Shown here piece after piece: positions 1 to 64,000 of a DNA stretch of 64,000 bases. The stretch lies in the NCBI GenBank assembly GCA_963810495.1, contig CAWENP010000019.1, positions 8,710 to 72,709 of the forward strand. The letters run 5' to 3'. The translations under genes and the position numbers were made by a program. Position 1 is the first letter of the stretch, and every line of letters begins with the position of its first letter. The DNA comes from an uncultured delta proteobacterium. Its GTDB lineage: Bacteria > Desulfobacterota > Binatia > Binatales > Binataceae. The notes under the pieces are model-generated. The model had not been told where the DNA came from, ran no database searches, and worked only from the letters and a program-made list of their open reading frames with translations.

Positions 1-2
1 CC

Positions 3-989
3 GAGCGCATCCTGGTCGCCACCGGCTCGGGCGAACGGCTCTTCGGCGGGATGAAGGTTGGCGAGGGCGTGATGACCAGCCGCGAGGCGCTCCTGCACGA
101 CCGTCTGCCCGAAAGCGTGGTCGTGATCGGCGCGGGCGCGGTGGGACTGGAGTTCGCGTATTTCTACCAGGCCTTCGGCGCCAAGGTGACGGTGGTCGAA
201 CTGGAGAAGCAGATGCTGCCCGGATTCGACGCCGAGATCGCCGAGGAGTTGCGCCGCTCCTTCGTCAAGCGCGGGGTCACGGTGATGCTGGGGCACGGGT
301 ACAAATCGATGGAGCGCAAGGGCGGGCGCTGGACGGTCACGCTGGACGCCGCCGGCACCGCGAAAACCGTCGAGGCCGAGGCCGTGCTGGTCGCGGTCGG
401 ACGCAATCCGCTAAGCCCGAATCTGGGGCTGGAAAAAGTCGGCATCGAACTCGATCGTAGCGGCTTCATCAAGGTTGACGACTCCTTCCGCACCGCCTGC
501 GCGAGCGTCTACGCGATCGGCGACGTGATTCGTCCACCGCTGCTCGCCCATAAGGCCTCGGCCGAGGGCATCGCCGCGGTCGAGATCATGGCCGGCGTGC
601 GCGAGCCCGGGTTCGACCTGTTGTCGATCGCCGGATGCATCTATTGCGAGCCCGAAGTCGCCACGGTCGGACTGACCGAGGCGCAAGCGCGCGAGCGCGG
701 GATCGAGGTCAAGGTCGGCAAGTTCCCGTTTCGTGCGATCGGCAAGTCGGTCGCGGTCAATCAGACTGAGGGCTTCGTCAAGATAGTCGCGAGCAAAGAA
801 TACAGCGAGGTGCTGGGCGCGCAAATTATCGGCCATCATGCGACGGATCTAATTTCCGAGATCGTGCTAGGGCGGACGCTGGAGACGACGACTGCCGAGA
901 TCGGCAAGACACCGCATCCGCATCCCACGCTGTCCGAGGCGATCATGGAAGCGGCGCTGGCGGCTGAGGGCGAAGCGATCCACATATAG
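3..989 (+). CDS. lpdA: dihydrolipoyl dehydrogenase (E3 component), 5' end cut by window edge
   Basis: Frame 3 is open from the window start (ERILVATGSGERLFGG precedes the track ORF). NAD-binding VVVIGAGAVGLEFA, AIGD, and the C-terminal HPHPTLSEA dimer-interface motif are present. Confidence 0.9.
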   Translation, partial: ERILVATGSGERLFGGMKVGEGVMTSREALLHDRLPESVVVIGAGAVGLEFAYFYQAFGAKVTVVELEKQMLPGFDAEIAEELRRSFVKRGVTVMLGHGYKSMERKGGRWTVTLDAAGTAKTVEAEAVLVAVGRNPLSPNLGLEKVGIELDRSGFIKVDDSFRTACASVYAIGDVIRPPLLAHKASAEGIAAVEIMAGVREPGFDLLSIAGCIYCEPEVATVGLTEAQARERGIEVKVGKFPFRAIGKSVAVNQTEGFVKIVASKEYSEVLGAQIIGHHATDLISEIVLGRTLETTTAEIGKTPHPHPTLSEAIMEAALAAEGEAIHI

Positions 990-1172
990 CAACATTTTGT
1001 GTCATCCTGAGCGAAGCGAGTCCGCGAGCGGAGTCGAAGCGACCGTATTGGAAGTAAAGGGTCCCGATTTTCTGGAGCGTTCGCGGTCTATCTACGGTGA
1101 CAAGACACTCAAGGCGAGTGGCGCCAAACTGCTCGCCAAGGAGCGCGACCGCTACTGAGCGGGCTGCATCGG

Positions 1173-1916
1173 ATGGAAACCCGCGGCACACTCGAGATAG
1201 CGCGGCTGGGAACGGTCGATTATGCAGCCGCGCTCGCGCTGCAGGACGCGATAGTGGCGGCGCGCCGCGACGATCTGATCGGCGATACGCTGCTGATGCT
1301 CGAGCATCCACACGTCTTCACCCTCGGCCGCGGCGCCGACGCTCGCTACCTGCTCGAAGCGCGGCCGGGAGTCCCGGTGTTTCGCGTCTCGCGCGGCGGA
1401 CAGGTCACCTATCATGGGCCGGGACAACTCGTCGGCTACCCGATCCTGAAACTCGAAGGACGCGACCGCGACATCCATCTCTATTTGCGCCGGCTCGAAC
1501 AAACGATGATCGATGTGCTGGCGAAACTAGGCATTACGGCGGGACGGCGTGCCGGCCTCACCGGCGTATGGGTGGGCGAGCGCAAGATCGGCTCCATTGG
1601 CGTCGGGCTCCGGCGTTGGATAACGCTGCACGGTTTCGCGCTCAACGTATGCACTGATCTTGAGTATTTCGACGCCATAGTGCCGTGCGGAATCGCGGGA
1701 GTCGAGATGACGTCGGCCAAACTTGAACTTGAGCGCGAAATCGGCGGCCGCGAAATCTCCCCCCAATCAGACCTCGGCGCGGCGGCCGCCTCAGCAGTCG
1801 AGCAATCCTTCGCCGCGGTTTTGGGCTATGAGCGTATCTCGAACGCCGACGCCGCTGCGCTCTGGGCGCGCGTTGACCCGACCGCCGCCGCCTGCGAAGC
1901 TCAGATTCGTCTATGA
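1173..1916 (+). CDS. lipB: octanoyltransferase (lipoyl(octanoyl) transferase)
   Basis: LEHPHVFTLGRG, GGQVTYHGPGQLVGYPIL and KIGSIGVGLRRWITLHGFALNV motifs. 4-nt overlap with lipA. Confidence 0.9.
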   Translation: METRGTLEIARLGTVDYAAALALQDAIVAARRDDLIGDTLLMLEHPHVFTLGRGADARYLLEARPGVPVFRVSRGGQVTYHGPGQLVGYPILKLEGRDRDIHLYLRRLEQTMIDVLAKLGITAGRRAGLTGVWVGERKIGSIGVGLRRWITLHGFALNVCTDLEYFDAIVPCGIAGVEMTSAKLELEREIGGREISPQSDLGAAAASAVEQSFAAVLGYERISNADAAALWARVDPTAAACEAQIRL

Positions 1917-2788
1917 CCGAACGCAGGCATCCGGACTGGATCAAGGTGCGCGCGCCGACCTCGCCCGAGTACTTCCGCACCAAAGCGCTGCTAGCCGAGT
2001 TGCGGCTGCATACGGTCTGCCAGGAAGCTTGCTGCCCAAATATCGGCGAGTGCTTCTCGCATCGCACCGCCACCTTCATGCTGATGGGTGACGTGTGCAC
2101 CCGTAACTGCCCCTATTGCGCGGTGGCGCATGGCAAAGTGCGTCCGCTCGATCCCGACGAGCCGCGGCGTATCGCCGAGGCGGTCGCGCGCCTGGGCCTG
2201 GACCACGTGGTCGTCACGTCGGTCGATCGCGACGACCTGCCCGACGGCGGCGCCTCTCATTTCGCCGCGACCGCTGGCGCGATCCAGCGGCTTCGACCGG
2301 CGACTCGAGTCGAAGTTCTGGTGCCCGACTTCAAGGGATCATATCCGGCGGTCGAAACCGTGGTCGGAGCGCCGGTCGCGATCTTCAATCACAATATCGA
2401 GACGGTCCCGAGCCTCTATCGTAAGGCCCGGCCCGGCGGAAACTATCAGCGCTCGCTCGACCTCCTCGCTCACGCCAAAAGTTTCGGCAAGACTTTCAGC
2501 AAGGCCGACGGCCGCGCGCTCCTGACCAAGGCGGGCATCATGCTCGGCCTGGGCGAAGAACCGGATGAAGTTGAAATCGTGCTGCGTGACCTGCGCGCGG
2601 CGGGATGCGACATCCTGACCCTTGGCCAGTACCTGCGCCCCTCGCGCGACCATTTGCCGGTCGAGCGCTACGTTACGCCCGCCGAGTTCGCCGAGCTTAA
2701 GTCCAGGGCGATGGCGATGGGCTTTCGCCACGTCGAGTCCGGTCCCCTCGTCCGCAGTTCCTACCATGCCTGGGAGCATGTGAATTAG
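1913..2788 (+). CDS. lipA: lipoyl synthase (radical SAM)
   Basis: Auxiliary cluster CQEACCPNIGEC, radical-SAM CTRNCPYC, and C-terminal RSSYHA. Confidence 0.95.
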   Translation: MTERRHPDWIKVRAPTSPEYFRTKALLAELRLHTVCQEACCPNIGECFSHRTATFMLMGDVCTRNCPYCAVAHGKVRPLDPDEPRRIAEAVARLGLDHVVVTSVDRDDLPDGGASHFAATAGAIQRLRPATRVEVLVPDFKGSYPAVETVVGAPVAIFNHNIETVPSLYRKARPGGNYQRSLDLLAHAKSFGKTFSKADGRALLTKAGIMLGLGEEPDEVEIVLRDLRAAGCDILTLGQYLRPSRDHLPVERYVTPAEFAELKSRAMAMGFRHVESGPLVRSSYHAWEHVN

Positions 2789-3135
2789 GCCGCTTTCGGG
2801 CCCTCTCTCTGCCCTCCAAACCAGGATTCCTAGGGGCTTTGGCCATGCTGCCGGGCCGCATCCATTCGTTGCGCCCCCGCAACACGGGGTCCAGGGCGAT
2901 GATGCCGGGTCCCCCGTCACCCCGGGAACTAATGGAGGCATTAGCTCTCTTTATCATCATCTCCTTTTTTCCTTCTCATAGCGATTAAACGTCTCTAACA
3001 GTCGTGTGAGATGCTATAGATGCTCTATTGCCTTTTATTGGACACAAGACTGGAGATCGTCTAAGACGACTCGCCTAGCCGGAACGTGTTTTGCGTAACA
3101 GCAAGAGCACCCCAGGGTGGAAACGCCGGAGAACC

Positions 3136-3867
3136 ATGAATCTAAAACTCGAAGAGCTGAGGAAGCGTCTGCTCGATCCAACGGCACCAACCGCACCGCC
3201 GCCGGCTGAGACGATTTACAAGCGTAGCGCTGACCCGACTAGCGCGCTGGAGCCTCCGGCGATGACTAGCGTCTCAGATGCCGCCGAGCGAAGGAGCACG
3301 CCATTGCGGGATACACAGCAACCAACGGCCCAGCCTGACTCACTGGCCAGCACCGTCCTCCAATACGTCGGCGAAACCGCCGACCCGGGGAAATCCCGCT
3401 ATCAACTGGCGCAGGCCGTCACCAAGGTCTTTGAGTCAACCAGGCAATATCAGGAACGGCTGGCCGACTTGGCCAAATCGTTCGACACTATCGAGCAGAC
3501 AGCTCAGTCGGCGTCGCGCGCGTTCGAGCCGATCCGCGCCTTCGGCGAGCAGATGGCAAAGCTCTCGAGCACGTTCGAGCCGATGCGTTCGTTCCAGGAA
3601 CAACTCGGCACGCTGGCCGAGTCGTTCGAGCCGATGAAGGCGCTGCACGAGCAGATCGCGATGCTGGCCGAGGCCTTTCAGATCAATCTGGCGCAGTTCG
3701 CGCGCTCGATGGAGCCCGCCAAGGCCTTCCAACTGCAAATCGCCAAGCTGGCCAAGACCTTCGAGGCGGTGGGCGAATTGCAGAGTCAGTTTCTCGAACT
3801 GTCAGAGACATTTCGCGTCGCGTCGCGGACCGACAACGGCATCAACGGCACTACCGTCCATAACTAG
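3136..3867 (+). CDS. hypothetical protein with 17-residue tandem amphipathic repeats (FEPxxxFxEQxxxLxxx)
   Basis: ATG at 3136 (MNLKLEEL) inside the track ORF 3091..3867. No signal peptide. Pro/Thr/Ala-rich N-terminus followed by at least 6 repeats of 17 aa. I recognise no family. Confidence 0.55.
   Translation: MNLKLEELRKRLLDPTAPTAPPPAETIYKRSADPTSALEPPAMTSVSDAAERRSTPLRDTQQPTAQPDSLASTVLQYVGETADPGKSRYQLAQAVTKVFESTRQYQERLADLAKSFDTIEQTAQSASRAFEPIRAFGEQMAKLSSTFEPMRSFQEQLGTLAESFEPMKALHEQIAMLAEAFQINLAQFARSMEPAKAFQLQIAKLAKTFEAVGELQSQFLELSETFRVASRTDNGINGTTVHN
3523..3675 (+). repeat. three consecutive 51-nt tandem units, each starting TTCGAGCCGAT (coding repeat inside 3136..3867)
   Basis: Units start at 3523, 3574 and 3625 and encode FEPIRAFGEQMAKLSST / FEPMRSFQEQLGTLAES / FEPMKALHEQIAMLAEA. 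Confidence 0.85.
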
Positions 3868-3992
3868 CATTATGACGCGGCGCCACCGCCTGACGGGCGT
3901 CGCCGCGATGGTTTGAAAAGGGGGGTTAACCAAAGGCCGGACGGGCCGCAAGGCCCGGCCGACCGCTGGGAAAATCCAAAGGTGGGGGGACC

Positions 3993-4040
3993 GCGAGGGC
4001 CGCGCCGGCCGCTCGAAAGAGCGGCGAGCGCGGCCCTCGC
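3993..4040. other. GC-rich extragenic hairpin (13 bp + 2x2 internal loop + 7 bp, GAAA tetraloop)
   Basis: GCGAGGGCCGCGC-CG-GCCGCTC-GAAA-GAGCGGC-GA-GCGCGGCCCTCGC, read directly from the sequence. Confidence 0.8.
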
Positions 4041-4141
4041 ATGTCAGCTGCGTGCGGCGCCGCCGCGCGCGAGGCGCGCTTCGGGCATCACAGCAGCCTC
4101 GCGCACGCCGCTCGGCGCGCGGGAGAGCGTGGCGCCAAAAC

Positions 4142-4185
4142 GGCAGGGGCGGGCCGCTCTGAGAGCGGCCCGCCCCTGCCGTTTT
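4142..4185 (+). terminator. candidate intrinsic terminator (18-bp perfect stem followed by GTTTT)
   Basis: GGCAGGGGCGGGCCGCTC / GAGCGGCCCGCCCCTGCC followed by GTTTTCTG. It lies about 275 nt downstream of the 3136..3867 gene. Confidence 0.55.
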
Positions 4186-4200
4186 CTGCGGCATTATGAT

Positions 4201-4242
4201 GGGGCGAGGGGGCGCGGGCTTAAGCCCGCGCCCCCTCGCCCC
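4201..4242. other. perfect 19-bp GC hairpin immediately 3' of mlaA
   Basis: GGGGCGAGGGGGCGCGGGC-TTAA-GCCCGCGCCCCCTCGCCCC. There is no clear U-tract on either strand. Confidence 0.75.
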
Positions 4243-4248
4243 GAAGCG

Positions 4249-5082
4249 TCACTGTGCCAGGCGTTTGAGCTCAGCAGTCCGCGTCTGCATGTACGCATCC
4301 TGCACCGCGCCGTACAGGTCGACCGCGTAGCGGTCGGCCTCCTCGAACTGGTTGGGATGCAGCGAGCGATAATTCACCGCGTTGATCGCCTCGGACCCGA
4401 TGTCGGCCGGCACCGTCACATACCACGGCAGCAGCCAGCTCATCGGGTTCATGAGGCCATCGACCACCAGGCCGACCGTATCGCGGGCCGTCGAGGGGCC
4501 GAGGAACGGCAGCATGATATAGGGCCCCGAGTAGATCCCATAGTGCCCGAGCGTCAGGCCGAAGTCGTCGTTGTGCTGCTTCATCCCGAACCAGCTATCG
4601 GCAACGTCGAAGAGCCCTGCCACACCGAGCGTGCTGTTAATTCCGAAGCGCGCGAGTTCGTTAGCCGCGTTGTAGACGTGCAGCTGGAACAGATTGTTGG
4701 CGAAGCGCGGGATGACGCCAACGTTTCTGAAAAAGTTATTCACGCTCTGACGCGCCGGCCCGGGCAACACGTACGAGTAGCCCTTGGCGACCGGCGTGAC
4801 CACATACTGGTCAACGTTGATGTTGAAATTGAACATCGTCGAGTTGAAGGGCTCCAGCGGATCGGGATATGGTCCTCCCGACTCACCTGGCAACGCGCGC
4901 TCACCGGGCAGCTTCGGCGGAGCCGCCTGGTCCGCGCCCATCGCGGACTGGGCGAATGCGGTGGAGACGACCATTAGAGTTGCCAGCAGCGCCGCCATCG
5001 ACAGACTGGCCAGCCTTTTCGCATACAGGTTGGTTCGTATTCGTATAATTGGTTGACTCACGGCGACGTTTAACCTCCGCAC
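4249..5082 (-). CDS. mlaA: MlaA/VacJ family outer-membrane lipoprotein
   Basis: DPLEPFNSTMFNFN, GINSTLGVAGLFDVA and PYIMLPFLGPSTARD motifs typical of VacJ. The start is uncertain (an alternative Met lies at MAALLATLMVV). Confidence 0.85.
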   Translation of the reverse strand: MRRLNVAVSQPIIRIRTNLYAKRLASLSMAALLATLMVVSTAFAQSAMGADQAAPPKLPGERALPGESGGPYPDPLEPFNSTMFNFNINVDQYVVTPVAKGYSYVLPGPARQSVNNFFRNVGVIPRFANNLFQLHVYNAANELARFGINSTLGVAGLFDVADSWFGMKQHNDDFGLTLGHYGIYSGPYIMLPFLGPSTARDTVGLVVDGLMNPMSWLLPWYVTVPADIGSEAINAVNYRSLHPNQFEEADRYAVDLYGAVQDAYMQTRTAELKRLAQ

Positions 5083-5124
5083 CGACCATCTGGTTCGGCG
5101 CTGTTCCCCCCAGGATTACGGGGT

Positions 5125-5817
5125 CTACGACCCCATCGAGGCCTGCAATTGCTGTTGCTTGGCCTTCATATCAGCCATCAGTTTATCGAATCCTTGATCA
5201 TTAATCACGCGGTTAAACTGATTTCGATAGTTCGCGACAATGCTGATGGCGTCAACAGTCACATCGTAGATTTTCCAATCGCCATCTATGTCACGCAACA
5301 GGTAGTCGACCTCAATCGGCTGTTTTCCCGGCTGAATTATCTGGCTGCGCACCCGGGCGAAGCCTTCCCCTTCGGAATTCTGGCCCAGCACGGCCACGTC
5401 CTGGCCTGAATAATCCTGAATTTTGCTCAGGTAAGCGTTCTCAATAAAGGCCGTGAACAGTTCGGTGAACTGGGCGCGCTGGGTCGCGCTGAGCTCACGC
5501 CAATGGTACCCCAGCGTGATCCGCGCCATGTCTGCGAAATCGAAGTGCTGCTCGAGCAGGCTGCGCAATTGACGACGGCGTTGGGGAAGCGGCGTTTGCT
5601 TGTCGCGCAGCACCGGTAGGGACTTGTTGACAACCTGATCGACCGTGTCCAGCGGTGTCTTCGAAGCCCATGCCGGCCCCTGCGACGCGAGCTGCACCAG
5701 CATCATAGCAAGCATCGTACCCGCAAACACGCTCGTCGCCTTCCGTATTGGGGTAAACCAATCCCGCGCCGTACGGATGGCTCGAAGGTCGTGCGCTGAG
5801 TAATTATTCCCGACCAT
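5125..5817 (-). CDS. mlaC: phospholipid-binding periplasmic protein MlaC (Ttg2D family)
   Basis: Signal-like N-terminus, FDFADMARITLGYHWRELS, FTELFTAFIENAYLSKI, WKIYDVTVDAISIVANYRNQF. Confidence 0.8.
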   Translation of the reverse strand: MVGNNYSAHDLRAIRTARDWFTPIRKATSVFAGTMLAMMLVQLASQGPAWASKTPLDTVDQVVNKSLPVLRDKQTPLPQRRRQLRSLLEQHFDFADMARITLGYHWRELSATQRAQFTELFTAFIENAYLSKIQDYSGQDVAVLGQNSEGEGFARVRSQIIQPGKQPIEVDYLLRDIDGDWKIYDVTVDAISIVANYRNQFNRVINDQGFDKLMADMKAKQQQLQASMGS

Positions 5818-5834
5818 AAAGGCTTTTTTCCTGT

Positions 5835-6362
5835 TTACTTCAGGTCCTTGCCACTATCGCCGGGGGATGCGCTTTTGCCCGAGCCGCTGCCGCTGCTTCC
5901 CGAGCCGCCGGGGCTGGAGCTGCCATTGCTGTTGATCAGCTGACCGATAGCGTCCTCCAGCACGAAGGCCGATTGGGTTCGCCTTATTACGCCACCATCG
6001 GCGAGATCATGCTCGCCGCCGCCCAGCGAAACCGAGACATACTTGTCGCCAATTATACCGCTTGTCTTGATTGAGGCTATCGCGTCCGTGTCCACATGCA
6101 CCCCCTCGTTGATCCTCAATCCCACGTGAGCGCGGTAATCCTTGAGTGAAATGGAAATTACCTTGCCAACCTGCACACCCGCAATCTCGACCTGGTCGCC
6201 GACCTTCAGGCCGGAGATATTATCGAAGTTCGCATAGATGACGTAACCGTTGTGGTTGAACAGTTCGATTTTTCCGAGCCGCAGCGACAGGATCGCTAGC
6301 GCCACGATCCCCGCCAGCGCGAAGAGTCCCACGATAAGCTTGGTTGTCCAACTGGCGTACAT
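5835..6362 (-). CDS. mlaD: MCE-domain protein MlaD
   Basis: Single N-terminal TM helix. MCE core YVIYANFDNISGLKVGDQVEIAGVQVGKV. Gly/Ser-rich tail. Confidence 0.85.
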   Translation of the reverse strand: MYASWTTKLIVGLFALAGIVALAILSLRLGKIELFNHNGYVIYANFDNISGLKVGDQVEIAGVQVGKVISISLKDYRAHVGLRINEGVHVDTDAIASIKTSGIIGDKYVSVSLGGGEHDLADGGVIRRTQSAFVLEDAIGQLINSNGSSSPGGSGSSGSGSGKSASPGDSGKDLK

Positions 6363-6387
6363 TGTCTGCTCTCAGAGCCTCTGTTTC

Positions 6388-7197
6388 TCAGAGCGCGGCC
6401 GCGTCGCGCTCGTCTCCCGCGGCCCTGCCCGCCAAGAAGCGGTTGAAGACCTCGTCGTTGGCAGCCGTAACTTCGGTGGGCGTGCCGGTAAGCCTCATCC
6501 TGCCCTCGTGCATGAAGGCAACGCGGTCGGAGATCTCGAAGACCGCGGGCACGTCATGGCTGACCATCACGACCGTCAGGCCAAAGCGCTGCTGGGTATG
6601 GCGTATCAGCGCGTGAATCGATCCGGTGCGGGTCGGGTCCAGTCCGGTGGTCGGCTCGTCGAGCATGAGGATCTTGGGATTGCGGATGAGCGCGCGCGCG
6701 AGCGCCGCCCGCTTCTGCATTCCGCCGCTCAGTTCGGAGGGATACTTCCGCTCCATCCCCTCGAGCCCCACGTTAGCCAGCATCTCGCGCACCTTCACCG
6801 CAATCTCCTCGCGTCCCATGCGCGTGTTCTCGACCAGCGGAAACGCGACATTATCGAACACGGTCATCGAGTCGAACAGCGCGCCTGCCTGGAACAGCAT
6901 CCCGAATTGCTTGCGCACCTCGTCAAGTCCAGTATTGCCCAGACGGGTAACGTCCACGCCTTCGATCACGATCCTGCCTGAGTCGGCTCGCATCAGCAGG
7001 TTGAGATGCTTGAGCAGCACGGTCTTGCCGCATCCGCTGGGTCCCACGATGGTGGTGATCCGGCCGCGCAGGCAATCGAGATCGACGCCCTTCAGGACTT
7101 GCTGGGCGCCGAAGCGATGGCGCAGATCGCGCACTTCGATCGCAATTGGGGCACCTGTCGCAACCGTCCCTTTTCCGTTTTGTTCAACAACCGCCAT
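6388..7197 (-). CDS. mlaF: ABC transporter ATP-binding protein MlaF
   Basis: Walker A GPSGCGKT, signature LSGGMQKR, Walker B ILMLDEPT. It sits between mlaE and mlaD. Confidence 0.85.
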   Translation of the reverse strand: MAVVEQNGKGTVATGAPIAIEVRDLRHRFGAQQVLKGVDLDCLRGRITTIVGPSGCGKTVLLKHLNLLMRADSGRIVIEGVDVTRLGNTGLDEVRKQFGMLFQAGALFDSMTVFDNVAFPLVENTRMGREEIAVKVREMLANVGLEGMERKYPSELSGGMQKRAALARALIRNPKILMLDEPTTGLDPTRTGSIHALIRHTQQRFGLTVVMVSHDVPAVFEISDRVAFMHEGRMRLTGTPTEVTAANDEVFNRFLAGRAAGDERDAAAL

Positions 7198-7252
7198 CTT
7201 GCGTCATCTTCACCTGACAACGTTCGCTCGAAATTCTCTCGAAGCGCGGATT

Positions 7253-8032
7253 CTATAGGAGAATCGACGTGAGGAAATAGTCCCAAGCCAGGATCAGCAC
7301 GCTCGAGAGCACCACCGCCTCGGTCGTGGCGCGGCTCACCCCGGTCGCCATCCGCTGCGCGTGGTAGCCCTTGTAGCAGCAGACCCACATCACTACCAGC
7401 CCGAAGACCAGGGCCTTGTACAGGCCGGTCATGATGTCGTGGCCGCTCATGTTCTGCGCGATACCGTTTAGGTAGCTGCCGCCCGGCGCGCCCATCAAGC
7501 CCACGCCGATAAGGTAACCACCCCAGATTCCGATCACGTCAAAGATGCTGGTCAGCAGCGGAAAGCTGATTACCCCCGCGATCACGCGCGGCGAAACCAG
7601 GTATTGGATCGGATTTATCGCCATCACGGCCAGCGCGTCGATCTGCTCGGTCGCCTGCATCGATCCCAGCTCGGCCGCCATCGCCGACCCTGCCCGCGCC
7701 GTAACCATCAGCGCCGCCAGCACCGGGCCTAGCTCGCGCACCAGCACCAGCGCGACCACGGTGCCGAGCGCGCCCTCCGAACCGAATCGGCGCAGAGTGT
7801 TGTAGCCCTGCAGACCGAGCACCATCCCCGTGAACGCGCCGATGAGCGCCACCAGCATGATCGACTCGGCCCCGATCGTGCGCATCTGGCGGATCGTCAG
7901 CCGCGGCTTGTAGGGCGGCGTCATCGCGCACCACAGCGCGGTTGCGAGAAACAGCACAAAGTTGCCCAGCGCGGTGACATTATCGATCACCAGCGCGCCA
8001 AGGCGCTCGATCATCTCCACGATTCTCGACAT
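7253..8032 (-). CDS. mlaE: ABC transporter permease MlaE
   Basis: Polytopic membrane protein. RELGPVLAALMVTARAGSAMAAELGSM and EQIDAL motifs of the MlaE/Ttg2B family. Confidence 0.9.
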   Translation of the reverse strand: MSRIVEMIERLGALVIDNVTALGNFVLFLATALWCAMTPPYKPRLTIRQMRTIGAESIMLVALIGAFTGMVLGLQGYNTLRRFGSEGALGTVVALVLVRELGPVLAALMVTARAGSAMAAELGSMQATEQIDALAVMAINPIQYLVSPRVIAGVISFPLLTSIFDVIGIWGGYLIGVGLMGAPGGSYLNGIAQNMSGHDIMTGLYKALVFGLVVMWVCCYKGYHAQRMATGVSRATTEAVVLSSVLILAWDYFLTSILL

Positions 8033-8044
8033 CCGGATAGCCGT

Positions 8045-8692
8045 CTAACCGTGGGCGATCCCGAGGCGTGCAAGCTGGCTGTACGTATGCGTCATGCTGG
8101 GCGTGCGTACGAATTCGTTCAAATCGTCGATCACGTCGAGGTCGAGCTCCGGGCCGCGCTGGCGCACGACCCTGCTGGGCAAACCGAGCCGGTAACACTC
8201 CTCGAGATGGCGCCTGAGACTCTGGCCGCCGAAGCGGGTCGGAATAGCGCCGGCCGGCGCGCGCGCGATTATATTGGTGCCGCTTAAATCGCGCGAGGGC
8301 ACCAGCACCACGCCGCGCTCCTCTTCGGCCAGTTCGCCGAAGACCGCGTCGATATCCTCGCCGGTCACCAGCGGAATGTCCGAAAGGACCGTGCACAGCG
8401 TCCCGACGCCTTGCGCGGCCAGCGCCTCCGTCGCGAGGCGGACCGCCGCATTGAGCCCGCGCGGAAACTCCTCGTCGATCACCAGCGCGCCCGCAATGCG
8501 CGCCGCGTCGAGCAGCGCCGGGTCCGAACTGATAACCGCCACGTGGTCCGCCGCGCTCGCGCTCAGCGCCGCGGCCAGCACGTCGCGGAACATCGCCTCG
8601 GCCAGCGCCATGCGATCGGCGTCGCCCACGGCGCGGCCCAGGCGCGTCTTGGCGAAAGCGAGATGCTTGGCAGCGATAAGAATTGCGCGCAC
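8045..8692 (-). CDS. cofC: 2-phospho-L-lactate (or EPPG) guanylyltransferase, CofC/FbiD family
   Basis: N-terminal AKTRLG, central GLNAAV, SDIPLV, SGTN and C-terminal DLDVIDDL pattern typical of CofC. Assigned by eye only. Confidence 0.55.
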   Translation of the reverse strand: MRAILIAAKHLAFAKTRLGRAVGDADRMALAEAMFRDVLAAALSASAADHVAVISSDPALLDAARIAGALVIDEEFPRGLNAAVRLATEALAAQGVGTLCTVLSDIPLVTGEDIDAVFGELAEEERGVVLVPSRDLSGTNIIARAPAGAIPTRFGGQSLRRHLEECYRLGLPSRVVRQRGPELDLDVIDDLNEFVRTPSMTHTYSQLARLGIAHG

Positions 8693-8971
8693 GGCGTACC
8701 TTTATAACTCACACCGTGAGTCGAGCCAACCGTAAAAGAGTAAATCAGCGAATCAGCCGCCTTGACAGTCTTTGCGCCGCTGCTTCAACATTGGACCTGC
8801 GCTCCGCGATCATTTGCCGGGCAACCGCCCTGCGCCGCTCGCCCGATGTCCGACGCGGCAGTCGCGGCGGACGCGCGATATCGTTCGAGTCCAACGAGGA
8901 AGGTGGAGGCAATGGAGCGGAAGCGACGGACTTTACCACGATCCATATCAGGATCAATGTATTCAACAATC

Positions 8972-9877
8972 ATGCGCCCGAAACTTATATGCGCCCGCAC
9001 GCTCGCGCTGGCGGCAGCCGCCGCGTTGGCCGTAGCGCTGGCCGGCGGATGCCACCACGAGACGGTCGACGAGTACCTGAACGCCGGAGACGAGGCGATG
9101 CAGAAGACGGAACTGCCGCAAGCCGAACAGAACTACCAGGCCGCGGCCAAGGCCGCGCCCGACGACCCGCGGGTCCATGTCGCGCTCGGCAATCTGTACG
9201 TCTTCGAACAGAAGCCGACGCTGGCGCAGGTGGAATTCATGCGGGTGCTCGAACTCCAGCCGGACAACGTCGCCGCGCATTCGGCGCTGGGCGGACTTTA
9301 CGAGTCGCAGTCCCAGATGGGCGCGGCGCTAGAGCAATACCTCGCGGCGGTCGCGCTCAAGCCGGCCGACCCGGCCTGTCATCTCCAACTCGGTTCGATG
9401 CTCGCGAAGGCGAACAAGCCGGGATGGGCCGAGCTCGAACTGCGCACCGCGATCGGGCTTCAACCCAAAAATGCGCAGGCTCACCTGGCGCTCGCCAACC
9501 TGTTAAATGCGACCCCCAATGGCAAGGCTGAGGCCGACACCGAGTATGCCGAAGTGCGCGCGCTCGATCCGCATCTGTTGCCCGCTCCACCGCCGAGCGC
9601 GGTCGTGCCAGCGGCGCCGGGCGCGGCGCCCAGCGCGGAAGCCGCCGTGGCACCTTCCGCTCCCGGCGTCGCGCAGCACAAGCTCAAGCCGCTTAATCGC
9701 AAGTTCAAGTTGTCCAAAGACTCAGCGGTCTACCAGGCGGCCGACAGCTCCACCGCCGTGGTCGGCCAAGTGCATCACGGGCACTTCGTCCATGTCACCG
9801 GAATCCAGGGAAATTGGCTCCAGGTGACGCTCCGCAACGGCACCGTCGGCTTTATCCCGGTGACCGCAGCCGAGTAG
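8972..9877 (+). CDS. TPR-repeat lipoprotein with C-terminal SH3b-like domain
   Basis: ATG 8972 gives MRPKLICARTLALAAAAALAVALAGGC (lipobox). Several TPR-like units (AEQNYQAAAKAAPDDPRVHVALGNLY...). C-terminal AVVGQVHHGHFVHVTGIQGNWLQVTLRNGTVGFIP. Confidence 0.7.
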   Translation: MRPKLICARTLALAAAAALAVALAGGCHHETVDEYLNAGDEAMQKTELPQAEQNYQAAAKAAPDDPRVHVALGNLYVFEQKPTLAQVEFMRVLELQPDNVAAHSALGGLYESQSQMGAALEQYLAAVALKPADPACHLQLGSMLAKANKPGWAELELRTAIGLQPKNAQAHLALANLLNATPNGKAEADTEYAEVRALDPHLLPAPPPSAVVPAAPGAAPSAEAAVAPSAPGVAQHKLKPLNRKFKLSKDSAVYQAADSSTAVVGQVHHGHFVHVTGIQGNWLQVTLRNGTVGFIPVTAAE

Positions 9878-9914
9878 CAGCAGGCAAACCGGCCCCAAAG
9901 CAGGAGAACCAATC

Positions 9915-10622
9915 ATGGCCAATGAGGTAGTCGCACAGGACGTAACGTTCGCGGGTAAAGCCGGCCAGCTCAAGGCCTACGTCGCTCACCAGGGCGGCGG
10001 CGGCGCTCCGCGCCCGGCGGTCATCGTGGTGCAGGAGTGGTGGGGACTCGACGACCATATCCGTGACGTCGCGCGGCGCTTCGCGAAGGAGGGCTATTTC
10101 GCGGTCGCGCCCGATCTCTACTCGCGCCAGGGTCACCAGGTGACCAAGGACCCCAACGTCGCGGGCGAGCTGATGTCGAAACTCGCGCCGGCCGACGGCA
10201 TCGACGACCTGTTGAGCACGGTCGCGTGGATCAAGAACCAAAAGGAGGCCAACGGCGCGCGTATCGGGGTGATCGGTTTCTGCATGGGCGGCAGCTATGC
10301 GATGGCGCTGCCGTGCGTGAGCAGGGACATCAAGGCCGCGGCGCCGTTTTACGGCGAGGTCCCTGGCGACGATCAACTGCAGAATCTCAACTGCCCGGTG
10401 TTCTACGCATACGGCGAGAATGATGGATGGATCACGCGGGCAGACGTCGACCGGCTCGCCGCCGGGCTGAAGAAGTTCAACAAGCGCGGCGAAGTGAAAA
10501 TCTACAAGGGCTGCTCGCACGGCTTCTTCAACGACACGCGCAAGGATGTCTACGCCGCGGCCGAAGCGCGCGACGCGTGGGGCAAGGCGATCGCGCTGTT
10601 CAAGGAAAATCTTGGCGCCTAG
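9915..10622 (+). CDS. dienelactone hydrolase family protein
   Basis: VVQEWWGL, the nucleophile context GVIGFCMGG, and C-terminal HGFFND. Confidence 0.8.
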   Translation: MANEVVAQDVTFAGKAGQLKAYVAHQGGGGAPRPAVIVVQEWWGLDDHIRDVARRFAKEGYFAVAPDLYSRQGHQVTKDPNVAGELMSKLAPADGIDDLLSTVAWIKNQKEANGARIGVIGFCMGGSYAMALPCVSRDIKAAAPFYGEVPGDDQLQNLNCPVFYAYGENDGWITRADVDRLAAGLKKFNKRGEVKIYKGCSHGFFNDTRKDVYAAAEARDAWGKAIALFKENLGA

Positions 10623-12006
10623 CGCCAGACCACCCGGACCGCGCGGGCATCTGCTGCTCGGCAGCCTGCGCGAGGTACAGCGCGAGCCGCTCGGACTTCT
10701 GCGCGACGGCTTTCGCAACCACGGCGACGTCGTGAGCTTTCGCTTCGGCTCCACGCGCGCACTGCTCCTCGCGCATCCCGACCACATCGGGCACGTCCTC
10801 CACGACAACCATCGCAACTACGACAAGCACAACGTGGACTACGCGATGCTGCGCCGCCTGCTCGGCAACGGCCTGCTGACCAGCGACGGCGCGTTCTGGC
10901 ATCGCCAGCGCCGGCTGATGGCGCCGATGTTCCATCGCCAGCGCGTGGCCGGATTCTGCAACCTGATGGTCAACAGCACGCTCGAGATGCTCGAGCGATG
11001 GGACGCGCTGGCGCAAAGCGGCGAGCCTTTCGACATCGCGGCCGAGATGACGCGGCTTACGCTCACGATCGTGGCCAGGGCGCTGTTCAGCGCCGATGTG
11101 AGCGACGATGCCGAGGCGATTGGCGTGGCGCTGACCGAGGTCAACCGCCAGTTGGGCGAATTCAGCCTGCTCGACATGTTCTGGATGATTCCGACGGCGC
11201 GCAAGCGGCGCTTTCGCACCGCCGTTCGCGCGCTCGACGAGGTGGTGGGCAAGATTGTCGAGCAGCGCCGCCACGCGACGTTTCGCAACGAGGACTTGCT
11301 CTCGATGCTGCTCGACGCGGTCGACGAGGAGACCAGCAAAGGGATGACGCCGCGCCAGGTGCGCGACGAGGTGCTGACGCTGCTGCTGGCCGGTCACGAA
11401 ACCACCGCCAACGCGCTGGCCTGGACCTGGTACTTACTTGCGCAAAACCCCGAGGCCGAGAACAAACTCCACGACGAGATCGCGAGCGCGCTCGGCGAGC
11501 GCGCGCCCGGCGCGCTTGACCTGCCGCAACTCTCTTATACCCGGATGGTGATCGAAGAATCGATGCGGCTCTATCCGCCGGCATGGGCGATTTCCCGCAA
11601 CGCCATCGGCGAGGACGAGATTGGCGGCTATCGCGTCCGGCCCAGGACCAACATCATCATCTGCAGCTTCGTCACCCATCGCCATCCCGCATTCTGGGAG
11701 GAGCCCGAACGCTTCGACCCCGAGCGCTTCTCGCCCGAACGCTCGCGGCGGCGGGCGGGCTTCGCCTACCTGCCGTTCGGCGGCGGCCCGCGAATCTGTA
11801 TCGGCAACGCTTTCGCGATGACCGAGGCGCAACTGGTCGTGGCGACGATGGCCCAGCGCTATCGGATGCGGCTGGTGCCCCGGCATCCGGTGGAACTCCA
11901 TCCACTGGTCACACTGCGTCCGCGCCACGGGATACGGATGACGCTGCATCCAGCCGACGCCGACGTCGCCGTCGCCGCGGAAACTCGCGATCGCGCCTCG
12001 CGATGA
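10546..12006 (+). CDS. cytochrome P450
   Basis: PPGPRGHLLLGSL N-terminus, I-helix LLLAGHETTA, ESMRLYPP, haem loop FGGGPRICIGNAFA. The start is uncertain. An in-frame TTG at 10612 would remove the overlap with the upstream gene. Confidence 0.9.
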   Translation: MSTPRPKRATRGARRSRCSRKILAPSARPPGPRGHLLLGSLREVQREPLGLLRDGFRNHGDVVSFRFGSTRALLLAHPDHIGHVLHDNHRNYDKHNVDYAMLRRLLGNGLLTSDGAFWHRQRRLMAPMFHRQRVAGFCNLMVNSTLEMLERWDALAQSGEPFDIAAEMTRLTLTIVARALFSADVSDDAEAIGVALTEVNRQLGEFSLLDMFWMIPTARKRRFRTAVRALDEVVGKIVEQRRHATFRNEDLLSMLLDAVDEETSKGMTPRQVRDEVLTLLLAGHETTANALAWTWYLLAQNPEAENKLHDEIASALGERAPGALDLPQLSYTRMVIEESMRLYPPAWAISRNAIGEDEIGGYRVRPRTNIIICSFVTHRHPAFWEEPERFDPERFSPERSRRRAGFAYLPFGGGPRICIGNAFAMTEAQLVVATMAQRYRMRLVPRHPVELHPLVTLRPRHGIRMTLHPADADVAVAAETRDRASR

Positions 12007-12054
12007 CGACGTGTTGCGCTAAGCGTTACGAGAACTGGCAAGAACTAGCGAAAA

Positions 12055-12519
12055 CTAGCGATAGATCATATTGATCGAAAGCGTAAGGACGCCCTTGCCC
12101 GCGTATTGAAACTTGCACTGATCGAATGATGGTGCCCTGAGCGTCGGATATACGTTGTTGGTGAATCCGTAACCCTCGAGCGGATAACCGAACCTGCGAT
12201 CGAATTTGCCGTTGCCGTTTTCGTCATGAAACACGGTAGCGGCGTAGGCGCCGGCCGGCAGCCCCTTGAACTCGCACACGGCCTTGTTGCCCTCAATAGG
12301 CACCGAAATTTTACGGAACTCGGTGCCGACGGTGGTAAATTCAGCGGAGTTCGCGCTCGACCATAGCGAGCAAATCACGGAGCCTTTCTGATTGCGCACG
12401 CCATTCACCACGATGCGGATTTCGTCCGGCTGAGCCGCCGGTTGCGAGTGAGCGATACACGGCGCGAGCGTAAATCCGATTGCCATGGCGAGTGCCAATG
12501 CGAAGCGTCTGGACTTCAT
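12055..12519 (-). CDS. DUF2141-like periplasmic beta-sandwich protein
   Basis: Signal peptide plus GSVICSLWSS...FHDENGNGKFDRRFGYPLEGYGFTNN, which I recall as DUF2141. Confidence 0.55.
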   Translation of the reverse strand: MKSRRFALALAMAIGFTLAPCIAHSQPAAQPDEIRIVVNGVRNQKGSVICSLWSSANSAEFTTVGTEFRKISVPIEGNKAVCEFKGLPAGAYAATVFHDENGNGKFDRRFGYPLEGYGFTNNVYPTLRAPSFDQCKFQYAGKGVLTLSINMIYR

Positions 12520-12561
12520 CCTGATTATTTTTTGCTCTCCGTAAGTCGGGCCTTGACGCTA

Positions 12562-13293
12562 TCAGTGCTTGCCGTAGTCAAGCGCCACGCCTTTGCGCTG
12601 CGCGTAGATATAGGCCTCGAGCGCGCGCAGCTTCGAATCGTTGGGGTCGAGCGCCTTGCCCTTGATTGGGTTCTCGATACACCAGTCGATCATGTCGCGC
12701 AGCAGCGCGACCCGCTGAAGCTGGACTTGATACTTGGGATAGGTCTCGGGATGCGTATTGGCGGCATCGGGATGGCACATGTCGCAGCTTATTCCGATCG
12801 TACTGCCGAGCGCCTTGGCGTCGTGAAAAACGCTCTTGCCTTCGGCGACGAACTTGTCAGTCTCGGCTTTCCAGACTTTGTAGTCGCGCGGCTGAAAGCT
12901 CGCGTACGTGTCGCCCTGCTGGACCGCTAGTGAGGGCGCCGCAGCAGGGGCTTGAGTACCCGACGTTGTCGCAGTCGAGGACTTGGGGTTCGGCGGTGTG
13001 GCTTGGGCGACTTCCCATCGCTCGCCCGGATGCGCCCGTCGCCACTGGCCCATCAAGTCGTCGCTCACGGCCTGCGCTCGCGCGCGCGACATCATCTGTC
13101 CGGGCTTTAAGTTCTTGACCTCGATGCTGGTCTTGCCGTCGCAGAGCATCACGACCGTGCCGCCGCTTTGCGCCGTGGGAACGTCGTGAGTCGTCGCCGC
13201 CTGCTGCGCATACGAACGCGCGCCACGGATCGCCAGGGCTGCGCCCGCGATCGCGGTTCCAAGCATCAAGAGAACTATTCGTCTGGAGATCAT
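12562..13293 (-). CDS. mono-haem c-type cytochrome domain protein (SoxA/TsdA-like C-terminal region)
   Basis: ATG 13293 gives the signal-like MISRRIVLLMLGTAIAGAALA. One CxxCH (CDMCH). It is followed by LLRDMIDWCIENPIKGKALDPNDSKLRALEAYIY. Confidence 0.6.
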   Translation of the reverse strand: MISRRIVLLMLGTAIAGAALAIRGARSYAQQAATTHDVPTAQSGGTVVMLCDGKTSIEVKNLKPGQMMSRARAQAVSDDLMGQWRRAHPGERWEVAQATPPNPKSSTATTSGTQAPAAAPSLAVQQGDTYASFQPRDYKVWKAETDKFVAEGKSVFHDAKALGSTIGISCDMCHPDAANTHPETYPKYQVQLQRVALLRDMIDWCIENPIKGKALDPNDSKLRALEAYIYAQRKGVALDYGKH

Positions 13294-13336
13294 TGTCGCC
13301 TCGTCGAATGAGAGACCATCGAGTATCGGTTGGCGA

Positions 13337-14482
13337 TCAATAGCTCGCGAACTGCGGCGCGGGCGGGCGATAGACCTTGCCATGCGATCTGAGGTATTGC
13401 GCGCGCACCGTGACCGGGTTGCGGTCCCACAGGTTGTACATCATGTCAGCCAGTCCTTCCTTGCTGACATTGACCTGGCCGTCACCGAGGCCGTCGAGCT
13501 GATCGTACGGATCGGCGCGGTTCATCTGCACGGTGAGCGGCGGCAAGCCTTGCGGCGCGTAGGGCCATGGCCACGCGGTCGAGAGCATCCCGTAAAAACT
13601 GATGTTGCCAATCTGGTTGAAGAGCATCTGGTGCGTATGGCCATGGATTACGGTCACGTTGTGGTAGGGCCTGAGCAGCGCCTGCACCTGTTCGGCGTCG
13701 TCGGTCCAGAAATTCCAGTTGCGGTAATATTTGTAGAGCGGCGAGTGCGAGAACACGAGCAGCGGCGTGGTGGCCGGCACCTTGGCAAGATCTTTTTTAA
13801 TCCATGCACGCTGTGCCGCACCAACTTCGAAGCGCGACTGAATCCCGTTGTCCAATCCCGCGACGATCTGCATTCGTTCGGCAGGCGTGAACCTGCCGGT
13901 CCAGAAATCCTTCTCGTACACGCTCATCAGGACGATCACGTGGACGCCCTTCCAGTCGAACGAATAAGTCGGCGGACCGAACAGCTCCTGCCACTTGTCG
14001 CCCAGGTCGTAAAACCAGTCGTGCTCGCCGACCATTATCTTGACCGGCGCCTTAAGCATCGAGAGGATTTCCTTGCCCTGCTGCAATTCCTCGGGCCGGC
14101 CCAACTGCGCCAGGTCGCCGCCGAACAGCACGAAGTCGGGCTGCGGATCGAGCGCGTTGACGTCCTCGACCGCCTTGACCGCGCCTTTGACGAAGCGCTG
14201 ATTGAGCGTTCGCACGTACATGTGCGTGTCGGAGATATACGCGAAGGTAAACGGCGGCGTTCCCGGCGCGCCGGCCGCACTCGCGCTCTTGTCCAGCGCC
14301 GCCTCGGCCACGTTGACGAGCTGAAAGGTGTGCGGCGGCATCAGACCCTTGGCCAGAACGGCGGCGGCGCTCGCTCCAAGGACCTTCAGGAAGGTGCGGC
14401 GGTCGAGCCGTCGCAGCCCGCGCAGCACCGTATCGCGATCTTCCATGTATTTGGTTTCGACGCTCTTATGCCGTGCCGCCAT
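13337..14482 (-). CDS. TAT-exported metallophosphoesterase (calcineurin-like)
   Basis: Twin-arginine RRLDRRTFLKVLGASAAA. Phosphoesterase motifs ISDTH, GGDLAQ, VGEHD, FSHSPL, IHGHTHQ. Confidence 0.8.
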   Translation of the reverse strand: MAARHKSVETKYMEDRDTVLRGLRRLDRRTFLKVLGASAAAVLAKGLMPPHTFQLVNVAEAALDKSASAAGAPGTPPFTFAYISDTHMYVRTLNQRFVKGAVKAVEDVNALDPQPDFVLFGGDLAQLGRPEELQQGKEILSMLKAPVKIMVGEHDWFYDLGDKWQELFGPPTYSFDWKGVHVIVLMSVYEKDFWTGRFTPAERMQIVAGLDNGIQSRFEVGAAQRAWIKKDLAKVPATTPLLVFSHSPLYKYYRNWNFWTDDAEQVQALLRPYHNVTVIHGHTHQMLFNQIGNISFYGMLSTAWPWPYAPQGLPPLTVQMNRADPYDQLDGLGDGQVNVSKEGLADMMYNLWDRNPVTVRAQYLRSHGKVYRPPAPQFASY

Positions 14483-14511
14483 GGCTTAGCTTCCTCGTGG
14501 ATAAGATGTTG

Positions 14512-15810
14512 TCAGTCGCCGCCGAGCAGCGCGGGATTCTCTTCGTTCTGTGGCGGAGTCATATCGCCGAACGGACCCTTGAAGCCGGGACCGAGGCCGC
14601 TCTTGCCCATCGCAGCCGCCTCGTCGCGCTGCGGTCGATCGGTCTTGGCGCGTGCGCGCTGCTTTTCTAGCTCTTCGTTCGCCGCGTTCGCGTATTCGGG
14701 ACTGGTCAAGGTGGCGAGGAGGGCGACGAGGTCGGCTTCTTCGGATTCGCTAAGGCCGAGCGGCAGCAATCCGCCGTCGAGATAAGGATTCGGCACGCCG
14801 CCCTTGTTGTAGTGATCCAGAACGTCCCACAGTGTCTGCTGCGAGCCGTCATGGAAGTAGGGTTGAGTCACCAGCAGGTTGCGCAAGCCCATCGTGCGGA
14901 AGCCGCCGATATCGTGCACCTGTTTGGTTACGAGAAAGCGCCCGAGCCCGCTCATGTCGGTCTGGATTGCGAGTTGGTCGAGTTGCTGCGAGCCGCCGCC
15001 ACCCTGCGCTATAAGCACCAGCGCCTTGCGCGCCAGCGGAACGAAGTCCGCCTTGTGCGCCGATACGCCGATGTTGTGAAACCGGTTGTCGGTAAAAAGC
15101 GGCTGCGTCGGGTTCCATCCATGGCAGGTCATGCAGCGGCCCTTGCCGTTGAACAGCGACCATCCGCGCTTGGCGCTGGCGCTGATGGCGTTCTGATCAC
15201 CCGCCATGAAGCGGTCGAACGGAGTATCGAAAGCGATCTGCGTGCGCTCGTAGGCCGCGATCGCTTTTTCGATATTGTCCATCGTGATCGCGCCGTTGAA
15301 TACTGTCTGGAATGACTGTTGGTATTCGGAAATCCCCTTCACCTTGGCGACTACGTCGTCGAGGCTCTTGTTGCCCATCTCGACCGGGTTAACAGTCGGG
15401 CCTTCGATTTGTTTCTCCAGCGTCGGGGCGCGGCCGTCCCAGAACTGGAGCGTGTTGAAGAGCGCGTTCAAAACGGTCGGGGCGTTGCGCTGTCCGAAAG
15501 CGTGATGAATACCCATCGAGGTCGGCAGTTGATCGGTGAACCCTTTGGCGGGCGAATGGCATTGGTCGCACGACACCTTGCCATCGGCCGAAAGCCGATC
15601 ATCGAAGAAGAGTTTTCGCCCCAGCTCGACCTTTGCCGGCGTCTGCGGATTGTCAGCCGGTATGACCCACGAATAGAGATCGGCGGGAAAACCTTTCTGG
15701 TTGAGCGGCTTGGGCGCGGCGAGCGGAACCGATTGGTCGGCGCCCACGGTGGTCATCGACGCAATCGCGACGGCGCAGAGAATCGTGGATGCGAGCAGCC
15801 TGGCTTTCAT
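14512..15810 (-). CDS. di-haem cytochrome c peroxidase / MauG family
   Basis: Signal peptide, two CxxCH motifs (CDQCHS, CMTCHG), FWDGRA, NIGV, PYFHDGS. Confidence 0.9.
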   Translation of the reverse strand: MKARLLASTILCAVAIASMTTVGADQSVPLAAPKPLNQKGFPADLYSWVIPADNPQTPAKVELGRKLFFDDRLSADGKVSCDQCHSPAKGFTDQLPTSMGIHHAFGQRNAPTVLNALFNTLQFWDGRAPTLEKQIEGPTVNPVEMGNKSLDDVVAKVKGISEYQQSFQTVFNGAITMDNIEKAIAAYERTQIAFDTPFDRFMAGDQNAISASAKRGWSLFNGKGRCMTCHGWNPTQPLFTDNRFHNIGVSAHKADFVPLARKALVLIAQGGGGSQQLDQLAIQTDMSGLGRFLVTKQVHDIGGFRTMGLRNLLVTQPYFHDGSQQTLWDVLDHYNKGGVPNPYLDGGLLPLGLSESEEADLVALLATLTSPEYANAANEELEKQRARAKTDRPQRDEAAAMGKSGLGPGFKGPFGDMTPPQNEENPALLGGD

Positions 15811-15899
15811 TGCGCCCTCCTCGCGGCTGGTCGAAAGCTTGAAGTCATCTAGGGCATCCTGGAACGAGGCCTCAGGTGCTGGAAAAGCGATTGTGTTGC

Positions 15900-15918
15900 A
15901 ACCTGATCCAATCAGGTT
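15900..15918. promoter_or_regulatory. perfect 8-3-8 palindrome AACCTGAT-CCA-ATCAGGTT about 90 nt upstream of the peroxidase gene
   Basis: Read directly. It lies in the 269-nt intergenic region 5' of 14512..15810 (minus strand). Confidence 0.35.
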
Positions 15919-16079
15919 GGAAACATTCTTATCGAGGACGACCGCTAATTTTTACCGTAGTCCGCGAAAAGCGCAAACAGCGTGATGTTGCAAAATTCAA
16001 CGCTCAGGGATCAGCATTAGTTCCCTGCCTTCTGCTCCTCTCCTTGTCCTTGTCCAAGGAACGTGTTGGGGTTAAAGAT

Positions 16080-18005
16080 TCAAGTAGGTGGCGCGTTGTC
16101 GCGGTCGGCAGTGCCCGCGGGCGGCCATAGTGCTGCGGGATCGAGATGCGGTCCGCGCAGATAAATCAGCCGGCCGTCGGCGCCGTCGCGCTCCGAGAGC
16201 CATCGCGCGGCGATCGCCATCGCGTCGAGTTCATCGCGCACCACCGGCCGGGCGCGGTAGCGCTCGTAATTCGCGGCTACGAATTCCACGACCGCCTGCG
16301 TGTCGGCGGCCTCCGCGAGCGGACGCGTCAGTGCAAGCCGCCCGCTCAGCACCACGTGCGCTCGCATCGAGGCGCTTGCGTCCGCGACCCCTCCTACAAT
16401 GATGACGAGATTGTTTTCGGTGACGACGCGGCTTAGCCGCTCGGCACGCGAGGCCAGCGTGGTGAGCGCGGTCAGCTCGCGCTTAAAGCGCGCCGCTTCC
16501 TCGAACCGCATCGCGCGTGCCGCGTCGTCGCGCGCGCGAGCCAATTCGCCGAGCAGCGGCCCGCTCCGCCCGCGCAAAAATTCGACCGCGCGCCGCACTC
16601 GCGCGCCATACGCGTCTTCGTCGGCGCTCAGATTGCACGGCATCGCGCAGTGTCCCATCTGGCCATACATGCATGGCGAGAAATCATCCTTGGGCGTGAG
16701 CTTGCCGGCGCACGTGCGCATCCCCAGGATACGTCCGAGGGCGCGCACCGCACGATCGACTCCGCCTCGTCCGACGAACGGCCCAAGCTGCATCACGCCG
16801 CGACGCGCTGAAAGTTTGGTCGAAAGCACCAGGCGCGGAAAGGCGTCCATCAGATCGAGCCGCACGAAGTACGCCTGCGCCATCCCCTTGAGCATCCGGT
16901 TGTGCGGCGGCTTGAGTTCGCGGATGAGCCGCGCCTCGAGCAGCGCCGCGTCGAGCGCGGACGGCGTCACCCGCGTGTCGATTGTGTAGACGTGGCTCAC
17001 CAGGTCGGCGGTCTTGGCGTTGATCGTGATGCCGCCGTTGAAATACGACGCAACACGCTCGCGCAGGCGCCGCGCCTTGCCGACGTAGAGCAGATCGCCG
17101 CGCTCGTTGCGCATCAGGTAAACCCCGGGTGCCATCGGCAGTGCCGCGATCGCCTCAGGCGGGACGTGGCGCTCGATCCTGCGGCCGGCGGCGCCGCGGC
17201 TATGCAGATCGATCAGCCGGTCGACGCGGGTGATTCCGCTTTGCGCCGCGATGTCGAGAAAAATCGACAGCAGCTCGGCCGCCATCCGCGCGTCACCTAG
17301 CCCGCGATGGCGTCCCTCGGTCGAAAGGCCGAAATGCTCGGCCAACGCGTCGAGCCGGCGGCGGCGCAGCGACGGCGCGAAGCGGCGCGAGAGCCTGAGC
17401 GTGCACAACACCGGGTTCTTGAGCCCCATCCCGAAAACGCGGCGGAACTCGAAATCGAGGAACGCGAAATCGAACTGCGCGTTGTGTGCGACCAGCACCG
17501 CGTCGCCCAGGAAATCGCGAAATGCCGGCAGCACGCTCTCGATCGGCGGTGCGCCGGCCACCATCTCGTTGGTGATCGACGTAAGCCGCGTGACAAAAGG
17601 CGAGATCGGTCCGCGCGGGCGCACCAGCGTCGCAAACGATTCGGTCATCCGCGGACCTTCCATGCGGTACGCGCCGATCTCGGTAATCGCGCCGGGACCG
17701 GGGCGGCCGCCGGTGGTCTCGAGATCGACCACCACGTAGCGCCCTCGATCCAGCGGCACTTTCAGCGCCTCGCTCGCGCGCAACGCCCACATGCCGCTTT
17801 GAGGGTCGAACACGAAATTCGGATCGCCGTCGAGCAGACGATGAACGATACGCGGGCCGAGTTCCGGGTCAGAGCCGGCGCCGGCAAAGAGCAGGCCGAC
17901 CAATTCGCCGGTATGCGCGCCGGCTACCTGGCGCTCGAGATAAGCGTAGAGCTTCTCGCGCGCGGTCGCGCCTGAATACCGATGCTCGAGTTCGCAAGCT
18001 CCCAC
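16080..18005 (-). CDS. fusion protein: DEDDh 3'-5' exonuclease (DnaQ-like) + GIY-YIG/UvrC-like nuclease (Cho-like)
   Basis: Exo motifs VVVDLETTGG, AHNAQFDFAF, HRGLGDA. GIY-YIG GVYLMRNERGDLLYVGKARRLRERVASYF. A UvrB-interaction-like helix follows downstream. Confidence 0.8.
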   Translation of the reverse strand: MGACELEHRYSGATAREKLYAYLERQVAGAHTGELVGLLFAGAGSDPELGPRIVHRLLDGDPNFVFDPQSGMWALRASEALKVPLDRGRYVVVDLETTGGRPGPGAITEIGAYRMEGPRMTESFATLVRPRGPISPFVTRLTSITNEMVAGAPPIESVLPAFRDFLGDAVLVAHNAQFDFAFLDFEFRRVFGMGLKNPVLCTLRLSRRFAPSLRRRRLDALAEHFGLSTEGRHRGLGDARMAAELLSIFLDIAAQSGITRVDRLIDLHSRGAAGRRIERHVPPEAIAALPMAPGVYLMRNERGDLLYVGKARRLRERVASYFNGGITINAKTADLVSHVYTIDTRVTPSALDAALLEARLIRELKPPHNRMLKGMAQAYFVRLDLMDAFPRLVLSTKLSARRGVMQLGPFVGRGGVDRAVRALGRILGMRTCAGKLTPKDDFSPCMYGQMGHCAMPCNLSADEDAYGARVRRAVEFLRGRSGPLLGELARARDDAARAMRFEEAARFKRELTALTTLASRAERLSRVVTENNLVIIVGGVADASASMRAHVVLSGRLALTRPLAEAADTQAVVEFVAANYERYRARPVVRDELDAMAIAARWLSERDGADGRLIYLRGPHLDPAALWPPAGTADRDNAPPT

Positions 18006-18142
18006 AGCCCCATCTACCGCGCTTCGCGTTATGTTCGCTTTAGCAGACCCGGCGGCGAAAGCCTATCCCTGCGTGCGATGCGCTTTGCCGGCCCGGGTTT
18101 GGACGCGATACGCTAGACGGACGGCACGGCTGGAAATTTTCG

Positions 18143-19180
18143 ATGCTGACTCGATGGAGGATGTGGACGTTGACGTGGATGTTGATAGCCGTCGCCGCGA
18201 TAGCACTAATGGCGGTCGTGATGAGCGAATTGATTTCCGAAGCCGGTCCGTACCAGGACACCTCGCCGCCCACCGGCCAACTGCATCCGGCCGCGTGGCC
18301 CGACCGCACATTGACTATCGCCGACCTTGGCCATTCGGCGCTGCTGATGAACTGGTACGGCGTGCGCGTGCTCAGCGACCCGACGTTGTTCAATCGCGTC
18401 GGGCTTTCGATCGGCTCGCTGCTGACCATCGGACCGCATCGGTACACCGCACCGCCGCTTGCACCAGCGCAGCTGCAAAACCTCGACGTCATCCTGATAA
18501 CCCACGCGCACATGGACCATCTCGACTTGCCCTCACTGCGCGTGCTGCCCAAGAGCGCGGTTGTGATCGCATGCAGCGGATGCGGCGAATTGATTCGTCC
18601 GCTGGGCTTCACCGACGTGCGCGAGCTTCGATGGGGTGAGCATACGGAGGTCAAAGGCCTCAGCGTGACGGCGATGGGCGCGAAGCACTGGGGCGTGCGA
18701 TGGCCGCCGATGGGACGCGCGTACGGCTACAACAGCTACCTGCTCGAGCGTGGCGGGACGCGAATGCTGCTCGCGTGCGACAGCGCTTACACGCCGCTAT
18801 TCGATACGCTCGCCTCCGACCCGCCCGATATCGCGGCATTTTCGATCGCGGCCTACGATCCGTGGATTCACAATCACGCCAATCCCGAGCAGGTCTGGAC
18901 GATGTTCCAGCAAAGCCGCGCGCGCTATTTGGTGCCGATTCATTGGGGGACCTTCCGGCTCTCCAAGGAGCCGATGGACGAACCGATGCGCCGGCTGCTG
19001 GCTGCGGCGGGTCCCGAGGCCAATCGCGTGACGATACGGCAGATCGGGGTCGCCTGGAGCCTGCCGACGGACGGCGCGGCAAGATCAGCAACATGCCAGT
19101 CTGGACGGGCCGCGGGCAAAATGACCGGCCAGGACTCCGGTCACGATACCAGTGACGCTACGCTAAAGGCGTCAAAATGA
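18143..19180 (+). CDS. MBL-fold metallo-hydrolase (NAPE-PLD/UlaG-like), membrane-anchored
   Basis: N-terminal TM helix, ILITHAHMDHLD, and downstream D/H ligands (LLACDSAY, VPIHWGTF). Confidence 0.7.
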   Translation: MLTRWRMWTLTWMLIAVAAIALMAVVMSELISEAGPYQDTSPPTGQLHPAAWPDRTLTIADLGHSALLMNWYGVRVLSDPTLFNRVGLSIGSLLTIGPHRYTAPPLAPAQLQNLDVILITHAHMDHLDLPSLRVLPKSAVVIACSGCGELIRPLGFTDVRELRWGEHTEVKGLSVTAMGAKHWGVRWPPMGRAYGYNSYLLERGGTRMLLACDSAYTPLFDTLASDPPDIAAFSIAAYDPWIHNHANPEQVWTMFQQSRARYLVPIHWGTFRLSKEPMDEPMRRLLAAAGPEANRVTIRQIGVAWSLPTDGAARSATCQSGRAAGKMTGQDSGHDTSDATLKASK

Positions 19181-19249
19181 GCTACAATGGCACAAGAGAT
19201 GGGAGGGCAGCATTACGCTGCGTGATTAATTCCATCATTGAGGGGAATC

Positions 19250-20146
19250 ATGGCCAAGCCGCAAGGACCAGAGAGGCTGCATGGCAGGCGCGCGACTACG
19301 CTTGAGGCTTCACTTTCCAGCCGGACCTTCGCGCGGCTCGCGATAGCCGCGCTGGTGCTCGGATGCGCCGCGCTCGGCGCGCGGCCGGCGCTCGCGCAGG
19401 ACGACGACTGGTCGGTCGTACCGTCCCAAGTTCAGTCGAACCAGGATCAGTCGCATCAGGTCCACCAGAGCCATCCATCCAAGGCCAAGTCCGCCGAAGC
19501 TGACCCCGACGCCTCGCAAGCGCTGCCGCAGGAGCTGCAACCTGGAGCCGACGGCGCGCAGATGATCTGCGGTGAGATGGCGCGGCCGGCGGCCGAGCCG
19601 TACAAGAGCATCGTCGCCGATATCGACCGCGCGTGGGGCACCAACGCTCCGGTCTACGAATCGGTGCGCGCCGACTCGCCGCACGTCTCGCGCGCCGGAT
19701 GCATCTTCTATAACCCGGCTTTCATGGAAACCTTCCTGCGCGGCGAGACCGACGAGCACGGCGAGCCGGACAAGACCTCGATGATCTACGCGATCATGGC
19801 GCATGAGCTCGGCCATATCGAGCATCACGACTACGAGCGCACGGACGTTTCCAGCGTCGACAAGGAACTCGAGGCCGATCGCTTCTCCGGCTATACGCTC
19901 TCGCGTATGGGTATTTCACGGGGCAACATCACGCCCTTCTACAGCTTGGGCGGCGACGAATTCAGCGGTGTCCACGACCACGGCTTCTCCAACGAGCGTA
20001 TCGCGGCGTTCAACAAAGGCTGGAAGGAGGCCGAGTGGAACCAGCCCGAGGACGGCGGCCCCGCGGCAAAGAGCGCGGCCAGCAATTCCGCCTCTGACGA
20101 CTCGGGCGAGACCGACGATTCGAGCGCAACCGCTGCGGTGCCGTAG
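19250..20146 (+). CDS. secreted putative zinc metalloprotease (HExxH)
   Basis: GAGGGGA RBS before ATG 19250. Signal-like LAIAALVLGCAALGARPALA. IMAHELGHIEHHD plus a downstream ELEADRF. Confidence 0.5.
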   Translation: MAKPQGPERLHGRRATTLEASLSSRTFARLAIAALVLGCAALGARPALAQDDDWSVVPSQVQSNQDQSHQVHQSHPSKAKSAEADPDASQALPQELQPGADGAQMICGEMARPAAEPYKSIVADIDRAWGTNAPVYESVRADSPHVSRAGCIFYNPAFMETFLRGETDEHGEPDKTSMIYAIMAHELGHIEHHDYERTDVSSVDKELEADRFSGYTLSRMGISRGNITPFYSLGGDEFSGVHDHGFSNERIAAFNKGWKEAEWNQPEDGGPAAKSAASNSASDDSGETDDSSATAAVP

Positions 20147-20251
20147 CCGCGCGCGCTTCGAGTCGCTCCCTGAGGAAGCGAATCCGCCTCTTCAGTAAGG
20201 CTTTTTTTTCAGTATCCTGAGCGAAGGCTGCCGGAGTCGGCGAGTCGCCGC

Positions 20252-21850
20252 CTAAACTTTCTTGCGGCGCTTGGAGAGATAATCGACCAGCATGTATTCG
20301 CCGAGATGGTCGGGGCGCGTGTAGAGCGCGCGGCCGCGATTGATCTGCGTCATCTTTTCGACGAACGCGCGCAGGCTCGGCGAGTCGTCGAGCATGAAGG
20401 TGTTGATCGTGATGCCCTTGCGGGTGACGCGCTCGACTTCCTTCAGCGTCTCCTGCGCCGCGCGCATGCTGATGCCGCCGAACGAAAGCGGCCATTCGCA
20501 GTACAAGCGCTTGTTGAGAAAGTACGCGGTCGGCTGGCCGTCGGTTATCACGATGATGTGCTGGTTGCGCGAGGGATGACGCCCGAGCAGATCCGAAGCC
20601 AGGCGCAGCCCGTCCTGCAAATTGGTGAACGGGTCGCCCATGTTCCACGACGCCTCGGGCAGGTCCTTTAACTTCAACTCGACAGCGCGGGTGAAAAACC
20701 CGACGATCGAAAAAAAATCGCGCGGGAACTTCGAGCGGATCAGCGTCTCCATCGCCATCGCGACCTTCTTGGCCGCCGCGAACCGCCCCTCCCAGCTCAT
20801 CGACCACGACATGTCGAGGCACAGCACGGTCGACGACGAACTCGCGTAGTCGTTTTCGTAGACCTCGAAGTCGCCGGGTTCCAGCTTAAGCGGCACACCG
20901 GGCCGCCGCGTGAGCGCGTGCTTGAGCGTCGCGACCAGGTTCAAATTGAGCGGATCGCCGAAGCTGTAGCTCTTGGTCTCGTCGGGGCGAATCTCGGTTA
21001 TCCCGCGATGGTCAGTCGCGTGCGATCCGCCGCGGTCCTTGAGCAGGCCCTGGTAGATGTCGCGCAGTGCGAGCTGGCCGATCCGGCGCACGCCCTTGGG
21101 CGAGAGCGCCATGTGCTCGCCCTTCTGCACCATGTAGCCGCCCTCCTCGAGCAGCAGCATCACCTGGCGCAGGTTGTTAAAATCCTGCTCGGCCTGCTGG
21201 CCCAGCATCTCGCGCAGATCTTCCATCGAGATGTTGTCGAAGTTGCCCGACATCAGATCCTGCTCGAGCTGCTTCATCCGATCCATCTCGCGCATCAGCT
21301 CGAGCGCCTGCTGGTAGTTCAGGCTCTTGGGGCCGTGGAACAGATGCTGGTTGCGCTCGCGGAAATTCTCGAGGTCGCGGATGTTCTCGTACTCCTTGAG
21401 CAGGGCCTCGAAATCGGCGCGCGCCCGGGCGTCCTCGAACTCATGGCTTTCGAGCTTGCGAATCGCCTCCGAGAGCCGCCGGGGCATCCGCTGCAATTCG
21501 CGCAGCTTCTCGTCGAGCTTGCCGCCCGGCTGCTCAGCGCTTAGCCGCTCCAGCGTGGCGCGCTCGCGATCGAGGATGTCCTGGAGCCGCCGTTCCATCT
21601 CGCTCAGCGCGTCCTTGAGATTGAATTCGCGGTAGCGCTGGCGCATCTCCTGGCGCAATTGTTCGAGAAATTCTTCCAGCCCCGCCACGCGCGAGCCGTC
21701 GAAGTCCATCCCCTGCCGCGTCATCCAGTCCATCGCCTGGCGCACGTCGTCGGTATAGGAGAGGAACTCGGCCAGCTTCTCGAACACCTTGTCGGCGTCG
21801 AGCTTGAGCTTCTGGCTGCCGTCCCACGCGGTGTAGCGGATTTCGATCAT
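20252..21850 (-). CDS. VWA-domain protein (ChlD-like partner of the upstream AAA+ ATPase)
   Basis: ATG 21850 (MIEIRYTAWDGSQ). C-terminal VWA with MIDAS-like VLCLDMSWSM and IIVITDGQPT. Confidence 0.75.
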   Translation of the reverse strand: MIEIRYTAWDGSQKLKLDADKVFEKLAEFLSYTDDVRQAMDWMTRQGMDFDGSRVAGLEEFLEQLRQEMRQRYREFNLKDALSEMERRLQDILDRERATLERLSAEQPGGKLDEKLRELQRMPRRLSEAIRKLESHEFEDARARADFEALLKEYENIRDLENFRERNQHLFHGPKSLNYQQALELMREMDRMKQLEQDLMSGNFDNISMEDLREMLGQQAEQDFNNLRQVMLLLEEGGYMVQKGEHMALSPKGVRRIGQLALRDIYQGLLKDRGGSHATDHRGITEIRPDETKSYSFGDPLNLNLVATLKHALTRRPGVPLKLEPGDFEVYENDYASSSSTVLCLDMSWSMSWEGRFAAAKKVAMAMETLIRSKFPRDFFSIVGFFTRAVELKLKDLPEASWNMGDPFTNLQDGLRLASDLLGRHPSRNQHIIVITDGQPTAYFLNKRLYCEWPLSFGGISMRAAQETLKEVERVTRKGITINTFMLDDSPSLRAFVEKMTQINRGRALYTRPDHLGEYMLVDYLSKRRKKV

Positions 21851-21876
21851 CGGCGTCGCGCGCGCTTGCCCGGACC

Positions 21877-23301
21877 TCAGGCGTGATAGGCGAAGCGCCC
21901 GCCGTGGCGCTCCTTGTTGAGCTTCTGATGGAGATGCAAGCCCTCGAACACCAGCTCGCTCGCCGACGCCATCAGGCCCGGCGTCTCGAACGAGCCGAGC
22001 TGTTCGACCGCCTCGCGCAAGCCCGGCACCTCGCGCAGCGCGTCGAGATAGTCGGAGGCCGGCGCGTCGTCGGAGACCTCGACGCCCCATCCGCCCTCGA
22101 AGTAGGCGGCCACGCGGCGCAGGTCGTCGATCTTGAAATAGCGGTCGAAGACCTTGAGCACGGCGCGGTTGACGAGGCGCTCGATAAGGTCCTCTTCCTT
22201 CTTATCCTCGCCCACGTACTCGAGCTCGATCTTGCCGGCGGTCGAGGCGTAGAGCGAGGGCAGATCGGAAAGTCGCGGTACGATCTCATTGTCGCCCAGG
22301 CGCACGGCGCGCTTCTCGGCGTTGGATAGCACGGATTCGAAGTTGTTGATCGAGACCCGCACCGAAACTCCCGAGCTCTGATTGATCTCGTTGGAGGCGC
22401 GCGCCTCGAAGGTGAGCTGCGCGACCACCTCCTTTATAAAGGGCGGGACCCGCAGCGCCATCCCGGCGCTCGCCGGGTAACCGCACTCCTGGTCCATGAT
22501 CGCAATTTCGTCCTCGATCGTGCGCGGATAGTGCGTGCGAATCTGGATGTCGAAGCGGTCCTTCAGCGGCGTGATGATTCTGCCGCGCGAAGTGTAGTCC
22601 TCGGGATTGGCGCTGGCGACGAACACCAGGTCGAGCGGCAGACGCACCCGGTAGCCCTTGATCTGGACGTCCTTCTCTTCCATCAGGTTGAACAGTCCCA
22701 CCTGGACCTTCTCGGTCAAGTCGGGCAGCTCATTGATGGCGAAGATGCCGCGGTTGGTGCGCGGGATGAGGCCGTAGTGGATGGTCTCCTCGTCGGCGAG
22801 GTAGCGACCCTCGGCGACTTTGATCGGATCGATCTCGCCGATCAGATCGGCCACCGAGACGTCGGGCGTCGCCAGCTTCTCCGCATAGCGCCGCTCGCGT
22901 CCGATCCATTCGATTTCCAACTCTTCGCCGAACTCGGCCGCCCGCCGCCGGCAGGCGCCGCAGATTGGCCGATAAGGATCGTCGTTGATCTCGCAACCCT
23001 TGACCGCCGCCACGCGCTCGTCGAGCAGGTCGGCGAGCAATCGGATGAGCCGCGACTTGGCCTGCCCGCGCTCGCCGAGAAAAATCATGTGATGGCCGGC
23101 GAGCACGCCGTTTTCGATCTCGGGCAGCACGCTTTGGTCGTAGCCGATGATGCCGGGAAGGATACGCTCGCGCGCGCGCAGCCGTTCGAGCAGGTTGCGG
23201 CGCATCTCGAGCCTGACCGGCAATACTTCGACGCCCGCCGCGCGCAATTCGCCGAGCGTGCGAATCTTGAGCAAATCTTGCTTGAGCAAATCTTGCTTCA
23301 T
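21877..23301 (-). CDS. AAA+ ATPase, Mg-chelatase ChlI/BchI-like
   Basis: Walker A FLGERGQAKS, Walker B GIFAINELPD, sensor region ASANPEDY. Probable start at ATG 23301. The track ORF extends to 23376. Confidence 0.75.
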   Translation of the reverse strand: MKQDLLKQDLLKIRTLGELRAAGVEVLPVRLEMRRNLLERLRARERILPGIIGYDQSVLPEIENGVLAGHHMIFLGERGQAKSRLIRLLADLLDERVAAVKGCEINDDPYRPICGACRRRAAEFGEELEIEWIGRERRYAEKLATPDVSVADLIGEIDPIKVAEGRYLADEETIHYGLIPRTNRGIFAINELPDLTEKVQVGLFNLMEEKDVQIKGYRVRLPLDLVFVASANPEDYTSRGRIITPLKDRFDIQIRTHYPRTIEDEIAIMDQECGYPASAGMALRVPPFIKEVVAQLTFEARASNEINQSSGVSVRVSINNFESVLSNAEKRAVRLGDNEIVPRLSDLPSLYASTAGKIELEYVGEDKKEEDLIERLVNRAVLKVFDRYFKIDDLRRVAAYFEGGWGVEVSDDAPASDYLDALREVPGLREAVEQLGSFETPGLMASASELVFEGLHLHQKLNKERHGGRFAYHA

Positions 23302-23335
23302 TTGAAGATCCAGTTGGGAAGTCGCGTCCCCGGTT

Positions 23336-23911
23336 TTAGGATATGGTAGCGCCGACCGTCTTGAAAAGCGGCTCAAGCAGGTCGAAGGTCTGCTCGAGAT
23401 GTTGCGAGATTACGCGGGTAGCCGCCAGCACCGGCATGAAGTTGACGTCGCCGTCCCATCGCGGCACCACGTGCCAGTGCATGTGATCGGCGAAGCCCGC
23501 GCCGGCGCATCGCCCAAGATTGGCGCCGAGGTTGAACCCGTCGCAGTTGAACGCACGCCGGAGCAACGCCACCGCCGCGGCCTGCAGTTCGCTGAGCGCG
23601 GCGCGCTCTGCGGGCTCGAGTAGTTCGGGCGAGGCGAGATGGCGCCGCGGCGCGATCATCAGGTGGCCGTTGTTGTATGGGTAGCGGTTGAGCATCACCA
23701 GCGCGAGCGGCCCCGCGTAGAGTACCAGCCGGCGGCGGCGCTCACGAGCGCCGGGCGTGCCGAAGCAGAAGATACATTCGCGTCCGGGCTTACCCGCGAT
23801 GCGCAGGTAGGCTCCGCGCCAGGGCGCCCACAGCCGGAGCGGCGCGGCGCTTGCGGCCTTAGGCCGAGCGGGCTTACGCCGAGCGCGCTTGGGCGTCGTG
23901 CTCCGCGCCAT
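23336..23911 (-). CDS. HIT-family nucleotide hydrolase/transferase
   Basis: Histidine triad HMHWHVVPR and CIFC near the N-terminus. The start is uncertain (38-nt overlap with ihfB if ATG 23911 is used). Confidence 0.8.
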
Positions 23912-24182
23912 TGAGGCCCGCGCGCAGCTCCTTGCCGGTGCGGAAGAAGGGGACCCGCTTGGCTTCGACGGAGACCATGTCGCCGGTGCGCGGATTGCGG
24001 CCCTGGCGGGCGCGGCGCTGCTTGACGCCGAAGCTGCCGAAGCCGCGGATTTCGATCCGCCCGCCGCGGGCGAGCACGTTGGCCATCTCTTCGAACATCG
24101 CGTTGACGATGGTCTCGGACTGGCGATGCGAGTATTTCTGATGCCTTGCCAGCAATTCCTCGATGATGCCGCGCTTGGTCAT
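23874..24182 (-). CDS. ihfB: integration host factor subunit beta (HU/IHF family)
   Basis: [39 protein letters not shown]. Conserved cmk-rpsA-ihfB synteny. Confidence 0.85.
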
Positions 24183-24275
24183 CGGACTACGCTCCTGCTG
24201 TGGCTCCCGCCGTTTTCGCTGTTGCCGCGCCCGGCAGGAATGCGCGGGCTCACCCCGCGTTAACGGTTGCGTCTT

Positions 24276-26021
<1,746 letters not shown>

Positions 26022-26090
26022 TTAGTGGGACCTTCCCCGGAATTCGAGGCTACAGCAATGCATACCGCCCAGACCTCTGCGTTTCAAGCC

Positions 26091-26771
26091 CTAAGCCGCG
26101 CCGCCGCGCGCGCTGACGCGCTGAGCCATCAGCGTTACGACCTCTTCGACATTCATCCGGCTCGCGTCAACGACGATTGCGTCGGACGCGGGCTTAAGCG
26201 GCGCCAGCTCGCGGCCGCGGTCGCGCCGGTCACGTTCGTGCAGTTGCGCGAGCACTTCCTGGCGCGTGATCGTGACGCCGCGCGCAGCCAGCTCGCGCCA
26301 GCGTCGCTCAGCGCGCACCTCGGCGCTGGCGTCGAGAAAAAATTTGAACTCGGCGTCGGGAAAGACCGCGGTGCCGATATCGCGGCCTTCCATCACCACT
26401 GCGCCGCGCGCGCCGGCCGCGCGCTGCAGATCGCGCATCCGCGCCCGCACCACGCCGAGCGTCGAAAGCCGCGACGCGCTCTCGCTCATCTCGGGCGATC
26501 CGATCTCGGCGCTGATATCGCGGCCGTCGAGCATGATGCGCCCCGCTGAAAAATCGATCCGCGCCGCCTCGAGCAGCGCGTCGAGGTTGCGCTCGGCCTC
26601 TGGATCGTCGTCGCCGATACCGGCCGCGCGCGCCGCGAAGGCGACCGCACGATACATCGCGCCGGTGTTGACGTACTCGAAGCCGAGCGCCTCGGCCAGG
26701 CGCCGGGCAACGGTCGATTTGCCCGCGCCAACCGGCCCGTCGATTGCCACCACCGGACGTGAGCGCGTCAT
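26091..26771 (-). CDS. cmk: cytidylate kinase
   Basis: VVAIDGPVGAGKSTVARRLA, MEGRDIGTAVFPDA. Confidence 0.9.
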   Translation of the reverse strand: MTRSRPVVAIDGPVGAGKSTVARRLAEALGFEYVNTGAMYRAVAFAARAAGIGDDDPEAERNLDALLEAARIDFSAGRIMLDGRDISAEIGSPEMSESASRLSTLGVVRARMRDLQRAAGARGAVVMEGRDIGTAVFPDAEFKFFLDASAEVRAERRWRELAARGVTITRQEVLAQLHERDRRDRGRELAPLKPASDAIVVDASRMNVEEVVTLMAQRVSARGGAA

Positions 26772-27631
26772 TTGAGCCCCTCGCGCATCACGCGCCCGCG
26801 GTTGAAAATTTCCTCGAAGCGCGCGACGTCACCCGCGCGAATCGCGCGCTCGAACTCATCCAGCGCGCCGCGAAAAAGCCCCAGCGCCGCCAGGATCGCG
26901 TCGCGATTGGTCAGCACGATGTCGCGCCACATCTCGGCCGACGACGCCGCGATTCGCGTGGTGTCGCGCAACCCCCCGGCGCCGTAGGCGGCCGCCTCGT
27001 GCTCGCCCACCCGCTCGCCGCAAAGCGCCGCCGCGAGCGCGCTCGCGACCATCTGCGGCAGATGGCTTGCGCGCGCGAGTATCTCGTCATGCTCATCGGG
27101 CGCCATCCGCTCCACGTGCGAGCCGGTCGCCCGCCACAACCGCTCGACGCGGTGGATCGCGTCGGGCGTGCTGCGCGCCGACGGCGTGATTATCGTGCGG
27201 CGTCCGATAAACAGGCTCTCGTCGGCGGCACCCGCGCCAGTGCTCTCCTTGCCGGCCACCGGATGCGCCGCGACCAGCGCCATCTGCGCGCCGAGCAGCG
27301 GCTCCAGTGCGCGCACCACCCATCCCTTGACGCTCCCAACGTCGGTTATCACCGCCGCGGGAGGCAGACGCGGCGTCATCGCGGCCAGCGTCTCGGGCAT
27401 CGTGCGTATCGGCACCGCCAGCATCACCAGGTCAGCGCCGCGGGCGGCAGCCGCCGGGTCGCGCGTCGCGTCGTCGATGATCCCGCGCTCAAGCGCCACG
27501 TCTAGGTTTTTTTGCGTGCGTCCCAGACCGACCACGCGCTCGACCAGTCCCTCGCGCCTGGCGATTAGCGCAAGCGAGCCGCCGATAAGGCCCACTCCGC
27601 ATACGGTCATTTGCTTGAACAGCGCCGCCAT
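26768..27631 (-). CDS. tyrA: prephenate (or arogenate) dehydrogenase
   Basis: ATG 27631 gives MAALFKQMTVCGVGLIGGSLA (Rossmann fold). AAHPVAGKE, SHLPQ. Confidence 0.85.
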   Translation of the reverse strand: MAALFKQMTVCGVGLIGGSLALIARREGLVERVVGLGRTQKNLDVALERGIIDDATRDPAAAARGADLVMLAVPIRTMPETLAAMTPRLPPAAVITDVGSVKGWVVRALEPLLGAQMALVAAHPVAGKESTGAGAADESLFIGRRTIITPSARSTPDAIHRVERLWRATGSHVERMAPDEHDEILARASHLPQMVASALAAALCGERVGEHEAAAYGAGGLRDTTRIAASSAEMWRDIVLTNRDAILAALGLFRGALDEFERAIRAGDVARFEEIFNRGRVMREGLK

Positions 27632-27849
27632 GATGGTCAGTTCCAAACGCCTGGCGAAATGTGCGCCAAATCGCCAGCCGCAACATCGGCCAGACCAGAT
27701 CGAGACTTCAGGGATTGGAGTGTTGGGTAAGTCAAAACGTGAGAAGAAACAGCCGCGGACCGCGCCGGGCGACGCCAAAGACTACCACATCGGCCAAGGC
27801 CTTGCGCGTTTTGACGGGTCGAAAATTGTTAATTTTCGGAAAATCGCGC

Positions 27850-28962
27850 TTAGTGGGAAATTTGACTCTTGAGCGCGCGTTCGAGCGCGGCCACCATCCG
27901 ATGGTTCTCTTCCTTCAGCCCGACACTGATGCGCACGTGGTGCGGCAGACCGTAGCCGTTCATCGGACGGACAATTACGCCCTGTTGCAGGAGCTTTTCG
28001 TAAACCGTACGCCCCTCACCGACCTCGACCAGGATGAAATTGGCCTGGCTCGGCAAAAACGGCAGGCCCAACCGGCGGAACTCGTCCTCCATGTAGGCCA
28101 TCCCGCTCGCGTTGACCTCGAGCGTGCGCCGCACGTGCTCGTGATCGTCCATCCCCGCCTCCACCGCGACCAGACCGAGCGAGGTGATATTGAATGGCTG
28201 GCGCACGCTGTTGAGCAGGCGCGTGATGTCCTCGCGCGCGACCGAGTAGCCCACGCGGAGTCCCGCCAGGCCGAAAATCTTCGAGAAAGTGCGCAGCGTC
28301 ACCAGCATCCGCCGCCCGTCGTGATCCTTTATCGAGTCGGGATACTCGGGATCGCGCACGAACTCGAAGTAGGCCTCGTCGGCGACGATCACCACGCGCT
28401 CGGGCACGCGCTCAAGAAATCGATGCCACTGGGCCTTGCGGTAGATGGTGCCGGTCGGATTGTTCGGATTGCCGAGGAAGACCAGCCGCGTATTGTCGTC
28501 GATCGCGGAGGCCATCGCATCGAGGTCAAAGACGTAATCCTCGCGAAGCGGAATCACCTTGGCCGTGCCGCCCGAGGCCGCGATCGCGAGCTGGTAGATG
28601 ACGAACGAGTGCGCCGCGATCACCGCATTCAAGCCGGGCCGCAGAAAAAGATAGACCAGCAGGTTCAGAATCTCGCACGAGCCCGATCCCATGAAAATCT
28701 GATCGGGGCTCACCCGATGCTTGGCCGCAATCTTGTGGCGCAGCGTCCAGCTCGAGCCGTCGGGGTAGCGATGGAGGTCGTCCAGCGCAGCGCGAATCGC
28801 GGCCACCGCCTTGGGCGACGGCCCGACCGGATTCTCGTTGGAGGCAAGCTTGGCCGGCTCGCCGATACCCAGTTCGCGCTGGACCTCTTCGATCGGCTTG
28901 CCGGGCTCGTAGGGATGGAGCGCGGCAACCGCGGGCAAAACCAGATCGTCGGCTTTTATCAA
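27850..28962 (-). CDS. hisC: histidinol-phosphate / aromatic aminotransferase (class II)
   Basis: LASNENPVGPSP, NPNNPTG, TFSKIFGLAGLRVGY (PLP lysine). Confidence 0.9.
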   Translation of the reverse strand: MIKADDLVLPAVAALHPYEPGKPIEEVQRELGIGEPAKLASNENPVGPSPKAVAAIRAALDDLHRYPDGSSWTLRHKIAAKHRVSPDQIFMGSGSCEILNLLVYLFLRPGLNAVIAAHSFVIYQLAIAASGGTAKVIPLREDYVFDLDAMASAIDDNTRLVFLGNPNNPTGTIYRKAQWHRFLERVPERVVIVADEAYFEFVRDPEYPDSIKDHDGRRMLVTLRTFSKIFGLAGLRVGYSVAREDITRLLNSVRQPFNITSLGLVAVEAGMDDHEHVRRTLEVNASGMAYMEDEFRRLGLPFLPSQANFILVEVGEGRTVYEKLLQQGVIVRPMNGYGLPHHVRISVGLKEENHRMVAALERALKSQISH

Positions 28963-28983
28963 GGGCGCTTGCAGGCGGCCATG

Positions 28984-30171
28984 CTATGCGGCGGGCTGCC
29001 TCCCCTCAGGATACGATCCCAGTACTTTCAAAAAAAGGGCTTTGCGCTCGAGCGCGGCGAGCGCGCGCTTTAGCCCCGCGTCCTCGCGATGGCCCTGGAG
29101 ATCGACAAAAAACAGGTACTCCCACGGGCGCGAGCGCAGCGGGCGCGATTCGATTTTCGAGATGTTGATCCGGTTGCGGGCGAAGATATTGAGCGCCTGG
29201 TTGAGCGCGCCGACCTCGTCGCGCACCGCGAACAGCGCGGTGGTCTTGTCGGCGCCGCTGGGGCCGGCCGGATTGCTCCCGATCACCAAAAAGCGCGTTG
29301 TGTTCTGCGCCGAGTCCTGGATATTGCGCGCGATCACGCTGAGCCCGTACGGCGCCGCCGCCGCCTCCGAGGCGATCGCCGCCGCGTCAGGCTCGCCCGC
29401 CGCGCGCGCGGCCCCCGCCGTGTTGGAGGCCACCGCTTCGAGCCGGCAGTGCGGAAAATTGGCGGCTAGATAGTTGCGGCACTGCCCCAGCGATTGCTGA
29501 TGGGAGTAGATCACCGCAATAGCCGCCGCATCGCCCTCGCGCGACATGAGGGCGTGGCGAATCGGCAGCAGGACCTCGCCGATGATCACCAGCGGCGTGT
29601 CGATCAGCAAATCGAGCGTCAGCGTCACCGAGCCCTCGCTGGAGTTCTCGACCGGGACCACGCCGAAGTCGGCGCGCGACGTGTCGAGCGCCCCGAAGAC
29701 CGCCGCGATCGACGGCTCGGCGGCGAACTCGGCGCTCGAGCCGAAGCGCATCCGCGCAGCCTCATGCGAGTAGGTGTACTCGGGGCCGAGATAGGCGACG
29801 CGCAGCGGATGCTCGAGCGCGGTGCAGGCCGAGATTATCTCGACGAAGATGCGCCGCAGATGCTCGCCGGTAAGCGGCCCCGCATTGAGCGCCGTTACCT
29901 TGTCGAGCACCGCGCGCTCGCGCGCGGGCTGATAGATCGCGGCGCCGCCGGCTTGCTTGAGATGGCCGATCGCCTGCGCGACTTTCGCGCGCTGGTTGAG
30001 CAGGCGCACGAGTTTGACGTTGATCGCGTCAATCTGAGTGCGCCGGCGATCGAGCCCGGCGAGATCTGTTGGACTTGCCGCGCCTGCCGGATTTGCGACG
30101 ACGAGGTCTTTAGATTTTCGGGATGCGCTTGCGCGGGATGCCGTGCGGGATGCCATATCGGATGACGCCAT
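28984..30171 (-). CDS. pheA: bifunctional chorismate mutase / prephenate dehydratase (P-protein)
   Basis: CM region RRRTQIDAINVKLVRLLNQRA. PDT AYLGPEYTYSH and NTTRFLVIG. ACT domain ending ESRP. Confidence 0.9.
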   Translation of the reverse strand: MASSDMASRTASRASASRKSKDLVVANPAGAASPTDLAGLDRRRTQIDAINVKLVRLLNQRAKVAQAIGHLKQAGGAAIYQPARERAVLDKVTALNAGPLTGEHLRRIFVEIISACTALEHPLRVAYLGPEYTYSHEAARMRFGSSAEFAAEPSIAAVFGALDTSRADFGVVPVENSSEGSVTLTLDLLIDTPLVIIGEVLLPIRHALMSREGDAAAIAVIYSHQQSLGQCRNYLAANFPHCRLEAVASNTAGAARAAGEPDAAAIASEAAAAPYGLSVIARNIQDSAQNTTRFLVIGSNPAGPSGADKTTALFAVRDEVGALNQALNIFARNRINISKIESRPLRSRPWEYLFFVDLQGHREDAGLKRALAALERKALFLKVLGSYPEGRQPAA

Positions 30172-30200
30172 GTCGGGCGAAGTTATATCGGAAGAGATGG

Positions 30201-31148
30201 CTAACCCAACGGGCGCTGATTTTCAACGCGCCGCGCCGAGACGAACGCCGAGCCCATCGCGGCAAACTTCTTCTCGCGCTCGCGGCGTAGTCGAATCGGG
30301 GAGAGACGGGAGAGCCGCACGAGTTGGCGCTCGATCGCGCGGCCCAACTCGCGCGCGGCGCGCGGCGGATCCTGATGCGCTCCGCCCGGCGGCTCCGGCA
30401 CGACCTCGTCGGCCACTCCAAGCCGCAGCAGGTCGGGCGCCGAGAGCTTAAGCGCCGCGGCTGCGTCGGCCACCCGCTCCGGACCGCCCTCGCGCCACAG
30501 GATCGCGGCGCATCCCTCGGGCGTGATCACCGAATAGCAGGCGTTCTCCTGCATCAGGACGACGTTGGCGACTCCGAGCGCGAGCGCGCCACCCGAGCCG
30601 CCCTCGCCGATCACGCAGGCGATTACCGGAACCTCCAGGCGCATCATCAGTTCCAGGTTGGCGGCGATCGCCTCGGCCTGCCCGCGCTCCTCCGCGCCCA
30701 ACCCCGGCTCCGCGCCCTGCGTATCGATAAATGTGATGAGCGGAAGCCCCATGCGGCTCGCGAGATCGTACATCCGCGCCGCCTTGCGGTAGCCCTCGGG
30801 ATGGGGCTTGCCGAAATTGCGCCGGATCCGCTCCTGGGTGGAGCGGCCGCGCTGATGGCCGACGATCGCGACCGCGCGGCGTCCGAAGTAACCCACGCCC
30901 GCGACGATCGCGCCGTCGTCGGCGAAGCGGCGATCGCCGTGAATCTCGAAAAAGTCACGCACCAGATGTTCGACGTAGTCCAGGGTCTGCGGGCGCGACG
31001 GATTGCGCGCCAGGCGGACGCGCTCGATCGCGCTCAGAGCCGCTGAGACCGGCGCGGCCGGGGCGGCCGAGTCCTTTGCGTCGTCGTCGGCGGGACTGCT
31101 CATGCGCGAATTCGTCGCGCGCGGCCGGGGATGTGTCGACGTCGCCAT
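30201..31148 (-). CDS. accA: acetyl-CoA carboxylase carboxyltransferase subunit alpha
   Basis: ARNPSRPQTLDY, GHQRGRSTQERIRRNFGKPHPEGYRKA, IDTQGAEPG, GEGGSGGALA. The N-terminus is short and low-complexity compared with typical AccA. Confidence 0.9.
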   Translation of the reverse strand: MATSTHPRPRATNSRMSSPADDDAKDSAAPAAPVSAALSAIERVRLARNPSRPQTLDYVEHLVRDFFEIHGDRRFADDGAIVAGVGYFGRRAVAIVGHQRGRSTQERIRRNFGKPHPEGYRKAARMYDLASRMGLPLITFIDTQGAEPGLGAEERGQAEAIAANLELMMRLEVPVIACVIGEGGSGGALALGVANVVLMQENACYSVITPEGCAAILWREGGPERVADAAAALKLSAPDLLRLGVADEVVPEPPGGAHQDPPRAARELGRAIERQLVRLSRLSPIRLRREREKKFAAMGSAFVSARRVENQRPLG

Positions 31149-32169
31149 AGCGAGGATGTATCGGGTTCAGCGCCTTGCCGCCTGCTCGCGCGCGAAAAAT
31201 GCGCCGAGCAACTTCGAAAGCTTCCTGTAGCCCGCGCTCCGCGTCAACCCACACGATCTCGGGATCGGCGCGAAACCAGGTGAGTTGGCGCTTGGCGAGC
31301 CGGCGCGTGTCGCGCTTGGCGAATTCTACTGCCTCCGCGAGCGTCATCTCACCGCGCACGGCGGCGGCGATTTGCCGATAGCCGACGGTCCGAAGCGGCG
31401 CCTTGCCAGGATCGCATCCGGCCTCAAGCAGCGCGCGCACCTCGTCCACGAGTCCGCGCGCGATCATCTCGTCGAAGCGCCGGTTAATCGACTCGTAGAG
31501 CCGCTTGCGCTCCATCGCGAGGCCGATCGTCAATGTCTCGTACTCGCGCGCGGCAAAACGATGGCTCTGCTGATGCGTGCTTATCGGATGGCCCGTCAGC
31601 CGAAAGACCTCGAGCGCGCGCACGATACGGTAGAGGTCGCGATGGCCGATGCGCTCGGCGGAGGGCGCGTCAACTTCGGCCAGGCGCGCGTGCAGATATT
31701 CGACTCCATGCTCCGCGGCGAGCGCCTCCAGTTCGCGCCGCACCTCCGGCGCGGCGGCCGGCCCGGCGAAGATTCCGCCACGCAGCACGCGCAGATAAAA
31801 GCCGCTTCCGCCGACCACCATCACGTTACGGCCGCGCGCGGCGATCTCCGCGATCGCCGCGCGCGCGAGCTTCAAAAATTCCGCCACGTCGAGCGGTTGG
31901 TCGATCGCACGGATGTCCAATAGATGATGCGGAACGCGGCGGCGGTCCTCGGCGCCCGGCTTGGCCGTGCCGATATCCATCCCGTGATAGACCTGGCGCG
32001 AGTCGGCATTGACGATTTCCGCATCGAGGCGCTCCGCGAGCCCATCGCAGCCGCCGACTTGCCGACGCCGGTCGGCCCGACGATAAAGCCAACCCGAATC
32101 GCGCGCGCCGAAGTCGGCGGGCTTCGCCGGCGAGACCGCGTCGTCGTCGATTACCGCCGCGTTTATCAC
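30955..32169 (-). CDS. miaA: tRNA dimethylallyltransferase, with frame anomalies (P-loop out of frame, no stop before accA)
   Basis: ADSRQVYHGMDIGTAKP, VPHHLLDI, VGGSGFYL, RALEV, AKRQLTWFR. It follows mutL as in many bacteria. See the finding for the GPTGVGKS frame problem. Confidence 0.8.
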   Translation of the reverse strand: MINAAVIDDDAVSPAKPADFGARDSGWLYRRADRRRQVGGCDGLAERLDAEIVNADSRQVYHGMDIGTAKPGAEDRRRVPHHLLDIRAIDQPLDVAEFLKLARAAIAEIAARGRNVMVVGGSGFYLRVLRGGIFAGPAAAPEVRRELEALAAEHGVEYLHARLAEVDAPSAERIGHRDLYRIVRALEVFRLTGHPISTHQQSHRFAAREYETLTIGLAMERKRLYESINRRFDEMIARGLVDEVRALLEAGCDPGKAPLRTVGYRQIAAAVRGEMTLAEAVEFAKRDTRRLAKRQLTWFRADPEIVWVDAERGLQEAFEVARRIFRARAGGKALNPIHPRYGDVDTSPAARDEFAHEQSRRRRRKGLGRPGRAGLSGSERDRARPPGAQSVAPADPGLRRTSGA

Positions 32170-32190
32170 GATATCCGCCTGGTTCCTCGC

Positions 32191-34098
32191 TTAGCGGCGG
32201 AACATCCGTTCGATAAGGCCGCGGCCCCATTGGATATGGACCGGGCGGCCGTGCGGGCAATTGGTCTTGAACTCGGTACGGTCGAGTTCTTCGAGCAGCG
32301 CCGAAATCTCGGGCTCCCGGAGCACGCGGCCCACCCGCACCGAGCCGTGGCAGGCAAGCTGCTTGAGCAGCTCCTCGAACGCCGTGGCGCCGCCTGACCG
32401 AAAACCGTCCTCGCCCATCGCGTCGATCATCTCGACCAGCAGCCGCGCACCGCCGTCGGCGCCGAAGACCGCGGGCGCGCCCTTAAGCAGCAGCGTCGCC
32501 GCGCCGAACGGCTCGAGCTCGAAGCCCATCGCGCGAAACTCGCCGAGCGCCTGATGGACCTGCGGGGCGCGCGCCGGACTGAGCTCGATCGGCACCGGCG
32601 TGAGCATCGCCTGTACCCGGATACCGCCCGCGCGCAGTTCGGCGCGGAGCTTCTCGAAGGTGACACGCTCGTGCGCCGCGTGCTGGTCGACCAGGATAAG
32701 GCCGTCGTCGCCCTCGAGTGCGATGTAGCCGGCGAAGAGCTGGCCGACGACGCGCAGCCGCGAGTAAATCGGGATTTGTTTCTCGGGTATCTGCTTGTCA
32801 CCGGGATGGCCCAGCGGAATGACCTGCGCGCCGCCATTAATTGCCGCCGCCGGCGCGAGCGCTCCGGCGGAGTCATCGCTTGCGGGCGCGTCGTAGAGCG
32901 CGGCGACCTCGGCCGCTGTGCTCGAACTCCATTTGAGACCCGGCGCGCCGAGACCCAGCGCGCGTTGCTCGGCGCGCGCGAGCGTCGGCGCGTCGGGCAC
33001 CAGGCGCAGCGTCGGCGCGGCGTCTGAAGCTGCGATCAGCGCGCCGACAGGCTCGGGACGCTGCGCCACCGCGGACGGCGCGGTGGACGCCGCACCCTCG
33101 ATCGTTTGGTCGGCGAGCCGTTCGCGCAACGCATGGTACACCGCCTCGAAAACCGCGCCCGAGTTGCGAAAGCGCACCTCGGTCTTCATCGGATGAACGT
33201 TGACGTCGACGTCCTCGGGACGCATCTCGACGAACACGGCCGTGGCAGGATAGCGGCCGCGCGGAATCAGCGTGTCGTAGGCCTGCTGGACCGCGCGCTG
33301 GAGCACGCGGTCGCGCACCGAGCGCCGGTTGACGAAAGTGAAGACCATCCGCGGCGTCGGGTAGGAGTCCTGGCTGATAGTGGCGAGGCCGAAGACGCGC
33401 GCGCCGGCGCGCTGGGAGTCGAAGTGCAGCATGCGGGAAGCGACCTTCGCTCCGTGAAGCTGGCGCATCCGCTCCAGCACCGAGGCCGCGCGCGAAAGGT
33501 CGTAAACGACGCGCCCCTCGGCGACGAGCTTGAAGGCGACGCGCCAATGCGCGATCGCGAGACGCCCAATCACCTCGGCCGCGGCGCCCTGCTCGGTCGC
33601 GAGCGTCTTCAGGAACTTAAGCCGCGCCGGGGTGTTGAAAAAAAGCTCGCGGACTTCGATTCGGGTGCCGGGCGCGATGGCGCTTTCGCGCGTGAGCGAG
33701 ATTTCGCCGCCGTCGGCGACGATTTCGACGCCCGCGAGATCGGCGGGCCGCCGCGTGACTATCCGAAGGCGCGCGACGCTCGCGATCGAGGCCAGCGCCT
33801 CGCCGCGAAAGCCCATCGTGCGGATCGCCGCGAGGTCGGCGGCGTCGCGAATCTTGGAGGTCGCATGGCGGCGCAGCGAGAGGATCGCGTCCTCGCGGCC
33901 CATCCCGCAGCCGTCGTCGCTGACCGCGATAAGGCCCGTGCCGCCGCGCTCGATCTCGACGCTTATCGAGCGGGCGCCGGCGTCGAGCGAGTTCTCCACC
34001 AGCTCCTTGAGCGCCGAGGCCGGTCGCTCGACGACCTCGCCCGCCGCGATCTGGCTCGCCACCTGCTCGGGGAGAATATGGATCAGCCGTTCCGCCAT
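32191..34098 (-). CDS. mutL: DNA mismatch repair protein MutL
   Basis: GHKL ATPase N-terminus (IAAGEVVERPASALKELVENSLDAGA, DDGCGM, GFRGEAL). C-terminal endonuclease-type DQHAAHERV and CPHGRP. Confidence 0.95.
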   Translation of the reverse strand: MAERLIHILPEQVASQIAAGEVVERPASALKELVENSLDAGARSISVEIERGGTGLIAVSDDGCGMGREDAILSLRRHATSKIRDAADLAAIRTMGFRGEALASIASVARLRIVTRRPADLAGVEIVADGGEISLTRESAIAPGTRIEVRELFFNTPARLKFLKTLATEQGAAAEVIGRLAIAHWRVAFKLVAEGRVVYDLSRAASVLERMRQLHGAKVASRMLHFDSQRAGARVFGLATISQDSYPTPRMVFTFVNRRSVRDRVLQRAVQQAYDTLIPRGRYPATAVFVEMRPEDVDVNVHPMKTEVRFRNSGAVFEAVYHALRERLADQTIEGAASTAPSAVAQRPEPVGALIAASDAAPTLRLVPDAPTLARAEQRALGLGAPGLKWSSSTAAEVAALYDAPASDDSAGALAPAAAINGGAQVIPLGHPGDKQIPEKQIPIYSRLRVVGQLFAGYIALEGDDGLILVDQHAAHERVTFEKLRAELRAGGIRVQAMLTPVPIELSPARAPQVHQALGEFRAMGFELEPFGAATLLLKGAPAVFGADGGARLLVEMIDAMGEDGFRSGGATAFEELLKQLACHGSVRVGRVLREPEISALLEELDRTEFKTNCPHGRPVHIQWGRGLIERMFRR

Positions 34099-34195
34099 CC
34101 CCGGCCCCGCCCTCCACGAAAACTACGAAGCAATGGCAAAAGCATGGCAAAAGAATGGAATGTTTGGGCGCCCGACTCAAGCGCGGCGCAGCCAT

Positions 34196-34957
34196 TCATT
34201 TCGCCATGTATCCCCCGTCGACCGACATCGCATGGCCGGTGACGTAGGACGCCGCGTCCGAGCACAGCCACGCGACCGCCTCGCCGATCTCGGCCGGCTC
34301 GCCCAAGCGCTTGAGTGGTTCGGCTGAGGCGAAGCGCTGTTCCATCTCGGGGCGGCTGCTCAGCAGGCGCCCGAGCATCGGCGTGCGAATCGGCCCCGGG
34401 CATACGCAATTGACCCGGATTTTTTCGCGCCCATATTCGATCGCCGCCGCGCGCGTCAGCCCGACCACGCCGTGCTTGCTCGCGACATAGGCCGGAAGCC
34501 CCGGCGAGCCGGTAAGCCCTGCGGCCGAAGCGGTGTTTACGATCGCGCCACCGCTCTGGCGCAGCATGTGCGGAATTTCGGCCTTCATGCAGAAGAACAC
34601 GCCGCTCAGGTTGACCGCGATCGTGCGGTTCCAGTTCTCCTCGGTGCACTCGGTCACCTTGCCCATCCTTCCGTCGATCCCGGCGTTGTTGAACGCGCAA
34701 TCGATCCGGCCCCAGGTCGAGATGACCTTGGCCACTAGCGCTTCGACCTCGGCCAGTTTGGAGACGTCGCTGCGCACGAAAAGCGCCTCGGCGCCCGCGT
34801 CCTTGACCATTCGGAGCGTCTCCTCGCCGCCCTCGGCCACGATATCCGAGAGCATCAGCCTTGCACCCTCGCGCGCGAAGATGAGCGAGGCCGCGCGCCC
34901 GATACCCGAGCCCGCGCCGGTAATCAGCGCCACCTTGCCGTCCAACAATATTGCCAT
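34196..34957 (-). CDS. SDR-family oxidoreductase
   Basis: AAGGAGG RBS before ATG 34957. TGAGSGIGRA, NNAG, catalytic YVASKHGV, PGPIRTPM. Confidence 0.85.
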   Translation of the reverse strand: MAILLDGKVALITGAGSGIGRAASLIFAREGARLMLSDIVAEGGEETLRMVKDAGAEALFVRSDVSKLAEVEALVAKVISTWGRIDCAFNNAGIDGRMGKVTECTEENWNRTIAVNLSGVFFCMKAEIPHMLRQSGGAIVNTASAAGLTGSPGLPAYVASKHGVVGLTRAAAIEYGREKIRVNCVCPGPIRTPMLGRLLSSRPEMEQRFASAEPLKRLGEPAEIGEAVAWLCSDAASYVTGHAMSVDGGYMAK

Positions 34958-35095
34958 CGTAGGATGTCCTCCTTTGGATACATGCCAGGGATGTCTGCGC
35001 GTGGCCTCTTTTATGCCGCCGTCCAAGCGGATAGTGTGAGCACTCGAATCAAATGCAACAAATCCATCTAATCAAGCGGAACAGCGGAACCACCG

Positions 35096-35335
35096 ATGCG
35101 AACCTGTGAGATTTGCGGCAAACGCCCCTCAGTCGGCAACAACGTAAGCCACGCCAACAATAAGACCAAGCGCCGATGGCAGCCCAACCTGCAGGAAGTG
35201 CGCACGGCGGCCGGCGGCGGGGTCAAACGAATCCTGGTTTGCACGCGATGCATCCGCAGCGGCCGGGTCACCAAGGTCGCTCCCGGCGCGCAGGCGCGGC
35301 ACGACGCGGCAGCCGCCGCCGGCAAACGGTCCTGA
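35096..35335 (+). CDS. rpmB: 50S ribosomal protein L28
   Basis: [33 protein letters not shown]. Confidence 0.9.
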
Positions 35336-35351
35336 CGGATCAACCGGGGTC

Positions 35352-35714
35352 CTATCGGACCAGCCCAAGCAGCGGGAGCATCCGCTCCGGCGGACGCGCA
35401 ATCACCGCCTTGGCGTCCTTGACGACCACCGGACGCTGCATCAGCTCCGGATGCTTCAGCAACAGCGCGACCACGGCCTCGGCTAAGACGTAGTCCGCGG
35501 ACTTCAGCCGCAGCCCTTCGAAACGGCGATCCTTGCGCACCAGTTCGGCGGGCGGCGTATCGAGCATTGCCACGATGCGCTCGAGCGTGGTGCGGTGGAG
35601 CGGAGTTTTAAGATATTCGACGATGTCGAACTCGACACCTTGTGCGCGCAGCATTTCCAGCGCGCCGCGTGAATTCCCTCAGCCAGGGTTGTGATAGAGA
35701 GTCACCTTTTTCAT
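35352..35714 (-). CDS. arsC: ArsC-family (arsenate reductase/Spx fold) protein with in-frame TGA at the catalytic Cys position: candidate selenoprotein
   Basis: The same frame as track ORF 35352..35654 continues upstream to ATG 35714: MKKVTLYHNPG-TGA(35681..35679)-GNSRGALEMLRAQGVEFDIVEYL. This matches the YHNPxCGxSRxxLEM N-terminus of ArsC with TGA in the Cys column. Confidence 0.6.
35644..35665 (-). promoter_or_regulatory. candidate bacterial SECIS hairpin
   Basis: On the mRNA, 13 nt after the UGA: GCGCGC-UGGAAAUGCU-GCGCGC (6-bp perfect stem, 10-nt loop with G at loop position 2). Confidence 0.45.
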
Positions 35715-35869
35715 CGTGTGGAGGCCCCCCCGATGCGCTTTTCCTGCGCGATGCTTTGATTCAACATAGGTCCAATATAAGTGCTAGACCCATGCTTCAT
35801 CAGATAGCAAACGGACGGTACGTAAAGTCCGGGCGAAAGTTTCAGGACGACGACGATGATGATTCGAAG

Positions 35870-36613
35870 ATGCGCTGGCTGAATATGATCGCGGCGAAGG
35901 TTGCGAGAGCGGCGTTCGTTATCGCCTACGTCACGATAGCGCTGACGGCAATGCTCGCGATCGGCGCCGGGGCGGCGAATGCGTTACCGCATTCCGGCGA
36001 GCCCTCCGACCTGGCGCATCGCGAGGTGCCGGCGATGGCCTCGCCAGGGGCCGCCACCTGGCAGATGTCCACCCCGGTGACGGGAGTGCTGGCCGCGCCT
36101 GAGGCGGGAGGACCGCTGGCCGGCCATGAGTTGCATTTCCAGGACCGTATCAGCGGGAACATGTACACCTTGCGAACCGGGGCCAACGGCGCATTTTCGA
36201 TCATGCTGCCGCAGGGCGTTTACGATCTGCGCGGGATGCACGGCGCCGTGATCGCGCGCGGAGTGGTAGTCGGGCAAAGCCCGGTCAACCTCGGCCAGGT
36301 GAGTCCGCCCGCGCCGTACGACGTGTGGCGCCTGTTCGAGCGGCAGGAAATCGGCCAGGCGATCGTGAAGAGTCCGGCGCCCGCGACCGCCTACGTGCCG
36401 AGTCCCGGAGAAGCGCCGCAGGCGATATCGGTCACGCCGATGACCAGCCCTCAGGTGATGGGAGGGGGGCCCAATGGGCAGCCGCTCGCGCCGGCGGAGG
36501 TCATGCCGGCTCAAATACAGGAGCAAACCGAAATTCCCTCGGGTGCCGAGGCGCCGGCCCCCGGCATGCCTCCCGCGCAGGACATGGCGCCCGCGCCCAA
36601 GGGTGGCTACTGA
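35870..36613 (+). CDS. membrane-anchored/secreted protein with carboxypeptidase-regulatory-like (Ig-like) domain and Pro/Ala-rich tail
   Basis: ATG 35870, TM/signal IAAKVARAAFVIAYVTIALTAMLAIGAGAANA, then LRTGANGAFSIMLPQGVYDL-type beta-sandwich signature. The start is uncertain. Confidence 0.45.
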   Translation: MRWLNMIAAKVARAAFVIAYVTIALTAMLAIGAGAANALPHSGEPSDLAHREVPAMASPGAATWQMSTPVTGVLAAPEAGGPLAGHELHFQDRISGNMYTLRTGANGAFSIMLPQGVYDLRGMHGAVIARGVVVGQSPVNLGQVSPPAPYDVWRLFERQEIGQAIVKSPAPATAYVPSPGEAPQAISVTPMTSPQVMGGGPNGQPLAPAEVMPAQIQEQTEIPSGAEAPAPGMPPAQDMAPAPKGGY

Positions 36614-36680
36614 CGGGCCGCGCCGCTCACCACGCGCGGGCCTCGTGGCCGGACAAGTATTACGGCAACAAACTGAATCT

Positions 36681-37406
36681 CTATCCGCTGCCGCTCAGGA
36701 TGGCTTTCGCCTGCGACAGAAAGCTCTCGATTCGAGCACGTTGTACAACCATCTGATGATTCGTTCGTGCAATGAAGCGACCCTGCTCGTACTGGCTCAT
36801 ATACTCCGAGACCCGCGGCCGCGAGGCTCCCACCAACTCCGCCAGATCGCTATGGCGCACGGAAAGCCCGAGCCGCAAACCATCTCTATGGCGAATTCCG
36901 AAATCTTCGGTTAGTTCGATTAATGCCAGCGCCAGACGCTCCTTGAGGGTACAGCCCAAAAAGTTCGAGCAACGCAATTGAACCAGATTCCAGCGCCCGA
37001 GATAGTTGTGCGCCATTCGCTTGAAGTCGGTCGATTGGATGCCGAGGGAGATTTTTATGAACGCTTCCAAATCGATTGCTCCGATCTGGCAGCTCGTGAG
37101 CGCCTCGCAGCGAAAGTCATAGCTGATTCCGTTCACGGGAAGCGGGAATCCGGAGATCATTCCCGGCGCCACAATGATCACCAATCGGCGCTGCCCCTTG
37201 CGGTTGCGGCAAGTGATGCGCGCGATGCCCGATAGCAGTATATAAACGGACTCGGGAACACTCTTCTCATCGAAAATGATCTCGCGTTCTTCGACTGTGC
37301 TCACGCTCAGCGCACGGGCGAGTTTGTCCGCTCGTTTCGCCGAAAGCCACGACATGTTTTTGAGTTTCTTCAGGCCTCGGACTTCTGAAGTTCTCTTGAC
37401 AGGCAT
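36681..37406 (-). CDS. Crp/Fnr-family transcriptional regulator
   Basis: cNMP-binding-like N-terminal barrel (IFDEKSVPESVYILLSGIARI) and C-terminal HTH (HSDLAELVGASRPRVSEYMSQYE). Confidence 0.75.
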   Translation of the reverse strand: MPVKRTSEVRGLKKLKNMSWLSAKRADKLARALSVSTVEEREIIFDEKSVPESVYILLSGIARITCRNRKGQRRLVIIVAPGMISGFPLPVNGISYDFRCEALTSCQIGAIDLEAFIKISLGIQSTDFKRMAHNYLGRWNLVQLRCSNFLGCTLKERLALALIELTEDFGIRHRDGLRLGLSVRHSDLAELVGASRPRVSEYMSQYEQGRFIARTNHQMVVQRARIESFLSQAKAILSGSG

Positions 37407-37459
37407 GCCGTCAGAGTCGCAGGAAGATAAATCGATTAGCTAGTCCTCGTTCAACAATT

Positions 37460-37479
37460 TTGGTTATCCATATAACCAA
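37460..37479. promoter_or_regulatory. perfect 8-4-8 palindrome TTGGTTAT-CCAT-ATAACCAA upstream of the Crp/Fnr gene
   Basis: Read directly. The centre lies about 60 nt 5' of ATG 37406 (minus strand), in an AT-rich intergenic stretch. Confidence 0.4.
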
Positions 37480-37553
37480 TTGGTGCCTTCAGCGCGATTG
37501 GTCCGCGCCCAAGCCGCCCGCGCCGGCGGAGATCTCCCGCGCAGCTGCCGGAT

Positions 37554-37988
37554 TCAGCAAGTAGGCTTCGGGAGTGAGCGCTCCACGGTGAGGCCCACAT
37601 CCTGGCCGTAGGAAACCTCTAGGTTGTTGCCGTCGGGGTCTGCGATATAGGCCCAGTAGCCGACCGGATAGCCGGTGTCGGTGGGGCCGCTGCGCAGCCG
37701 TCCCTCGGCGCGCGCCTCGGCGCATAGCCGATCGACCTCCGCGCGGCTTTCGCATCCGACGCCCAGATGGCCGAAGGGGCCTAGCGGCGGGTCGTGCTGC
37801 TCGCGCCATTCGGCAAGCACGATCACGAAGGGCCGGGTGCCGTCGGTCATCCACGCCACCGCGATTCCGACGTCGGCGTCAGTGCGCTGATGCACGAGCC
37901 GCATGCGCGCGTACCTGGTGTAGAACGCGATACTGTCGGCGAGATTGCGGACACTCAATGCGACGTGGGTGAACCCGAGATCGGACAT
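37554..37988 (-). CDS. VOC (glyoxalase/bleomycin-resistance/dioxygenase) family protein
   Basis: FTHVALSVRNLADSIAFY, GHLGVGC, DPDGNNLEVS. AAGGAG RBS. Confidence 0.75.
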   Translation of the reverse strand: MSDLGFTHVALSVRNLADSIAFYTRYARMRLVHQRTDADVGIAVAWMTDGTRPFVIVLAEWREQHDPPLGPFGHLGVGCESRAEVDRLCAEARAEGRLRSGPTDTGYPVGYWAYIADPDGNNLEVSYGQDVGLTVERSLPKPTC

Positions 37989-38164
37989 CGTAATTTGCTC
38001 CTTGCTTTACCCCTTGCCTTGCTCCTCATCTTGCCTCTTGCGGGTGTATTTGCCTGGCAGGCAGCCGCTCTGATCGGATTACATTCCGAGCGCCGCGCTG
38101 AGTAAAGCGCCCGCCAATGAGAGGGATGTTTGATCACGCCGAAAGGGGAAAAAAGGGCCCCGGC

Positions 38165-38214
38165 CTGCGGCGGCAAGTCAAGCAGGCCAGAAGTCAGGAT
38201 GCTTGCCGCCGCAG
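38165..38214 (-). terminator. candidate intrinsic terminator after the TadE/G-like gene
   Basis: 13-bp inverted repeat CTGCGGCGGCAAG / CTTGCCGCCGCAG. On the minus strand it is followed by GCCGGGGCCCTTTTTTCCCC. Confidence 0.55.
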
Positions 38215-38260
38215 CGCCGGGTGGGGGAGAAAGCCTTTTTTACTGTTTCAAAGCACCGCG

Positions 38261-38812
38261 CTAAGCCTTGATCCCGCCAGAGAGCATCGAATCGCCCCCG
38301 CGGGCGCGCGCACGCGCAGTGCCGACAGACCATGCCGACAGGACCATTGGGCTGCCAGAGTTACGTGGCGTGGTGGACGGGCGCACCTTCGCCGTCGCCA
38401 ACGCCGTCACGTTCACACCGGCCACGCCCAGCAGCCGGAGCAGCAGGACCGGCGCCGTGCGCCGCACCGTCACATTGAACGACATCCGGTCGGACGCCGC
38501 GCGGGCACGGACAACTTCCGAAGGGCTAAGTCCGCAAAGCGCGGCCGAATGAGCCGCGGCAATCGTGGCGCGGGCGGGCGCGCCCGGCAGGAATTCGACG
38601 CCGGCCGCAGCCATGTGGGCTGCGTCGAGCTCCAAGCGGGTCTGCGTGTCCCACAGCACCAGGAGGTCGTGGGTGACCAGCGCCGCCGCCGCCGTGATCA
38701 GCATCACGCTCGCGATGAAAATCCTCGCCCATCGCGGGAGCGGAGCACCGAAGCCGCCGCGGCGACGCGCTGCCGTCAGCTGCGTGTCGGGTCCAGTCGT
38801 CGGAGTATCCAC
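38261..38812 (-). CDS. putative TadE/TadG-like (Flp-pilus assembly-like) membrane protein
   Basis: One TM helix (IFIASVMLITAAAALV) followed by LLVLWDTQTRLELDAAHMAAAG, resembling the TadG N-terminal domain. Weak by-eye call. Confidence 0.35.
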   Translation of the reverse strand: MDTPTTGPDTQLTAARRRGGFGAPLPRWARIFIASVMLITAAAALVTHDLLVLWDTQTRLELDAAHMAAAGVEFLPGAPARATIAAAHSAALCGLSPSEVVRARAASDRMSFNVTVRRTAPVLLLRLLGVAGVNVTALATAKVRPSTTPRNSGSPMVLSAWSVGTARARARGGDSMLSGGIKA

Positions 38813-38816
38813 CAGA

Positions 38817-40112
38817 TTATGCCTTCACCAGCCTGAGCCCGGCAGGTCGCAGCGCGAAACCGTCGTCGTCCCCATCCTCGCGCTCGCGGCCGAAGCTCTC
38901 GAGCCCATAGCGCATGAGCATCCGGTAGAGCGTGGTGCGCGAGACGCCTAAAATCCGCGCGGCCCGCTGCCGATTGCCGCGCGCGTGTTTCAGCGCGCTC
39001 ACCAGCGCGTCGCGGGTAAGCTCGCGCAGCGAAGAGGGTGTGGACCGGACGGGCTCAGAGTCAGGAGCCGGTCCGGCCCCGACGGATTGCGCGGAGGAGG
39101 ACGCAACCGTCGCGGCGACGCCAGGCCTGGAAGGCAGCCGGGCGGCCAGAACGTCGCCGGGGAAACTTTCGAGATCGATACGGTCGGAATCGCTGAGCAG
39201 CAGCGCACAGCGGATCGCATGTTCCAGCTCGCGTACGTTGCCCGGCCATTCATGCGCGAGCAAACGCTCCATCGCACGGCGCGAGATAAACCTGACGCTG
39301 GTGCCGAATTCGCGATTGCAGCGCTCCACGAAAAGGCTCAATAGCGCGTCGATCGCCTCGAGCCGCTCGCGCAGCGGCGGCACCACCACCGAGGCGACGT
39401 TGAGCCGGTAGAACAGGTCGCCGCGAAAGCGCCCCGCTTCCACCGCCTTGCGCAGGTCGCGGTTGGTCGCCGCGACAATCTGAACGCCGACCTTGTAAGT
39501 GCGGGTCGAGCCAACCGGCTGGACTTCATGGTATTCGACCGCGCGCAACAGCTTGGCCTGCAAACCCATCGGCATCTCGCCGACCTCGTCGAGGAACAGC
39601 ACGCCGCCCTCGGCCGCCCTGAAGTAGCCTTGCGAATCCTCACGGGCGTCGGTGAAAGCGCCCTTGACGTGGCCAAAGAGCTGGGATTCGGCCAGCGTTT
39701 CAACCAGGTTGGAACAATTGAACGTGACAAAGGGCCCGCGCGGCTCGGGGCGCAGGTTCCATACCGCGCGCGCCACCAGTTCCTTGCCGGTGCCCGATTC
39801 GCCATGGATCAGGACGGTCGTGCGATGGGCGCTCAGACGCGCGAGCAATCGCATCAGGTCAGCCATCCCGGCCGACTTCACAACCATCTCGCCGACCTGA
39901 CCCGCGCGGCGCATCAGACCAAGGTCGAGCCAGTCGCCGTCGGTCCCATACGCCCCGGCGCTCGCGGCCAGACGTTCCATCACTTCAGCAATTCGCACTT
40001 CGGCAATTCGATTCAACAAGCAAAACCCCTTATCTTCGGTCTTTCCCCGTTCCCCGGTCGGGCGTAGAAGATTCGCCAGACGTAGACTCAATCCGAGCAA
40101 TTGCCATGCCAT
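38817..40112 (-). CDS. sigma54-dependent transcriptional activator (bEBP) lacking a recognisable N-terminal sensor domain
   Basis: AAA+ Walker A GESGTGKE, GAFTDA (a GAFTGA variant), ESQLFGH, Walker B LFLDEVGEM, C-terminal Fis-type HTH RAARILGVSRTTLYRML. An alternative start at ATG 39980 exists. Confidence 0.85.
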   Translation of the reverse strand: MAWQLLGLSLRLANLLRPTGERGKTEDKGFCLLNRIAEVRIAEVMERLAASAGAYGTDGDWLDLGLMRRAGQVGEMVVKSAGMADLMRLLARLSAHRTTVLIHGESGTGKELVARAVWNLRPEPRGPFVTFNCSNLVETLAESQLFGHVKGAFTDAREDSQGYFRAAEGGVLFLDEVGEMPMGLQAKLLRAVEYHEVQPVGSTRTYKVGVQIVAATNRDLRKAVEAGRFRGDLFYRLNVASVVVPPLRERLEAIDALLSLFVERCNREFGTSVRFISRRAMERLLAHEWPGNVRELEHAIRCALLLSDSDRIDLESFPGDVLAARLPSRPGVAATVASSSAQSVGAGPAPDSEPVRSTPSSLRELTRDALVSALKHARGNRQRAARILGVSRTTLYRMLMRYGLESFGREREDGDDDGFALRPAGLRLVKA

Positions 40113-40444
40113 GGAGAAATATTGCCTAAAAATACCTGTTAAAGAGAAAATAAGAGAGAGTTAGGACGATAAAAGTGTGGTGAATCAGTCTATTCATGTT
40201 GCTCTAATGCAACCATATTTAGCTAAATTAGGCATATTTGAGCGCCCGACGAGTACCAGAAATGCCGCCCCCGCGGGCGACAACTGGCGGTGCGAAGAAT
40301 TAGGCCCTCGTCCCTGATGGCTGTTCACCCGAGCGAGGCAGACGCGCTGGCTTGCGATGTTGCGTCGCGGCAACGTCCGGTTGCGGCCCCGCGCGTCATG
40401 CTAACCGAGGAACAATTTAACTCACTTTTGCCAACCATGTGTCG

Positions 40445-40460
40445 TGGCACGCGGTATGCT
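40445..40460 (+). promoter_or_regulatory. candidate sigma54 (-24/-12) promoter
   Basis: TGGCACG-CGGT-ATGCT versus consensus TGGCACG-N4-TTGCW, with correct GG/GC spacing. It lies 110 nt upstream of ATG 40570 and divergent from the bEBP gene. Confidence 0.55.
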
Positions 40461-40569
40461 GCTGCCACCGCTAGGGTCGCACGGGGTTTAGTTAACGGTT
40501 TGAGCGCAGCACGGCGGGTTTTTCCGCCCTACGGGAGTAGCACGCTCCGCATCGAACGAGCGGCTGATA

Positions 40570-40830
40570 ATGAGCGTGGATCGTACGATCTTCAAAAAGC
40601 GCCTCTCGTTCACGCGCGCTCCCGACTGGGTGCAATGCGAGCTCTGCCAGCGCAACGGCGAGCATCTGCCGGCGCGCTTCGTGGTTGCGGTGGACGACGA
40701 ATCGGATCGGCCGCCACCGATTGAATCGAAAACCCTGCGGCTGCTCTGCATCGATTGCTCGGCCCTGGTCGAAGGCGCAATCGACGCCGCCGAGTGGAAG
40801 CGCCGGACCAACTTCAGCGTCGCGGAGTGA
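40570..40830 (+). CDS. small hypothetical protein with CxxC...CxxC (zinc-ribbon-like)
   Basis: 86 aa with balanced composition, CELC and CIDC pairs. It is followed by a strong hairpin. The overlapping 144-aa ORF at 40290..40724 looks non-coding. Confidence 0.45.
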   Translation: MSVDRTIFKKRLSFTRAPDWVQCELCQRNGEHLPARFVVAVDDESDRPPPIESKTLRLLCIDCSALVEGAIDAAEWKRRTNFSVAE

Positions 40831-40884
40831 TCAATCGGGGGTGGAAAAGTTACGGGGGGGCTGAGGTTAGAAAGGGGGGAGAAA

Positions 40885-40910
40885 AGGGGCCGGCGGAAAC
40901 GCCGGCCCCT
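40885..40910. terminator. bidirectional intrinsic terminator candidate
   Basis: AGGGGCCGGCG-GAAA-CGCCGGCCCCT flanked by an A-run (5') and TTTGCATTT (3'). It lies between convergent genes 40570..40830 and 40976..41575. Confidence 0.65.
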
Positions 40911-40975
40911 TTGCATTTCACCGCTCGGACAGGATTCGGTTCCGCGTACTTGCGACTAGGCCGGGCTCGGTGGCC

Positions 40976-41575
40976 TCAGCGGTCAGGGGTGCTCACGCCC
41001 CGAGAAGAGAGCGGCGGCCCGGGGCCGATAAACTCGCGCAGCCGCTCGAACCATATCAGCTTGTGTTTGAAGCCGGGAAAGCTCGCGTTGAGGCCGCTCG
41101 GGTTGGGCAGCACGAAAACTTTGGCGCCGCAAAAGAGCTCGGTCTTGGGGCCGGCGCCGGCGGTCGCGGCCTCACTGAGAGGCAGGCCTGAAGCCCTGCG
41201 CGGAACCTTACCGACGAACTCGCGGAAGAACTCGCGATAGATGGTCACGCCGACGAAGGCGACTACCTCGGGCCTTAGACGCCGGACCTTGGCCACCAGC
41301 CGCTGCTTGCCGCGCTCGATCTCTTCGCGCCCCAACTCGGCGGCGGCGCGCGTGGCGCGCGGGCAGAGATTGGTAAGTGCGAGGCCGAATTCGACGAGCC
41401 GGCGATCCTCAGTATGCGTCAATTCGACCGGCACCAGACGGCCCGCATGCAGCAGCCGCCAAAACGGATTGCCCGGGCCGGCGAAGTGATGGCCGACCGC
41501 CTCGGAACGCAAACTCGGATTGATCCCGACGAACAGCACTCGGGGCCTGGGCGTGAGGATATCGCTGAGCGGCAC
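40976..41575 (-). CDS. mug: G/U mismatch-specific DNA glycosylase (UDG family 2, Mug-like)
   Basis: VLFVGINPS, GHHFAGPGNPFW, VLPNPSGLN. Confidence 0.8.
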   Translation of the reverse strand: MPLSDILTPRPRVLFVGINPSLRSEAVGHHFAGPGNPFWRLLHAGRLVPVELTHTEDRRLVEFGLALTNLCPRATRAAAELGREEIERGKQRLVAKVRRLRPEVVAFVGVTIYREFFREFVGKVPRRASGLPLSEAATAGAGPKTELFCGAKVFVLPNPSGLNASFPGFKHKLIWFERLREFIGPGPPLSSRGVSTPDR

Positions 41576-41761
41576 GCGTCAATTACTACGCTATCAGCAG
41601 TCCGGAAAGAAATATTGCGGACCCGAGCAAATCGAGTTTGAGACGGGCCCGCTCCAACGCCTGATCCGTCGCCCGTCGGGCCAACAACGGGTATCGTATC
41701 GTCTGATCGTCTGCGCGAGGCCAAAGCGTCGCGAAGCAAAGGTCCGCGGAGCCAAAAACCT

Positions 41762-42454
41762 ATGAAACCTATGGATCAGATCGAACTGTTCGAGGCGATC
41801 TACTCGGCACGCGCGCTAAGAAAGTTCCGTCCCGACCCGGTCCCCGACGAGCTGATCTCGAAGATCCTCAACGCCGCGATCCAGGCGCCCTCGGGCGGCA
41901 GCCGGCAGCAATGGCTGTTCGTAGTGGTGAAGGACGTCGAGCAGCGGCAGCGGCTCGCCGCCATCTACAAAAAGGCGGCGGAAATCGTGGCCGCGTTTTA
42001 CGCCGTGCGCCCCCGCCCCGCGCATGTTGACGAGGCGGGGTATCGGCGGATGCTCGCGTCGGGAAGCTATCTCTACGAACACATGGATGAGGCTCCGGTT
42101 CTGCTGGTGCCGTGCATCAGGCCCGAGGCGCTGAAATTCCCGCCGCTTGCGCAGCGCGTCGATCAGGCGGCGCTTGCGACCCAGATCGATCGTACCAAGT
42201 GCGCGAGCATCTATCCGGCGGTCCAGAACGTCATCCTCGCCTGTCGCGCCCTGGGACTGGGCACCGTGATCACGACCAATCACCTCATCTACGAGGACGA
42301 GGTCAGGGAGGTGCTGGGATTGCCGTCGGAGATTCAGACGCATGCGCTGATGCCGATCGGCTATCCGCGCGGCAGGTTCGGCCCGATGCGCCGTCGCCCG
42401 CTCGCCGAGATTGCGATGCTCGACCGCTTCGGCAACGCCTGGAAAGCGACCTGA
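41762..42454 (+). CDS. nitroreductase-family protein
   Basis: SARALRKFRPDPVPDELISKILNAAIQAPSGGSRQQW, IYPAVQNVILACRALGLG. Confidence 0.8.
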   Translation: MKPMDQIELFEAIYSARALRKFRPDPVPDELISKILNAAIQAPSGGSRQQWLFVVVKDVEQRQRLAAIYKKAAEIVAAFYAVRPRPAHVDEAGYRRMLASGSYLYEHMDEAPVLLVPCIRPEALKFPPLAQRVDQAALATQIDRTKCASIYPAVQNVILACRALGLGTVITTNHLIYEDEVREVLGLPSEIQTHALMPIGYPRGRFGPMRRRPLAEIAMLDRFGNAWKAT

Positions 42455-42482
42455 CCGGGCGTTACCTGCACACGGCTCTAAC

Positions 42483-43013
42483 ATGCCTCCGCTAAGCCAA
42501 ATGCTGGTGCAGTGGCACGATTTCTACGCTCTGATCGGCGGCGCATCCGCGACTCTGGTCGCGCTCATCTTTGTCGCCGCGTCGATCGGGGCCGAAGTCT
42601 TCACGGCCAAACATCAGGCCGGCATCCGTTCTTTCCTTTCGCCGACGGTGGTGCACTTCACCGCGGTGCTGGTTATCTGCCTGCTCGCGTGCATCCCGAC
42701 CGAAACCTGGGGTCTTCTCGGCGCTCTCCTCGGATGCGTCGGCGTTATCGGCCTGGTCTACTCGGGTTGGGTCTGGCGCAGGATGATGAAGCACGGCATC
42801 GTCGCCTCGATCGATACCGTTGACCGCCTCTGGTATGCGCTGCTGCCGATTCCCGCCTACCTACTGATCATAGCGGCAGCGCTGAGTCTTTGGAGAGAAT
42901 CCGCGTTCAGCCTGGACATCCTCGCATCAGCGCTGATCCTGCTGTTGCTCATCGGGATCAGAAACGCGTGGGACATGACGGTGTGGATCATCGACCGCCG
43001 CGGGCGACAATGA
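42483..43013 (+). CDS. hypothetical integral membrane protein (about 5 TM helices)
   Basis: ATG 42483. Successive hydrophobic segments. No family recognised. Confidence 0.45.
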   Translation: MPPLSQMLVQWHDFYALIGGASATLVALIFVAASIGAEVFTAKHQAGIRSFLSPTVVHFTAVLVICLLACIPTETWGLLGALLGCVGVIGLVYSGWVWRRMMKHGIVASIDTVDRLWYALLPIPAYLLIIAAALSLWRESAFSLDILASALILLLLIGIRNAWDMTVWIIDRRGRQ

Positions 43014-43067
43014 GCATCTAACCTAGGATCATCCGTCAAACCCAGGGCGGCGATCTCGAAGTAAGCC

Positions 43068-44057
43068 TCAGCCGCCGATCTGGTACATCGAACGGTCGCG
43101 CGTCGAGCGGCCCTCGAGCAGGTGATGGCCGGTCGGCTTGAGTTCCACAGCGCGCACCAGGATGCGCGCCACCGCCTCCATCCCGCCGCCCGTGCGAATG
43201 GCCTTCCGCACGTCCATCTCGTCGTCGTTCAAAAGGCAGAGATGGAACTTGCCGTCGGCCGTGAGGCGCATCCGGTTGCAGGTTCCGCAATAGGGCTCGC
43301 TCACCGGGCTGATGAAGCCGACCACGCCGCTCGCGCCCGGAAGCGTATAGTTGCGCGCCTCGTCGGAGGGATTGCTGGATTCGAGCTCCATCAGCGGGCC
43401 GAGCGCCACTTCGATCCGCCGCCGCGTCTCGATATTCGACACGTAGCGCTTGATCGAGAGCGTCGCGCACTCGCCACCACCGAGCGGCATCAGCTCGATA
43501 AACCGCACGTGCCAGTCGCGCGCGATCGTCAGCGCGGCGAGATCGACCACGTCTTCCTCGTTGTAGCCGGCCGCGACCACCGCGTTGAGCTTGATCGGCA
43601 CCAGCCTAGCCGCTTCGGCGGCCATGATGCCCTCCCATACGTGCGCGAAGCTGCCCCATCGCATCTGGCGCTCGACGGTAAGCGGATTGAGGCTGTCGAG
43701 ATGGACATTGATACGCTTAAGGCCGGCCGCCCGCAGCGGCATCGCGAGCTTAGGCAGCAGCAGCGCGTTGGTGGTGAGCGCGAGGTCGCCGAGCCCGGGC
43801 ACCGCCGCGAGCCGCTCGACGATCTCGAGCAAATCGGCGCGCAGCGTCGGCTCGCCGCCGGTCAGGCGAAACTTGCGAAAGCCGACGCTGACGGCGGCGC
43901 GCACCACCAGCTCGATTTCCGCGGGCGTCAAAAGCTCGTCACGGGGCAGGAACCGCAAACCGTCGAGCGGCATGCAGTAGACGCATCGGAGATTGCAGTT
44001 GTCGATAACCGAGATGCGCAGGTAGTCGATTTCGCGGTTGAACGAATCTATTGGCAT
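43068..44057 (-). CDS. moaA: GTP 3',8-cyclase (molybdenum cofactor biosynthesis protein A)
   Basis: YLRISVIDNCNLRCVYCMP radical-SAM cluster, LTGGEPT, C-terminal CGTCNRMRLTADGKFHLCL, ending GG. The start could be as far upstream as 44165. Confidence 0.9.
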   Translation of the reverse strand: MPIDSFNREIDYLRISVIDNCNLRCVYCMPLDGLRFLPRDELLTPAEIELVVRAAVSVGFRKFRLTGGEPTLRADLLEIVERLAAVPGLGDLALTTNALLLPKLAMPLRAAGLKRINVHLDSLNPLTVERQMRWGSFAHVWEGIMAAEAARLVPIKLNAVVAAGYNEEDVVDLAALTIARDWHVRFIELMPLGGGECATLSIKRYVSNIETRRRIEVALGPLMELESSNPSDEARNYTLPGASGVVGFISPVSEPYCGTCNRMRLTADGKFHLCLLNDDEMDVRKAIRTGGGMEAVARILVRAVELKPTGHHLLEGRSTRDRSMYQIGG

Positions 44058-44350
44058 GCTTGCCTGGTGGTGAAAGCCGTCGAGCGTGTCTCTTGTAAGC
44101 TCGCGGCAGCGGGCTTCGCTGCGCCCGAGCCCCTGTTTCATTGTAGTCGGGCGCGATGCGCGCATACAACCACGCCTTCTCCGGCGAGCGTTTCTGACTC
44201 TGGCCTCTCCCCCAGTTGTCTTGGGGGAGGAAGAATTGCCGATCTTATTGTTCCGGCTTGCGCCGGTCTGACTTCTTCCGCTTGCGCCGGTCTGTCAGAG
44301 CGCTCCGCGATCCATTAGAGTTGGGGCCCGCGCCCATCTTGTTGCTCGCG

Positions 44351-45217
44351 ATGCCTCCCAAGACTCCAAAGACTCCCAAAACTGCCCGCACCGCGCCTGA
44401 AGATAACCGGCCGGTTATCGAGCTCCCGGTGATCGAGGTCGCGGGCCTCCGCGTCGACCGCGACGCGCTCATCCTCGACGCGGTCGACTGGCGCGTGGAC
44501 ACCGGCCAGCACTGGGTCATCCTCGGCGCCAACGGCTCGGGCAAGACCTCGCTCTTGAGCGTGCTCACCGGCTACCTCGCGCCGACCGCCGGCACGATCA
44601 GCGTGTTGGGCGAGACCTACGGCCGCGCGGACTGGCGCGAGTTGCGCACCCGGATCGGTCTGGTCAGCTCGTCGATCCATCAGCTGATGCCGCCGCACGA
44701 GAGCGCGCTCAACGCGGTCCTGAGCGGGCGACGCGCGATGATAGGGATGTGGGGCGAAGCGGGCGAGGCCGATTCAAGGCGCGCCGGCGAAATTCTGCGC
44801 GAGGTCGAGGCCGCGTATTTGAGCGAGCGCCCTTGGCGTTTTCTTTCCCAGGGCGAGCGCCAGCGGGTGCTGATCGGGCGCGCGCTGATGGCCGATCCGC
44901 GCCTGCTGGTGCTCGACGAGCCGTGCGCCGGTCTCGACCCGGTCGCGCGCGAACATTTCCTGGCCTTCATCGAGCGGCTGCTCGGCCGCCGCGACGCTCC
45001 CACCCTGGTCCTGGTCACCCATCACGTCGAGGAAATCGTCGCCGGCTTCTCCCACGTCCTGGTGCTGCGCGCGGGTAAAGTGCTCACTGCCGGTTCGCGC
45101 GAAAGCGTGATGACCTCGGCGACGCTGAGCCGCGCCTTCGACGCGCCGGTGCAACTGGCGGCAAACGGCGGGCGTTACTCGCTCGCCGTCGGCGCGGAAC
45201 CATCCAAGGTTGTTTGA
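44351..45217 (+). CDS. orphan ABC ATPase (ModF/YlmA-like, no adjacent permease)
   Basis: Walker A GANGSGKTS, signature LSQGERQR, Walker B LLVLDEP, VTHHVEE. N-terminal PKTPKTPKT. Confidence 0.7.
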   Translation: MPPKTPKTPKTARTAPEDNRPVIELPVIEVAGLRVDRDALILDAVDWRVDTGQHWVILGANGSGKTSLLSVLTGYLAPTAGTISVLGETYGRADWRELRTRIGLVSSSIHQLMPPHESALNAVLSGRRAMIGMWGEAGEADSRRAGEILREVEAAYLSERPWRFLSQGERQRVLIGRALMADPRLLVLDEPCAGLDPVAREHFLAFIERLLGRRDAPTLVLVTHHVEEIVAGFSHVLVLRAGKVLTAGSRESVMTSATLSRAFDAPVQLAANGGRYSLAVGAEPSKVV

Positions 45218-45431
45218 TCGGCGAAAACGCGATCGATTCGCCGCGCAGCGTCACGTGGGTGACGATTTTCTCCATCCTCTCAACGCTTTTCCCTATCGTC
45301 TCATAGGATCAAACCTGATAGGTTTTAGGTTTAGTGGCAGTCCCGTGAAGGCACGCCGCGTGAGAGTCGGTTGAGCGCGGTTTGCGACGGGTGGGATAGA
45401 AGCTAAGGCGGGGTCGCGGGAAAAAAATACC

Positions 45432-45584
45432 ATGGGATGGAAGCTCACGTTCGCGCTGGTGCTGGTTTCGGTCGCCGTGGTTTCGGCATTGGCGGCCGGC
45501 GGCGAGCCGGAAAATGAAGCGGTGGTGCAGGAAGAGGCGGCAAAGCAACTGAGCGCGCTGCGGGAGTATCTGCTCAGGCGCTGA
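45432..45584 (+). CDS. possible small secreted peptide (50 aa)
   Basis: MGWKLTFALVLVSVAVVSALAAGGEPENEAVVQEEAAKQLSALREYLLRR. It is below the track cutoff, has a weak RBS, and is followed by the 16-nt palindrome GACCCGGTACCGGGTC. Confidence 0.25.
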   Translation: MGWKLTFALVLVSVAVVSALAAGGEPENEAVVQEEAAKQLSALREYLLRR

Positions 45585-45694
45585 CCCGGTACCGGGTCAC
45601 CCAAACCAAAATTGGCAGCCCACGACGGACACCGGCTCGCGCCGCGCCCGGGGGTGCAGTCTGCTACGCGCCCTCCGCACCTCCCTGATTGTCA

Positions 45695-45739
45695 GGATTT
45701 CCCGGACTTGCCGGATTTCCCGGATTTCCCGGACTTGCG
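45695..45739 (+). repeat. five tandem 9-bp units (GGATTTCCC / GGACTTGCC) abutting the MMPL start codon
   Basis: GGATTTCCC GGACTTGCC GGATTTCCC GGATTTCCC GGACTTGCG, then ATG 45740. Confidence 0.85.
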
Positions 45740-48625
45740 ATGCGGCGGCGGGAGAATTTCTTGAGCCTGCGATACCGAATCTTTCGCGCACTGGCGCAGA
45801 TCAGCATAAAGCGGCCCTACCTGGTGCTGCTCTGCGCACTGGCGCTCTCGATCACCTCGATCTTCTACACCAAGGCGCGCCTCGAATTTCATACCGGCCA
45901 GGACGATCTGATCACGCCCAACAGCCGCGCCTCGCGCGACTACCTCGATTACACCCGCGAATTCCCCGACCTTGATGGCCTGGTTATCGTGGTTCGCGCG
46001 GCGCCCGACCCGGCGCGCGCCGAGCACTTCGCCGACGCCCTGGCGGCGCGGCTCAACGCAGACCGCGCGAACGTCAAAACCGTCTTTTATAAAATCGACG
46101 CCGGAGCGTTCGCCGACCGCGCGATGCTCTACATGACCAGCGCCGACCTCGATGCGCTCGCGCAAAAGCTGCGCACCGCCTTTCCGATGCTCGGCGCGTA
46201 CGCGGCCGACTCGAGCTTGGCCGGCTTTTTCGCGATGGTCAATGCGGGAATCGACCGCCAGATGCAGGCCCAGCTGCCCGCTCAAATGCAGAGCCAAATG
46301 CACAGTCGGACGCCTACCGCGATGCGCGCGGGCGGGCGCCGGATGCGTCGCGCGGCCTCGGCGGCCCGTCCGAACACTCCGCCCGGCGTGTCAGCCGCAT
46401 CATCCGTCCCCGCCGCGCCTGCCGCGTTCGACCTCGGCGCGATCGACACGGTGCTGGACGGGATGCTCGCCGACACCGGCGGCGCCAAATACGTCTCGCC
46501 CTGGCAATCGATGATGCAGGCGGACGAGCAGGACAGTGCGCAGGGTCACGGCTACCTGGTCTCGGATAACGGCAAATACCTGCTGCTCCAGGTCGCGCCC
46601 GGCGACGGGGTCAAAGACGGCCCCGATCCGACCGAGGCGATCGAGAGCGATCTGAATGCGGTGCGCGCCGCGTTTCCGGGCGTGATGGCCGGGATGACCG
46701 GCAGCCCGGCGCTGGCGCACGCCGAGGAAACCACTACCGCGCACGACATCGCGCTCGCCTCGCTGATCGCGATCGTGAGCAACGTGCTGCTGCTGGTGAT
46801 CCCATTCACCGCGGTGGTCGAGCCATTGTTTGCGGTGCTGGCGCTGCTGGCCGGCGTGGCTTGGTCGTTCGGCTTCACCACGCTCGCGATCGGTCATCTC
46901 AACCTGCTCTCGGCGGTCTTCACCAGCGTGCTGGCGGGAATTGGGATCAACTTCCCGATCCATCTGATGGCGCGTTACGACGAGGCGCGCCGCCAGGGTT
47001 CAACCTCGGCGCAGGCGGTCGAGTTGGCGGTGATCAACACCGGCACGGGCGTATTCGCCTCGGCCTGTATCATGGCGCTCGCCTTCCTGACCCCGGTGTT
47101 CACCGACTTCCGCGGGATCGCGGAGCTCGGGATCGTTTCGGCGGCCGGATTGTTCCTGTGCCTGGTTTCGGCGCTGCTGGTTTTTCCCGCGCTGGTGGTG
47201 CTGCGGGATCACTATCGCCCCGCCCGCACCCGGCCGCAGCTTGCGCCGCAGACACGCGCCTCGATTCTCGAAGCCGCTTTCCGCCACCCGGCCTTGATCG
47301 TCGTGGGCGCGGTGGCGCTCACCGCCGGCTTGCTCCTGCTCACCAACCGGGTCCACTTCGACCAGAACCTGCTCAAGCTGCAGGCCGAGCAGACCGAGGC
47401 GGTCAGGTTCGAGAACCTCCTGCTCAAAGATTCGGGACGCTCGTCGTGGTTCGCGGTCTCGCTCGCGCCCTCGATGGAAGCGGGTGAAAGGCGCGCGGCG
47501 GCTTTTCGCAAGCTCCCCGTGGTTTCCGACGTCGAGACCATCTCGACCTACATTCCCGAGGACCAGGCGGCCAAGCTCAAGACGCTGCGTGCGCTGAGCG
47601 CGATGCTTGCGCCGATCGAGATGGCGCCGCTGCATCATGCGGGTGACGCCGCGCGGCTCGCGCGCGAGCTCGGCCAGCTGGCGGGCCGCCTGACGCAAAT
47701 GGGGTCCGCCGACACGTCCGGCGCGACGGCTAAAACCGCAGCGCTGGCAGAGACCGCGCTCGATCGGCTCAAGAGCGACCCGGCGGCGTTTGCGGGCTAC
47801 GAGGGCAGCATCAACGCCGATCTGCGCGCGCGCCTGGGCGAGCTCAAACACGGTCTCAAGCCCGGCGTGGTGACGACCGCCAATCTGCCCAAGGTCGTGC
47901 GCGATCGGTTCATCGGAAAGAGCGGACGTTTCCTGGTCCAGATCTATCCGCGCGGCGACGTGTGGGAGGATGCGGCCCTGAGCCGCTTCATCAGCGTGCT
48001 CAAGACCGTCGACGAAGATGTGACCGGGCCGCCGGTGCAGACCTATAACATCGCGACCGTCATGCGTCGCGGCTATGAGCACGCCGCCGTGATGGCGCTG
48101 ATCGCCGTGTTCATTTTCGTCTTCGCCGATTTCCGCAATCTGCGCGACACGGCGCTTGCCACTGTGCCGCTGCTGTTCGGCGGCGCCTGGCTGCTTGAGG
48201 CGATGGGATGGATGGGCTGGGAATTCAACCTGGCCAACCTGTTCGCGGTCCCGATCCTGATCGGCACCGGCGTCGACAACGGCGTGAACATGCTCTACCG
48301 CTGGCGCGAGGAGCGCGACAAATCGGCGCTGATCCTGAGCAAGGCGGTGGGCAAGTCGGTGACCATCTCGTCGCTCACCACGATCGCGGGCTTCGCCGCT
48401 TTGATTCCGGCGGCGCATCGGGGCATCTCGAGCCTCGGATGGGTGTTGAGCCTGGGCGTCACGCTGATCCTGGTCGCGACGCTGGTGGTGCTGCCCGCGA
48501 TGTTCGAGTTGGTGGGACGGCGAATCGATAGCCGCCGCATGCTGCCACCGCCGGCACCCGAATCGATCCCCGAAGAGGAACCGCCGGCTCCGCCCAAGGC
48601 CGCGTCGGGCGGCCTGCGCGGCTGA
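45740..48625 (+). CDS. RND-superfamily MMPL-type exporter (HpnN-like)
   Basis: Two 6-TM bundles separated by large periplasmic loops. ATG 45740 gives MRRRENFLSLRYRIFRALAQISIKRPYLVLL, typical of HpnN/MMPL proteins. Confidence 0.7.
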   Translation: MRRRENFLSLRYRIFRALAQISIKRPYLVLLCALALSITSIFYTKARLEFHTGQDDLITPNSRASRDYLDYTREFPDLDGLVIVVRAAPDPARAEHFADALAARLNADRANVKTVFYKIDAGAFADRAMLYMTSADLDALAQKLRTAFPMLGAYAADSSLAGFFAMVNAGIDRQMQAQLPAQMQSQMHSRTPTAMRAGGRRMRRAASAARPNTPPGVSAASSVPAAPAAFDLGAIDTVLDGMLADTGGAKYVSPWQSMMQADEQDSAQGHGYLVSDNGKYLLLQVAPGDGVKDGPDPTEAIESDLNAVRAAFPGVMAGMTGSPALAHAEETTTAHDIALASLIAIVSNVLLLVIPFTAVVEPLFAVLALLAGVAWSFGFTTLAIGHLNLLSAVFTSVLAGIGINFPIHLMARYDEARRQGSTSAQAVELAVINTGTGVFASACIMALAFLTPVFTDFRGIAELGIVSAAGLFLCLVSALLVFPALVVLRDHYRPARTRPQLAPQTRASILEAAFRHPALIVVGAVALTAGLLLLTNRVHFDQNLLKLQAEQTEAVRFENLLLKDSGRSSWFAVSLAPSMEAGERRAAAFRKLPVVSDVETISTYIPEDQAAKLKTLRALSAMLAPIEMAPLHHAGDAARLARELGQLAGRLTQMGSADTSGATAKTAALAETALDRLKSDPAAFAGYEGSINADLRARLGELKHGLKPGVVTTANLPKVVRDRFIGKSGRFLVQIYPRGDVWEDAALSRFISVLKTVDEDVTGPPVQTYNIATVMRRGYEHAAVMALIAVFIFVFADFRNLRDTALATVPLLFGGAWLLEAMGWMGWEFNLANLFAVPILIGTGVDNGVNMLYRWREERDKSALILSKAVGKSVTISSLTTIAGFAALIPAAHRGISSLGWVLSLGVTLILVATLVVLPAMFELVGRRIDSRRMLPPPAPESIPEEEPPAPPKAASGGLRG

Positions 48626-48638
48626 CCGCCCTAGTCAC

Positions 48639-49880
48639 TCACTGGCGGAGATTGGGATCGACGACTGTTCCGACGAACAATATCGCGCGGGTCTCACGTT
48701 CGGCGATCGCAAAAGCGAAAGGGCGATCGACAATCATCCTGAATGGCTTTCCGCTACCTACGATTGCCGACGTCAAGCGTGCGACAACCGCGGTCGACGC
48801 CGCGGCCTCGGTACCTTTCTCGTCGACTTTCACGTAGGTCTTGTGTTCAACGTCGCTGATATAGATGTGCGACGGCGTGATTCCTGAAAAATCGGCCTCC
48901 TCCTTGTTGAACGCCACACCCATCCCCATCGCTTCCAGCACTGCGTTAAGCTTCTCTCCGTAGCGAACCTCAAACTTCGGCAATACGATCGTGCCGCTCC
49001 TGCTGGCGAGCTTCTTCATCCATTCCGCCCAGTGTGACTGATCGAAAGATTTGAGAAGCTGCCCCAGACCGCCCCTTGCCCGCGGCAGGAATACATACAT
49101 CGCAAACTGTCCATTTCCATAGGGCAGACGAATTCCCTGAAAATCATTGGTTTCGAGGTATGAATAAAATCCGTCCTGCTCCATCATCGGCGTCGTCGCC
49201 GATTTTCCGTCCGGTCCAAAAAACGCACGGGGCTTGCTCTCCTGCGGGTCGAATACTTCACTCCAACCGCCCTTGAAATAGACCGCGTCCGTAAGCACGA
49301 GCGCCGTGTCGGTTTCGAGGCGGTCCACGATCGATGGAATCTTGCCTTGCGTATTCCGGCTGACCCACGCGTTGATCATCTCGGTGGCGCGCAGCGGATC
49401 ACCCGCGAAATCAAGGCTGCGCACGGCGGCGCCGTAGTAGCCCTTGGTCAGGGCGACGAACTGCGGGGCGACCGCGAGGTCCTTTTGCAACCACAGCGCA
49501 TTAGCGATTTCGAGCCGCGCATCGGGATCGGCCTTGTGCAGCGCTTCAAGCAACTGGCGGTTTGAAGCATTGAGCTGTGAAACATCGATCGCGCCGATCC
49601 CCAGCGTCCGCGCCATCGCCGTCTTCGTGCTTCCCCGCGCGCCGTTATAAGTCATCGTCAGCGCCTGGGAGACGCTGAGCGGCGAGACGATAAGGTTGGT
49701 CGCAGTCCCGTTCGCGTTCAGCGCGCGAAGCAGGCGAAAACCGAAATCGTTGTCAGCCACCGCCACCGCGGCCGTCGGAGCCTCTTCGGCAGCGTTCACC
49801 TCACGTGCCGTGCTGCCGCACCAACCGGCCGTCGACCATACAAGGACGGCCAGGAGCATCAACTTCGACGATGTCCCCAT
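48639..49880 (-). CDS. secreted serpin (serine protease inhibitor family)
   Basis: ATG 49880 gives a signal peptide (MGTSSKLMLLAVLVWSTAGWCGS). NLIVSPLSVSQAL, hinge EKGTEAAASTAVV, C-terminal MIVDRPFAFAI. Confidence 0.85.
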   Translation of the reverse strand: MGTSSKLMLLAVLVWSTAGWCGSTAREVNAAEEAPTAAVAVADNDFGFRLLRALNANGTATNLIVSPLSVSQALTMTYNGARGSTKTAMARTLGIGAIDVSQLNASNRQLLEALHKADPDARLEIANALWLQKDLAVAPQFVALTKGYYGAAVRSLDFAGDPLRATEMINAWVSRNTQGKIPSIVDRLETDTALVLTDAVYFKGGWSEVFDPQESKPRAFFGPDGKSATTPMMEQDGFYSYLETNDFQGIRLPYGNGQFAMYVFLPRARGGLGQLLKSFDQSHWAEWMKKLASRSGTIVLPKFEVRYGEKLNAVLEAMGMGVAFNKEEADFSGITPSHIYISDVEHKTYVKVDEKGTEAAASTAVVARLTSAIVGSGKPFRMIVDRPFAFAIAERETRAILFVGTVVDPNLRQ

Positions 49881-49924
49881 CCTCGAAACCTCGTTTCCGG
49901 CCCTTTTCGGTTCGCTGTGGCGCG

Positions 49925-50257
49925 TTAGCCGGTAATTGGCTTTTCCGGCTCGGCCACGCAGTGCGCGCAGCGGCAGTTCGCGCGCAACTGGACAGTGGTG
50001 TAGAGCGTCTCGTGACCGTCGACCCATCCGAGGAACACGCCCTGCTCGCCCAGGCGCGACAGCTGCGAAAGCCGCTGGCTCGCGGGCGGAATCTCACCCG
50101 CGATTGCGCCGCCGCACGCGACGCATGGGCATCCGCGGCGCAGGCTCTCCAGAGGATAGATGCTGTCGTGCCCGTCGGCCCATCGCACGCCGATGGCATA
50201 GCGGCCGACTTCGTTGAGCGCGGCGATGCGAGGCGTCTTTGACTTGTTCAAGGGCAT
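49925..50257 (-). CDS. DUF971 (gamma-butyrobetaine hydroxylase-like N-terminal domain) protein
   Basis: Two repeats of W.DGH...Y....LR..CPC..C (RWADGHDSIYPLESLRRGCPCVAC and GWVDGHETLYTTVQLRANCRCAHC). Confidence 0.6.
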   Translation of the reverse strand: MPLNKSKTPRIAALNEVGRYAIGVRWADGHDSIYPLESLRRGCPCVACGGAIAGEIPPASQRLSQLSRLGEQGVFLGWVDGHETLYTTVQLRANCRCAHCVAEPEKPITG

Positions 50258-50366
50258 TGATGCACTCTTTTGTTGAACAACAACTATAGCATTGCGCGGC
50301 CGCCGCACGCCCACCCGGCGCGGACGCGCCATCGATGGAGGCCGGAGATCCCCGCGGAGAAAACTC

Positions 50367-50843
50367 ATGGACGAGAATGCAAAAAAGAAAGCTCTGCTGA
50401 TGATCCCTTACGGACTGTTCGTGCTCGGCGCGCGCGCTGGCGACAAGCAGACCGTCGCAACCGTTAACTGGCTCACCCAGGCGAGCTTCAAGCCGCCGCT
50501 GGTGGTGGTCGGGATCAAGGCCGACTCGACCGCGCATGCGCTGGTCAAGGAGTCCAAAATTTTCACGCTCTCGATGCTCGGTGCGGGGCAGAAATCGATC
50601 GGCACCGCGTTCTTCAAACACGTCGAGCCCAAGGACGGCAAGTTCGGCAACTACGCCTTCGAGGCGGGAAAGAACGGCGCACCGATCATCAGCGAGGCGC
50701 CGGCCGCGGTCGAGTGCAAGGTGGTCGGCTTCCACGAGCTTGGCGACCATAGCGTGGTGATCGGCGAGGTCACCGAGGGCCATCTCAAGCGCGAGTCCGA
50801 GCCGCTGACGCTGAAGGAGTGCGGCTTCAACTACGGCGGCTGA
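50367..50843 (+). CDS. flavin reductase-like (FMN-binding split barrel) protein
   Basis: GGAGA RBS before ATG 50367. ATVNWLTQASFKPPLVVVGI, DHSVVIGEV. Confidence 0.7.
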   Translation: MDENAKKKALLMIPYGLFVLGARAGDKQTVATVNWLTQASFKPPLVVVGIKADSTAHALVKESKIFTLSMLGAGQKSIGTAFFKHVEPKDGKFGNYAFEAGKNGAPIISEAPAAVECKVVGFHELGDHSVVIGEVTEGHLKRESEPLTLKECGFNYGG

Positions 50844-50866
50844 TTCGCCCGCGGCGCGATCGGAAC

Positions 50867-51922
50867 GTGGCCATCAAGAAGGTCGTGGTGCTGCCCGGCG
50901 ACGACGCCGCGCCGGAGACGGTCGGTGCGGCGATGGAAGTCCTGCGCGCGCTGGGGCCGGATATCGAGTACGTCGAATTCCCGCCTGGCGAGCAGTGGGT
51001 GCGGAGCAAGACCGCGATCGACGCGCGCGCGGCGATCGACGCCTCTGATTCCACGCTGTTCGGCTCGACTTCAGGCAAGACCGGCGGGATTTTCTACCTG
51101 CGCTGGGGCAAGGATACCTACGCCAACGTGCGGCCCGCGCGTTACATCCCGGGCGCGCGCAGCCCACTCAAGCATCCCGAGGGTATCGACTACGTAATCG
51201 TGCGCGAGAACCTCGAGGACCTTTATCTCGGCCTGGAGGGGCCGCTGGAAGTCCTGAGTCCGCTCAAGCTGCACAGCCGCATCACGCGGGCCGCGCTCGA
51301 CACCTCGATGCCCGGAAAGTTTGCGATCAAGATCATCACCGAGCGCAACAGCAAGCGGATCGCGGAATTCGCGTTTAAGCTCGCGCGCAAGCGCAAGGCG
51401 GCGGGCGGCAAGGGCAAGGTCACCGCGACCTCGAAGTACAACATGCTGCGCGAATCCGACGAGTTGTTCCGCCGTATCGCCGAGGACATCTCGTCCGGGT
51501 ATCCGGATATCGCGTACGAACAATTCATCATCGACGATTTCGCGCGCCGCGTGGTGCAAAGCCCGCACGATCTCGATGTGGTCGTAATGCCGAACCTCTA
51601 CGGCGACATCATGTCTGACGCCGCGGCGGGCACACTGGGCGGACTCGGCCTCGCGCCGAGCGGATGCTACGGCACCGACTACGCCTACTTCGAGTCGGTA
51701 CACGGAACCGCGCCAGACATCGTGGGACAGAACATTATCAATCCGACCGCGACGATGCTCTCGGCCGCGATGATGCTTGAGTACCTCGGCTTCACCGCGG
51801 AATCGCGGCGCTTCGAGAGCGCCGTGCGCAAGGTCTACGCCGAGGGCCGCGTGCTCACGCCCGACCAGGGCGGACGCTCGAGCACCACGGAGTTCACGCG
51901 CGCGGTTCTGGCGAATCTGTAG
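50867..51922 (+). CDS. isocitrate/isopropylmalate dehydrogenase family protein
   Basis: GTG 50867. VVLPGDDAAPE, VRENLEDLY, NLYGDIMSDAAAG, HGTAPDI. Confidence 0.8.
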   Translation: MAIKKVVVLPGDDAAPETVGAAMEVLRALGPDIEYVEFPPGEQWVRSKTAIDARAAIDASDSTLFGSTSGKTGGIFYLRWGKDTYANVRPARYIPGARSPLKHPEGIDYVIVRENLEDLYLGLEGPLEVLSPLKLHSRITRAALDTSMPGKFAIKIITERNSKRIAEFAFKLARKRKAAGGKGKVTATSKYNMLRESDELFRRIAEDISSGYPDIAYEQFIIDDFARRVVQSPHDLDVVVMPNLYGDIMSDAAAGTLGGLGLAPSGCYGTDYAYFESVHGTAPDIVGQNIINPTATMLSAAMMLEYLGFTAESRRFESAVRKVYAEGRVLTPDQGGRSSTTEFTRAVLANL

Positions 51923-52129
51923 CGTCGCACTATTTATGAATCGGACGCTCGCGGCGAGCGCCCGACAGAATCGACCCCCACCCGCCGGCCGAGGGGGCCG
52001 ACGCCCTCCCCAGGACAATATGGGGAGGGACAAGAATGACGGACGGCCGTTCGCGACGGCCCTCACAAAATCACTTGTTCTGGTGTAGGGGTTGCTCGTG
52101 AGCGCCCTCTGAAAAACGCAAACTGCACT

Positions 52130-53050
52130 TCAATAGAAACGCTGCTCGCCGGGCGGGCGCGTTTTCCATCGCCGATGGATCCAGTTCCAGTGATCCGGAT
52201 AGCGCCGCACCATGTCTTCGATAGTCCTGGTGTAGCGCTGCGTATTGAGCAGCATCGATTCCTCGCGGTCGGCGCCGCGGATCGTCTCGATCGGCTCCAT
52301 GCATTCGATGAAGTGACGGCTGCTCGTGCCGTCGCGCACGGCAAAGACCGGCACCACCGGTACGCCGGTCGCGATCGCAAGCCGCGCCAACCCGTCGCTG
52401 GTCGAGGCCTTGAGCGAGAAGAAATCAACGAACACGCCCTGGCGCACGTCGAGGTCGAGCGGCATCCCGACAATCCAGTTCTGCCGGAGCAGACGCAGCA
52501 CCTCGCGTCCGGCGCCCTTGCGCGGTATGACGCGGTTGCCGAAACGGTTGCGCGCCGCGCATACCGCGGCGTCGATGAGCGGGTTGCGCAGCGGGCGATG
52601 AACGATCGCCACCCGATGGCCGTAAATCGAGTGCGCCAGGATCATCAACTCCCAGTTGCCGAAATGGCCGGTCAGGATGAGGCCGCCGCGGCCGCGCGAC
52701 AGTTCCTCACCCCGCTGCCAGTTCTCCATCCCGCGATAGGTGGCGAAGCGCTCGATATTGTCCGGCCCCAGGCTGGAAAAATGCATCCACTCCGCCAGCG
52801 TCCGGCCCCAATTCTCATAGGTATTCCGCAGAATGCGCATCCGCTCGGTCCGGCTTCGCGCGGGAAAAGCGATCTCCAGATTGCGCATTGCGATTGGCCG
52901 GTCGAAACGATCGAGCCGCATCGCGAGCGCCCCCAGGCGCGCGCCCGCGCGGATGGCGCGTTCGCGCTCCATCGCGGCGAGCGGCGCGACGAGCGCGCCG
53001 ATCGCTGCATACTCCAGCCGCGCGCGTAGAGGACCAGTCTGCCGAGCCAT
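52130..53050 (-). CDS. lipid A biosynthesis (Kdo2-lipid IVA) acyltransferase family, LpxL/HtrB-like
   Basis: HX4D-type LTGHFGNWEL, YPDHWNWIHRRWK C-terminus. Confidence 0.75.
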   Translation of the reverse strand: MARQTGPLRARLEYAAIGALVAPLAAMERERAIRAGARLGALAMRLDRFDRPIAMRNLEIAFPARSRTERMRILRNTYENWGRTLAEWMHFSSLGPDNIERFATYRGMENWQRGEELSRGRGGLILTGHFGNWELMILAHSIYGHRVAIVHRPLRNPLIDAAVCAARNRFGNRVIPRKGAGREVLRLLRQNWIVGMPLDLDVRQGVFVDFFSLKASTSDGLARLAIATGVPVVPVFAVRDGTSSRHFIECMEPIETIRGADREESMLLNTQRYTRTIEDMVRRYPDHWNWIHRRWKTRPPGEQRFY

Positions 53051-53138
53051 CGCGGCATCGAGGGTTCCAGAGCGGGGGCAGGCGCGCAAGCGCCCGCCCC
53101 CGCTCGGTGCGTCAGCCGCGCGCGCGGCTGACGCGCAC

Positions 53139-55790
<2,652 letters not shown>

Positions 55791-56034
55791 TTGGATACCC
55801 CTCGGCGAAGACTCTGGGCCTTTATAGCGGTCGGACCATGGCACCGCAACTAGGCCCCTGTTTGCAAAACTGTTAAGCCTCGATGACTATTAAAAGAGGC
55901 CCTCATCGATTTTGCACGGCCATCTTTAAACGACTTTTGATGACCATTCTGACCAGGATGCCCACCCCGATTCCTGCCGCGTGGCACGCGCCCCAGCCGC
56001 TCCTGGGCGCGAACGTCTCTGAAAACGGCCAGCG

Positions 56035-57315
56035 GTGCGCTTCGAATTCCTGATAGGCCTGCGCTATCTGCGCGCGCGCCGACGCGAGCGCTTCGTCTCG
56101 CTCATCGCGATCATTTCGCTGGCCGGCGTGGCGCTCGGCACTTTCGCGCTGACCGTGGTGCTGTCCGTGATGAGCGGTTTTCAGGAGGACTTGCGCCAGC
56201 GCCTACTCGCTTTCAACCCACACGTCACTGTGGAAAGTTCCAACGCCGCGGCCTTCGACCCGGCTCCGCTGATGAGGCGAATCACCGCGCTCGCCGGAGT
56301 CGAGGCGGCAGCACCCTATGTTTCCTCGCAGGTGATGGCGGTTTCGACCAACGCCGAGGGAGTGCCGGCCTACGTGGCGGGCGGCGTGCTGCGCGGGGTG
56401 GTGGCGGCGAATAACCCGGTGCTGACCGAGCTCAAACAGACGCTGATGGTGGGCGGCCTCGATGCGCTGGAGCGGACCTATCCGGCCACCGTCGCCGACA
56501 ACGGCGCCAAGCGAAGCGTAAATCTTCCCGGCGCGATTATCGGCGACTCGCTCGCACTGGAGTTGGGGATCCGCGCGGGCGACCCGATAGTGCTCATCTC
56601 GCCCGCCAGCCTGGGCAGCGGAATCGGCGCGCCGCGGCTTCGGCGCTTCGTCGTCGGCGGGCTGTTTCATTCGGGGATGTACCAGTTCGATTCCTCGCTG
56701 ATCTTCGTTTCGCTCAAGGACGCCCGCGCCCTGCTCGCCGACGATCCGCAACTCGAAAGCGGCCTGGAGGTGCGGGTGCGCAACCTGTTCGACGCGCCCG
56801 CGATCGGGGCCCGCATCGCGAGCCTCGCTGGCAGCGGCTTCACGGTGACCGACTGGACGCAGGCCAACGCGGCGCTGTTTTCGGCACTCAAGCTGGAGAA
56901 GTTCACTTACTTCCTGGTGCTGATGCTGATCGTGCTGGTGGCGGCGTTCAATATCGTGGCCACGCTGGTGATGGTGGTGATGGAGCGGCGCAAGGAGATA
57001 GCGATTCTGCGCACGATGGGGGCGCGAGCCGGCTCGGTCGCGGCAATTTTTCTATGTGAGGGCGCCGCGCTGGGCTTCACCGGCACGGCCATCGGCGTGC
57101 TCGGCGGCTTCGTGACCTCGTTCCTTATCGGCAAGTATCACTTGATTCATCTGCCGGCCGACCTGTTCATGGTAAGCGCGGTGCCAGTGCGCTTGTACCC
57201 GGTAAACTTCCTCGCCGTGGCGGCGGTCGCCGTGGTGCTTTGCCTGGGCGCGTCGCTTTACCCGGCCTTCAAGGCGCGCACACTCTCACCGGTCGAGATC
57301 ATCCGGTATGAATGA
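56035..57315 (+). CDS. lolC: lipoprotein-releasing ABC transporter permease (LolC/LolE family)
   Basis: FEFLIGLRYLRARRRERF, MacB-like periplasmic domain, C-terminal FtsX domain. Confidence 0.85.
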   Translation: MRFEFLIGLRYLRARRRERFVSLIAIISLAGVALGTFALTVVLSVMSGFQEDLRQRLLAFNPHVTVESSNAAAFDPAPLMRRITALAGVEAAAPYVSSQVMAVSTNAEGVPAYVAGGVLRGVVAANNPVLTELKQTLMVGGLDALERTYPATVADNGAKRSVNLPGAIIGDSLALELGIRAGDPIVLISPASLGSGIGAPRLRRFVVGGLFHSGMYQFDSSLIFVSLKDARALLADDPQLESGLEVRVRNLFDAPAIGARIASLAGSGFTVTDWTQANAALFSALKLEKFTYFLVLMLIVLVAAFNIVATLVMVVMERRKEIAILRTMGARAGSVAAIFLCEGAALGFTGTAIGVLGGFVTSFLIGKYHLIHLPADLFMVSAVPVRLYPVNFLAVAAVAVVLCLGASLYPAFKARTLSPVEIIRYE

Positions 57316-58066
57316 GCGCGGCGGATCGTCCACGACAGCGGCCCCGACAAGTTCCGCGGCGCCGGTCGCGGCCGCGGGCGGCTCGGAGCTATTGCTGCGG
57401 GCCGCGGCGCTGGACAAGAGCTTCTTCGACGCTGGCCGTGAAGTCCGCGTGCTCCGCGGGCTCGAGCTGGAGGTCAAGGCGAGCGAGGAAATCGCAATCG
57501 TGGGGCAGTCGGGCACGGGAAAATCGACTCTGCTCCACGTGCTTGGAAGCCTCGAGACGCCCACCGCGGGCAAGGTCTACTTCGAGGGTCAGGACCTGTT
57601 CGCGCTCGGCGAGCGCGCGTTGGCCGAGTTTCGCAACCTCAAGCTCGGCTTCGTTTTCCAGTTCCACTACCTGCTCGCCGATTTCACCGCGCTTGAGAAC
57701 GTGATGATGCCGGCGCTGATCGCGCGGATGGCCGAGCGCGAGGCCGCGCGGCGCGCGGGCGAGGTGCTGGAACTGGTGGGGCTCGCCGACAAGCTTCATC
57801 GGCGGCCAGCCGAGCTTTCCGGCGGCGAGCAGCAGCGCGTCGCGGTGGCGCGCGCGGTGGTATTGCATCCGCGCCTGGTGCTGGCTGACGAACCCACCGG
57901 CAATCTCGATCCGCAGACCGCCGACGAAATTCATCAACTATTCCATCTGCTTAACCGCGAACTCGGCATCACGCTGGTGATCGCGACCCACAACGAATCG
58001 CTGATGCGTTCGTTGGGCCGCGCGCTGAGGATGCGCGACGGACATCTGATCGAGGAACGCGGCTAG
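57308..58066 (+). CDS. lolD: lipoprotein-releasing ABC transporter ATP-binding protein
   Basis: [34 protein letters not shown]. 8-nt overlap with lolC. Confidence 0.85.
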
Positions 58067-58176
58067 CAGGCGACGACGCGCCGGTGCACATCCAACCGCG
58101 CGCCGAGCCGGCATTTGGTTTACTTCACAGTAGCGATTGGTTAGCTTGGTCGCGCCTCGCACAGATGGGAAGGTGA

Positions 58177-60552
58177 TTGGTGGATTTTCGCACGCGGTGC
58201 CGCCCAGGGGAGCGCCTGGTCCATGCGGTTTTTTTATTGGTGGCGCTGATGCTTGCGGCGCAGCGTATCGGTGCGCAACCGCCTCCGATAATCTCCCGCA
58301 TCCGCATCGTCGGTAACCAGCGCGTCGAAGAAGACGCGATCCGCATCCACATCAGCGCGCAGCCCGGCCAGCCGCTCAACGAAACGATCGTCGACCAGGA
58401 CGTCAAGTCGATCGCCCGGATGGGCTTTTTCACCGACGTCCACGCCACTCTCGACCAGCAGGGCGGCCAGGCAATCCTCACCTACCATGTCAAGGAGCGG
58501 CCGCTGATAACCGACGTCCGCACGGAGGGGATGAAAGAGATCAAACCTACCGCCGACGAGATGGTGGGCGCAATCAAGCTCCATTCGGGCGTGATCGAGG
58601 ATCCGCAACTCGTGCAAGCAACTATCCAGGCCATGCGGCAGGTCTACCAGGGCAAGGGCTACCTCGACGCCGACATCACGTTTCGCACGACGCCCGGGCC
58701 CAACAACACCGCGATCGGCGTGTTCCATGTCAACGAGGGACCGCTGGTCGAGGTGAGCGGCATCAAGTTCGTCGGCAACAAGGCGTTCTCGGCGCGCCGG
58801 CTGAGCGCGCTGATGGAGACGCGTAAACACAATATGCTGAGCCGCTTCTTCAACACCGGCACGCTCGATCGGACCAAGCTGCAGGAGGACGTCGACCGCC
58901 TGACCGCGTTTTACTACAACCACGGCTACCTGCAGGTGCATATCGGCGATCCCACTACCACCCGACACGGCAACTCGATCATCGTCACGGTAACCATCGA
59001 CGAAGGCCCGGTCTTCACGGTGGGCAAGATCGGCGTGGCCGGCGACCTTAAGTTTCCCAAGGACGAGCTGACCTCCAAGCTCACGCTCAAGCCCAAAAAG
59101 GTCTTCAGCGGCGCCGACATGGAGCACGACGTGCTGACGCTGTCGGACTTCTACTCGGATCGCGGCTATGCCTTCGTCAACGTCGACCCGCACACCCAGG
59201 TTGACCCGGCGGCGCATCGGGTCGACATCACCTATGCGGTCACTCCGGGCAACGAGGTCCTGATCGACCGGATCAAGATTTCCGGCAACACCAAAACCTC
59301 GGACAAGGTGATCCGGCGCGAGATCAAGGTGCAGGAGCAGGAGCCTTACTCGGCCTCGAAAATCCAGGCCTCAAAGCAGCGGCTCGATTCGCTCGGCTAT
59401 TTCCAGAGTGTGCGGTTGTCGACCGAGCCCGCGCGCCAGCCCGACAAGATCAACCTCGACGTCAACGTCCAGGAGGGCAATACCGCGTCCTTCCAGGTCG
59501 GCGGCGGCTACGACAGCGCCTCCTCGCTGTTCGGCACCTTCCTGCTGCAAAACACCAACCTCTTCGGCGGCGGCGAATCGGCCGCGTTCAGCGCCGAGAT
59601 CGGCTTCCTGTTCGAGAACCTGAGCGTCAGCTACACCGAGCCATGGTTCCTCGACATGCCGCTCGCGGTAAGTATCCAGGGCTTCGACAACAAGCTCTAC
59701 CTGTTCAGCTTCGACCAGAGCGAGATCGGTTTCCTGATCAACAGCGGTTATCCGCTGGCCGACCTGGGACTGCGCAAGCTTGGCCCGTTCTCGCTCGAGC
59801 ACATCACGGCCGGGCTGGGCTACGAGTTCGAAAGCGTCGGCATCAGCAACCTCTCGCCGTTCACCACCTTCGACATCCAAAGCCAAAAGGGCTACAGCCG
59901 GGTCTCGGAAATTCTGCCCTCGATCCGCCGCTTCACCGTCGACGACCCCAGGGACCCGCGCAGCGGTTCCGTCGAGAGCCTCGACATGGAAGTCGCGGGC
60001 CTGGGCGGCACCCCGTTCATCAAGGGCATCGCGCACGGGCACTGGTTCTTCCCGTTCATCAAGAATCCGACACTGGGCGAATGGGTTTACTCGCCCTCTG
60101 TCACCTTCGGCATCGGCACCGAGCTGCAGACCGGCACCGGCGGCAACCTGCCGCTGTACGAACGCTTTTTCCCCGGCGGCCTCAATGGCCAGGGCCAGGT
60201 GCGCGGCTACGAGATCTATTCGCTGGGTCCGCAGGAAACACTGTTCAACCAGTTCGGGCAGCCCTTCGGGGTCGAGCAGGTGGGTGGCAGCAAGGAGCTG
60301 CTGTTCAGCCAACAGATCGGGTTCCCGATTCTCGAGTCGCTGGGCTTGCGCGGCAACGTGTTCCTCGATGCTGGTAATTCGTTCAGGATGCAGGATTCGC
60401 TCACGTTCAACGGCTTGCAGTATGCCTGGGGCATAGGGGCGTTCTGGAAGTCGCCCTTTGGTCCGATCAATGTCGACATCGCCAAACCGCTCAACCCGCG
60501 CCCCAACGATCAGCGCACGGTCTTCGATTTCGGCGCGGGAGCCCCGCTCTAG
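58177..60552 (+). CDS. bamA: outer membrane protein assembly factor BamA
   Basis: Five POTRA-like repeats (I..I.I.GN..), Omp85 barrel, ending VFDFGAGAPL. Followed by skp. Confidence 0.9.
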   Translation: MVDFRTRCRPGERLVHAVFLLVALMLAAQRIGAQPPPIISRIRIVGNQRVEEDAIRIHISAQPGQPLNETIVDQDVKSIARMGFFTDVHATLDQQGGQAILTYHVKERPLITDVRTEGMKEIKPTADEMVGAIKLHSGVIEDPQLVQATIQAMRQVYQGKGYLDADITFRTTPGPNNTAIGVFHVNEGPLVEVSGIKFVGNKAFSARRLSALMETRKHNMLSRFFNTGTLDRTKLQEDVDRLTAFYYNHGYLQVHIGDPTTTRHGNSIIVTVTIDEGPVFTVGKIGVAGDLKFPKDELTSKLTLKPKKVFSGADMEHDVLTLSDFYSDRGYAFVNVDPHTQVDPAAHRVDITYAVTPGNEVLIDRIKISGNTKTSDKVIRREIKVQEQEPYSASKIQASKQRLDSLGYFQSVRLSTEPARQPDKINLDVNVQEGNTASFQVGGGYDSASSLFGTFLLQNTNLFGGGESAAFSAEIGFLFENLSVSYTEPWFLDMPLAVSIQGFDNKLYLFSFDQSEIGFLINSGYPLADLGLRKLGPFSLEHITAGLGYEFESVGISNLSPFTTFDIQSQKGYSRVSEILPSIRRFTVDDPRDPRSGSVESLDMEVAGLGGTPFIKGIAHGHWFFPFIKNPTLGEWVYSPSVTFGIGTELQTGTGGNLPLYERFFPGGLNGQGQVRGYEIYSLGPQETLFNQFGQPFGVEQVGGSKELLFSQQIGFPILESLGLRGNVFLDAGNSFRMQDSLTFNGLQYAWGIGAFWKSPFGPINVDIAKPLNPRPNDQRTVFDFGAGAPL

Positions 60553-60685
60553 CGTAGGACGCGCCAAATCAGCTTATAATGTCGTCAGAAGTTTTACGCG
60601 CCATTCCGATGCCACCTGACGCGGCGCCGGTGCGTCAGCTAGTTACTCATGGCCAGTTAGTTCTCATGGGAGGATCGTTATTTCG

Positions 60686-61336
60686 ATGAGGCAAGGTCTG
60701 ATTTGTGGGGCGGTGCTCCTGCTGATGGCTGCCGCGATTCCCGCGCGCGCTGACGTCAAAATCGCTTACGTCGACATCCAGCGCGCGCTCAACGAATGCA
60801 ACAACGGCAAGCGCGCGCGATCCATTATCCGCGTCGAGGCCGAACGCGCGCAAGTCAGGCTCCAGCGCGAGCAGTCCGAGGCCCAGGGGCTCAAGGACGA
60901 ACTCGAAAAGAAGGGCATGCTGATGCCGCCCGATCAGCGCCAGAACCTTGAGGACGAGCTCGCCAAGAGGATGCGCACGTTCCAGGATGACGTGAAGAAC
61001 GAGCGCGACGAACTGCACCAGAAGGATAACGAGGCCACCGCCGCGATCGTGCGCGACCTCGCCACCGTGGTCCACCAGATTGGCGAAAGAAGCGGCTACA
61101 CCCTGGTGATGGAAAAGGGCGGATTGCTGTGGGGCGTCCCCTCGGCCGACATCACCGACCAGGTCATCCGTTCCTACGACTCGATGAACGTCAAGGCCGG
61201 CACGCTTGCGCCTGATCCGCGATGGGCCGGCGCGGGTCCGCAGGGAGCGTCGGCTGGCGCGCCGGAGCCAGCGGGCGGTGATGAGTCGAGCAGCGGCGGC
61301 AGCTCCATCCGCAAGCACTCGAGCATCTCGAGGTAA
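60686..61336 (+). CDS. skp: OmpH/Skp periplasmic chaperone
   Basis: Signal peptide, KIAYVDIQRAL, long coiled-coil Glu/Arg/Gln-rich arm, position after bamA. Confidence 0.8.
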   Translation: MRQGLICGAVLLLMAAAIPARADVKIAYVDIQRALNECNNGKRARSIIRVEAERAQVRLQREQSEAQGLKDELEKKGMLMPPDQRQNLEDELAKRMRTFQDDVKNERDELHQKDNEATAAIVRDLATVVHQIGERSGYTLVMEKGGLLWGVPSADITDQVIRSYDSMNVKAGTLAPDPRWAGAGPQGASAGAPEPAGGDESSSGGSSIRKHSSISR

Positions 61337-61346
61337 CAGCCGCGCC

Positions 61347-61835
61347 GTGAACGGCGATTCTTCCTCGCCCGACCTCGCCGCCCTGTTGCGGCGGCTGCCC
61401 CATCGTTACCCGTTCCTGATGGTCGACCGGGTGCTGGAGCTGGGCAACAACCGGGTGCTCACGCTCAAGAACGTGAGCATCGACGAGCCCTTCTTCAACG
61501 GTCACTTTCCCGGCCGCCCGGTGATGCCGGGAGTGCTGGTGGTCGAGGCGATGGCGCAATCGGGCGCGCTGCTCGCGCTCGGCATGATGAAGACCGACAT
61601 GATGAATACCAAGACGACGGACGCCGAACGCCCGGCCGCGCTCTTTATGCTCACCGGCATCGACCGGCTGCGCCTCCGCCGCCCGGTGGTGCCCGGCGAT
61701 CAGTTGCGGATGGAAGTGCGGCTGCTCAAGCATCATCGCCCGCTGTGGAAGATGCATGCCGAGGCGCGGGTGGACGGCGAGTTAGTGGCCGAGGCCGAGT
61801 TGTCAGCGATGGAAGTCGAGGAGTCAACGCCATAG
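61347..61835 (+). CDS. fabZ: 3-hydroxyacyl-ACP dehydratase FabZ
   Basis: GTG 61347. LPHRYPFLMVDRV, FFNGHFPGRPVMPGVLVVEAMAQ. Confidence 0.9.
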   Translation: MNGDSSSPDLAALLRRLPHRYPFLMVDRVLELGNNRVLTLKNVSIDEPFFNGHFPGRPVMPGVLVVEAMAQSGALLALGMMKTDMMNTKTTDAERPAALFMLTGIDRLRLRRPVVPGDQLRMEVRLLKHHRPLWKMHAEARVDGELVAEAELSAMEVEESTP

Positions 61836-62623
61836 CCGGGCGCCTCCATCCAGCCGCCGTCATCGACCGGCGCGCCGAACTCGATTCCAGCGTCGAAGTC
61901 GGACCGGGAACGGTCATCGGCCCCGAAGTGCGTATCGGCGCCGCCACCAAGATTGGCCCCTACGCGGTCATTGAGGGCCACACCACAATCGGCGCGCGCA
62001 ACCGGATTTTCCAGTTCGCCTCGATCGGCGCCGCGCCGCAGGATCTCAAGTATCACGACGAGCCTTCGCGGCTGGAAATCGGCGACGACAACCGCATCCG
62101 CGAGTTCACTACCATCCACCGCGGCACCGAGGGCGGCGGGATGCTCACGCGCATCGGCAGCCACGTGCTGGTGATGAACTACGTGCACATCGCGCACGAC
62201 TGCCTCATCGGCGACCATTCCATCCTCGCCAACTCCACCGAGATCGCCGGCCACTGCGTGCTCGACGAATGGGTCGTCACGGCCGGGATGTGCGGCATTC
62301 ATCAGTTCAGCCGAATCGGCGCGCACGCGATGCTCGCGGCCGGCTCCAAAGTCGCGCAGGACGTGCCGCCCTATGCGATGGTGGCGGGAGACCGCGCCCG
62401 CATGGTCGGGATCAACGCCGTCGGCTTGGAGCGGCGCGGCTTTAGACCCGAGGTCGTCGCCGCCTTGCGCGCGGCCTTCCGCACTCTCTTTTACTCCAAG
62501 CTGCTGCGCGATGACGCGCTCACGCAGGTGCTCGACGAGCACGGCGCGCTGCCCGAGGTCCGAAGGTTAGTTGATTTCATCCGCGCCTCCGAGCGCGGAG
62601 TGGTGAGCCGCGACCGTGAATAA
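61745..62623 (+). CDS. lpxA: acyl-ACP--UDP-N-acetylglucosamine O-acyltransferase
   Basis: Left-handed beta-helix hexapeptide repeats starting LHPAAVIDRRAELDSSVEVGPGTVIG, HIAHDC, GINAVGLERRGF. The start is ambiguous: GTG 61745 is the only canonical start and it overlaps fabZ by 91 nt. Confidence 0.85.
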   Translation: MEDACRGAGGRRVSGRGRVVSDGSRGVNAIAGRLHPAAVIDRRAELDSSVEVGPGTVIGPEVRIGAATKIGPYAVIEGHTTIGARNRIFQFASIGAAPQDLKYHDEPSRLEIGDDNRIREFTTIHRGTEGGGMLTRIGSHVLVMNYVHIAHDCLIGDHSILANSTEIAGHCVLDEWVVTAGMCGIHQFSRIGAHAMLAAGSKVAQDVPPYAMVAGDRARMVGINAVGLERRGFRPEVVAALRAAFRTLFYSKLLRDDALTQVLDEHGALPEVRRLVDFIRASERGVVSRDRE

Positions 62624-63473
62624 GCTCGGGATCATCGCCGGCAACGGCGTCTTTCCGCTCGAGGTCGCGGCGGCGGCGCGCCGGCGCGGCTACGCGGTGG
62701 TCGCGGTCGCGCATCGCGGCGAGACCGACGAGCGGCTGGCCGAGCTGTGCGAGGAGATAACCTGGATCCGCGTGGGCGAGCTGCAAACCATGATCGACGC
62801 GTTCAAGCGCGCCGGCGTCACCGAGGCCGCGATGGCGGGCGGGATTGCGCGCGCGCGCCTGGGCGAATCGTTCGCGCCCGACGCGCGGGCGATCGCGATG
62901 CTCGCGCGCGTGGGCCGTTTCAGCGACGACGCGCTGCTGCGCGCCGTCGCGGCCGAGGTGGAGGTGGACGGGATCACGATGATCGACCCGGTGCCGATGC
63001 TCGACGACGCGCTCGCGGGACGCGGCCGGATGGCCGGGCCCGAGCCCAGCGCGGCGCAGCTCAAGGACTTGCGCTTGGCTTTCGGCGTGATGCGCGCGCT
63101 CGGCAGCTTCGATGTTGGCCAGGCCGCCGCGGTGCGCGACGGCGTGGTCGGCGCGATCGAGGCGGTCGAAGGGACCGACGCGGCGCTGCGCCGCGCCGCG
63201 GCGCTATGCGGCCGCGGCCTGGTCGTCGCCAAGGCGGCCAAGCCGGGCCAGGACCTGCGCTTCGACCGCCCCGCGATCGGCCCGGCGACGATCGAACTCC
63301 TGAGCGAGATTGGCGCCGCGATGATCGGCGTCGAGGCCGGGCAGGCGCTGATTCTCGAACGCGCGCGCACGCTGGCCGCCGCCGCGAGCGCCGGAATCAC
63401 GGTATGGGGCGATGGCGCGGACCGCGGCGGAGAACGGAGCGCGGAACCTGGCGCAGAATCTGACGATGGATGA
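62616..63473 (+). CDS. lpxI: UDP-2,3-diacylglucosamine diphosphatase LpxI (DUF1009)
   Basis: LGIIAGNGVFPLEVA, FDVGQAAAVRDGVVGAIEAVEGTDAALRRA, AKPGQDLRFDRPAIG. Positioned after lpxA. Confidence 0.75.
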   Translation: MNKLGIIAGNGVFPLEVAAAARRRGYAVVAVAHRGETDERLAELCEEITWIRVGELQTMIDAFKRAGVTEAAMAGGIARARLGESFAPDARAIAMLARVGRFSDDALLRAVAAEVEVDGITMIDPVPMLDDALAGRGRMAGPEPSAAQLKDLRLAFGVMRALGSFDVGQAAAVRDGVVGAIEAVEGTDAALRRAAALCGRGLVVAKAAKPGQDLRFDRPAIGPATIELLSEIGAAMIGVEAGQALILERARTLAAAASAGITVWGDGADRGGERSAEPGAESDDG

Positions 63474-64000
63474 GATTCGCGTGGCCGTGATCGGTGCCGG
63501 ACGGCTGGGCGCGCTGCACGCGCTCAAGTACACGGCGCTCGCCAGCGTCCGGCTGACCCACGTTGTCGACGTCGACCCCGTGCGCGCTCGCGAAACCGGC
63601 GAGCGCTACGGCGCCGCGGCGCTCGCCGACTATCACGAGCTCAAGGGAAAGGTCACGGCCGCCAGCGTCGCCACGCCCGGCAGCCTCCATCACGAGATCG
63701 CATCCTACCTGCTCGCCCACGGAATCGACGTGCTGCTCGAAAAGCCGATGGCGGCGAGCGTGCACGAGGCGCGCGAGCTGGCCGCGCTGGCGAAACGTAG
63801 CGGGCGCGTGCTCCAGATCGGCCATCTCGAGCGCTTCAATCCCGCGATCGTCGAGCTCCGCCCGATGGTTCGTGGGCCGCGCTTCATCGAATGTCTGCGC
63901 GTCGCGCCCTTCACCGAGCGCGGCACCGACGTCGACGTGATCCTCGACCTGATGGTGCACGACCTCGACGTCATCCTGACCCTGACCGCAGCCCAGGTGG
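63466..64000 (+). CDS. Gfo/Idh/MocA-family oxidoreductase, 3' end cut by window edge
   Basis: ATG 63466 (8-nt overlap with lpxI). IRVAVIGAGRLG Rossmann fold, EKPMA motif. The frame is open to the window end, which is why it is absent from the ORF track. Confidence 0.75.
   Translation, partial: MDEIRVAVIGAGRLGALHALKYTALASVRLTHVVDVDPVRARETGERYGAAALADYHELKGKVTAASVATPGSLHHEIASYLLAHGIDVLLEKPMAASVHEARELAALAKRSGRVLQIGHLERFNPAIVELRPMVRGPRFIECLRVAPFTERGTDVDVILDLMVHDLDVILTLTAAQV

Follow-up and report, generated by a model that had tools for sequence, protein, structure and literature searches.

The window (the whole 64,000-nucleotide stretch of DNA analyzed here) carries, on its minus strand, a 120-codon reading frame extending from an ATG at 35714..35712 to a TAG at 35354..35352, with a TGA at 35681..35679 as its sole internal stop codon. 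The product read from this frame, MKKVTLYHNPG-U-GNSRGALEMLRAQG...GLVR, has 119 residues; translation around the recoded codon gives MKKVTLYHNPG, the TGA, and then GNSRGALEMLRAQGVEFDIVEYL.... The mechanically generated list of ORFs contains the 100-amino-acid piece 35352..35654 alone, with the start MLRAQGVEFDIVEYL (Met21, ATG 35654). The initial annotation held that this piece is part of a longer frame beginning at ATG 35714, and that gene callers shorten the gene. Retranslation of the frame, which revealed no other stop, bore out the first point, and the second is borne out by the databases, which carry a 100-amino-acid “ArsC/Spx/MgsR family protein”. Orthologues in NCBI, JGI and ENA are recorded as “ArsC/Spx/MgsR family protein” or “arsenate reductase (glutaredoxin)” of 99-102 amino acids, systematically cut at the predicted selenocysteine (Sec) codon; the entries from the protein search that are cut in this way include P0044, P0079, P0088 and most of P0006-P0120. 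The features of the locus are as follows.

35725..35731, minus strand: G-run (GGGGGGG) 10 nt 5' of the ATG, a possible Shine-Dalgarno-like site judging from the sequence.
35712..35714, minus strand: start codon ATG, at the same position in 24/24 TGA-type genes and at the point at which substitution periodicity starts.
35352..35714, minus strand: full-length arsC-type coding sequence, with predicted Sec12 at the in-frame TGA (translation, TIGR00014, alignment with R773 ArsC).
35679..35681, minus strand: in-frame TGA, predicted Sec at residue 12, with U-G-N-S giving a UxxS motif (Cys12 column, relatives, assemblies).
35644..35665, minus strand: hairpin 1, GCGCGC / UGGAAAUGCU / GCGCGC, with the stem from 13 nt and the loop from 19 nt after the UGA.
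35622..35639, minus strand: hairpin 2, GGUGUCG / AGUU / CGACAUC, 7 bp, with its tetraloop at 35632..35629 (conservation, RNAalifold, covariation).
35352..35354, minus strand: true stop codon TAG (sequence and translation).

The gene is convergent with rpmB (ribosomal protein L28, 35096..35335, plus strand), with 16 nt between the two stop codons (35335..35352), and this convergence is conserved in four ENA contigs (L171-L174). The neighboring genes encode or correspond to mutL, an SDR, rpmB, a hypothetical protein, a Crp-family regulator, a glyoxalase-family protein, miaA, accA and pheA, among others. No arsR, arsB, acr3 or other ars genes were found within 10 kb on either side, so the assignment of arsenate as the substrate is based on homology only. 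Purine-rich runs resembling GGAGG or GGGG are found 5' of the ATG in most of the TGA-type orthologues. The 5' end of arsC is overlapped on the opposite strand by a 323-amino-acid mechanical ORF (35642..36613, plus strand). The real gene within this ORF likely begins around 35867, and its product is a hypothetical protein that is hydrophobic at its N-terminus. This hypothetical protein gave a weak CarboxypepD_reg match (20 bits, for a cutoff of 32.3), and is annotated as 273 amino acids long by the ENA callers.

Profile searches were run with the TGA translated as Cys. The protein matched the Pfam ArsC model (PF03960) above the gathering score (41.9 bits for a cutoff of 24, E value of 1.3e-10, residues 7-112). 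The match to TIGR00014, the equivalog model for glutaredoxin-type arsenate reductases, was full-length (residues 4-115 against positions 1-113 of the 114 in the model; 100.7 bits, E value of 7.1e-29), but its score fell about 5 bits short of the cutoff of 106.05. Spx-type models were weakly matched (TIGR01617, 42.5 bits for a cutoff of 75), and NF041106 was absent from the NCBIfam matches of the window protein. The best matches among solved structures were arsenate reductases. R773 ArsC (PDB 1I9D, MSNITIYHNPACGTSRNTLEMIRNSG...) was collinear with the window protein, with residues 1-116 aligned on residues 1-116 (E value of 1.3e-17). The initial annotation had placed the TGA exactly on the catalytic Cys12 of R773 ArsC. 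Both the sequence that it gave for this enzyme and the position of Cys12 were correct, and in the 1I9D alignment the TGA column coincides with this residue, with YHNP and G-x-SR conserved on either side. The active-site motif is U12-G-N-S15, that is, UxxS in a protein of the pfam03960/TIGR00014 type. Arg60, Arg94 and Arg107 are also retained (LVR60KD, MQR94P and IAR107P, versus LLR60KN, INR94P and LCR107P in 1I9D); these three residues form the oxyanion-binding catalytic triad of R773 ArsC. Arsenate reduction is suggested by an equivalog match close to the threshold and by a full complement of catalytic residues, rather than by genomic context.

We read the DNA 5' of the annotated start in 49 related loci obtained from collections with one genome per species, mostly metagenome-assembled genomes of Candidatus Binataceae or Binatia. 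The catalytic column was occupied by TGA in 23 of these loci and by TGC or TGT in the other 26, with no other residue observed; alignment with Cys-containing ArsC homologues, a check suggested by the initial annotation, thus pairs the TGA with a Cys codon in more than half of the relatives. The TGA and Cys states were interleaved on a neighbor-joining tree: the Cys forms L007, L013 and L038 were nested inside TGA clades, and the TGA forms L015, L020, L039 and L043 adjoined Cys forms. This interleaving implies that TGA and Cys codons have replaced one another independently on several occasions. Natural Sec/Cys pairs with 85-89% identity were identified, such as the window gene and L007. L007 (10001-10291), which is of the Cys type and 88% identical, has an intact hairpin 2 and a hairpin 1 with one mismatch, and looks like a recent Sec-to-Cys conversion. 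In the window itself, TGA is the terminator of 11 of the 26 confident long ORFs, showing that this codon has not been reassigned genome-wide.

Hairpin 1, proposed as a SECIS element at 35665..35644 in the initial annotation, spans nt 17-38 counted from the U of the UGA. Its folding energy (-11.4 kcal/mol, z -1.71) is unexceptional when considered alone, an equally good fold being obtained for 16 of 200 dinucleotide shuffles. In a fixed register, 84.1% of cells were paired in the TGA genes, versus 43.5% in the Cys genes of Binataceae, and compensatory changes were found at two pairs (L011; L017/L029/L030). The pairing remained at 81.1% when the 3' arm was slid by +2, slipped registers being allowed because the arms are GC repeats. 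The existence of the hairpin and its canonical spacing were upheld, but the comparative support for it was weak: RNAalifold failed to recover it, returning a trivial 4-bp helix including the UGA, and a null model in which the peptide was fixed and synonymous codons were resampled revealed no excess stability in the clade of the window (z = +0.35 for the window). Excess stability with respect to this null model was found in other TGA clades (L010, L011, L017, L020, L029, L030, L034 and L037), with z values from -1.7 to -3.2. The hairpin 1 z-scores of TGA genes did not differ significantly from those of Cys genes (p = 0.13). At the wobble positions of the stem in the clade of the window, mean synonymous-site diversity was 0.056, versus 0.358, a suggestive difference given that only three sites could be scored and that 27% of other sites had equally low values.

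Hairpin 2, which did not feature in the initial annotation, lies 4 nt beyond hairpin 1, at nt 43-60 from the U of the UGA. It folds at -7.9 kcal/mol (z -3.80), and none of 200 shuffles was as good. Its inner four pairs (GUCG/CGAC) are invariant in the 24 TGA genes (the window gene and its 23 relatives), as is the AGUU loop, with the exception of one AGGU (L039). The helix was 98.6% paired in TGA genes and 65.5% paired in Cys genes, with covariation at the next two pairs outward (GC/GU/AU and UA/CG/GC). In the TGA genes, none of 500 shuffles reached the observed pairing or covariation score, in a test uncorrected for phylogenetic relatedness; the corresponding values for the Cys genes were 38/500 for pairing and 132/500 for covariation. 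RNAalifold independently predicted exactly this helix. The exact 12-nt core was present in 23 of the 24 TGA genes versus 3 of 26 Cys genes (Fisher 5e-10, uncorrected for phylogeny).

The core, at fixed spacing, was then used as a pattern (AAYCC-N4-TGH-N42-GTCGAGTTCGAC) in a scan of 185,579 species genomes. At least 119 matches were obtained; among the matches listed, 108 had TGA and 11 had TGY, the latter comprising five that were not arsC, five Cys-type arsC genes and one distant ArsC-family gene. The TGA matches listed came from Binatia, Acidimicrobiia, Latescibacterota, Gemmatimonadota, Planctomycetales, Gaiellales and other taxa. In a set of 113 distinct TGA-type sequences, the three outer stem pairs of hairpin 2, which were unconstrained by the pattern, were paired in 81%, 100% and 96% of cases, with the variants GU/AU/GC and CG/UA/GC. 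In this same set, which covers several phyla, the fixed register of hairpin 1 was 37-70% paired, and a hairpin of some kind was present at nt 8-42 in 99% of sequences. Additional copies of the hairpin 2 core were chance matches; neither TGA of the best of them (L034:17296) is in frame with the ordinary ORF that contains it. We also considered, and rejected, a junction in which a third helix would close off the two hairpins, as this helix displayed no covariation and its 9:66 pair was found in only 35% of sequences.

The published bSECIS consensus specifies a loop of 3-9 nt, a stem of 4-16 bp, a G at loop position 1 or 2, a spacing of 16-37 nt and a minimum free energy (MFE) of -7.5 kcal/mol or below (PMC13188914). 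The spacing (19 nt) and MFE of hairpin 1 are within these limits, and its loop is 10 nt long, for a limit of 9, unless the lone inner G-C pair is counted. When the consensus was read strictly, hairpin 1 passed in 8% of TGA genes and 10% of Cys genes, providing no separation between the two. Hairpin 2 agrees with the consensus in loop, stem, loop G and MFE; its loop starts 46 nt after the UGA, a distance not covered by the published range of 16-37 nt. As in the bSECIS consensus, the structured RNA is part of the coding sequence and follows soon after the UGA, and the 4-nt loop of hairpin 2 has a G in second position followed by a U. The consensus differs in having one stem with an internal loop, whereas the window has two adjacent hairpins, neither agreeing with the consensus on every point. 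Some bacterial SECIS elements are known to lie outside the bSECIS model (PMC13188914). Judging from these sequence comparisons, hairpin 2 is the best-supported candidate for a conserved RNA element at this locus, with better support than hairpin 1. We think that hairpin 2 is more likely to be the element bound by SelB, and that hairpin 1 probably serves as a spacer or helper. A more specific model, in which Sec-type ArsC genes use a non-canonical two-hairpin signal, with GUCG-AGUU-CGAC at 46 nt binding SelB and the variable GC-rich hairpin bridging the gap, is put forward tentatively, as we consider it somewhat less probable than its negation. The nucleotide sequence of the hairpin module is conserved in Binatia, Acidimicrobiia, Latescibacterota, Gemmatimonadota and other taxa, possibly because the gene has spread horizontally along with its SECIS element.

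The Sec-machinery genes, namely selA, selB, selD and the tRNA-Sec gene, are not linked to arsC. No tRNA-Sec was detected in the 64-kb window (ARAGORN, Rfam) or in 49 plus 119 further loci (ARAGORN). Likewise, tblastn searches with E. coli SelA, SelB and SelD (from NC_000913.3) as queries, against 0.89 and then 1.7 Mb, identified no selA, selB or selD in the 64-kb window or in the approximately 1.7 Mb of flanking sequence from related genomes. A scan of the window for a second selenoprotein gene, based on GC3 periodicity, yielded two weak candidates, both of them in-frame TGAs on the plus strand with GC3 periodicity on either side, at 20577..20579 and 32395..32397. The codon at 32395..32397 is antisense to mutL and is likely to be an artefact. 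Nothing else convincing was found when the scan was extended to all loci, with a method insensitive enough to recover only about 7 of the more than 130 arsC genes.

The Sec/Cys pattern among relatives points to Sec as the amino acid inserted. The comparative data demonstrate translation of the codon and the presence of an accompanying RNA element, but not which amino acid is inserted, and the UGA might conceivably be recoded to Cys or another standard amino acid, through a Cys-charged tRNA-Sec-like tRNA acting via SECIS and SelB, or through near-cognate read-through. SECIS-dependent systems with other anticodons can insert Cys. The literature mentions reports of other anticodon types mediating SECIS-dependent UGA recoding. 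Nevertheless, such recoding would be costly, with no obvious advantage over the TGC used by close relatives, the family is listed in several surveys as a Sec/Cys selenoprotein family, and recurrent switching of a position from TGA to a Cys codon or back is the classic signature of a selenoprotein. Insertion of Cys or another standard amino acid is thus improbable, and we retain Sec as the predicted residue 12.

It is even less probable that the true product is the 100-amino-acid protein starting at Met21, with the upstream ATG...TGA stretch untranslated or encoding a tiny leader peptide, even though an ATG is present at 35654 and exactly this ORF is annotated in every database copy. This shorter protein would be missing the fold's first beta-strand and its catalytic loop, as the initial annotation had noted and as alignment with R773 ArsC confirmed. 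The 11 codons upstream, by contrast, have the properties of a coding sequence. The ATG is invariant in 24/24 TGA genes, and the conserved YHNP, shared with Cys-type homologues, is encoded 5' of the TGA. In these 24 genes, pairwise differences in the ten codons from the ATG to the TGA numbered 667, 419 and 1365 at the first, second and third codon positions, respectively, whereas the 30 nt 5' of the ATG displayed no periodicity (1786, 1733 and 1764). The bias of differences toward third positions, together with the invariant ATG, indicates that the codons preceding the TGA are translated and under purifying selection. Furthermore, the internal start used in the annotations is not conserved, as most orthologues have Leu (ALELLRA) instead of Met at residue 21. 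A decaying pseudogene with a nonsense mutation, or a sequencing or assembly error, would be compatible with a single in-frame stop in one sequence, but can be dismissed here, because the TGA occupies the same column in 23 species-level genomes among the 49 related loci, and in 108 of the scan matches listed, from several phyla, with no second disruption in the TGA genes of the related loci, with substitutions indicative of purifying selection on either side (the flanking conservation that the initial annotation had judged unlike random nonsense decay), and with the TGA kept in four independent ENA assemblies (L171-L174), including a strain just 94.4% identical over 409 nt. The same ORF was present on 17 contigs.

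The Sec/Cys pattern, the coding substitutions upstream from the TGA, the intact arginines, the use of TGA as an ordinary stop elsewhere in the window and the independent assemblies provide strong support for the selenocysteine-containing ArsC proposed in the initial annotation. We estimate at about 0.88 the probability that this locus encodes a 119-residue glutaredoxin-type ArsC, with an arsenate reductase fold, that has selenocysteine, inserted at UGA, as its catalytic nucleophile.

“Arsenate reductase (ArsC) 1” (pfam03960/TIGR00014, UxxS) has been described as a predicted selenoprotein family (Zhang and Gladyshev 2008, PMC2398784), and is listed as “Arsenate reductase, COG1393/TIGR00014, UxxS” in reviews from 2022 and 2026 (PMC9312934, PMC13188914). 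ArsC-like selenoproteins had previously been reported in Desulfotalea psychrophila and Desulfuromonas acetoxidans (PMC1794560), and the functions of nearly all such selenoproteins are uncharacterized according to the 2026 review (PMC13188914). These selenoprotein surveys and reviews agree with the statement, in the initial annotation, that ArsC-like selenoproteins had been predicted from metagenomes and were uncharacterized. The window gene shares with this family the same Pfam and NCBIfam models, the UxxS motif, predicted Sec in the column of the catalytic Cys and a large number of Cys homologues, and both are known from sequence alone. It is placed in the family on the basis of this motif and the shared models, the published reference sequence being MBT3519430.1. 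Published examples come mainly from marine metagenomes, whereas the window gene is from Binataceae. No mention of Sec use in Binatia, Binataceae or Binatota was found in the selenoprotein literature searched, so this lineage may be a new host. The window gene therefore appears to be a further member of a known, sequence-predicted selenoprotein family, and its presence would not be unexpected to specialists.

The window protein shares with R773/E. coli ArsC (1I9D, 1J9B) the YHNP-x-[C/U]-G-x-SR loop, Arg60, Arg94 and Arg107, but R773 ArsC has Cys12 and 141 residues, whereas the window protein has a predicted Sec and 119 residues and is encoded outside any arsRBC operon. The UxxC “arsenate reductase-like protein” family (NF041106; ArsC 2/cd03032 in the GOS survey) also has the ArsC/Spx fold and an N-terminal Sec. 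It belongs to an Spx/YffB-like branch, whereas the window protein has the UxxS motif and matches Spx-type models only weakly.

Two groups of TGA-type genes among the scan matches listed differ in other respects. In nine genes of the Latescibacterota/Gemmatimonadota type (L057, L066, L079, L081, L093, L095, L113, L115 and L140), the sequence reads ...DMIHPSSFEKLG..., versus ...ELVRKDRRFEGL... in the window. The equivalent of Arg60 is apparently lacking from these proteins, and Sec is preceded by N or H instead of G. Judging from these sequences, this type may constitute a subfamily with a different substrate pocket. In six genes from Acidimicrobiales (L056, L058, L080, L131, L162 and L166), the N-terminal sequence is PRRLLLVHNP-x-U-GKSRG, and the ATG that is invariant in Binataceae is absent; translation of these genes probably begins at another start or one further upstream.

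According to the mechanism that we propose, SelB carrying Sec-tRNA(Sec) would be recruited at the UGA by structured RNA within the 60 nt of coding sequence that follow. The recoding signal would lie within nt 17-60 and would consist of the two adjacent hairpins. Hairpin 1 would presumably be positioned about where the mRNA enters the ribosome during UGA decoding, on the model of the E. coli SelB-ribosome complex. After Sec insertion, translation would continue to the TAG at 35352. If the chemistry is like that of the homologous R773 ArsC, the position 12 selenolate, beside the Arg60/Arg94/Arg107 oxyanion pocket, would attack arsenate or a similar oxyanion, and the arsenate adduct would be resolved by glutathione and glutaredoxin. 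The analysis shows how the gene is built, its homology and catalytic residues, the distribution of Sec and Cys codons, the translation of the N-terminal codons and the conservation of the RNA; Sec insertion, the SelB-binding hairpin and the substrate are the parts of this explanation that we infer.

The window gene and considerably more than 100 orthologues from Binatia, Acidimicrobiia and other phyla are stored in databases as 100-amino-acid fragments that would be catalytically dead. The Sec/Cys pairs described above would provide a clean system for studying the role of selenium in arsenate reduction, and the occurrence of hairpin 2 at a non-canonical distance from the UGA constitutes a testable lead on the variety of bacterial SECIS elements. 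Corrected annotation would restore a predicted active-site selenoenzyme to these genomes and would mark common soil and marine lineages as selenium users.
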